Assembly (NCBI GenBank): GCA_964016885.1
Contig: OZ024756.1
Location: 20,708,001-20,772,000 of the forward strand
DNA from: Eledone cirrhosa
Lineage: Eukaryota
DNA: 64,000 nucleotides
Direction of reading: 5' to 3'
Part shown: positions 1 through 64,000 of the stretch, in pieces
Layout of the letters: the number at the start of each line of letters is the position of its first letter
Position numbering within the stretch: the stretch's first letter is position 1
Notes under the pieces: generated by a model
Told to the model about the DNA's origin: nothing
The model's database searches: none
The model's input: the letters and a program-made list of their open reading frames with translations, nothing else
Translations under genes and position numbers: made by a program

Positions 1-3000
1 CACACAGTTGTCATCAATGCCTTGTAGATGTTCCACTCAATGCCTTGTAGATGTTCCACTCAATGCCTTGTAGATGTTCCACAACAGTTGTCACCAATGT
101 CTTGTAGATGCTGCACCACACAGTTGTCACCAATGTCTTGTAGATGCTGCACCACACAGTTGTCACCAATGTCTTGTAGATGCTGCACCACACAGTTGTC
201 ACCAATGTCTTGTAGATGCTGCACCACACAGTTGTCACCAATGTCTTGTAGATGCTTCACCACACAGTTGTCACCAATGTCTTGTAGATGCTGCACCACA
301 CAGTTGTCACCAATGTCTTGTAGATGCTGCACCACACAGTTGTCACCAATGTCTTGTAGATGCTGCACCACACAGTTGTCACCAATGTCTCGTAGATCTT
401 CCATCACATAGTTGGCACCACTGTCTCGTAGATGTTCCACCAAACAGTTGTCACCAATGTCTCATAGATCTTCCATCACACAGTTGTCACCAATGTCTCA
501 TAGATCTTCCATCACACAGTTGTCACCAATGTCTCATAGATCTTCCATCACACAGTTGTCACCAATGTCTCGTAGATCTTCCATCACACAGTTGGCACCA
601 GTCTCGTAGATATTCCACCACATAGTTGGCACCAGTCTTGTAGATATTCCACCACATAGTTGGCACCAGTCTTGTAGATATTCCACCACATAGTTGACAA
701 TGTATTCTAGATGTTCCAGGAGTCCTCACTAATGTCCTGTAGATGTTCCAACACAGTTGTCAGTCAGCAGCATAGGTCCCACCACATCTGAAAATGAAAC
801 AAGACATAACTCCTACCTCTTCTTAATGTCTCCACTTCTTTCTGCACAGATGTCACCAGTTACTAGTTATTGTTCCATCATATAGTTGTCACATATGTCC
901 TGTAGATATTCTCTCACCATCGTTCTCAGTAGATGTATAGCTAACAATTCACAAAAACTTCCATTTGATATCCCATCAGTTCTCACCAGCTTCCATTTCA
1001 TGTTCTATTGCAGTCATCTCCATGGAATGTTCAGAGACTTCACTTTTTCATTTATCATACAATGATACCACACACCTGAAAATGAAGCAAAACATACCTC
1101 CATTTATTTCTTCATACATCCAACATCATTATTTTGTAGATCTTCCATTACAGTTGTTACCAATGCCCTGCAGCTGTTCCATCACACAGTTGTCACCAAT
1201 GCCTTGCAGATGTTCCAAGACAGTTGTCACCAGTACTATGTAGATGTTCCAACACACAGATGTCAGCAATGTCTTGTAGATGTTCCATCTTGTCACCAAT
1301 GTCTTGTAGATGTTCCATCTTGTCACCAATGTCCTGCAGCTGTTCCATCACAGTTGTCATCAATGTCTTGTAGATGTTCCACCACACAATTGTCACCCAA
1401 TGTCTTGTAGATGTTCCATGTTGTCACCAATGTCTTGTAGATGTTCCATCTTGTCACCAATGTCCTGCAGCTGTTCCATCACACAGTTGTCATCAATGTC
1501 TTGTAGATGTTCCACCACAGTTGTCACCAGTACATTGTAGATGTTCCATCACACAACTATCACCAATGTTCTGTAGATGTTCCACCACACAATTGTCACC
1601 CAATGTCTTGTAGATCTTCCATCACACAGTTGTCACCAATGTCCTGCAGCTGTTCCACCACACAGTTGTCATCAATGTCCAGCAGATCATTCAGAATCTG
1701 CAGGAAAAACAAACAAAACCTACCTTTACCTCTAGTTCCTTAATACTTTCAGGGATGACACCAGTTTGTAGTTGATGTTCTATGACAAATGTCCTGCAGA
1801 TAGTCATACTTGTCACTTTTCCAGATTCCGGTAGGTGCCACATCACAATTGCCAAGAGATTTCACTAGATGTTTTATTGCTCTCAATTGCCAAGAGATTT
1901 CACTAGATGTTTTATTGCTCTCAATACCAGGTTCACATCATTTTGTAGATCATCCGTCATACAGTTGTCACCAATGTCTTGCTACCAAATTTCTGTAGAT
2001 GCATCATCAGTTGTCACCAATATTGTGTAGATGTTCTATCAGTTATCACCAATATCCTGTAGATGTTCCATCACACAGTTGTCACCAATATCCTGTAGAT
2101 GTTCCATCACACAGTTGTCACCAATATTGTGTAGATGTCCTATCACAGTTGTCACCAAATTTTTTTAGATGCATCATCAGTTGTCACCAATATTGTGTAG
2201 ATGTTCTATCACAGTTGTCACCAATATTGTGTAGATGTTCCATCACACAGTTGTCACCAAATTTCTGTAGATACATCATCAGTTGTCACCAATATCCTGT
2301 AGATGTTCCGTCACAGTTGTCACCAATGTCCTGCAGATATTGTCACCATAGTTGTCACTTGTAGACATTACACTACACAGCTCTCCAACTTCCACCAGAG
2401 TTCTATATGTCTCAAGAAAATGTTCCACCACACCTTTCACTCATTTCCATCCATCATACAAAGATACAACTAACACACCTGAAAAATGAAACAAAATGCA
2501 TTTCCACTGCATGTCTCTCAAGCTATGTTCATATCTTCAAGAATTCATTTAGTCTCGTAGATGTCACATTTCTCAATACACAGCAAATGTTCCATTACAC
2601 AATGTTCTGGAGATATTCCATCACATAGGTGTCACTAGTTTCCAGTAGATGTCTCCACCACTCAGCTTTTCTAGATTTCTATTCCTCATTTAAAGATACC
2701 ACCAACACACCTGAAAATGAAAGAAATTAAACCTCCACATATCTCTTCAGTTGTCACCAAATTCCTGTTGATCTTCATCTTTCAGTATTTAATGTTCCAT
2801 CACAGCTGTCACCAGTTATCACATTGCATATATTTCACCATTCAGTATCTTCTAGTTGTCACCAAGTTCCAGTAGCTGTTGTCACAGGTTTCGTCTCTCA
2901 GTATTGTGTAGATGTTCCACCATACAGTTGTCACCAAGATGTCCTACCTCTCAGCTTCATAACCTTCCATTCATCATTCAGTTGTCCTGGAGCAGGAACA

Positions 3001-3300
3001 TTATCAGCATCCATACAAGATCCATTACACACAAATCTCCCAATGCACATCACCACATTCCAGATGATTCAGTCAGAACTTTTCAGATATTTCTGTAATT
3101 CTTGTCAACCTCCCAGGTCAGCCATGTTTCAGAGGTCCAGTATCACACAAATATTCCCCCTCACTATATCACCAGGCATGTGGTAAACCTGAAAATTAAA
3201 CAAACTTCCACTTCTTGTCCCTCAAGTCACCACCTTAAAAATCCAGATGTTCCATCACATGGTTGTCACCAGATAGTTCATCACAGAATAGCCACCAGGC
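1..3300. repeat. Degenerate ~36-bp minisatellite (CACAGTTGTCACCAATGTCTTGTAGATGYTSCACCA) in several blocks
   Basis: Near-perfect 36-mers at ~85-400; 29-37 bp variants at 1130-1680 and 1940-2370; decaying copies to ~3300. Confidence 0.9.
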
Positions 3301-4069
3301 TCTAGATGGTTCACAAATAGTCATATACCTGAAAATGAAAGAAAATCTACTTCTTGTCTCAAGTCACCAACTTTAAATGTATATATCATGTGAAAGACGA
3401 TGTACCATTCAAATACCAACACAGTTGCCACCATATTTATATTTTCTCTTTAGCTATCACCAATTGAAAGCAATCATAGTTGACACCAAGCACTCATCCC
3501 TAATGTTCTCATACAGTTGCAAACTATAAAAAAAACATCTGGAAAAAAAAATCCTCTTCTTGCTTTTTATCAGGTCAGCAATGAGGTATCACATGATATA
3601 TAAGAGAAAATATTATCCCTTATCACATCAATCTAATTATACTATTAAAAAAAAAAAAATCAATAAAGTAGATGATACAATTTTAAATAATACTTGTTGA
3701 CTATTGTAACCTTTTTTGTTTCTAAAGCCACTGTCAGTCATTTGTGAAAGATGCTCATATCTAGTTTTGTTCCATTATAGTTGTATCAGTCAACAATAAT
3801 CGATACATCACTAGCTGACAAAATGTACCAATCACAGAAAGTCCTAATGGTAGTCTTTCTGTAAGAGAAAATATCTTAAAAGAAAAACTTACTTGTCTTT
3901 TAAGAACATCACCATTTGTCACTCATCAATGCTTTGTCCTATTTGGTAGTCGATATAAATACACCTAAAAACGAACTTTTTTCTCCCATAATTCTGTAAC
4001 TCATAGCAAAGATGTTCCATTTTCCAATCACAGACGTCCTTTTACTTGAAGTTGTCAACGATCATATTA

Positions 4070-4205
4070 TAGTTGCTCCCAGTTTCCAATTACAGATGAT
4101 TATTTGATAGTTGTTCCCAGTTTCCAATCACAGATGATCATTTGATAGTTGCTTCCAGTTTCCAATCACAGATGATCATTTGATAGTTGCTCCCAGTTTC
4201 TAATC
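4070..4205. repeat. 39-bp tandem repeat (AGTTGCTCCCAGTTTCCAATCACAGATGATCATTTGAT)
   Basis: About 3.5 visible copies; resembles the 36-bp unit. Confidence 0.8.
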
Positions 4206-7200
4206 TCAATCCGTTGAAGTTATCAGTTTCCATTCACAGTTGCTAGTGTTTCTTGTCAATCATCCTCATTCACTTTTGCAATAGATAGATGCTCTTTCCC
4301 CTCATGTATACAATAACAGCTCACTCCAAGCATATTCATATACACAGACCTGTAAGAATAACTGAAAAAATCTTTCCCCCATTAAATCTCCTAGGTCAAC
4401 CTGCAATAAAAATGTAGCTAGTCATCAAAATACATCCACCAACTAAAAAATCACAGACTTGCTACTCAGAAATAACAATATACCTGAAAACAAAATTAAG
4501 TCCATTTTTTTTTCCTTTTTAAGTCAGTTATCAGCCATTGCTTAACAAAGATTGTTATATATATAGCATTCACCAATTTGCAGTCAGATGTATACCAGCC
4601 ATAGGTTGAAGCTTACTCTTGCATATATCTGGTGTTAATTATAGATTCTAATCTCAGTTCTCGATTTGAAAATGTATTATCATGATTGCTTTTTTTTTTT
4701 TTTAAACTATTTGTCAAAATCGGTTCAACTATGTTGATTTTTGTACACTTAGTGTTAAAAAAAAAAATCTAAGAATTTTTCATTGTAGTTATTTTATATT
4801 TCACACTAATGCTAATGTGCCTGAAAAGGAAAGAAACCCGTAGTAACAGCTACATTTCTTCATTGTAGCTACACTTAAGTTAACTAGTCCCCCTCTTAGA
4901 AAATCATATATCTAAAACTGAAAAGAAAACTACACTCCATGCAAGTCACATAAGGTTTACAAATGCAGATATTGCTCATCAGCTCTTGGAACATAAAAAA
5001 AAACTAATTAAATATCTCTAATATTGGAACAACCATAGTTAATAGAATGTTCATTACAATTTATTAACTAGTTGATCACTTAAATGAGGCTAGTAATCAG
5101 ATACATTCTACAATTTAAATTTTTCTTCCATCATTTGATGTTGCAAATCTATGTGCAGCCCACAGCAACTGCTAACATTGAAAGTGTCTGCCATGTCACG
5201 TATATGAATTTTACACTAGTAATGTAGCTGCAAATTTTTTTTTAAAAAACGCATCCCATTTTGCTTTTAGATAAGTAGGTTGAAAATTTCCAGTTGCTAA
5301 GTATTAAATCACAAGTGTTAAAGCAAATACTAAAATACCTGAAACAGAAACTTGTGGTTATCGCTTTACGTCTTGCCTATGCCTCATTCCAGCCAATGTT
5401 ATATATTGACAAACTCAAATTTCTACATCAATCAATGCCATGTGCTCTCACATACCTGAAAACTGTTCTTCCCTATTCATTTTGTGTGATTGTAGGCAGA
5501 TTCTCTGTTTGAGCAGAGATCCTTGCACAAACATTGCCTCATCCTATCCAAATATTGTATGGGGGTGTTGAAATTGCAGTCAATACAAAATATTTCTCAA
5601 ATTCATCTCATCAATTATAACTATCTGAAAATGAAAAGAAAATATGCTAGGTGGAGATCACCTAGCAATAAATAGAATTCCTCCCCATCTCCCTGTGAGC
5701 AACTAGCTCTCTTTCCATATGAAGCACTTTCAATAAACAATTATATTGTTAACAAAATTTTACAGAACAAGTTACTAAAAATTGATTCTTTTCCACATTA
5801 CTCTTGCTTTGTAATCTGAATAAAAACCACTTGAAAACTGAAACTGTGTTGGCACTATCTGCATCTAAGTTTTATCTCAACATCTACCATGCAACTCAAC
5901 TCTAATAATTGTTATTTATCAAAGTTGAATTATTTCACTAACACTATCAGACAATCCTGGATACTTTATAAATGGTTTGACACTTGGAAATATGAAAAAA
6001 ACTAACACACCTGTTCTTAGTTACAACCAAGATCCAAATAAATTTTGCAGCCTATGCAGTGTTGAGACTAAAGTCATTTTACTCCCACTGGGATCTTTTC
6101 ATCATATTTTCCTCTGCAGAATGTTATATTGCAATATAATGACATATCTGAAAAAATAAGAAAAGCCATTTCTCCAACCCACACAACTTATTCACCCATA
6201 AATTAACCATTCAATTTATCATACCTGATCAGGAAATGATAATCTGTTTCTGGATATTTCCACACACTGTATCATTTATCTTGCACGTTGTAGTTTTCTG
6301 GAGAATATCTGAAGATGAGAGAAGATGTTTTTTTCGGGCATATGCCTTCTTTGTTGAAAGGCCAATTCTTTAGTAAATTGAAATTTACCTTGTTAGCTTC
6401 AACCACTAATTATAGATGCGTTAGGTTCAAAAAGGAAGGACTCTTGGTATGAATTCGTTCAGGGAGCTGTTGTCTTGAATTACAGATGATTTGCGTATTC
6501 CTTGCGATGTTGATACCTTGCATTTCAATATTTGAGATTTGTCTGTTTACAAGTGTAAAATTGTGAAGCTTGTCTTATCTAGACAGATTTTTTTTAAAAT
6601 GTTTTTACTTTTCTTTGTTGTATGTTTTTAATTGATAGTGTTCACTTGTGTGGGCACAATGCCCAGTTATTAAACTTATGTGATATACTCAGTATTATGC
6701 TGAATGATGTCTGTTAAAATGTATGCAAACCCTTCATTTGAATATTCAAAAGCCACACTTATAATCTAGAACTCAACCAGGACATTCCTGCCACTGCAGT
6801 TGTCTTGGACCACAGACCTAAAAAGGAAAAGATCTTTTTTTGTTCAACTATTTTGTTAAGCTTGAAACAATTCTCAAAGAAAACAATTATACATCCATAA
6901 ATACCACAACTAAGGTATAGGAAAATAGCCAGTTGAACATATCAATGACCATTTTCATAGATTAGGTAGCTTTAATACAAAACTTTGGTTTGGATTTATT
7001 ATGCCTCCTTTTGACACCCCCTCACCAAGTACAAGACTCGAAAAGCTATATGTTGCTTCATTTTAGATACTATGATAATGTTAAGATTTAAGGAAAAGTA
7101 ACTTTTACCTCATTGGGATCACAATATGTCTGCCATTATATATATATATATACACACACATGAAATATACCCTTCACTATGATACTTTTAATGTGAAATG

Positions 7201-7639
7201 CACGAGTAAGATTCGTAATTGTGAGGTTGCGAGTTCAATTCCAGGGCAGAGCTATGCATTGTGTCCTTAAACATGACACTATTTCACACTGCTCTTTCTT
7301 CAAAGGATTGCAACCAGTAGATAGTATCAGCAATGAAAACATTTCCATGGACCATCCAACTCAGTAAATGGATGAGGTCTGAGGTCTTTGTCATTCAACT
7401 TTCACTCTAATTCTTATGTACATGCAACTATAACCGTTTTACATGGAAAAAGGTAAATAAGAATAATAAATCCAATCCAAAGCATGCATTAATTAGTGTA
7501 CTGTGCATTATATCCCCATGACCGTTAGAATTGAACCCTATGTTGTGTATCTAAAAATCCTTTTAAATTTGTATTTTTAAAATGATTTGAAAATCATTCA
7601 CGAGAACAGTTCATATCAGCTAGCACAGCACTACCTGTG

Positions 7640-7729
7640 TTACTGCACCTATATTAGTCTAGTCCACTTGATTTTAGTAGGTACTAATTCAAGTAGACTA
7701 GACTAAATGATAGCTAGTAGAAACAGTAA
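7640..7729 (-). ncRNA. pri-miRNA-like hairpin
   Basis: 18-bp stem 7654-7671/7689-7706 whose single mismatch is a U-G pair on the minus strand; lower stem ctat/atag and ttactg/cagtaa. Confidence 0.4.
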
Positions 7730-9180
7730 TTTACAAGTGCTTAATGTATGAGGTCACGCTTAGTATGTAAGAAAACCCATTGGACCTAGAGATTAGCAAT
7801 ATATCAATGTTATTTATAGATTTCACTGAATGAAATATGAACCTACCTAATGTACGGAACTCAGAAAATACATTAGAATGCAAGTGGTTCCAGCTTCAAT
7901 GGCACCTCTCTGGTCGACCATTACATTTTAGTTTCCTAATAGCACTCCATAGACAATGTATATATATGGCATCCTATCAAATGCTTATTACTCTTAATTT
8001 CTTAATTACATTAAAAAAATTCGTATTAATAGAATTTCCAGATTTAGATTTTTATGCTAAGCAAACTATTTGTGGAGCTAATTACTGATTCATTTAACAG
8101 AATCAGTAATTAGCTCCACACCATATACTAATTAAATAACTGGTTATATAACTTTTCTACTAACAGTAATTAGCTCCACACCATATACTAATTAAATAAC
8201 TGGTTATATAACTTTTCTACTAAAACTTGTGAAATGAATTAGTTATCACTTTTACCAATGTTATACTTTCCAAATCACATACTAATTTAATATCTTTTCT
8301 TATATACAATTTTTACAAAGATTTTGTCAGAAGTGCAACTCAGCTGGTGACAAAACTTACCTTAACCAACAACCATAGCCCAGGAAAATATCGTCATATA
8401 TTGCAGCTGGTTGAATACGACAGCTTGATAAAATTTTCTAACAGCTCCCCAATATCTGATGACCTTTTTGTTTACCCCGTCACAGATAGTCTTTTTAAAA
8501 TTCTTGTAGGTTTGCCGAAGAAGCCGGCCTCGTCTTGCCAGCTCCTGGGCCCCTTGGGCCCCTTTTCAGGCAGGTTACATCATGTGAGGGGGGAAAAAAA
8601 GACACGTATTGGTACAAATTCTAGTACTTTATCAACAAACAATATATATATATATATATTTAAATCAATATCAAGAGTTGTCTGAAGATATCGTTAGAAT
8701 ATGTTATTTGATGGGTGTAGTGTTTACTAATGAATGGTAATGCAATGTATGTAATTCGGAGGGGCACATATACAACACCATTTAACCTCATTCACGATAC
8801 TCTATCATTAAAGCAGCTCTATTGCTGAATAACCAACCAAATATAAAAATGTGTATTCAATAATGGAAGGTTTGAATTGAATATTAAATATACAAATTGT
8901 GGCCAACTCGTCACCTACAAAGATATACACAATAGGAAATCCCTACAAAATCACCCTACGTCTTACTGGAATGTTGCAGTGGCATTTAAATTAAATTTTC
9001 ATTGTTTTAAAAATGTACTAAAATATTACTAGAATTACCATGAACTTTATACCCTTCACCTGACAGTTTAAACCCCTGCCCTAATTGAAGTGTCGTATAC
9101 GGTAACTCCCTTCCATTACTGCGAGTCAAGAGTTGTTCCCCTTTGTACAATCATACTATCACCGCACGACCTGAACCACA

Positions 9181-9458
9181 TTAACCCCTTTTTTTAGCAT
9201 TGAAACCGGCCAGAAATGTCTCATCTGTCCTAATCAGCTATAACTGGCCACTCATACTGATGTTACGGTATTATTCTTAAGATAAATAACATCAAAATCT
9301 CATAGATTCGATATTATAAGGTAGTGTTTACTACCAAAATACAATAGTATATATATAGAGTAATCATTTTACGACCGCTTATCCCTGCTTGCAAGGGTGG
9401 GACGGGTCTTATTCAGCATAGCACCCCTCCACTTGTAATGTAGAATGCTAAAGGGCTA
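9181..9458. mobile_element. piggyBac-like MITE with an inserted RTE-tail fragment (~9362-9437, minus)
   Basis: ttaaccc..tttagcatt / aatgctaaaggg-ctaa ends; internal cccTGCTTGCAAGGG matches the 3' tail of the RTE ending at ~26805. Confidence 0.55.
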
Positions 9459-9924
9459 AATATAATTACGTCACAAATTTACTAAATGTTATTAATACTT
9501 TCAATATTGTTCAGCTAATTCTATAAGAGCCAGCCAAACTAGAATTAACCTTCAAATTAAATTCCCAATTACTTGTTAATAACGAGCTCTAAGGGAAACA
9601 ACTCGTACCAGTAATTCCTCTACAACCACCTACACCAACAATTTGGTGCTTTACATTACAAGCTAACAGTTATCAATAGTTAAATTAAGCCACGTGCCAT
9701 CATCTAACACCCACAAAAATACACAAGTCATCATATTACATACACACCATTCGTGTCACATTCACAAAGGAATTATTACATCAATGACAAAAGTAAAATA
9801 CCAGGGTTTTACCTGAACTCTCAGGACATCCTTTCTTGTATCTCTATATTTACATATATATCATGGGGAGACAAGAGCCTGGACAAGACAAAGGGCCTGG
9901 GTCCATAGCCAAACTGGCGGCAAA

Positions 9925-9955
9925 CCGTGGACCGGAGCCGGAAGAAATGACAGAC
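9925..9955 (-). promoter_or_regulatory. ETS-type site (CCGGAAG) in a GC/CpG-rich patch; candidate promoter or first exon of the minus-strand unit
   Basis: ggagccggaagaaat; donor CAG|gtaaaa at 9813 lies downstream on the minus strand. Confidence 0.3.
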
Positions 9956-10411
9956 CATGCCGTAGTCTCAACAGGCTTCCAAGGGTGGACACTCTGCAGC
10001 CATAAAATACAAGCAAATTGCGTAGACAAACGAAAAAAAATGCTTTTTAATCATCACACAAGCAAGCATACGATTGTAACAAGTCATGTCATAAAATATT
10101 ACGTTTCACTAAGATCTTATCAAAAAAATCTTCCCAAGATCCCTCCAAATACCGATTTTCAAACCAAAAAGGTCTTTTGTAATGGAGATACATTTATATG
10201 TACAATCTCCATTTCTGTATATTTTGTCGGTTTATCTAAAGGCATTAACATCCGATTAGACTTTAATATCTTCAGGATGTATATACACCATATAAATGTT
10301 ATCACTCTAATGTTAAATACAAAGAGTCATTATATGTGTTGGATGAACAGAAATAAATAATCTGGGGCTGTTGATGTCCATTGTCAAATAGCAATCATAC
10401 ATACAGTAAGT

Positions 10412-11150
10412 TATATATATAGACATACATACATATACATTTATATGTACGTACATACATACATACATATACATATATGTACGTACATACATACATACAT
10501 ATATATATACGTACGTACATACATATATATGTACGTACATACATATATATGTACGTACATACATATATATGTACATACATACATATATATGTACATACAT
10601 ATATATGTACGTACATACATACATATATATGTACGTACATACATACATATATATGTACGTACATACATATATATGTACGTACATACATATATATATATGT
10701 ACGTACATACATATATATATATGTACGTACATACATATATATATGTACGTACATACATATATATATATGTACGTACATACATATATATATATGTACGTAC
10801 ATACATATATATATATGTACGTACATACATATATATATGTACGTACATACATATATATATATGTACGTACATACATATATATATATGTACATACATACAT
10901 TTATATGTACGTACATACATACATTTATATGTACGTACATACATACATTTATATGTACATACATACATACATATATATGTACATACATACATACATACAT
11001 ATGTACATACATACATATATATGTACATACATACATATATATGTACATACATACATATATATGTACATACATACATATATATGTACATACATACATATAT
11101 ATGTACATACATACATATATATGTACGTACATACATACATATATATGTAG
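10412..11150. repeat. Compound (TA)/(TACA)/TACGTA microsatellite
   Basis: Direct reading. Confidence 0.95.
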
Positions 11151-11254
11151 ATAAATACATAGACGCACACAATTAAATTTAAAATATACATTTTTTTAAA
11201 TTCAGTCATTTATATTATCGGGTAAAAAACTAATTCGTCAGTTAAAACAATAAA

Positions 11255-11570
11255 AAGGGCGTAGCCCAATTACGTCATTCCAAATATGGAAGTCTAAGTA
11301 GATTTCAGTAAAAACAAAGGAAATGTATTCTTCAACAAGCATTTTTACAACTACTACGTACAAAAATTTACCATTATAAACTATAAAATAAAAACGTTAA
11401 ATTGTTATTTACTCCATTACTGTCGACAAAAGAGGTCAGTCACGAGCTATTATCAAAGACGTAGAAGAGAATCAAAATGGCGTCTCAAGGACACACGACC
11501 TTTACAAGCACAACTTACTTTACCCCACACACGTCACTCGTTTATTTTATCACTCACAGTAGTAAGCAGG
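11255..11570 (+). promoter_or_regulatory. Candidate plus-strand promoter and first exon
   Basis: GGGCGTAG, CCAAT and TTACGTCAT clustered at 11257-11280; YY1-like AAAATGGCG at ~11474; donor-like gtaagc at 11561. Confidence 0.3.
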
Positions 11571-26834: not shown

Positions 26835-27003
26835 TTTGCAGTATCGGTAGCGGGTCGGACGCCATGCTTTGACGCATAGAGTTACGGCCCTTGCCATTCT
26901 GAGTTCAAATCCCGCCGAGGTTAACTTTGCCTTTCATCCTTACGGAGTCGATAAAGTAAAGTACCAGTAATGCTGGCCTTGTGCCAAAAAGTAGAAACAA
27001 TTA
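26835..27003 (+). mobile_element. tRNA-derived SINE, family A
   Basis: Same B box, central domain and tail as the 15481 copy. Confidence 0.85.
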
Positions 27004-27235
27004 TATATATACGTATTAAACTAATATATTTCTTCCATGTACTGTGCCGTTTGGTTTGTTATTTTTGTTATTTCTGTTTATCTTTTACATATCTACACAC
27101 GCACACACACATAGATATGCATACATGTGGAATGGATATGTGTACAGACACATATAGACACATACAGCTATATACATCGAGTGCTGACATTGGTACTCTC
27201 ACCAATTTTCCTCGGACTTACTGAACCTTTTGCAC

Positions 27236-27320
<85 letters not shown>

Positions 27321-29957
27321 ATACGTTGACGGGAATAGCATGGGCGTCATAGCTAGTACCGGTTGTATATCAGCGTACTCAATAGGTAATGTCAGGTAAA
27401 CTCCCAGAGTAGACACATAGTTATTCGCTTCAATACAACACACGTAAATGGGTACCTTCAATCTATACCCGTACTCGAGTTTCGGTCACACGTAATGCAC
27501 AGCATCTGCTGTCTGATTTATTATGCAACAATGCACAATCGGCGCATGTGGCTTGGAGCGGGTTTCGCCTAATCAAAAACGAATCGATTGACAGAATTCG
27601 ATTCCAGTTCATGTCGGCTATGGCAGTGAATGTATAAATATGTGTTTGTTTGTGTGTGTGTGTCTATACACATGCTGATGTAATGTCATCCATTGATTCT
27701 TAACTACAGATTGAGTGGTATATAAAGAGTTAAGACCTCCTTTGGTCGTGAATAACAATGGGTTTTATACATAGAAGGTTACTCTTCGAGACACAAGCTT
27801 GAACATGGTGTTTTTGTGGAAGACAACGAGACGCCCTTCTGCAAAGGAAAGGCAAAGGCCAGTACAGCTTGCCATCAGTGACGACGCAACTCAATTTTTC
27901 CAGCTGAGTGAACAGGAGGAACGTGAAATAAAGTATTTTGCTGAAGGACACAACGCACCACTAGGTCCGGGAATTGAACTCACAACCTTATATACCGTGT
28001 GAGTTTTTCACCGTTGCTACTCTGAATTCCGCGTTATCCAAACCACTGGCTTGTATACGTGATAATGTTTTGATAGATATCTGGTCAAAAATGAGGTTTG
28101 TAAGTATTGAGATTCTGACAGTTAAGCATTTAACAATTGACAAACTATTCTGATAAGAAGACTAGGAATAAAACGAGCAGAGTGATTGATAAAAAAAACA
28201 ATGAGGCTTACATAGATAGTGGTGTATGTAGCTAGATAGAGTAAGAGGAACCGAAGTGTACACTGGATGATAGAAACAGAAAGAGGAAAAAGTAAAGAAG
28301 GACTAATGATGTGGATCAAACGTTGGTTTCAACAAATTTTATGGGGAAAGACGGCGTTTATTAGAGGGAAGTGTGGAAACACACGAAGAAATATAAGGCT
28401 AACATGATGTAGACAGAAAGAAGCAGGACTACAAATAATAGAAAGAAGGTGTTAAGTACTAGAAATATATGGCATAATTATTAGTAGGAATGTAAAGACG
28501 AATAGTAAACAGTAGCATGGATGGTAAAATAACTAGACTGAGCAGAGAGAAAGAAAATCTAATAAGATCGAAACATGTCCGTTGTTTTCACCAAGTTGGC
28601 AAAAAGACAAGGTTCACTTCCACTGCATTGTCTAGAAATGGTTACAGAAGTTCTTTTGTTTGCTTGCTTCAAATTATTTGAATACTCTAAAAGAAAGTTT
28701 AGGTCTTGAAATTACGAGGACACACCAGTGTCGGTGGCGGCTTGCTCCTCGACTATTAATACATGCACGACAAAGCATAGAGTCGCAGCTGATAATGTCA
28801 AAAGAATAACGGCCCTCGAATTTGGCTCTCATTGGTAATTGATGAGGAAAGTTCCGATGTTTGTGGTGTCTGTTTTACTTAGTTGTTTCATCGTCCTTTG
28901 TATTTGGTTTTCTTGATCTCTTGTACAATATATGTCTACCCACACGAACACACCCACACAGACACGTACACATGCACACATATGCCCACAACACACACAC
29001 ACACACACACATTCATGCACACACATTCCCACAACACACGCACAACCAGATACGAATCAGCGTTCACCTCGATTGGTTATGAGGAATCCTACTGACTCAG
29101 ACAAATACACTCTTCTCACCCCAAAAAGCCTGCAATAAAAAAAGACAACAGCGAAGACAAAAGAAATAAAACAAAACAAAGCAGAAACAACAACAACAAC
29201 AACAACAATGTCTTGCTGTACATATTCCTGTTTTCAATATCATTTTCTTCTCAGAATTTTAGAAAAAAAATAATCTTTTTAAATGCTGATCGATTCCCAA
29301 AGAATCCTGACAAGTAAAGATTTAAAAATAACAAAAGCTAAAAACAAAAAAAGGTTTTTCTTCTTTAAACTCTATACTCCATATTTATTACAAGGTGGAG
29401 AAAAGTTGAGGGGGATTCTGTGACATTCATGCTTTTCTCCAAGACGTGAATGACATGAGTTAAAAGAATTGGCGTTAACCACTCATTGATATTTAATCAT
29501 ATTTCTTAGCACTCACCACATAAAAAGAATAAAAACAAAAACAAAAATGAAATATTGGTTTTCTTTTATATACATATCAAAACTCACGTCTGTTGAAAAG
29601 TAAATGTGATTGTGTGGCGTTCATTCTTTTCACTATCACAGTTACAATGGAAAGGAGTTGGCATCGACCGAGAATCGTAAACAGCCAGCAGATTGCTTTA
29701 CGGCAATAATCAATTTAAAGAAAAAAAAAGAAATTATAATAGATATTCGTTGTCATTGAGCAAGTTATCCACCAGATGGAATAGTCTGTGATGGGTTTAA
29801 CTTAATATATACAGTCACTTACCGGTGGTGTCAAATAGTCTGTAATCAGAGTGAAAAACCGCGAATATTGGACGTGGTCCATAAAAATGCCTATAAACGT
29901 CAGAACATACTGGGTAATTGCTGGCCTTGTTCCATAAGTAGAAATAATTAATATATA

Positions 29958-30218
29958 CAGTGTACCCCTGGTATTCGCGGTCCCAGTTATTTGCCGAATT
30001 TTCCTTAGAACCTGACTAATAATTGTTCGTGGAAACCACCGCATATTTACGGAGTCGTAAATATCTTCCACGATTTTTTGGAGGCTTTTTTCGTTTTTCG
30101 TGGCAATATATATTTTTTTACGCTTTTTAATGCTAAATCATTAATAACAATATACTGCATTTGCCGGCCTATTTTTATGGACCACGTCCGATATTCGCGA
30201 GTATCGGGGGACAACTGT
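29958..30218. mobile_element. pogo/Tigger-like MITE
   Basis: TA-CAGTGTACCCCTGGTATTCGCG ... CGCGAGTATCGGGGGACAACTG-TA; second copy at 48784. Confidence 0.75.
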
Positions 30219-30399
30219 ATATATAGATCCTAGATAAATAGAACTCTCTGGTCCATGACTAAGTACTGATGAGGTTTACCGTTACCTTCCGCAGACATTT
30301 TATAGAGATTTAACCATAGGATAAACACACACCAATTCATTATATACAGCGCTACACCTCCTTACTTCGTACCTATTTACAGATGCTTTCAAGCATGCA

Positions 30400-30740
30400 T
30401 GGTCCCGTAACTCCTGAGCAAGTCGCAGGGACGCCATATTGACATACGGCGTTTCTGGGGCGTTTTTTTTTTAAAACCTCGCGGAGCCCAATCCTCTCCA
30501 GGTCTGAATACTGCAGATTTCTTCCAGAGGAGGATAGAGAGTGAGAGAATGGAATATATATATAGGAAGAATCGACTCCACTACTTGACTGACTGGTACT
30601 TTTTTTTATCGACCTCGAATGGATGAAAGGCAAAGTTGACCTCGGCAGGATTTGAACTCAGAAAGGTGTAGAGAGCGGAAACGAATACTACAAAACATTC
30701 TATCCGACGTTCTAACGACTCTGTCAATTCGCCGTCTACT
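30400..30740 (-). mobile_element. SINE family A variant with a long distinct tail (second copy 58952-59250)
   Basis: Shared ggtcccgta...attgacatacggcgtttct segment fused to the SINE central domain in both copies. Confidence 0.7.
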
Positions 30741-32488
30741 ATTTACAGATGTGTGATAGATATTTACAGATAAGTGACACTGTCAGGAGTGCGACATTGT
30801 GCCATCGTGATCAATGTGGCACTATGGTATCATGAACAGTACGGCACTGTACTGTGGCACCCTGAGCAGTGCAGCACCGGTGATAAAATACAAATTTCTG
30901 GATATTCAACCGATAGTCAGACACCGTATCGATACGGTCGGTCAGCTGTGGCATTCCTTTGAAGCAGGACATTGCCATAATGTTTGAGATAATTGAAGAA
31001 ATTAATATGAGGAGTTTATGGCGATGATTCATTTCTGATGGACATTACTGAAATAAGTGAAACTGGTGCCGAATGGGAAATAGTCGAGCACTCGGTTGGT
31101 CAATATAACCACTCTATTCAATGATAAAGAGTGAATCATTATATTTTTCAAGGCCTAGTGTTTATGGGGAAAAGGAAAATGGAATGTTGAGAGGTTTATA
31201 CCTGTTAGAAAAGCAAGCATCAATAGAATTTTTGTTTGTTTTGGTTTATGTACGACACTGTTTTTGTTAGGGGAGAGGAGAACACTCGTCGTTGAGTTAA
31301 CCGCAATATGTTATTGAGTTTTTATATTTCATACAAGGCCACAAATTGTAAGGTCGGTGTATATTTGGTTGTATCGACTCCAATATTTGAGTTCTTATGT
31401 AAAAATAATAATAAAAATAATGCTTAGTTCTGTTCCTTTTACATTTTGAGTTCAAATTTTATCGGGGACAAACTATACTTTCATTCTATTTAGAGTCACT
31501 AAAGTAAGTACCAGTCATATATTAAAGATCGATTTAGTCAACTCTACACAATCACAATTTTTTTTTACAAATGTGTTTCCTTGTGTCAATGTCAGAAACC
31601 GATAATTACAATAATCATTTCTAATAAAGACCCCTATCCCAAAATAGCAACGAAACAAATGTTACACATAAATGTTGGAGCATAATTGATTAAATAGACA
31701 ACAATACTTAAGGCTTTGAACAGCGTTTGATTCACTAAGTATGTCTTGAATCAATATGAGCTCTGGTTTTGGTGCTGTATCTTTCAGCAATAAGTGTGTG
31801 CCCGTGAAACAGATACATATACACCAAGTCCGAACACAAAGGAACGAAACTCCCACAATACTTAAAAAAAAATCGACCTTCTCCAATCCAGCAGGAAGGA
31901 ATGATGAAAGACAAAGTTAACCCCACCCACCCCACCTCGTTGGGATTTCAGCTAAGCACTTAAAGGGACGTAACTAACTAACTTATTTTAGAGGTAAATA
32001 ACAATTTACAGGTAAGTAATACGGTGACGGTGAGAAGATCTGAATCAGTAAATAGTGTCCGACACACCCTTTTCATTCGGTCAGCTGTGATTCACTTTTG
32101 AAGCAACATATAGCCATATTGTTTGAAATGTTTTAAAGAAGTTAATAAGGGGAATTCTACTAACAGCGTCATTTACCATGTCATCCTACTGATCCACCAT
32201 TCTTCTGTCTTTATAATGGTTTCTAGTTAAGGCACAAGGCCAGAATTTTGTGGAGTCGGGGGGGAAATCGATTGTATTGATTCCAGCAAATTGACTGGTA
32301 TTTTATGTTATCGACCCCGGAGAGAGAGAGAGAGAGGGTAAGAATTGACCGCGGCGATATTTAAACTTAGAACGTAAACAATCAGGATCAGTACAAGTGA
32401 CGCAAAGCATTTCGTCCGACTGTCTAACGATTCTGCCAATCCACTGCCTTTGCCATCTTTATAACAACTGATGAATGTTACAGGTGAT

Positions 32489-32520
<32 letters not shown>

Positions 32521-32773
32521 CGTCGTCGGTGGTAGTGGTGGTGGTGGTGGAAGTAAAAATGAACAAAAATATTGTAGCAATTTCAAACGACTCAGCCGCT
32601 TTTCAAGATGACATATAGGAAGCACCATTATTAAACAACTTGTATCCACTGGTTGTATTCAGTCTTTCAATACATATATATATATAGGAAAATGTATGAC
32701 CCCGACGGCAGAGCTCAAGCCGTTACGACGGCTATTTCTGGTTCCTTACCACAACTCCTTCGTTATATATATT

Positions 32774-32804
<31 letters not shown>

Positions 32805-32899
32805 TTAGTTCTCTATAGATCAGTCAATATATCGTAAAGCAATGAATGAAATATCTAAAATAACTTGCCTTTGTTATCATTGTTAAATAATATAATTTG

Positions 32900-32944
<45 letters not shown>

Positions 32945-33501
32945 AGTGTGTGTGTGCGTGTGTATACAGATATACAAACTGTTCATTCAAAATAAAAGTC
33001 AATTGAAAGAGTGTTGTTAGAAAACAAAAAAAAAAAGAAAAATACCCCCCTTCCTAAAAAAAAGAAATTCAAGTATTTTGTTTTTGATGATGAATATGAT
33101 AATGTGACAAAAAAAAGTTTTGACCAAGTAAAACGGTTCGTTTCATTTAACATTTCATGTTTTTGAAATTAGCCCCTCATGTATCATTTCTAATTTTCCG
33201 GTAGATTAGAAAAATAATAAAACGTTGCCTTTATTTGAACCATCAAATTATCAAGGGTTATTAGCCCCAGATGGAGTTTAGCAAGTAGAATATTCTCCAC
33301 TTCTATAGTTAGTTAGTTTGGTTTCTTTTCATTTATTTTTATTTTTTCATAATACCCAGTTTCTATTTCTTTTCAAACTGTCATGAACGAATTTGTGTAT
33401 GTGTGAATCCAGACACACACATCATACAAATAGACATACATATACACGAACACACCTACACGCGCGCACACACACATGTATGTTTGTATATTATACATAC
33501 A

Positions 33502-33555
<54 letters not shown>

Positions 33556-33786
33556 AATGTATCTATATATATATATAAATGTATATGCATATACGTATAA
33601 TGCATGTTATATAATATATACACTATATATATGTATATCATATATATTATATATGTATATGTACATTATATATATATAATATATATATATTATATATATA
33701 ATATATATATTATATATATTATATATACATGTATATTATATATATATATATATATATACGCATATGTATATGTATAAGTATATGCA

Positions 33787-33817
<31 letters not shown>

Positions 33818-33881
33818 GCATACATATATATTTATAGAAGCGTAAATGGTTAGATAATTTTTGGTATCTCATTATTCATTT

Positions 33882-34144
33882 TCAAGAATAGTTTCCCGCT
33901 TCTTTCGTTATGTATTCATCGTCATCGATTTCTCTGACAGAAATGATTTCGTCGTTGACGTCACTTCCTTCTTCACTGATGTCGCTTGGAATTCGAAATG
34001 ATTCATCCCTGGAATGTTTCTTCTTCTTATTATTGCAACATACTTGAAGACAAAGAGTGAACGAACATAGAGACGCCACCACATAACACACTCCCACAAC
34101 ACAGAAGAGGATCGTATAATCTTCGTACATTTCGTACAAGAAAC
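33882..34144 (-). CDS. SLC16A: SLC16/MCT last coding exon (to TGA)
   Basis: ttttttag|GT TTC TTG TAC; GFLYEMYEDY + TM12 + acidic tail, stop at 33882-33884. The exons sum to 1869 nt in one frame. Confidence 0.9.
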
Positions 34145-34224
34145 CTAAAAAAAGAAGAAAAATTACAATAAAATACACAGAAATGTAACAATTTTTTTAC
34201 CAGGTTCAGAATTGATTTCATTCA

Positions 34225-36755
34225 AAATTGACTAGGTTCACATTTGACTACAGAATTAATAAAGTTCGAACTGCCTACGGTTACAATTGACTAAGCTTAG
34301 GGATGACTAGGTTCATCATTGATTAGGTTCAGAAATTACTAGGTTCACAATTGACTAAGTTCAGAATTGACTAGGTATTGACTCGATTCAGAATTTATTA
34401 GGTTTAGAGTTGACTAGGTTTAAATTTGACTAGGTTTAGAGTTGACTAGGTTTAGAGTTGACTAGGTTTAGTATTGACTAGATTCATAATTGACTAGGTT
34501 TAGATTTGGCCAGGTTTGGAGTTGACTAGGTTTAGAGTTGACTAGGTTTAGTGTTGACTAGGTTTAGAGTTGACTAAGTTCAGAATTAACTAGGTTCAGA
34601 ATTGACTAGGTTCAGAATTTATTAGGTTTAGAGTGGACTAGTTTCAGAATTTATTAGGTTTAGAGTTGATTAGGTTTAGAGTTGACTAGGTTTAGTATTG
34701 ACTAGATTCAAAATTGAATAGGTTTAGATTAGGCTAGGTTTAGAGTTGACTGGGTTTAGAGTTGACTAGGTTTAGTAATGACTATCTTTAGTACTGACTA
34801 TGTTTAGTGTTGACTAGGTTCAGAGTTGATTAGGTTTAGTGTTGACTAGGTTTAGTGTTGACTAGGTTTAGTATTGACTAGGTTTAGTATTGACTAGGTT
34901 TAGTATTGACTAGGTTTAGAGTTGACTAGGTTTAGTATTGACTAGGTTTAGTATTGACTAGGTTTAGTATTGACTAGGTTTAGTATTGACTAGGTTTACA
35001 ATTGACTAGGTTTAGTATTGTCTAGGTTTAGAGTTGACTAGCTTTAGTGTTGACTAGGTTTAGTATTGACGAGGTTTAGTATTGACTAGGTTTAGTATTG
35101 ACTAGGTTTAGTGTTGACTAGGTTTAGTATTAACTAGGTTTAGATTGACTAGGTTTAGTATTGACTAGGTTTAGTATTGACTAGGTTTAGTATTGACTAG
35201 GTTTAGTATTGACTAGGTTTAGTAATGACTAGGTTTAGTATTGACTAGGTTTAGTATTGACTAGGTTTAGTATGACTAGGTTTAGTATTGACTAGGTTTA
35301 GTAATGACTAGGTTTAGTATTAACTATGTTTAGTATTGACTAGGTTTAGTGTTGACTAGGTTTAGTATTGACTAGGTTTAGTGTTGACTAGGTTTAGTAT
35401 TGACTAGGTTTAGTATTGACTAGGTTTAGTAATGACTAGGTTTAGTATTGACTAGGTTTAGTGTTGACTAGGTTTAGTATTGACTAGGTTTAGTGTTGAC
35501 TAGGTTTAGTATTGACTAGGTTTATTATTGACTAGGTTTAGTATTGACTAAGTTTAGTGTTGACTAGGTTTAGTATTGACTAGGTTTAGTATTGACTAGG
35601 TTTAGTAATGACTAGGTTTAGTATTGACTAGGTTTAGTGTTGACTAGGTTTAGTATTGACTAGGTTTAGTATTGACTAGGTTTAGTATTGACTAGGTTTA
35701 GAGTTCACTAGGTTTAGTATTGACTAGGTTTAGTATTGACTAGGTTTAGTGTTGACTAGGTTTAGTATTGACTAGGTTTAGTATTGACTAGGTTTAGTAT
35801 TGACTAGGTTTAGTATTGACTAGGTTTAGTGTTGACTAGGTTTACAATTGACTAGGTTTAGATTTGACTATGTTTAGTATTAACTAGGTTTAGGGTTGAC
35901 TAGGTTTAGTATTGACTAGGTTTAGTGTTGACTAGGTTTAGTATTGACTAGGTTTAGAGTTGACTAGGTTTAGTATTGACTAGGTTTAGTATTGACTAGG
36001 TTTAGTATTGACTAGGTTTTCAATTGACTAGGTTTAGTGTTGACTAGGTTTAGTATTGGCTAGGTTTAGCATTGACTAGGTTTAGTATTGACTAGGTTTA
36101 GTATTAACTAGGTTTAGTGTTGACTAGGTTTACAATTGACTAGGTTTAGATTTGACTAGGTTTAGAGTTGACTAGGTTTAGTATTGACTAGGTTTAGTAT
36201 TGACTAGGTTTAGTATTGACTAGGTTTAGTGTTGACTAGGTTTACACTTGACTAGGTTTAGATTTGACTAGGTTTAGTATTGACTAGGTTTAGTATTGAC
36301 TAGGTTTAGTGTTGACTAGGTTTAGTATTGACTAGGTTTAGTATTGACTAGGTTTAGTGTTGACTAGGTTTACACTTGACTAGGTTTAGATTTGACTAGG
36401 TTTAGTATTGACTAGGTTTAGTATTGACTAGGTTTAGTATTGACTAGGTTTAGTATTGACTAGGTTTAGAGTTGACTAGGTTTAGTATTGACTAGGTTTA
36501 TGGTTGACTAGGTTTAGTATTGACTAGGTTTAGTATTGACTAGGTTTAGTATTGACTAGGTTTAGTGTTGACTAGGGTATTGACTAGGTTTACAATTGAC
36601 TAGGTTTAGATTTGACTAGGTTTAGTATTGCCTAGGTTTAGAGTTGACTAGGTTTAGTGTTGACTAGGTTTAGTATTGACTAGGTTTAAATTTGACTAAG
36701 TTCAGAATTGACTAGATTTAGGGTTAATTAGGTTTAGTATTGAGTAGGTTTAGAA
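34225..36755. repeat. 16-bp satellite (TTGACTAGGTTTAGTA)n, ~2.5 kb, in the last MCT intron
   Basis: Direct reading; homogeneous core with diverged edges. Confidence 0.97.
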
Positions 36756-37306
36756 TCACTTACAACTATTTAGAATGATTTTTAGAATTATTTAAAGAGA
36801 TTTACAATTATTAACAATATTTATTGATAGGATTTCAATTATTGACTATGTTCACTATTTCCGTTGTCACGAGTTCAACACACGACTGCCACAACTCATT
36901 TTATTTGCTCCATAATATATGAAGTTATGGAAAAAATAATCAAATCAACTGTCGATGGTTGTTTCGTAAGCAGACCGTCTTAATTTGTCATCACCTCACT
37001 TTCCTCTCACCACACCTCCATGGAAAAGCCTGCGGTAGACTGGCGTTCTCTCCAGGAGGACAAGTGTTGCGCAGTTGCTTTACACACGCCTCCCCACCAC
37101 AAATAGAAAAAAGTACAAAGACAAAAACACAATAAGAAAATAAAGAAACTATTAGAAGTCAAATAACCAAATAATCTCAGAAATGTTAGGAGTGAAAAAA
37201 GTAAGAAAAGTACAAAAAAACAACAAAAAAAAAACAATATAAAAGAACAATCCCCGAAAGACAGAAAATAAATAATTTAGTGTGACGTAAAGCTAGTATT
37301 TATTAC

Positions 37307-37432
37307 CTGCTAATGGTGGGCTAAGTGTGAAGCCGATGCCCTGAAATAAGGCCACGACACCAAATGCATGAGTAAGATTTTCAATTCCTAAGTGGTCAGC
37401 TAGTACGATTGTTCGGAGAGACACAATAGCAG
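37307..37432 (-). CDS. SLC16A: SLC16/MCT coding exon 6 (126 nt)
   Basis: gctttcag|CT GCT ATT...GCA G|gtaata; LGIENLTHAFG...LSPPLAG. Confidence 0.92.
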
Positions 37433-37496
37433 CTGAAAGCAAAACAAAATAAGAAAAACAATAAATAAATAAACAAACAAAAAACAAATTACTTAA

Positions 37497-37512
37497 CTAC
37501 TACTACTACTAT

Positions 37513-37574
<62 letters not shown>

Positions 37575-37581
37575 TACCACA

Positions 37582-37613
<32 letters not shown>

Positions 37614-37689
37614 CATACCACCACCACCACCATCAGAACTACTACTACTACTACCACCTCCATGCCACAACTACTACCATCACCAACAT

Positions 37690-37740
<51 letters not shown>

Positions 37741-37742
37741 CA
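37497..37742. repeat. (CTA)n/(CCA)n microsatellite
   Basis: Direct reading. Confidence 0.9.
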
Positions 37743-38348
37743 ACATGTCTCAAACTGAAGGACTCATAAGGGCCATTACGTCGCGGGGAGTGCAGAGTGG
37801 GCCAAAAGAATAGATGATAGGGCGATGTGATTCCTACTAGTTATTATATTAATCTACAATACAGCTGTTAGTTTGCTATTTATAACCAAATTAACAAATC
37901 TTATGAAAATATTAGTTACAAAAATCGTTTTACCTCGTGCCATAGAAAAGTATTTAGCGAGTCATGGGTTTGAGACCCCTGCGCTAAAGTTATTCCTCAT
38001 TAACTACGGGTATGTAAGTAGTGAAACTCCAGCTCCTTCCAAAGTGGTTTCTATGCCACGGAGGAATATGAACTTAGAATACAACGCTGTTTCAGAGGTG
38101 GAGGTTATATGAAGTGATGTTAGTTAATGGAGGTGTGGTGGTGTGGTCGCCATTTTTGATAGTAGTAAAGAAAGAAGCAATAGCAAAGAATGTCTTTTTT
38201 TTTATTGAGGCGAAATTTATTCTAAAAAAAAATTGTCAATCATTTAACGCATGCGCTTTAGTGTAATTAACTGACTATGTTAATGATAAAAATGTTGGCG
38301 ATGACGATAAAGATGAGGACGATGATGATGATAAGTAAAAATACTCAC

Positions 38349-38618
38349 CCATACAAAAACCGAAGACACCACAGCAGACAATCAGACTAATGAAAGTCTC
38401 GCAAAATATAAAGGCGAAGGAGACAAGACCAGATATAAACAAGGAGAAAGTGAATGAATATATACTGGGAACATTGAGGGAATAAGTCATTAAACCGACC
38501 AAAATTCGGCCTATAGTGTTCGTGATGCCAATTACTGATACTAATGTGGCCCCTTGGGTCAAGGTGAGACCCCTGTGCATGCCATAATTAGGAAGGAACA
38601 TCATAGCAATCGACTGCA
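38349..38618 (-). CDS. SLC16A: SLC16/MCT coding exon 5 (270 nt)
   Basis: tctttcag|TG CAG TCG...ATG G|gtgagt; LVSVIGITNTIGRILVG (TM8). Confidence 0.92.
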
Positions 38619-38787
38619 CTGAAAGAAGAAAAAAACAACAAAACAAACAAAATTAACAATGCATTTACTATTCATTGAAAAAAAAAATAGTAATATATAT
38701 GTAAAAAGTAAACAGAAATAACAAAGCAAACAACACAGTACAATAAAGAAATATATTAGTTTAACGCTTGATATAATAAGAAAAGAG

Positions 38788-38823
38788 TCTTAACGTTTCA
38801 AACACTAGTCCTTCATCAGAAGA
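38788..38823 (-). ncRNA. Minimal type I hammerhead-like motif
   Basis: TCTT-CTGATGA-AGGACTAGTGTTT-GAAAC-GTT-AAGA. Confidence 0.45.
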
Positions 38824-39779
38824 TAGAATGAGAAATAAAAGATGAAATAGAAAGATAATAGTTAGAAGAAGAAGGAACGGAAAAGAAATCGAGAAAAACC
38901 AAACAAAAAACACACGTGCGTATTCAGTCAGCCATTTTGGATATTATACATGAATACAAACATGTATTCGGTTACACCCGGTTGTACACATACAGAAATA
39001 CACATATATATATATGGCGGCTAATAGGCTGAGTCGACAGAGCGTTGAATTTGAATGCCTTGAAAATATTTGTTCTGGCTTTCTGCGCTCTGAGTTCAAG
39101 CCCCATTAAGATCAACTTTGTCTTTTACCCTTCGGGATCGATAAATAAAGTATCAGTCCAGGGCGGAAGATTGGTGGAATTTATAGAGCGTCAGATGGGA
39201 TGTTTTGTCGTAGCCCTTCTTACTTCAAATCCCACCTCATATCACTGGGAAATGATGACATGTTAGGACCGGGCTCTCCTATCATTAAAACGCCAAAAAG
39301 ATCACGGGTGGCCGGCTGAACGTATACAGGTGTGACTCCAATAACAACAATAACGACAACAGCAGCAATACCAAGACATACAGATACTCCTATTTTGTTT
39401 TGCCTATAAACAATTTATTTTGTAACCGTATACACATGATTGATTCATGATTATATTGGGAGTTTTTCACCTATAGATGAAAGGTAAAGTTCTTTCTGAC
39501 AGGATTTGAGTTCGTGAGGTAGAAAGTATCATCTGACTATCGAGGAAGAGACATCACGTTGGAATACTTTATATGACGGCATTTGTAGTGTTAACTTGCA
39601 TTTCTGATAATCAGTTAATGATTAAACGGTATGAAAGATAGTTACGATGTTATGTGGGTTTGGGTGTGTATACGCTCAGGAGTACCTGGTATGAAGGAAA
39701 CTACATAAGTGAATTTATATTTACACTGTTCATATTTTGCTTTATATAGCATTACTTTACAAAACTTATAAACTAAACA

Positions 39780-40790
39780 TATACACATTTATATACAGGT
39801 CTTCAGAATAACACTGCACATTTATGTTTATATTAAAATACATGTCACAATATGGGTACAAAGAAATACAAATACATTTTGATTATAAAAGTAAACAGCA
39901 AAGGTTTTCTCTTGAAAGGTAGTTATATTTTCTTGTTCTTTATCTGGCAGCATGTTTGATAGCATGTTGTTATTATTCTGTTAGGCATTGTTCATTTAAA
40001 ATTATCCAGGAGGAATTTGTTGGTATGTCTGCACGTGGAAAACATTTGTGACTTCTTATTTAAGTAATCATATGAAATTTTTAATTTATTAAAGGAATTC
40101 TCTGTAATACACTGGCTGAGAATCTTCGAATCTTTGACGTATCGTTTTAGTACTGTATATCTTTAAAAATATTAACATACTGAAGCTCTTGGTCCTTCAA
40201 GATCCATATTTAGCTTGAAAGGATTGTGACGTTCCTCTTTTCTTCGCTGTGGAGGGATGAAGTGGAATTATAGTAGCACCATTTGAAATTTCCATAAATC
40301 ATTCTGATGTAGAGTTTTATTGCAATGTCTTTATCATTATTACCAACTGAATTTACAGCTTTTCAATTACAATTGTGTTGGAGGAGGCATAATGCTATAT
40401 GTATATGTACATCCTGTGATATCTCCTTTTATAATTAGTTGGCGGTTTAGTTAATACATATTTAAATGTTAGTTGTGCAACTTTAGCTAACCTTAGTGGT
40501 GTTTCGATTGAATTACTTCCAGAAAATGTGGGTCATTTGAAAGCATTTATCAATTAGAGTTAAAACGTTTTTTGCTATATTATTGATTTTTACATTTAGA
40601 AAGAAGGTTGTATTGGACCATATATTGGGTCGTCAAGTATGAAATTTGTAGCGAGGCATTTGAAACATTGTTTTTTTCTACAAATTTCATACTTGAAGAC
40701 CCAGTAATATTACAATTTCTTTTCGCATTGATAGTTCTTGTGAGCTTGGGAGTCAAACGAATCTTATAATTACGTAAATCCGCCATATTC
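39780..40790 (-). mobile_element. Penelope-like element relic (GIY-YIG region)
   Basis: Decayed NIAKNVLTLIDKCF, GNFK..YYNSTSS..ILSS*IWILK and the C-terminal YLNKKSQMFSTCRHTNKFLL, similar to the PLE LNKRSE..S.CRH.NK motif. Confidence 0.7.
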
Positions 40791-41071
40791 TTCTTATTAC
40801 GTTAAAAACAACATGTCACGCAACATATCCCAAAATCTTTCCATATCATGGTGCAAACACACCCACACCCTCCCACACACACTCGTACACACGTGTATGC
40901 ATGTATGTATGTGCGTTTGTACGCACGTATGTATGTGTGCCTATATGTATATATGTATTTATATTTATTTAGGTATACACACAAAATCACACAGACATAG
41001 ACACGACACACACACACATGTATATATATGTGTGTGTGGTGTCTATATGTATATATTTATATGTATGTATG

Positions 41072-41117
<46 letters not shown>

Positions 41118-41399
41118 TAACATTAAAGTTTAAGCAAAGAATCACTGCTTTCACCCTTAATGGTATCTTCTTTATATATATTTATATATATATAATCCTT
41201 AATCCTTATCGAGCCCTCTTCGGATTTTAGTCTTCACATTTTTTTAATTACTATATATGGTGACTGCCAACTCGTTTTCGAGTACGGCCACTACTTTATA
41301 TCCATGTAGGAGAACCCTTACCGATGCGCTGAACGAGTGTGACATTTTAGTTCAGCCAGCGACTTGAAAACTCTGGTACAAACACTACACTTGTGACAA

Positions 41400-41597
41400 T
41401 TATTGACACATAGTGCTGGGCCCATGGTACCATGTGATGACAAGTGCAGAGAGATCTCCAGATATAAAGCAATGCCTGTGCCGTGAAGCTTTTATAGTGA
41501 GCAAAGGCACTGCACAAAGCCAGTCCCACTCTCTTAACCAAGATGATATTTACCAAAAAGAAGAACAAGTCAACATCATTGGATACCATCAGGGTAT

Positions 41598-41600
<3 letters not shown>
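41400..41600 (+). mobile_element. Penelope-like endonuclease C-terminal fragment
   Basis: KQCLCREAFIV...SLNQD resembles the PLE EAxxI...LNxD motif. Confidence 0.45.
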
Positions 41601-41632
<32 letters not shown>

Positions 41633-42827
41633 CATACACACACACATATATATCATAAGTACATATACATATATACAAACATGCAAACAAGAATTATGAA
41701 ACGACACGATATCATAGTTACAACATATATATTGTGTTACATCGATGTAACGGTGGTAGTCACGACTTATAAGTTACAGGTTTATAGATGAGATCACTAT
41801 TACCAGTTCTATTGTCATGTAGAGAAGATTCTAGTGTATTTACACTGCAGTGATTTTCTTGTCTTCTCCACTGCTGTTGTTATCTACGAGGCCATTCACG
41901 CCGCCTCTTATCACAAAACTTATAATACGATTTATCTACCTTTCGACATGTAGGTCAGCAATTTGGAACGCTTATCACGATGTTGTGGCACCACTAAAGT
42001 ATCTATCTTCATGTAAAGTATTTACAATAGATAAGTCTTGCTGAGCACATCACCCCCGTCCTCTACCCACCACCGCACCGCGCTCACTCATCAAGCCATC
42101 ATCAGAGAAAGTAGTGACGCTAATTATGAGTATCAACAATGTTGTTGATACACAAGAGGAAATAGATTGATCATACTGGAGTTATGTCCCTTTCTTGTTG
42201 TATGTCTTGTAGATTTAAAATATATCTAGAAGGAGCTTTTGTCAAATAATTGTTTGCAAAATCAGAGTTAGTCGAGATCTTTTAACTCACTATGTTATGT
42301 ATGTGAAACTCTATCGTATTTATATTTAGCACGTAAGATAAACCCCTGAGATATTTTCCCTCGCTCATATAACTGGTATTCATTATCAGTGTTATTGCAT
42401 CCCCTCTATTTCTCTATTTGGTGATCATAAAGGAGGTTTCATAAAACAGAAACATGTCTGCTGTTTTTAGCAGTTAGTTTTAATGTCAAAATCCTCTATA
42501 ATCTTCATTGTTAAAACATTTCCTTTTCGTTTAATCACTGCGGAGGCAATTTTTGTCTAATAGTTGCTTTCTTAATCCTAGTTGATTGAATGTTTTTTGC
42601 TCACCACTTTACATAAAGGAAACCCTAACGTTTCAATATTTAAGTATTTTCAATATTTACATATTTTTCTAATTCATATTGTCGATATCTATATCGGAGT
42701 TGTTTTTGTTTAGCCCCAGGCCAACACTGCTTGTGTAAAGTTATGATCGAGGAATTTCTATCTGTAACCATCCCCTCCTTTTATTGATATTGAGACCACA
42801 TTATCCAATCTGTTCTTCCTCTTTTAA

Positions 42828-43011
42828 CCCTTTCGTGACCGCATTTCTAACGAAATACACGCCATTTCAATAAATTAATGACGTATTTTGAAGGATTTGC
42901 TAAAATTATCATATTATTACTAACACATGGTTCTTAGATAAAATCATGTTGGAGAATTTAAATAGGAACCCTTTAAAATTTGGGGCTTTAAGCGGGTTGA
43001 TATCAAAAGGG
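42828..43011. mobile_element. piggyBac-like MITE
   Basis: TTAA-CCCTTT ... AAAGGG-TTAA. Confidence 0.65.
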
Positions 43012-43265
43012 TTAATCTGGTGGGATTTTATTTGAAGGTTATGGGATAATTGGCTGTTCTATCAAGTGGAGCGACCACGTAGGGGCTCCCTCGTTGATTG
43101 GTTAAATTCAGTTCTCAATATTACTTGTAGAGGTAGAGTTGGGGTGCCGATATAATCGATTATCCCCTTCTCCTCTATAGAAATCAATACTGTTGATCAC
43201 CCATTGATGGATACATCTGAACATACTAACAGTTGACTCTATTTAGTACGTGATTAAATACTTGG

Positions 43266-43301
<36 letters not shown>

Positions 43302-43635
43302 GAGCCTGCCCATTCGACACGAGAGTGCAAGAGAAGGAGAGGGAGAAGATTAACCGATATCAGGACTTAAAGTGGGAGGTAAAAAGGATTTGGAACTGCC
43401 ATGAAGTCAAAGTGGTCCCGATTGTCATAGGCGCACTAGGTACTATCTCAAAAAGTTTCCAGAGATGGTTAAAGAAAATTGGCCCCGTCCCGCTTTTTGG
43501 AACACTTCAAAAGGCATGCTTGCTGGGAACAGCAAGAACCCTCCGATACGTCCTGAATATCTGAGGCTGCAGGTAGTGGCTTGATATTCATTTCAACAAA
43601 CTTTCCAGTTAACTAACATCAATGACTGAGACTCA

Positions 43636-43636
<1 letters not shown>
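43302..43636 (+). mobile_element. Dong/R4-clade LINE 3' end inserted in (TAA)n
   Basis: ACPFD..EKEREKINRYQDLKWE..VVPIVIGALG..LQKACLLGTARTLRYVL*; (ATA)n on both sides. Confidence 0.85.
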
Positions 43637-43678
<42 letters not shown>

Positions 43679-45259
43679 GCAACCACAACAACCACAACAA
43701 CAGCAACAACAATGATGATAATATTATCTTCAGATTTGAAGCTTCGTCCGTTAACAAAATATATTATCTAACATCTTAACTTGAAGGTCACCAGCTCCTT
43801 CAATGTTAAAAACATATTCCGATTTTGTTTTTGTACACGAAGAAAAAATAAAAAAAAAATATTTTTATTAAAAAAAAACATATCAAGCAGAAAATACATG
43901 ACTTGATTTAAAGCTGGGCCTTTGAAATTGAAACAATCCCATGGTGGAAGATTTTTTTGCGTCATTTCAGAACACAAAAAACCCCCACAACATTCTCTTT
44001 TTGTATAACGGTTTTTGGTTTCTGCGTGATCTTAATGACTAAAATGACTCAGTAACGATGCAGTTGTTTATATTTAGTATAAACTTGAATATATTGTAAA
44101 TACACAGTTTAAAGATGAGGTTAACAAACGGGATATAGTAATCTTAATAGGTTTATCTTATGCAAAATTTTCTTAAAACAGTAACTGTAGTTTAAAAGCA
44201 CTAAAATGTATTTAATCTTAAATTTGTTGTTATAGATCGGAGGCTGAACGTATGTAGGTTTGAAATGTACGAATATATGAGGAGGATTGGCAGAATTGGT
44301 TCAGCGTCATATCAAGAGCCATTGGGGTATTTGTTCTGGTTCTTTGAATTTCTAAGTTCAAATCCCACCGATGTCAACTTTTTATTGCATCCTTTTGTGG
44401 TCGATAAAATAAAGTACCAGCCAAGTACTGATTTAAGTATTGATTTAACCAACTTTTTCATTCCCCCAAACTTGCTGGCCTTGTGCCTAAATTAGAAATT
44501 AGTATTAAACATATGACTGGCGTAACTCATAAGACACAGTTGTCTTCTTGTTGCCAGTTAGGTCACTCGACTTTCTATAAATAGCAGCCAAATCCCTTTC
44601 AAATTACATCCCACCGCCTTGGATAATGTAGTCTCAGATACACTTGTTCTACAGCGTATTACCCAATCAAAGTATTTTCAAGATGGAAGTGAAGGTAAGA
44701 GAAGATAACTCGTATAAAAAAAAAATCAGTACGAAATAATATAGAAAGTTAAAGTGCTGTAATTTACAGAATACCATCTGTACAAAATAATAGTTGTTCC
44801 AATGATAGTTGTCTTCTCTTACTTCCACTACTCTTTTTAAAGCAACGAACAAAAAATCTATTCTACAATAGAATCGATACATAAAATCTGAAGCAAAGAT
44901 AATTTCATGGTTGACTGGGGTTAAGCAACAACAACGACACGTCCGAGTGTCGTTGCAAATGCCTTGTATTATTTACGTATTTCCTTTTTATCTCACGAGC
45001 TCAAATCCCACCGTGGTCGACTTTGCCTTTCAATCTTCTAGCAATGTCGACAAAATATGAACCAGTGGTATACCGAGGGCAGCTGAATTAGATATAACCT
45101 TTCTGATGACATAGTCGATGTCTTACGACTAAGTTAAAAACTGATATTACAGGAAACAACTAAAAAGCATTCTGATACAGCTTAATGCTTTTTTAAGGCA
45201 AAATATTATTTCTAGAGTCACAGTTGACCGCTTTTGACAGGATATGAACTGTTGATTCC

Positions 45260-45535
45260 TCGACCAATAGGCCAACAGATCTACCAATAGGCAAACAGAT
45301 CGACCAATAGGCCAACGCATCGACCAATAGGCCAACAGATCGACCAATAGGCCAACACATCGGCCAATAGGCCAACACATCGACCAATAGGCCAACACAT
45401 CGGCCAATAGGCCAACACATCGGCCAATAGGCCAAGACATCAGCCAATAAGCCAAGACATCAGCCAATAGGCCAAGACATCGGCCTATAGGCAAAATATC
45501 AGCCAATAGGCCAACACATCGGCCTATAGGCTAAT
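45260..45535. repeat. 20-bp minisatellite (CGRCCAATAGGCCAACACAT)
   Basis: About 13 copies. Confidence 0.92.
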
Positions 45536-45793
45536 ATCTTAAGAATGTGTGTACTTCCATTGGTTCCGACCACGATTGTTCCAGTTGGTTCGATCAACAG
45601 AACAGCTTGCTCGTGAAATAAACGTACCTTCACACCTTAACAATGTTGCCAGCTGATATTCTCATCATTTTACAACAGCTCTTATAATGACCATCGTTAT
45701 TCGAGGAACTATCACCATTAGTTTCTTTTACACAGAAAACGAATGTTAGGGGAAAACGAGGAATATAAAACTTGCAAGGGTGATGAAAGACTG

Positions 45794-45908
45794 AGTCGGT
45801 TCAGCTACGGACTCAGTTCAACTATGAACTCGGTTCAACTATGAACTCGGTTCAGCTACTGACTCGGTTCAGCTACGAAATCGGTTCAGCTACAGACTCG
45901 GTTCATCT
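45794..45908. repeat. ~19-bp minisatellite (ACTCGGTTCAGCTAYG)
   Basis: About 6 copies. Confidence 0.85.
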
Positions 45909-46399
45909 ATCTTCCTGTATTTAATCCCTGTATTATATCCTAGTCAAATAATGAGTCAATTTAATCAACTGCGCCTCTCTGTCTCAAGAATCTCTGGATT
46001 TATACCAATGTTAGACGCTAGAGTATCCTTATTAACATTTATATAATTAAGAAGTTTGATCAGACTCGTAATTGGAATAATTAGACAAATTTAAGATCAA
46101 CATGGAATAGCTAAAATGCTCTTTTCTGAGCAGCTGACAAATATAGCTTGATGCAATATTCTGATACATTAAATTAGAAAAAAAATGGAAAAAGTTAGAA
46201 GAAAAATAGGAAAATCATATAAAAATGGTGCCAAGAAAGCAAATTCTGTTTGGTGAACTATAGCAGTGAGTGAAAGCTCATTGATCTACAGACGTATACA
46301 ACAGATACACACACAACCACTCGTAACGATAAGCGCTATCATTGCGCCCGTTACTGTTTCCCACCTTTCTGTTTCAACCTCCAGGTGAAACTAAGGGGT

Positions 46400-46695
46400 C
46401 AGTTTTCTCATCCAAATCACATTCTACACTTTCACCTGGTTTTTCATACAGTGTGCTGGAGAGGGAGCTCTTCTCTTTCCACCTTCACCTTCCGCTCCAA
46501 GTCGTACTTGAAGAAGTCAATGAGGGTTTGGTTGGAGAGAAACTTCCCTGTCTTCAGCACTTTCAATCAAGCTCGTCCACCATACTGCATCTTCCGCGAT
46601 AGCCACCACGCAGAGGAAAATTACCTGCCTTTCCTTACCTAGGAAGGCGGCGGGACGATCTTCAGAATAGTCTGGCACGACAGCCGGATTCATCC
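46400..46695 (-). mobile_element. L1/Tx1-like LINE C-terminal fragment
   Basis: IFLCVVAIAEDAVWWT-(frameshift)-LKVLKTGKFLSNQTLIDFFKYDLERKVKVERE resembles Tx1 ORF2 C-termini. Confidence 0.55.
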
Positions 46696-47369
46696 TACAC
46701 ACGATAATGATAATAATAAAAAAAAACAATAATAATAATAACAATGTATATATAATTTATAAACAATGGCGTAACTTTTGAGCCAGTCTATATATTAAGA
46801 AAATCAAACACTATATATCAGATTAAAAATAAACAAAAAATAAAAATAAAATAAATAAAAACAATATTCATTCTACAAAATGCCACCCCACCCCCACAAA
46901 AAGTGTGTCATAATTAAAAATAGTTTGTCTCATCCAAGCATAATTGATATACATAATCAAATAGAAGATGTTCGCCATTTTCTAGTTGATATATATTTTG
47001 TTTAAAAGCATTTAAAAGGTAAGAATTGATAGAGAGGAGGGGGGAAAGGAGGGCAGGTAGGAAGGAAGGAAGAAGGAAGGAAGGATGGAAGGAAGAAATT
47101 ATGATTCGAAGCATTCATGCCTTTCTATCTCAGTAGAAACGTAGCAACGCAATTGCAATTGGATTGGAAAGTGAGCTCAGCGAATATATCAGCAAAGCAG
47201 TGCATTGCTGATGTTGTTTAGCTCCATGTCAATTTGGAACGAACAGATCTATGACCAAAGACGTTCCAGATGTGATCATTCCATTTTGTTCCTTCTTTTT
47301 TATAGATATAATGTATCCCAGACGGCATTATCCATTGTGTCCCAGCCCCTATTTTTAGAGAAGCACAAC

Positions 47370-47517
47370 TGTGTAGTTAAAGGGTTTGCTTCGCAAACAC
47401 GTGGTATCAGATGCTGTCAAACCATGTGACACCTTGGACAAGTGCCATCTAACATAACCTATGACTGACCAATGACTTTGGGTGAAATTTGGTAGACGGA
47501 AACTGTGTAGAAGACCG

Positions 47518-47520
<3 letters not shown>
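47370..47520 (+). mobile_element. SINE, CORE-type, tail GGTAGACGGAAACTG...CCGTC(AT)n
   Basis: Degenerate head, caccttggacaagtg core, (AT)n tail. Confidence 0.55.
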
Positions 47521-47582
<62 letters not shown>

Positions 47583-48257
47583 AGAAGGTTCTTTGTCACT
47601 AATATACAGAGCATCTCAATAAAAAGTGTTATGAAGGTGTGACACACCTGTTTTGTATATCTGTACGAAACGAGGGTAAAACTCAAGGTATTCACCAGGT
47701 GTAATTCAGAACTACCAACGAGATATTACAACGAGACTGCGTACGTACACACAGCTCCCATGACAGTTCACTTCAGTTCTTATTTATAAAGTTTCGCCAA
47801 GTCCACTTTTAGTTAGGCGGGGGTATTCAGGGTTTTTTCTTCACAACAAAAAGATAGCTAAAATATATCTAAATCAGTGATGCCAGTGAAGTTTTCTTGT
47901 ATTAGTTGGCTTTGCTAGTAATCTACTCGTGTCTGTGTCTGTGTTTGTTTATGTCCAGCAAATTATCGGTTTGACAAAAAGCGATCAATGAAACAAGTTC
48001 GATAAACAAGATCGATAAATCAAGACTGATATGATCGACTAAATCTCTTCAAGGCGAATAAAAGAATAAATACGGTATACTATGAGGAAGATTTGCCTGT
48101 TATTTCTATCAGGACGCTTGTAAATCAGTGGTGCCTCTATAATTCTATTGGGATAAAGAGGTACTACCGAAGACTTGGTTCTTAGTGCGGCCATTATTGT
48201 AGGGTTTGAATTTGACACTGCAAGCTACTGCAAAACCATGCAGTGTACTTATTACTT

Positions 48258-48300
48258 GTAGTAGTAGCAGTGCCAGTAGTAGTAGAACTAGTAGTAGTAA

Positions 48301-48338
<38 letters not shown>

Positions 48339-48612
48339 CTAGTAGTAGTAGTAGCAGCAGCAGAAGCAGCAGCAGCAGAACCAACTGCAACAGTAATAAT
48401 AATAGAAGTAGTAGTTGCAGCAATAGTAATAGTAGTAGTAGTAGTAGTAGTAGCAGCAGCAGCTGCAGAAGCAGCAGTAGTAGTAGTAGCAGCAGTAGTA
48501 ATAATAGCAGCAGTAGTAGTAGTTGTAGTAGTAGTAGCAGCAGCAGCAGTAGTAGCAGCAACAGTTGCAGCAGCAACAACCGCAGTACTACTAGTAGTAG
48601 CAGCAGTAGTAG
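48258..48612. repeat. (AGT)/(AGC) trinucleotide repeat
   Basis: Direct reading. Confidence 0.92.
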
Positions 48613-48783
48613 AACGGCAATAGAGCGGTAAAAATATAAGCATGACATGATATATTCCATGCATAAGATTTAAGTAAATTCTGAGACGAGACAAATGAGT
48701 TTTTTTTACCACGATCGTCGTTAACGGAACATTAGCCAGCGCCATTTTAAAACACTTCACATCGTTGACATATCCATTGATAT

Positions 48784-49296
48784 ACAGTGTATCACCGGCA
48801 TTCGCGGTCCCGGTTATTCGCGGTCCCGGTTATTCCTTAGAACCTAACTAATAATTGTTCGTGGAAACCACCGCATATCCACGGAATCATAAATATCTTC
48901 CGCGACTTTTTAATGGCGTTTTTCGTGGCAATCACGCTTTTTAACGCTAAATTATTAATAAAAATATACCGTATTTGCCGGCCTATATTTTACGTTATGT
49001 TAGGGTTTGGCACTATCGGGAGAGCGTCAGACACCATGCTTTGCAGCATAGAGTTATGGCCCTTTGCGTTCTGAGTTCAAATCCGCCGAGGTTAACTTTG
49101 CCTTTCATCCTTACGGAGTCGATAACATAAAGTACCAGTAATGCGCTGGGGTAATCGCTGGCCTTGTGCCAAAAGTAGAAACTTTATGTTTTGACGTTTA
49201 TAGACATTTTTATGAACCACGTCCAATACTCGCGGTTTTTCACTCTTCGTGGATGCTCTAGGAACGTAATCCTCGCGAATACCGGGGAACAACTGA
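48784..49296. mobile_element. pogo/Tigger-like MITE with nested SINE family A (~49000-49182, +)
   Basis: TIRs CAGTGTATCACCGGCATTCGCG / CGCGAATACCGGGGAACAACTG; colinear with the 29958 copy except for the SINE. Confidence 0.8.
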
Positions 49297-49468
49297 ACAG
49301 TATTCTAAATTTCACTTTGTTTTAGTCAGTAGCAGGGCGGGGATGCAGTGCTCTCCCCACAATCTTTGACAACACTTCGAGAGTGAGATCAATACGCTTT
49401 ATGTTCAGAATGTTGTTAGGATATCATCGGCGTCCGAGCACCTCATTTTTATTGTCCACATATAGACT

Positions 49469-49722
49469 GAAGGCATGTGGCTTAGTGGTAAAGGTGTTGG
49501 ACTTACGATCGTAATGTCATGGGTTCGATTCTTAGGCTGGGTTGCGTGTTGTGTTCTTGAGCAAAACACTTCATTTCACATTGCTCCAGTATACTTAGCT
49601 GAAAATGAGTACCAGCAGTAGATGGGGATTTAACTCTGTGATTGACTGGCGTCTTGTCCAGGGGGGAGTCTTGTACTCTCAGTCGCTTCACGCCATGAAA
49701 CTAGGATAAGTACCGGCTCAAC
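49469..49722 (+). mobile_element. tRNA/CORE-type SINE, family B (another copy at 61733-61990)
   Basis: GTGGCTTAGTGG A box, GGTTCGATTC B box, CTTGAGCAAAACACTTCATTTCAC core. Confidence 0.8.
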
Positions 49723-51069
49723 GGATTGCATGCAGAACACGACGGCATGCATGCATACATATAGACTACTCATAAACTCATTATAACTGAGGGCTCACCT
49801 GATCTTCGTAGAAGGTGATTAGTTCTTAACACTGAAGTATTTTCTGGCTCTAAGGGGTAAAAACGCCAGTCAAATCCACGTCAGTGACACATATCCTTTG
49901 GAATAACCGATGATTGACACGTGACAGATGAGATGAAAAAACTTGTCTCCTTTAATTATGAATGCCAAAAAATCATCCTACTGCTGTGGTTTCAAATTTC
50001 GGTTTTCTTTCATATTGATTCTGCCAGCCAAACAACAACTCTTCTCCGATTGCTCTTTGAATTCCTACACACAGTTCCTCTCTTGATAATGGGTTTATAA
50101 ACTCGAAAGTATTTGAAATAATTAAATTTGCTAAGGTAAAATTCCATCGTCCTCTCTCTTTCCTCTATAACTCCTATTATCTTGGCAATTTTAATCGTGT
50201 ACGCATTGCAGGGCTTTCAAATATTTAATCTTATATCAATTTGTATTTCCTATTCCATAATTCTTCGAGTAAACTACAATACTGATTTCTGTTATTAACT
50301 TTATATCTTTACGTTCTTTTTAGAATTTGATAACGCCATCTTCCGACACAAAATTCTCCCCAGATAACTGTGAACAGGACTTGTATACGGAGTATATCAC
50401 CTAGGCTCATCATCACTCGGGTCATGTGTGTAATAATTTATAGCAAATCAAACTTTAAAACTTTCACATTTCGCTATTTTATAACCTTCGATCTTTGTTA
50501 TTTCAATAAAGTTATTTCAATAATATTTTCGTTTCCATTTTCTTGGAAATGTATAAAACAAAATGGTGTGTAGGTAACTACTTGTAAACCATTTGTTGAG
50601 GGAGATTTGGCTTCTCTAAGGAATCTCATGCAGGCTCTGTCACCGTCATCGCTGTTGTTGTTGCTTAACCTAATGATCAAAGGTATTTCAGCTGTGATTA
50701 TCTCGCTTTATTATGTGCCAGGAAGCCACGTCGTTCAACGTGTGTTTTTCTCAGTGGAGCGTGAGGGACATTTGACTACTGTTTATTGCAGGTTGAGTGA
50801 CTACATAAACGCTTCCTTATTGGCTCAGACAGACTCAGTGGTTGTATGTGGTTGACAAGCTGAAGCGAAAGCGTAAAAAAAAAGAAAAAGAAAAAAAGAA
50901 AAAGAAAAAGAAAAAGAAAAAGAAAAAGAAAAAGAAAAAGAAAAAGGAAAGATAAAAAGGGATTGTTTTGGTGTAAAGCGAAACATTCCAAAAGCGAAAC
51001 TTATATGTGGTGCGTAATAAATCATAGGCCAACCCCTTCTTCCAGACAAATCAAATCCAATGAAAAATA

Positions 51070-51190
51070 TTATATCTACATATATATATGCGTATATACA
51101 TATATATATATATACATATGTATATATACATTTATATATACGGGTATATATATATATATGCGCATATGTATATGTATATACATATACATA

Positions 51191-51274
<84 letters not shown>

Positions 51275-51346
51275 CATATATATATGTATATACATATATA
51301 TATATATGTATATACATATATATATGTATATATATATATATATATG

Positions 51347-51382
<36 letters not shown>

Positions 51383-51519
51383 GGTAGGTATATATATATA
51401 TACATACATACGCAAAAACATATATATATATACGCATATATATATTATATATATATATATATATACGCAAATACATATATATATACGCAAATACATATAT
51501 ATATGTATATATGTGTATA

Positions 51520-51608
<89 letters not shown>
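51070..51608. repeat. (TA)n-rich microsatellite
   Basis: Direct reading. Confidence 0.95.
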
Positions 51609-51690
51609 TCACATTAGGAACATAGGAAAAACTTTAAAGGAGAGAAGTAATAATGGAAAAAAGGATAGATAGAAGAAAGAAGATACTTAC

Positions 51691-52230
51691 TTGATGCGAG
51701 AGTAAATGCTAATAACAGGGCCACAAACACTTTATTCTTGAGTAGAGCAAAGTTAAAGACAAGGCGCAATATGTTACGTCGACAACACTTGTTTCCTTCG
51801 CTAAACGTGGACATGTTATCATCCAACTTAAGTTTCTGACTGCACACCTTTTCACTTATGTCCGAATACCGCCTGTGGTCCATGGTATCCTGTCTCAAAG
51901 TGGAGATGCTACCGCTGTAATAAATATCTTGTTTAATCAGCGGATTGAAATGTGAAGTTGAAATCCGCCGACGTGTACCCGTATGTTTAGGTTCCATCGA
52001 TATATTGATATCGCGTAAGCTCCTCATTTTAGAATTGTTAACGTCCATTGCACTCAAACTGGGTGTCAACCAGCCAGAAATCCCGTGACTCAGCTGATGG
52101 CAGCTATGTGTATAATTCGATTTTATGTTGTTCACTGGCAAGTTAACAATTTTTATTTTCAAATCAAATAAATTTTTTTTGGTTTCTTCTTCATTGTCAC
52201 TAATTACAGAATCAGAATCCTCGTTGTTGT
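51691..52230 (-). CDS. SLC16A: SLC16/MCT coding exon 4 (540 nt, large cytoplasmic loop and start of TM7)
   Basis: ttctgcag|AC AAC AAC GAG...TCA A|gtaagt; open frame containing KQDIYYSGS and FNFALLKNKVF, typical of invertebrate MCT loops. Confidence 0.88.
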
Positions 52231-52419
52231 CTGCAGAAAGAAAAAAAAAAGCAATTATTTAGTTCATCTATATATGAGTCGATCGACTTTCGTCAAATCA
52301 GACCTAGGAAACAATGTTTCCATTGGTCTTTCTAGTTGCTAATACTATTTATCGATCAGAACTACAGGTAGAAGGTGCAACGTGTAATAAAGTGCCTTGC
52401 CCAAGGACATAACGCATCG

Positions 52420-52488
<69 letters not shown>

Positions 52489-52656
52489 TATTAATAATGA
52501 GTTCAAATCTCAGGTAGTCCTTTACAATGAAATAGCTCAAAGAAAGAAGTATTTCTGAGCCGTGTAATACAAGTTAATATAAATTTGGTATTTGTGTTTA
52601 CAAGTTAATATAAATTTGGTATTTGTGTTTATCAAATATATTAATTTATATTAACT

Positions 52657-52720
<64 letters not shown>

Positions 52721-53119
52721 GAGAAGAAAGAAGAATACTGTGTGGTTTGCACATGGGTTACATATGATAAAAATAGTCCTTCGTCAGTGATTTTCCAACC
52801 ATCATTGGTATTTCATCGCATTAAAAATCATATATATATAAACGAAAACGTATGTCTGTCTGTATGCAGGTGATGCATTTCTACAGTTTCCATCCAAATT
52901 TGTTCAAATTAGGTTATTTAGCTCCCGGAGCATGTCCACATATAGTTTAAATCTTGCTCTTTTCTAAAATAGCAAACTTCTGGATCTATTCAAGATGGCG
53001 CTGTATTTATTTACAGTGGTGAAAGGTGTACCCGGCAACAACGGGCTCTTTTACTTGTAAGTGAATAAATGAATAGATAAATAGACAGTTTATTGCAGGA
53101 GCTGGTGCTGTAATGTGCC

Positions 53120-53560
53120 AGCTTCAGCATTCGGGAATCAGAAGAAGGGAGGTAGGTGTAAAAGCCAAGCTCGCTATCTTCAATTCGGTATTCGTCCCAA
53201 TGGTCATGAATCTTGGCTAATGACCGAAAGAATACGATCGCGAATACAAACGGTTGAAATGGCTGGGGTTCCCCCGAAGGGTCTTTGGAGTAACGTTTCT
53301 TGATAGAGTGCGTAGCTCGGAGATCAGAGAGTCACTCCAGGTAGATACACTACTTCTTCGAATTGAGAGATCTCAGCTCCGATACTATGGACATGTGGTC
53401 AGAATGTCTCATGAAGGAATCGCTGGACAGATTTTACGAGCAAAACCAACCAGCAGAAGACCCGTGGGTAAGATCCTGAGCCTGATGTTTGAATAACATC
53501 CATGAGCCCGGCTGGTCTCACTCGGGGATCCAGCCGGATCTGTTGGAGACGGCTGCTTCG
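53120..53560 (+). mobile_element. RTE 3' fragment
   Basis: GHESW..RIQTVEM, DRVRSSEIRE..QLRYYGHVVRM. Confidence 0.8.
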
Positions 53561-53594
53561 TACATATAATATACATAACACACACACACACACG

Positions 53595-53645
<51 letters not shown>

Positions 53646-53768
53646 AGTAACATAAATATGACAACATCACAGTTAGAGGATCAACATTTATTATGCAATT
53701 GACACGTGTTTCGCTAACTTACAAATGAACAAGATCCAGAAAAAGCTAACAAAATCTAACCACTACTG

Positions 53769-53840
<72 letters not shown>

Positions 53841-53900
53841 CTCTCTCGCTGTCTCTCTCTCTACATATATAAATGAATAAGATAAGCATTTAATATTTAC

Positions 53901-54191
53901 CATCTCCATTGGTGTATTCAGTCCGGAGAGATGACAGATCAGATCTGGAGGACCAGCAAAGAGGTCTAAAAACAGATCCAAACACAAGACAATTCAGCAC
54001 ACAGCCACCAAGGATAAGTACTGTTCCTTTCCAACCATACATAGACAATAGCCATTCAGATAAGTATGGATAGACGAAGGTGCCTAAACCAGCACCGCTT
54101 GACGCCAAACCTGTCGCCAATGCTCGTTTCTTCTCGAAGTAAAGACTTAAACATATATTCGATGTAATGAATACCATTCCGAAACCAATTC
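53901..54191 (-). CDS. SLC16A: SLC16/MCT coding exon 3 (291 nt)
   Basis: cttgtag|GA ATT GGT...GAT G|gtaaat; contains the MCT motif YFEKKRALATGLASSGAGLG and YGWKG...FRPL. Confidence 0.93.
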
Positions 54192-54474
54192 CTACAAGAT
54201 AAAAAAAACAAACAAAGATGAAAACAACATGAATTTTTATGAAGTGTCCCGAGTCAGTCATAGGGGTGCCGTTCATACGACTTTTTCTGGGCAAAGAGAG
54301 AGAGAGATGAAGTGTGTGTATATATATATATATATATATACATATACTGGGGCTGCAAAAGTAGGTAAACAGTAAGCATTATACCAGTATTACCAGTATT
54401 ATAATAGTGGTGCGAGGATTTGGTGCACATATTTTGTTTTTCATTACTATATACCTACTTTTCCAACCCCCTGT

Positions 54475-54506
<32 letters not shown>

Positions 54507-54634
54507 GCACGCATGTGTCCTTACAAGCTTCCTTTTTGTATTTCGTTGTCTGTATTTGGAACTGAGTTTGTATATTTTACGAGCGAGTTCGCAGCGAAAT
54601 TAAATGATATTTTATGAACAGAGTATTAAATAAT

Positions 54635-54852
54635 CATTTCTACTATAGACACAAATCCAGCAATTTTTGGGGAAGGGGAAAGTCGATTAAATCGACCCCA
54701 GTGCATTACTGGTGCTTTATTTTATCGAGCCCGTAAGGATGAAAGTCAAAGCTAACCTTGGCGGGATTTGAACTCAGACCGTAAAGGACCGTAACTCTAT
54801 ACTACAAAGCATGGTGTCCGACACTCTACCGATACTGCTAACCCACCGCCCT
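54635..54852 (-). mobile_element. tRNA-derived SINE, family A
   Basis: Same domains as the 15481 copy. Confidence 0.85.
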
Positions 54853-55369
54853 AACACACTTTTAAATTATAACACTAATAAAACTTGTAATTTCTTTCTT
54901 GCTGACTAACAGACGAACAAATTGTTTTTATTTTTATTTTTAAACGACAGTATTTTTACCACTTTTGCGGTGGTTTTGTGTTTCAGATTGCTAAATCAGG
55001 TCATAAATTAGCGCTGTTTCGACATATTTTCGCACTGTCCCACGAGAGAATTCCTTTTTAAGGCCCAATAAAATTCGGTGAAACGTTTGTTTATTTTAGA
55101 TGCTAAACAACATGGGATTTTTAATATCATCTTATTTTTGTTTTAGAAATGTCTAATGGTTCTTTTTTTTTTATTACCAATAATATCATTATTTACAGAT
55201 TTGACTGAACGCCAAACTAAGTAAAATTTAACAAAACAAAAAATATCAAATTAAAATTATTATGAATATTCGTATATTTTGTTATCTCCAACACACACAC
55301 ACACATGTATGCACATATGTTTATATATATGTTTGTATGCATGTATGTATGCATATATGTGAATGTAGG

Positions 55370-55406
<37 letters not shown>

Positions 55407-55485
55407 ATACACATATACATACACGCACACACACACACACATACATATATATATACATATATGTTTGTGTGTATATATATATATA

Positions 55486-55538
<53 letters not shown>

Positions 55539-55949
55539 TTGTGTGTGTACGTGTGCTTGTGTGTATATATATACACACACACACACACTCACACACACAC
55601 ATATATATATATATATGTATATATACTCACACACAAGAGACAGCGGTAACAAGACATTGACCTTAATTATAACGCTGAATAAATATATTTCCTGGGAGAG
55701 CGAATGCAACGAGAATTACACAACTCTATACTATGCTATCGCACAAAACACAGAACTTTCCAATAAAGCAAACCAGATTTTATCATTAATCAAAATATAG
55801 AAAGTCGCAACCGTGTTTCTAAGTCAACATTCTCACACAAGAATTTTAGTACTTTATAAATAACTAGAAACTGATGTCTGAGTTACATCATAATATATAT
55901 ATATATATATATATGAAAAGTGTAATTTTCTACACAAAACGAAGGTTAT

Positions 55950-56455
55950 AGAGAAAATTGAGGTTGGTAATGGCACATGGAATATATAAGAGACAGAATA
56001 CTTTTTTGTGAAAAAACATATAATTTTATAAGGTAAGGAAATAATAAAGGGTATAAAAAATGACCGGTTTCGATGGGTCTGCAAAAGTCATCTTTTCAAA
56101 TGTTGATTAATATTAAGAAAAATTAATAATACGAAGAGTTAAAATTTGAGATTTGAAAATTCAAGTATAAAATTCATTGTGGGATTTCATAGTAGTTTTC
56201 ATCTAGGTAGCAACAACAGGTTGACTGCTGTGTCCCTTTCTGGTAGTGAATTTTCAAATCTCAAATTTTAACTCTTCGTATTATTAATTTTTCTTAATAT
56301 TAATCAACATTTGAAAAGATGGCTTTTGCAGACCCACCGAAACCGGTCATTTTTTATACCCTTTATTATTTCCTTACCTTATAAAATTATATGTTTTTTC
56401 ACAAAAAAGTATTCTGTCTCTTATATATTCCATGTGCCATTACCAACCTCAATTT

Positions 56456-56460
<5 letters not shown>
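55950..56460. mobile_element. Foldback element: 214-bp inverted arms, 83-bp spacer
   Basis: 55950-56163 vs 56247-56460; each arm has a hammerhead-type 3' half GAAACCGGTC. Confidence 0.85.
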
Positions 56461-56505
<45 letters not shown>

Positions 56506-56613
56506 TACTTCGTTTTTTAATGTATTGGCAGCATGACCATCCCAAAGTATAACTATATATATACTGATATTCAATGAATCAATCTGTATTCTGTCAAAAA
56601 TGACCATGGTTTT

Positions 56614-56736
<123 letters not shown>

Positions 56737-56884
56737 CACATATATATATATATACTGATATTTAATGAATCAATCCTTTATTGAATACTAGTAAGTCTAA
56801 CACGTGTTTCAACGCATTGCTTAATATATATATATATATATATTAAGGCCCCATTCGGTCATAAATGACCATGATTTTGTGCGT

Positions 56885-56975
<91 letters not shown>

Positions 56976-57047
56976 CACACATATATATATAGAGAGAGAT
57001 AAACAAACAAATAGATAGATAGATAGATAAATAAACAAGCCTCTCAC

Positions 57048-57191
57048 CTCCACAAACACCGTAGGTTAAAATTAACAGCTCGATGTTCTCCATCCACGTA
57101 CTTATAATAAATGCCAATCCAGCAAATAATCCGCCAAGAATGGCAACATATCTGTGGTTGAATCGCATCAGTAATAGACTAACCACAGGAC
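57048..57191 (-). CDS. SLC16A: SLC16/MCT coding exon 2 (144 nt)
   Basis: ttgtttcag|GT CCT GTG...TGT GGA G|gtgaga; GPVVSLLLMRFNHRYVAILGG...LTYGVCG matches MCT TM2-TM4. Confidence 0.93.
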
Positions 57192-57336
57192 CTGAAACAA
57201 CGAAAGTGTATAATAAATATTTATGTACAGTACAACGTGACGTGTATTAGAAATTCGAAGATAAATTTCCTCCTTCTGATACTAAGCTGCATGAAATCGC
57301 TTCTGGTTCTATAATGCATGCAAATTTACTTTAAAA

Positions 57337-57633
57337 CAGGCATGGGCAACCTTTTTCGAGAAGCGGGTCGCATGAGATATGGCTCATCATCAGGCGGGCC
57401 GCAAGCGCTAATTTACATTCGTTCCCACGTTTAAAAAAAAAAAAGGGGTGGTAACTCAGGTTGTTTTGATTTGTTTCTTCAGAATTCGTACACGTTGTTT
57501 TCCTCGTTCGTAAAAATGATAGAAAGATAAATTACAACTGAAAAGTTGGGGTAAAAAAATCAGAAAGATTTCACTTAGGTGACTTAGACGAGCCATTCAG
57601 AAAGCTTCGCGGGCTGTAGGTTACCCATGACTG
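57337..57633. mobile_element. hAT-family MITE
   Basis: TIRs CAGGCATGGGCAACCT / AGGTTACCCATGACTG; exact 8-bp TSD CTTTAAAA at 57329-57336 and 57634-57641. Confidence 0.88.
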
Positions 57634-57649
57634 CTTTAAAATGTTTATA

Positions 57650-57945
57650 TTTATCTCAAAAGCTTCCAATATAGTTTTATGTAAAGTCTTTTGTTAAGTT
57701 ATGATCCAATTTCTAGCTTAGTTACGAGAATGTTAGACGAATTTCTAAATCCTCCAAATTTCCCTCTTCTTATACCAAGATGCATGGAACCGCCTCTAGT
57801 TTTATGATATAAGCCTGTTTACGTCAAAGTGATTTATCTAAAAAGCTTCCAGCATTGTTTTATGTAAAGTCTTTTGTTAAGTTATGTTCCAAATTCTAGC
57901 TTAATTACGAGAATGTTGGATGGATTTCTAAATCCTCCAAAATTC
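57650..57945. repeat. Local direct duplication (~110 bp, ~182-bp spacing)
   Basis: gttttatgtaaagtcttttgttaagttatg...aaatcctccaaa occurs twice. Confidence 0.8.
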
Positions 57946-58244
57946 TTGATTATTTAAACATCTATTTGAAAATTATAGGCAGTGTCATTCATTAAAAATA
58001 TGGCAACAAAAGAGTTATAGTAGGATAGCTACATTATAAATCAAGTTACAAAGATGTCAACAAATAACATTTTGTTATTCCCATCTTTAGTCTTTATTTT
58101 GTTAAGCTTTTTGAAACACTAAAAGACAATGTCTTAAGATTTTCTCTATTCAAATGGAGTCACAGAATGTTTTTCAAATTTGTTTACATTTTCACAGCGA
58201 GGTTTATAAAACTGCAGTTAATTAGACAGCAAGAGTAGCAGCAT

Positions 58245-58297
58245 CAGTAACAACACCAACACCACCACCACCATCATGAACAACAACAACAACAACA

Positions 58298-58365
<68 letters not shown>

Positions 58366-58448
58366 AACAACAACGACGATAACTGCGACGATGACAACAA
58401 CAACAACAACAACGACAACTGCGACGATAACAACAACAACAACAACAG
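58245..58448. repeat. (AAC)/(GAC) trinucleotide repeat
   Basis: Direct reading. Confidence 0.92.
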
Positions 58449-58528
58449 CTAAATATCGAAATCGTAGCAAGTACATATTTCGCTCTAACAAACAGAACTG
58501 TTCAATAGAAAGAGGTCGGAAGCCATAC

Positions 58529-58763
58529 CTATCATCATGTGCATGCCACTTAATGTTGATCCAACACAAGCAACTTGAGCGGGGCTTGCATCGAAATATT
58601 TCAAAAGGTCCATATAGAGAATACCGAAGCAGAACAACGTGCCGTCTAAGATGAAGTTTATTCCAAAAGAACTGAGACAAACAACCCACCCCCAACCACC
58701 GTCGGGTGAATGGATGTACATGGGTGACTGTATACTCCTGATGCTTCTCGATAGACTTTTCAT
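58529..58763 (-). CDS. SLC16A: SLC16/MCT-family transporter, coding exon 1 (exon begins at 58831, ATG at 58763)
   Basis: MKSLSRS...SPDGGWGWVVCLSSF has the MCT TM1 signature PDGGWGW. Acceptor ttatcttcag| before 58831; donor ATA G|gtatgg. Confidence 0.93.
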
Positions 58764-59639
58764 GTTTGATTTCTTTTGTTCAAATATTCAATGTAGTTAT
58801 TAAAGAGATTGACTTCGGAAGTTCTTGGAATCTGAAGATAAAAAATAAAGAAAAATAAAGAAAAAAAAACAAATAAGATCTTCATAATTTAGAATTGATT
58901 TCTCTTTTATAAGTACAAGACCAAATTTTTTGGGGAGCGAGTAGAAGAAGAAGGTCCCGTAGCTTCCGAGGAAGTTGTAAGAGCCCTGTATTGACATACG
59001 GCGTTTCTTGGGTATTTTTAGCTTGGCCGAGCACATCCCTCACCTGGCCTGAGTACAGCAGATTTATTCCAGAGAAAGATAAAAAGTGAGAGAAGGGAAG
59101 CGAGAAAGAGATATAGAGGAAGAATCGACTCCAGGACTAGACTGGTACTTTTTTTTATCGACCTCGACAGGATGAAAGGTAAAATTGCCCTCAGTGGGAT
59201 TTGAATACCACAAAGAATACCACAAAGCACTATATACGAAGTTCTAACGACTTTGTGGGGAGCAGGTACAGTCTATTACAGGTATTTTTTCATCGAATCA
59301 TGGAATGATAGGCAGGGTCGGAATCGTTAGAGTCGGGAAAAGAATGGCGTAAGGTATTTTATTCCTGCTCTTTTATGTTTTCAGGTCAATTAAATTTTTC
59401 AGTTTTCGGAAGGGTGGGGGTGGGGGTCAATAGAATAAAGTACCAGTGATCTAAGCGGGCCGATTTAATCGCCTAACTCTCCCTTACAATTATTGGCTTG
59501 CTGTCTAAATTAGAACAATCACTTTTTTATCGACCCAAAGAAATGATGGAAGGTAAAATCGACTCTCAGCGGAAACTTAGAACATCAAGAGGCATATATA
59601 AATACTGCAACGTACAATGAAAGAAATATATAGAAACAA

Positions 59640-60180
59640 GTCTTCTTCTTCGCCCACTTATTCCTGAGAGGGTCGTGGAGGCAGATACCTCAAACACTCC
59701 TTCCAGCGGGTCCTGTCAGAAGCAACCGTCTCCAAGTGATCTGGCTGGATCCCCAAGAGTGACCAGCTAAGCTCATGGATGTTATCTAACCATCTTGCTT
59801 GGAGTCTACTCCTGTGTCTTTTGCTGGCTGGTTTTGCTCGTAAAACCTGTTCAGCGATTCTTTCATGGGACATTCAAACCATTGCATCGGAGCTATGATC
59901 TCTCAAATTCGTAGAAGTAGCGGCTCTCCCTGGAGTGGCTCTCTGATCTCCGAGCTGCTACGCACTTTATCGAGTAACGTTACTCCAAAGACCTTTCGGA
60001 GGAACCCCATTTCGACCGCTTTTATCCGCGATCGTTTTCTTTTGGTTATTACCCAAGATTCCTGACCATAGGTAATGTGGGGATGAATACTGAATTGAAG
60101 ATAGCTTCTTCTGATCACTGAATGCTGAAGTTGGCGCATCATTGCACCAGCTCTTGCAATAAGTCATTTTGGAAATACAC
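59640..60180 (-). mobile_element. RTE 3' fragment (same family as 53120)
   Basis: TYGQESW..RIKAVEMGFLRKV..MSHERIAEQV..RWKE; (GAA)n tail. Confidence 0.85.
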
Positions 60181-60415
60181 AGATAAGTCACGTTCCTCCT
60201 TTCCTGTGATTATGTGATGGCTTCAGGCAAAAACACACTTGTTTTGGTTACGTAGTACCGCTAAACTGTGATATTTTAACTAGATGGCTTACACCTATCG
60301 TTTATATAATGCTAGTAGCTTTAATAGAGGACATGACTAGATTTCAGCTATTCTGACTGACGTTAAACATTTCAGAATATTATTTTCGTTTGCTCATGTG
60401 CGTGTGAGTGTGTGA

Positions 60416-60449
<34 letters not shown>

Positions 60450-60457
<8 letters not shown>

Positions 60458-60834
60458 ATACTTTGGGAGGGTCATGTTGCCAATAAGAAACACACGCACC
60501 AGTTGCTTTCACTTCAATTTATTATATATTTATAAATTTATAAATTTACAAATCTACAAACTTATAAATTTCTGGTTGGTTGGTTGGTTCCACAACCAGA
60601 TAGTTGTTTATATATAGTCATAGTCCTTTCGTCACACACTCTGAGTGTGTAACGAAAGGACTATGACTATATATAAACAACTATCTGGTTGTGGAACCAA
60701 CCAACCAACCAGAAATTTATAAGTTTGTAGATTTGTAAATTTATAAATTTATAAATATATAATAAATTGAAGTGAAAGCAACTGGTGCGTGTGTTTCTTA
60801 TTGGCAACATGACCCTCCCAAAGTATAACAATAT
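60450..60834. repeat. Near-perfect 385-bp palindrome (192-bp arms, 1-nt centre at 60642)
   Basis: Arms are reverse complements with one visible mismatch (60633/60651). Confidence 0.93.
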
Positions 60835-60888
60835 CGGTTTCAACACACGATTTCAGATAAAGAATCTTGCTAAACAAATTCAGAAACG

Positions 60889-60941
<53 letters not shown>

Positions 60942-61329
60942 CTGTTAAAATCCAGGAGATTGAAGAGCGATATGAAAATGTGTTTGAACAGTCACCAGCC
61001 AATGGTGGTGGTGATGATGATGATGATGATGATTGTTTCTACCTTTGGTACATCGCCAACAATTTGAAGGGAAGGGGTAAAGTGGATTAAATCAACAGGG
61101 AATTTTTGGTGTAAAATAATATTTATAAACAGAGATCAAGCAAATAAACATTTAAAAAAACAAACATAACACATTTCCCAAAGGTGATGAGGCTTCAAGG
61201 GTTACTCGTGGAGGAAGCCCACAAAACCCACGGTCACTCTGACTTCTAGGGCAAGCGCCCTCTCCCAGTTGTCATCCTTCAATACTACAGGCACACGCTC
61301 AGAGCATGCCCATTCACACGGGTGTAATA

Positions 61330-61730
61330 ATAATTGTTTCTGGCACAAGGCCAGCAATTACCCTGTTCATTACTGGTACTTTATTGTATCGACCCCGTAA
61401 GGATGAAAGGCGAAGTTAACCTCGACGGGATTTGAACTCAGATCATAAAGGGACGTAACTATGCTAGAAAGAATGGCGCCAAACCTATACCGATACTGCC
61501 AATTCACCGCCCACGGGAATAATAATAATAATTTCTAACAATGGCACAATGACATATATTTGCTGGGATAGGTTAGTCGATTACGTCACAACCTAGTAAG
61601 ACCAGTACTTTATTTTATCGACTCTTGATGGATGAAATACAAAGTTGACACCGGTGAGATTTGAACTCAGAACTTAAAGAGCCGTGATTAAATAATGGGG
61701 AGTATTTTGTCTGCCGCTCTAATGGTTTTG
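61330..61730 (-). mobile_element. Two adjacent SINE family A copies
   Basis: 61330-61512 young-looking; 61530-61730 diverged. Confidence 0.8.
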
Positions 61731-62517
61731 TAGAGGCGCCTACTCTAGTGGTAAGGGTGATGGACTTACGACCATAATGTCGTGGGTTCGCTTCCTGGAC
61801 TGGGTGGTGTGTCATTTCATTTCACGTTACTACAATATACTCAACCGAAAATGAATACCGGCAGCAATAGTTGGGGGTTTAACCCACCGATGGTCTGACG
61901 TCCTTTCCATGGGGAAGTCTTGTACTCTCAGTCGCTTAACGCCATGGAACCCGATATAAGCACCGACTTGATGCACTCCGGGCTCCAGACAGACTTTAGA
62001 CCTTTTTCTAATGGTTCTGCTAACAGCAACAACACGACGAATAAAGGTTTCTAATTTGGGGACAATGCCAGCAATGCTAGGTAGGGATAACTCAATTACA
62101 TCGACTCTAATGCTTGCCTAGTATTTTTATCGGTAATCGTTATGGTTTAGCTTCACGTCAACCCCAATTAAGCAGACGTTTGCTCAAATTCCTTCCCACC
62201 GTGATTACCTCGTATTTTTCCTAGTACACGTTTTATTTGGAACTAGAATCTCCAGTCTTTCTTTCTCATCTTTTTATTAAAAAAACAAAAAGATTAAAGG
62301 TGTGTTTAAGGAAGATTTAGCTGCTTTTTCTAACAATTGAAGCAAACCACAAATACGTTTATTTATTAACCGGATTCCCTTTGGTTGTATGTGATTGGGC
62401 GTCAGGTTTGTATTTGCAAACAGGATATTATCAAGCTGTTCGTATCAAGTTATAGTCTGTTATATTAATCTGTGTTTTCGTCTATTAAGTTTCAAGTTAT
62501 ATTTATCTGTTGTTATT

Positions 62518-63186
62518 TGGTTAAAATATTCTATTCTATAGTATATTCTATAGTATATTCTACAAAAGATTTAGACTATTATTAATGCTTCTGTTGCGCA
62601 ATATATTGTTTTGGGATGGTTCATGCTGCAGATAGATTTTAGCGACGTTAAATAATCGACCGCAACACCAACATCATGGGTGACAAGGGAGTGTGCCTGC
62701 ATGAGTACCTAATGCAACTAACTAAATCATAATACATACCACGAAATCACAATCGATTGCGTGTAATTGCCGTACAATTGTCAGGCTATTTCTCCGACTC
62801 CTAAACGACGAATTGTGTCCTCGAGCAAGACACTTTATTTCACCTTGCTCCAGTTCACTCAGCTGTAGATATGATTTACAACATCACTGGTGCCAAGCTG
62901 TATCAGCCATTGCCTTCCCCTTGGACAACATCATAGATAGTGTATATATAGGATATATATAGTGTGTATATAATATATATATATAATCTATAAACAGTGT
63001 GTGTATGTGTTATGACATCACTGGTGCCAAGCTGTATCAGTCATTGCCTTCCTCTTGGACAACATCATTGGAGTGGAGAAGGGTAACTGGTATGCATGGG
63101 CAACTGCTGTTCTTCTACAAACAAACTTGCCTGGACTTGTATTTCGGGGGAGGAACTTTCTATGTAGAAAGCTCATGATCATTTAC

Positions 63187-63233
<47 letters not shown>

Positions 63234-63426
63234 TTCGTTAGTTGCATTAGGTACTCACGCAGCCACACTCCCTTGTCACCCATGATGTTGGTGTTGCGGT
63301 CGATTATTTAACGTCGCTAAAATCTATCTGCAGCATGAACCATCCCAAAACAATATATTGCGCAACAGAAGCATTAATAATAGTCTAAATCTTTTGTAGA
63401 ATATACTATAGAATAGAATATTTTAA

Positions 63427-63429
<3 letters not shown>
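62518..63429. mobile_element. Foldback element (~200-bp arms) with SINE material in the spacer
   Basis: 62518-62730 vs 63229-63429; shares the motif gcagcatga.catcccaaa with 56529 and 60803. Confidence 0.8.
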
Positions 63430-63496
<67 letters not shown>

Positions 63497-63688
63497 AATG
63501 TAGAAAAGTAACACACGAGTTGATATATATAAAAAAAAATAGTAGAAAGGAAAAAGATTTTTTCAGTAGAAAATGTTTCAGTGAAATATCAAAACAATTT
63601 ATTTACAATACCGGTTTCAGCATTAGATGCATTGTTTATTGCGGATATGCAGAATATTGTTAAGTTGCATATTTGTACAAATAGTGAT

Positions 63689-64000
63689 AATAATTGTTTC
63701 TACTTTAGGCACAAGGCCAGCAATTACCCAGTGCATTACTGGTACTTTATTTTATCGACCCCGTAAGGATGAAAGGCAAAGTCAACCTCGGCGGGATTTG
63801 AACTCAGATCGTAAAGGGACGTAACTATGCTGGAAAGCATGGCGTCCGACCCTCCACCGATACTGCCAATCCACCGCCCTTATAATTGTTTCTACTTTTG
63901 GCACAAGGCCAGCAATTATCCCAGTACAATACTGGTACTTTATTTTATCGATCCCGTAAGGATGAAAGGCAAAGTTAACCTAGGCGGGATTTGAACTCAG
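63689..64000 (-). mobile_element. Tandem pair of young SINE family A copies
   Basis: 63689-63880 nearly identical to 15481-15668; second copy 63883 to window end. Confidence 0.9.

Follow-up and report, generated by a model that had tools for sequence, protein, structure and literature searches.

Splice-acceptor motifs laddered through a spliced, satellite-rich minus-strand non-coding RNA of Eledone cirrhosa

The window analysed here is a 64,000-nucleotide stretch of the Eledone cirrhosa genome, and the left part of its minus strand carries a transcript dense in 3′ splice acceptors. As its sequence elements suggest, a transcription unit of ~43 kb probably starts at a TATA box and initiator at 12.3 kb and ends with a poly(A) signal that lies 31 kb to the left of the window. 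For the gene downstream of the locus, which may be CTU2, searches of the CTU2 family and of the PDB gave no match. RNA evidence was obtained from a single run (X4) of one sample of unrecorded kind and sex, in the form of contigs, which lose rare junctions. X4 was called RNA-like from its own GT-AG joints, and a DNA-like run (X1) was used for comparison. The 5′ features, in order of transcription, are as follows.

12322..12329, minus strand: candidate TATA box, 31 nt before an Inr-like A at 12298
12294..12299, minus strand: candidate initiator by sequence, +1 at 12298
8361..10400, minus strand: 5′ exonic region ending at donor 8361 (X4 contigs 9389-10400 and 8359-9264; junction to 6818)
6818..8360, minus strand: GT-AG intron of 1543 nt whose acceptor is ladder site 6818 (X4 joint, depth 9.4, missing from X1)
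6389..6817, minus strand: exon from acceptor 6818 to donor 6389 (X4 contig)
6309..6388, minus strand: 80-nt intron whose acceptor is ladder site 6309 (X4 joint, depth 2.9, side of 28 nt)
3893..6308, minus strand: retained non-satellite stretch with 11 acceptors and the unused donor 6225 (X4 contigs)
3329..3892, minus strand: 564-nt intron from donor 3892 to acceptor 3329 (X4 joint, depth 11.7, 255-nt side, missing from X1)

An earlier note on this DNA had proposed a minus-strand non-coding RNA, and X4 bears this out with transcription, three GT-AG introns and no credible protein frame; two donors that it had named, 8361 and 6389, are indeed used, in junctions to 6818 and 6309. Other X4 joints were not counted as introns because their ends lack GT-AG. 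The longest ATG frame of the X4-like spliced form is only 55 aa. A coding reading of the satellite was also considered and rejected: a 36-nt satellite keeps one frame open for at most 224 aa, but unit lengths vary by 2-4 nt, and periods of 32, 34, 36 and 38 nt in the satellite disrupt the frames. A Pfam search of this satellite frame gave sub-threshold matches only, and its homologue search, with 7999 proteins scored, returned 2 unnamed ones from metagenomes and none from a cephalopod.

When the 22 acceptors of the window were followed in X4, 3 were spliced to, 2 lay inside a removed intron and 13 were read through, while the remaining 4 (4918, 4821, 1698 and 1076) lie outside the X4 pieces examined. 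To the left of the window, another four array sites were read through as well, bringing the read-through sites to 17 overall. The acceptors of the retained non-satellite stretch are 6148, 5816, 5625, 5456, 5339, 4918, 4821, 4484, 4401, 4350 and 3965, of which nine are read through (X4 contigs 5956-6310, 5038-5960, 4162-4706 and 3890-4146). The donor at 3892 sits 34 nt before acceptor 3859, and its junction skips 3859 and 3539 to join 3329. A many-way choice among alternative 3′ splice sites was not seen in X4 contigs, where rare forms drop out.

The ladder itself proved to be real. All 22 coordinates listed for it are the G of a minus-strand YAG after a pyrimidine tract, and GT directly follows the AG at 12 of them, in line with the earlier estimate of about half. 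Between 760 and 6860, the minus strand contains 15 acceptors with a PWM score of at least 6 and 13 TTTTCAG motifs, compared with means of 0.4-0.9 (maximum 3) and 0.7-0.9 (maximum 6) in 150 di- or trinucleotide shuffles; the PWM was hand-set as a generic metazoan consensus rather than species-trained. The plus strand of the same interval holds only 3 and 1, with no enrichment, and a background of 74 strand-windows of 6.1 kb (19 other genome stretches and local flanks) averages 1.19 (maximum 5) and 0.61 (maximum 3) per window. The non-satellite part alone (3400-6860) is still enriched, with 8 acceptors against 0.6-0.8 in shuffles. Two parts of the earlier description had to be revised. The ladder does not end at 780: 34 further sites reach ~16 kb left of the window, so that the whole ladder comprises ~56 minus-strand acceptor sites and the 22 of the window are its 5′ part. 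The scarcity of donors below 6225 holds from 6225 to 3900 but not elsewhere, given the used donor at 3892 and the donors paired with 32 of 36 acceptors from 1076 onward. The tandem array begins within the window with the following features.

788..3328, minus strand: array start, with acceptors 3189, 2711, 2479, 1698, 1076 and 788 (3189, 2711, 2479 and 788 read through in X4)
14..2358, minus strand: locus-specific 34-36-bp satellite blocks at 61-762, 1134-1679 and 1984-2358, from tandem-repeat sequence
1076..1097, minus strand: first complete 22-nt donor-polypyrimidine-acceptor module, by sequence; a further 31 follow to the left of the window, as far as C17:20691914

Satellite and related repeats extend ~30 kb left of the window. 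Genome-wide, all 17 matches to the satellite pattern fall at this locus and on the same strand, and for two other patterns 4 of 4 and 8 of 8 genome-wide matches lie here as well. At the 32 donor-paired array sites, the donor GAG|GTATGT stands 21-23 nt upstream of the acceptor, and this micro-intron motif occurs 28 times per 17.7 kb here versus once per 610 kb of background strand-bases. The donor is degraded in the middle copies 788, 2479, 2711, 3189 and 3329, and the AG is lost in 4 of 44 module copies. The array grew as a unit of 243-1325 nt (median 409) was duplicated locally. One 518-nt X4 contig spans two modules with 0 differences, and across a 2.3-kb stretch with six modules none of the five listed X4 joints was GT-AG or a 22-nt skip, nor was any back-splice joint found. 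Four apparent X4 joints or loose ends were rejected as paralogous copies rather than splicing.

To compare repeat copies, we used 38 spanning-tree pairs of 39 copies from this locus, which are not independent of one another; four diverged 5′ copies and one with its core deleted were omitted from the 44. This pairwise test replaced an earlier one that had overstated constraint because the flanks of two subfamilies align poorly. Mismatches amounted to 11/227 in the donor (4.8%, p 0.002; 1 of 212 flank hexamers equally low) and 14/225 in TTTCAG (6.2%, p 0.02), against 780/7521 (10.4%) in the flanks. The upstream donor and TTTCAG thus diverge about half as fast as the flanks, a modest constraint. 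The polypyrimidine middle is unconstrained (42/378, 11.1%), and the hexamer after the AG is more divergent than the flanks (31/202, 15.3%), with 198 of 212 flank hexamers as conserved or more. Taken entire, the 22-nt core differs only slightly from the flanks (8.1% vs 10.4%, p 0.015), and certain flank windows match it in conservation. The 15 most 5′ sites still have the acceptor where flank similarity is slight or absent (upstream p 0.014, downstream p 0.16). That the motifs outlast their flanks, as had been proposed, is supported.

Other properties of the RNA were also assessed. DRACH words reach 49/kb on the sense strand versus 10 on the antisense, with a modest excess over shuffles (970 vs 840; 550 vs 394). 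Depletion of AATAAA was rejected as a general feature: it is strong against the flanks, but against shuffles it holds only for the 5′ part (2 vs 9.1), and neither the array (6 vs 8.2) nor the tail (4 vs 3.6) shows it. A conserved module hairpin was likewise rejected, since compensatory pairs are absent and the consensus energy is weak (-4.0 and -1.0 kcal/mol); its column-shuffle control was invalid.

Our preferred reading, held tentatively, is that the ladder forms the 5′ part of a spliced satellite-rich lncRNA whose motifs are retained U1/U2AF binding modules for nuclear retention or scaffolding rather than routine splice sites. U2AF would dock at the acceptor and U1 at the donor 22 nt upstream, and, because 22 nt is presumably below the size required for spliceosome assembly, each module would keep both factors bound without completing splicing. 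Such stalled modules might hold the RNA in the nucleus, where it could offer splicing factors a multivalent scaffold or act as their sink. X4 removes ordinary introns while reading through the modules. Unused 5′ splice sites and U2AF65 binding are described as keeping RNA nuclear in the cited portions of PMC6199362 and PMC11629677, which also tie human unused 5′ splice sites to decay; unlike that outcome, the RNA of this locus accumulates. The polypyrimidine tracts of the modules are predicted to be mostly base-paired, which could hinder U2AF binding. A bolder version, which we consider distinctly unlikely, is a new kind of architectural lncRNA, in which the 22-nt micro-introns, dozens of them and unspliceable, would turn a ~43-kb satellite transcript into a multivalent U1/U2AF trap that would build a nuclear body or tune octopod splicing in trans, and could switch to combinatorial unit-skipping.

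It is possible, if on the unlikely side, that the RNA is real but its motifs do little, local duplications of a repeat unit having carried one intron end along and so multiplied it. Clear paralogy links the array sites, which are arranged in higher-order repeats, and both the near-equality of core and flanks and the copies that have lost the AG fit such passive amplification. Against it, constraint sits on the two functional hexamers and not on the one after the AG, and the fifteen 5′ acceptors survive almost stripped of flank homology at a density far above shuffles.

Rather unlikely, in our judgement, is that the units, each from an acceptor to the next donor, are optional non-coding exons whose donors jump rarely or in other tissues to yield many isoforms or circles. 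The 22-nt gap would then sterically block the joining of neighbouring units; a donor less than 50 nt from the branch point is a known steric mechanism in the part of PMC5740500 cited here, and the junction from 3892 to 3329 skips two acceptors, the first of which lies so close to the donor. X4 depth, a poor measure, is 5-12 in the 5′ part and reaches 17-35 in unique contigs of the array, an increase that fits entry via many acceptors but is equally well accounted for by 3′ bias. The six modules without a skip or back-splice joint and the 17 read-through sites speak against this use of the units, as do joins from donor 6225, which give no real frame (longest 105 aa, within satellite).

Stalled splicing has been linked to small-RNA production, and the locus might serve as a precursor of satellite piRNAs licensed in this way, or of miRNAs from two hairpins in the intron 6818..8360.

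7654..7706, minus strand: pre-miRNA-like hairpin (z -5.4; single-copy, matching only itself in the genome; no Rfam family)
8072..8119, minus strand: perfect 20-bp inverted-repeat hairpin (z -9.1; overlaps a 60-bp tandem duplication at 8104-8223)

These strong hairpins, together with a long, single-stranded, repeat-rich and poorly spliced RNA, are what such a precursor would offer. We nevertheless regard it as improbable: no other copies of the satellite exist as targets, the repeat units form no strong hairpins, and the long RNA accumulates intact in contigs. Rfam gave 2 weak matches in window positions 1-10300 and 1 in L002-L004, all under the gathering threshold; a scan of 1-20000 was dominated by microsatellite matches. 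Neither papers nor the 24,410 searchable characters of the PMC9699675 supplement contained words from the hairpin sequences, a blank that is uninformative.

Recursive (ratchet) splicing, in which the region would be removed stepwise as one long intron, had been suggested by the AG|GT junctions, found at 12 of the 22 window sites and most array sites; many of the latter read CAG|GTGTGT with a downstream donor and so resemble RS-exons as described in part of PMC8605326. This reading is highly improbable, and for the main RNA form it is largely refuted. A good regenerated donor follows only 4 of the 12 AG|GT sites, and the ladder is retained in spliced RNA. At 3329, the sole AG|GT site that X4 shows in an internal junction, the GT stays in the exon. 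Since the upstream donor and TTTCAG are constrained but the post-AG ratchet donor is not, stepwise removal is unsupported.

Identity with the sex-linked octopus lncRNA Zmast or Zfest, of similar size class (loci of 18 and 13.8 kb) and octopod source, is hardly credible and was rejected on chromosome: Amnionless, to which Zfest is antisense, is Z-linked in the cited part of 10.1101/2024.12.09.627507, but it lies on C28 here and the locus on C17, and O. bimaculoides carries it on a 57.5-Mb scaffold and the MCT9-like neighbour of the locus on a 47.9-Mb one, which puts the locus off the Z chromosome.

Should U1 and U2AF bind to the modules with no splicing taking place, the locus would be a natural multi-copy test of paired splice signals below the minimum intron size, and a candidate scaffold RNA for splicing factors in cephalopods, a group whose RNA regulation draws wide interest. 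Even if the motifs are passive, it illustrates the amplification of splice signals inside a transcribed satellite. Because the locus is single-copy, expressed and has copies ordered from young to old, the retention and combinatorial-splicing ideas are directly testable with existing octopus RNA data.

Xist, Rsx, HSATIII and hsr-omega are nuclear lncRNAs with a repeat-rich structure. The present locus is like them in architecture, being a single long locus-specific unit with several tandem-repeat domains on one strand, and it differs in not lying on a sex chromosome; we know of no micro-intron array in any of the four. No lncRNA with such an array appeared among the literature matches listed, a scope outside which most subscription papers and bioRxiv supplements fall.

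Among splicing systems, RS-exons share the AG|GT junctions and downstream donor, but the RNA of the present locus retains the region instead of losing it from a long intron, and its post-AG donor is not conserved (PMC8605326, in part). Sterically mutually exclusive exons, as far as the cited part of PMC5740500 describes them, share a donor less than 50 nt from the next acceptor, a spacing found here at 21-23 nt in 32 of 36 sites; the units here are non-coding satellite rather than homologous exons that share a coding frame, and they follow one another by the dozen and are mostly co-included by read-through with the micro-intron retained, with a single skip (3892 to 3329) in contigs that hide rare forms. 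Retention through 5′ splice sites, involving U1-70K, ZFC3H1 and m6A/YTHDC1 in the cited portions of PMC11629677 and PMC6199362, resembles the locus in its unused consensus donors in spliced RNA and its dense sense DRACH words, but it is surveillance of faulty mRNA at one site, whereas more than 30 arrayed, acceptor-paired sites occur here. Gomafu/MIAT, which binds SF1 through tandem UACUAAC branch-point repeats and is a proposed splicing-factor sink (PMC3116199, in part), differs in its repeated signal, a branch point instead of a donor-polypyrimidine-AG module (TACTAAC occurs once in 43.4 kb here); the two RNAs are alike in carrying many copies of an intron-end signal, 56 sites at this locus, within retained exonic non-coding sequence.

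All 22 acceptor positions proposed in the earlier note held up, each being the G of a minus-strand YAG preceded by a pyrimidine tract, and its estimate that about half are AG|GT junctions agrees with the 12 of 22 sites followed directly by GT. When both strands of 760-6860 were scored with a hand-set matrix of the metazoan consensus, 15 acceptors with a score >=6 were found on the minus strand and 3 on the plus strand, and TTTTCAG occurred 13 times against once. The density also exceeded background: minus-strand means were below 1 for both counts in 150 di- and trinucleotide shuffles, and the maxima among 74 background strand-windows were 5 (score >=6) and 3 (TTTTCAG). The acceptor ladder is real and strand-specific. 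With the 100 kb to the left of the window included, it totals 56 sites, the first at 6818 and the last 16,086 bases beyond the window's left end, and an upstream purine-rich run is kept at 15 of the 22 window sites (background 25.5%). Two more acceptor-like sites (minus strand, 340 and 3710 of L004, a stretch of the same contig) lie 26-30 kb to the left, where a block of the 3' repeat domain is duplicated.

The genome is 3.0 Gb in size, and the window is C17:20708001-20772000. From ~3.3 kb leftward, the sites fall within a higher-order repeat (unit 243-1325 nt, median 409) based on a 34-36-bp satellite, and related G-rich repeats, interrupted by a hAT-type transposase, reach ~30 kb left of the window. 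Genome-wide pattern matches for satellite plus motif fell at the locus in 17 of 17, 4 of 4 and 8 of 8 cases, all on the same strand; by these matches, satellite and motif are confined to one locus of the genome. A transcription unit of ~43 kb, from TATA/Inr to AATAAA, is suggested, with both ends read from sequence; these ends and the hAT insertion are placed as follows:

12298, minus strand: Inr-like A, with a candidate TATA box 31 nt before it
31,055 bases beyond the window's left end: AATAAA and a U-rich tail
L003 (stretch left of the window) ~190-2900, G000:C17:20688200-20690900, plus strand: transposon of the hAT family inserted among the locus repeats, with a 352-aa frame carrying Dimer_Tnp_hAT

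At 32 of the 36 array sites a donor, typically GAG|GTATGT, stands 21-23 nt upstream of the acceptor, so that donor, pyrimidine tract and AG make up a would-be micro-intron of 22 nt. This module pattern matched 28 times in 17.7 kb of the array, whereas 610 kb of background strand-bases gave a single match. According to excerpts of the literature, the spliceosomal A complex has a footprint of 79-125 nt and short human introns with demonstrated splicing measure 43-56 nt (PMC4463651), while a donor-to-branch-point distance <50 nt is a recognised steric block (PMC5740500). The 22-nt micro-introns would probably be unspliceable in Eledone cirrhosa.

Our best reading, tentative but quite possible, is that the locus makes a satellite lncRNA in which splice signals are retained and serve as binding modules. 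The donor would pair with U1, tract and AG would take U2AF, and spliceosome assembly would stall for want of room; the RNA would be kept nuclear as a splicing-factor scaffold or sink, and might act in trans. Directly observed are transcription, ordinary 5'-end splicing, read-through, spacing, uniqueness and modest constraint, while binding, stalling, retention and any action in trans are predicted. Precedents are the retention of RNA by unused 5' sites and U2AF65 (PMC6199362), retention dependent on m6A/DRACH (PMC11629677) and the binding of SF1 by Gomafu repeats (PMC3116199). The sense strand here is rich in DRACH words, but their excess over shuffles is modest. Counting against the binding modules, the tracts are mostly paired by prediction, some of the copies are degraded, and in human cells the route frequently leads to RNA decay (PMC6199362, PMC11629677).

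To assess constraint, 44 copies were gathered, mostly via their flanks, 4 of them lacking the AG. Strong constraint from tree-based counts was rejected, the counts having been inflated by poor flank alignment. In spanning-tree pairwise comparison of 39 copies, mismatch was 4.8% (11/227) in the upstream donor, 11.1% (42/378) in the pyrimidine middle, 6.2% (14/225) in TTTCAG, 15.3% (31/202) in the post-AG hexamer and 10.4% (780/7521) in the flanks. Among 212 flank hexamers, 1 was as conserved as the donor, 10 as TTTCAG and 198 as the post-AG hexamer. These rates and ranks therefore point to modest, about two-fold constraint, which falls on the U1 and U2AF sites and spares the would-be ratchet donor. 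At the 15 sites nearest the 5' end, the flanks have at best a faint likeness to the array unit, which bears out the proposed persistence of acceptors past decayed flanks; of all the elements, the acceptor has persisted best. Passive amplification accounts for the paralogy and deserves real weight though we think it unlikely; it leaves the position-specific constraint and the old 5' sites unexplained.

Four runs of a single study covered the locus, none recorded as RNA, and the RNA evidence comes from one of them. This run, X4, is a set of contigs from a second sample totalling 88 million letters and has the character of RNA, with three minus-strand joints with GT-AG ends that are missing from the DNA-like run X1:

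8361 to 6818, minus strand: GT-AG joint
6389 to 6309, minus strand: GT-AG joint
3892 to 3329, minus strand: GT-AG joint

Two of these use donors that the earlier note had listed; 3892 was not in its list. The skipped acceptor 3859 (minus strand) reads UACAG|AAA and presumably resembles the 3' splice-site motif that METTL16/METT-10 methylates. X4 uses 3 of the 22 window sites; 2 (3859 and 3539) lie inside a removed intron and 13 are read through by contigs, while 4918, 4821, 1698 and 1076 fall outside the contig pieces shown. In the array stretch L002:4190-6470 (2.3 kb, six modules, left of the window), a 518-nt contig crosses two modules with 0 differences and a 92-nt contig crosses a third; a fourth module, in the copy that lies 12,836 bases to the left of the window, is crossed by a 219-nt contig. 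Loose ends of X4 map to paralogous DNA as far as 20.5 kb left, so coverage reaches at least there. None of the five joints listed for L002:4190-6470 is a GT-AG skip, 22-nt excision or back-splice in the X4 contigs, from which rare junctions are dropped; all this is one run of one sample, in which depth is no measure of level. Rare combinatorial skipping has one real case in the 3892-3329 joint and could operate alongside binding modules; as the explanation itself it is rather improbable.

The longest ATG frame is 55 aa in the X4-like spliced form and 105 aa, in satellite, among single joins from donor 6225. Satellite frames reach 224 aa, with no cephalopod homologue in one homologue search and no Pfam match above the cut-off; Rfam gave no family at threshold. 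In a hairpin predicted at 5615-5705 (minus strand, z -3.8), an upstream purine-rich run is paired to the pyrimidine tract belonging to acceptor 5625, and ladder tracts are generally predicted to be more paired than acceptors of the neighbouring transporter gene. Two strong hairpins lie inside the spliced 1543-nt intron:

7654-7706, minus strand: pre-miRNA-like, single-copy
8072-8119, minus strand: perfect inverted repeat overlapping a 60-bp duplication

A putative small-RNA precursor is very unlikely. Recursive splicing, the ratchet role among those first proposed for the ladder, is more doubtful still, two of its defining features, as set out in an excerpt of PMC8605326, having failed.

The surroundings contain the following:

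33885-58763, minus strand: seven-exon monocarboxylate transporter 9-like (SLC16/MFS) gene (protein accessions XP_014784377 and CAI9737468), its exons 71-97% identical to the protein of O. bimaculoides; over one exon, identity with the monocarboxylate transporter 9-like proteins of Octopus and Argonauta is 79% and 71%
34286-36756: 16/32-bp tandem array of 2.5 kb within that gene's final intron
L005 3470-1610 and L006 (stretches left of the window), minus strand: a coding gene of several exons lying downstream, apparently with a first exon of its own; we take it to resemble CTU2, a likeness for which a family search and a PDB search gave no confirmation
16874-19012, 23369-24200, 25946-26707: broken LINE-like frames, presumably reverse transcriptase by their motifs

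C28 (136.5 Mb), on which Amnionless lies and whose number does not follow its size rank, is likely the Z chromosome. Identity with Zmast/Zfest, as described in 10.1101/2024.12.09.627507, was rejected by chromosome (Amnionless on C28, the locus on C17), and, with O. bimaculoides Amnionless and the MCT9-like neighbour on different scaffolds, it can be set aside almost entirely.

A limited literature search found no lncRNA with a micro-intron array, and a categorically new architectural RNA seems distinctly unlikely to us. The proposed satellite lncRNA would work like Gomafu, as a splice-signal decoy, and is built like the repeat-rich nuclear lncRNAs, although by the features tested it is a member of neither.
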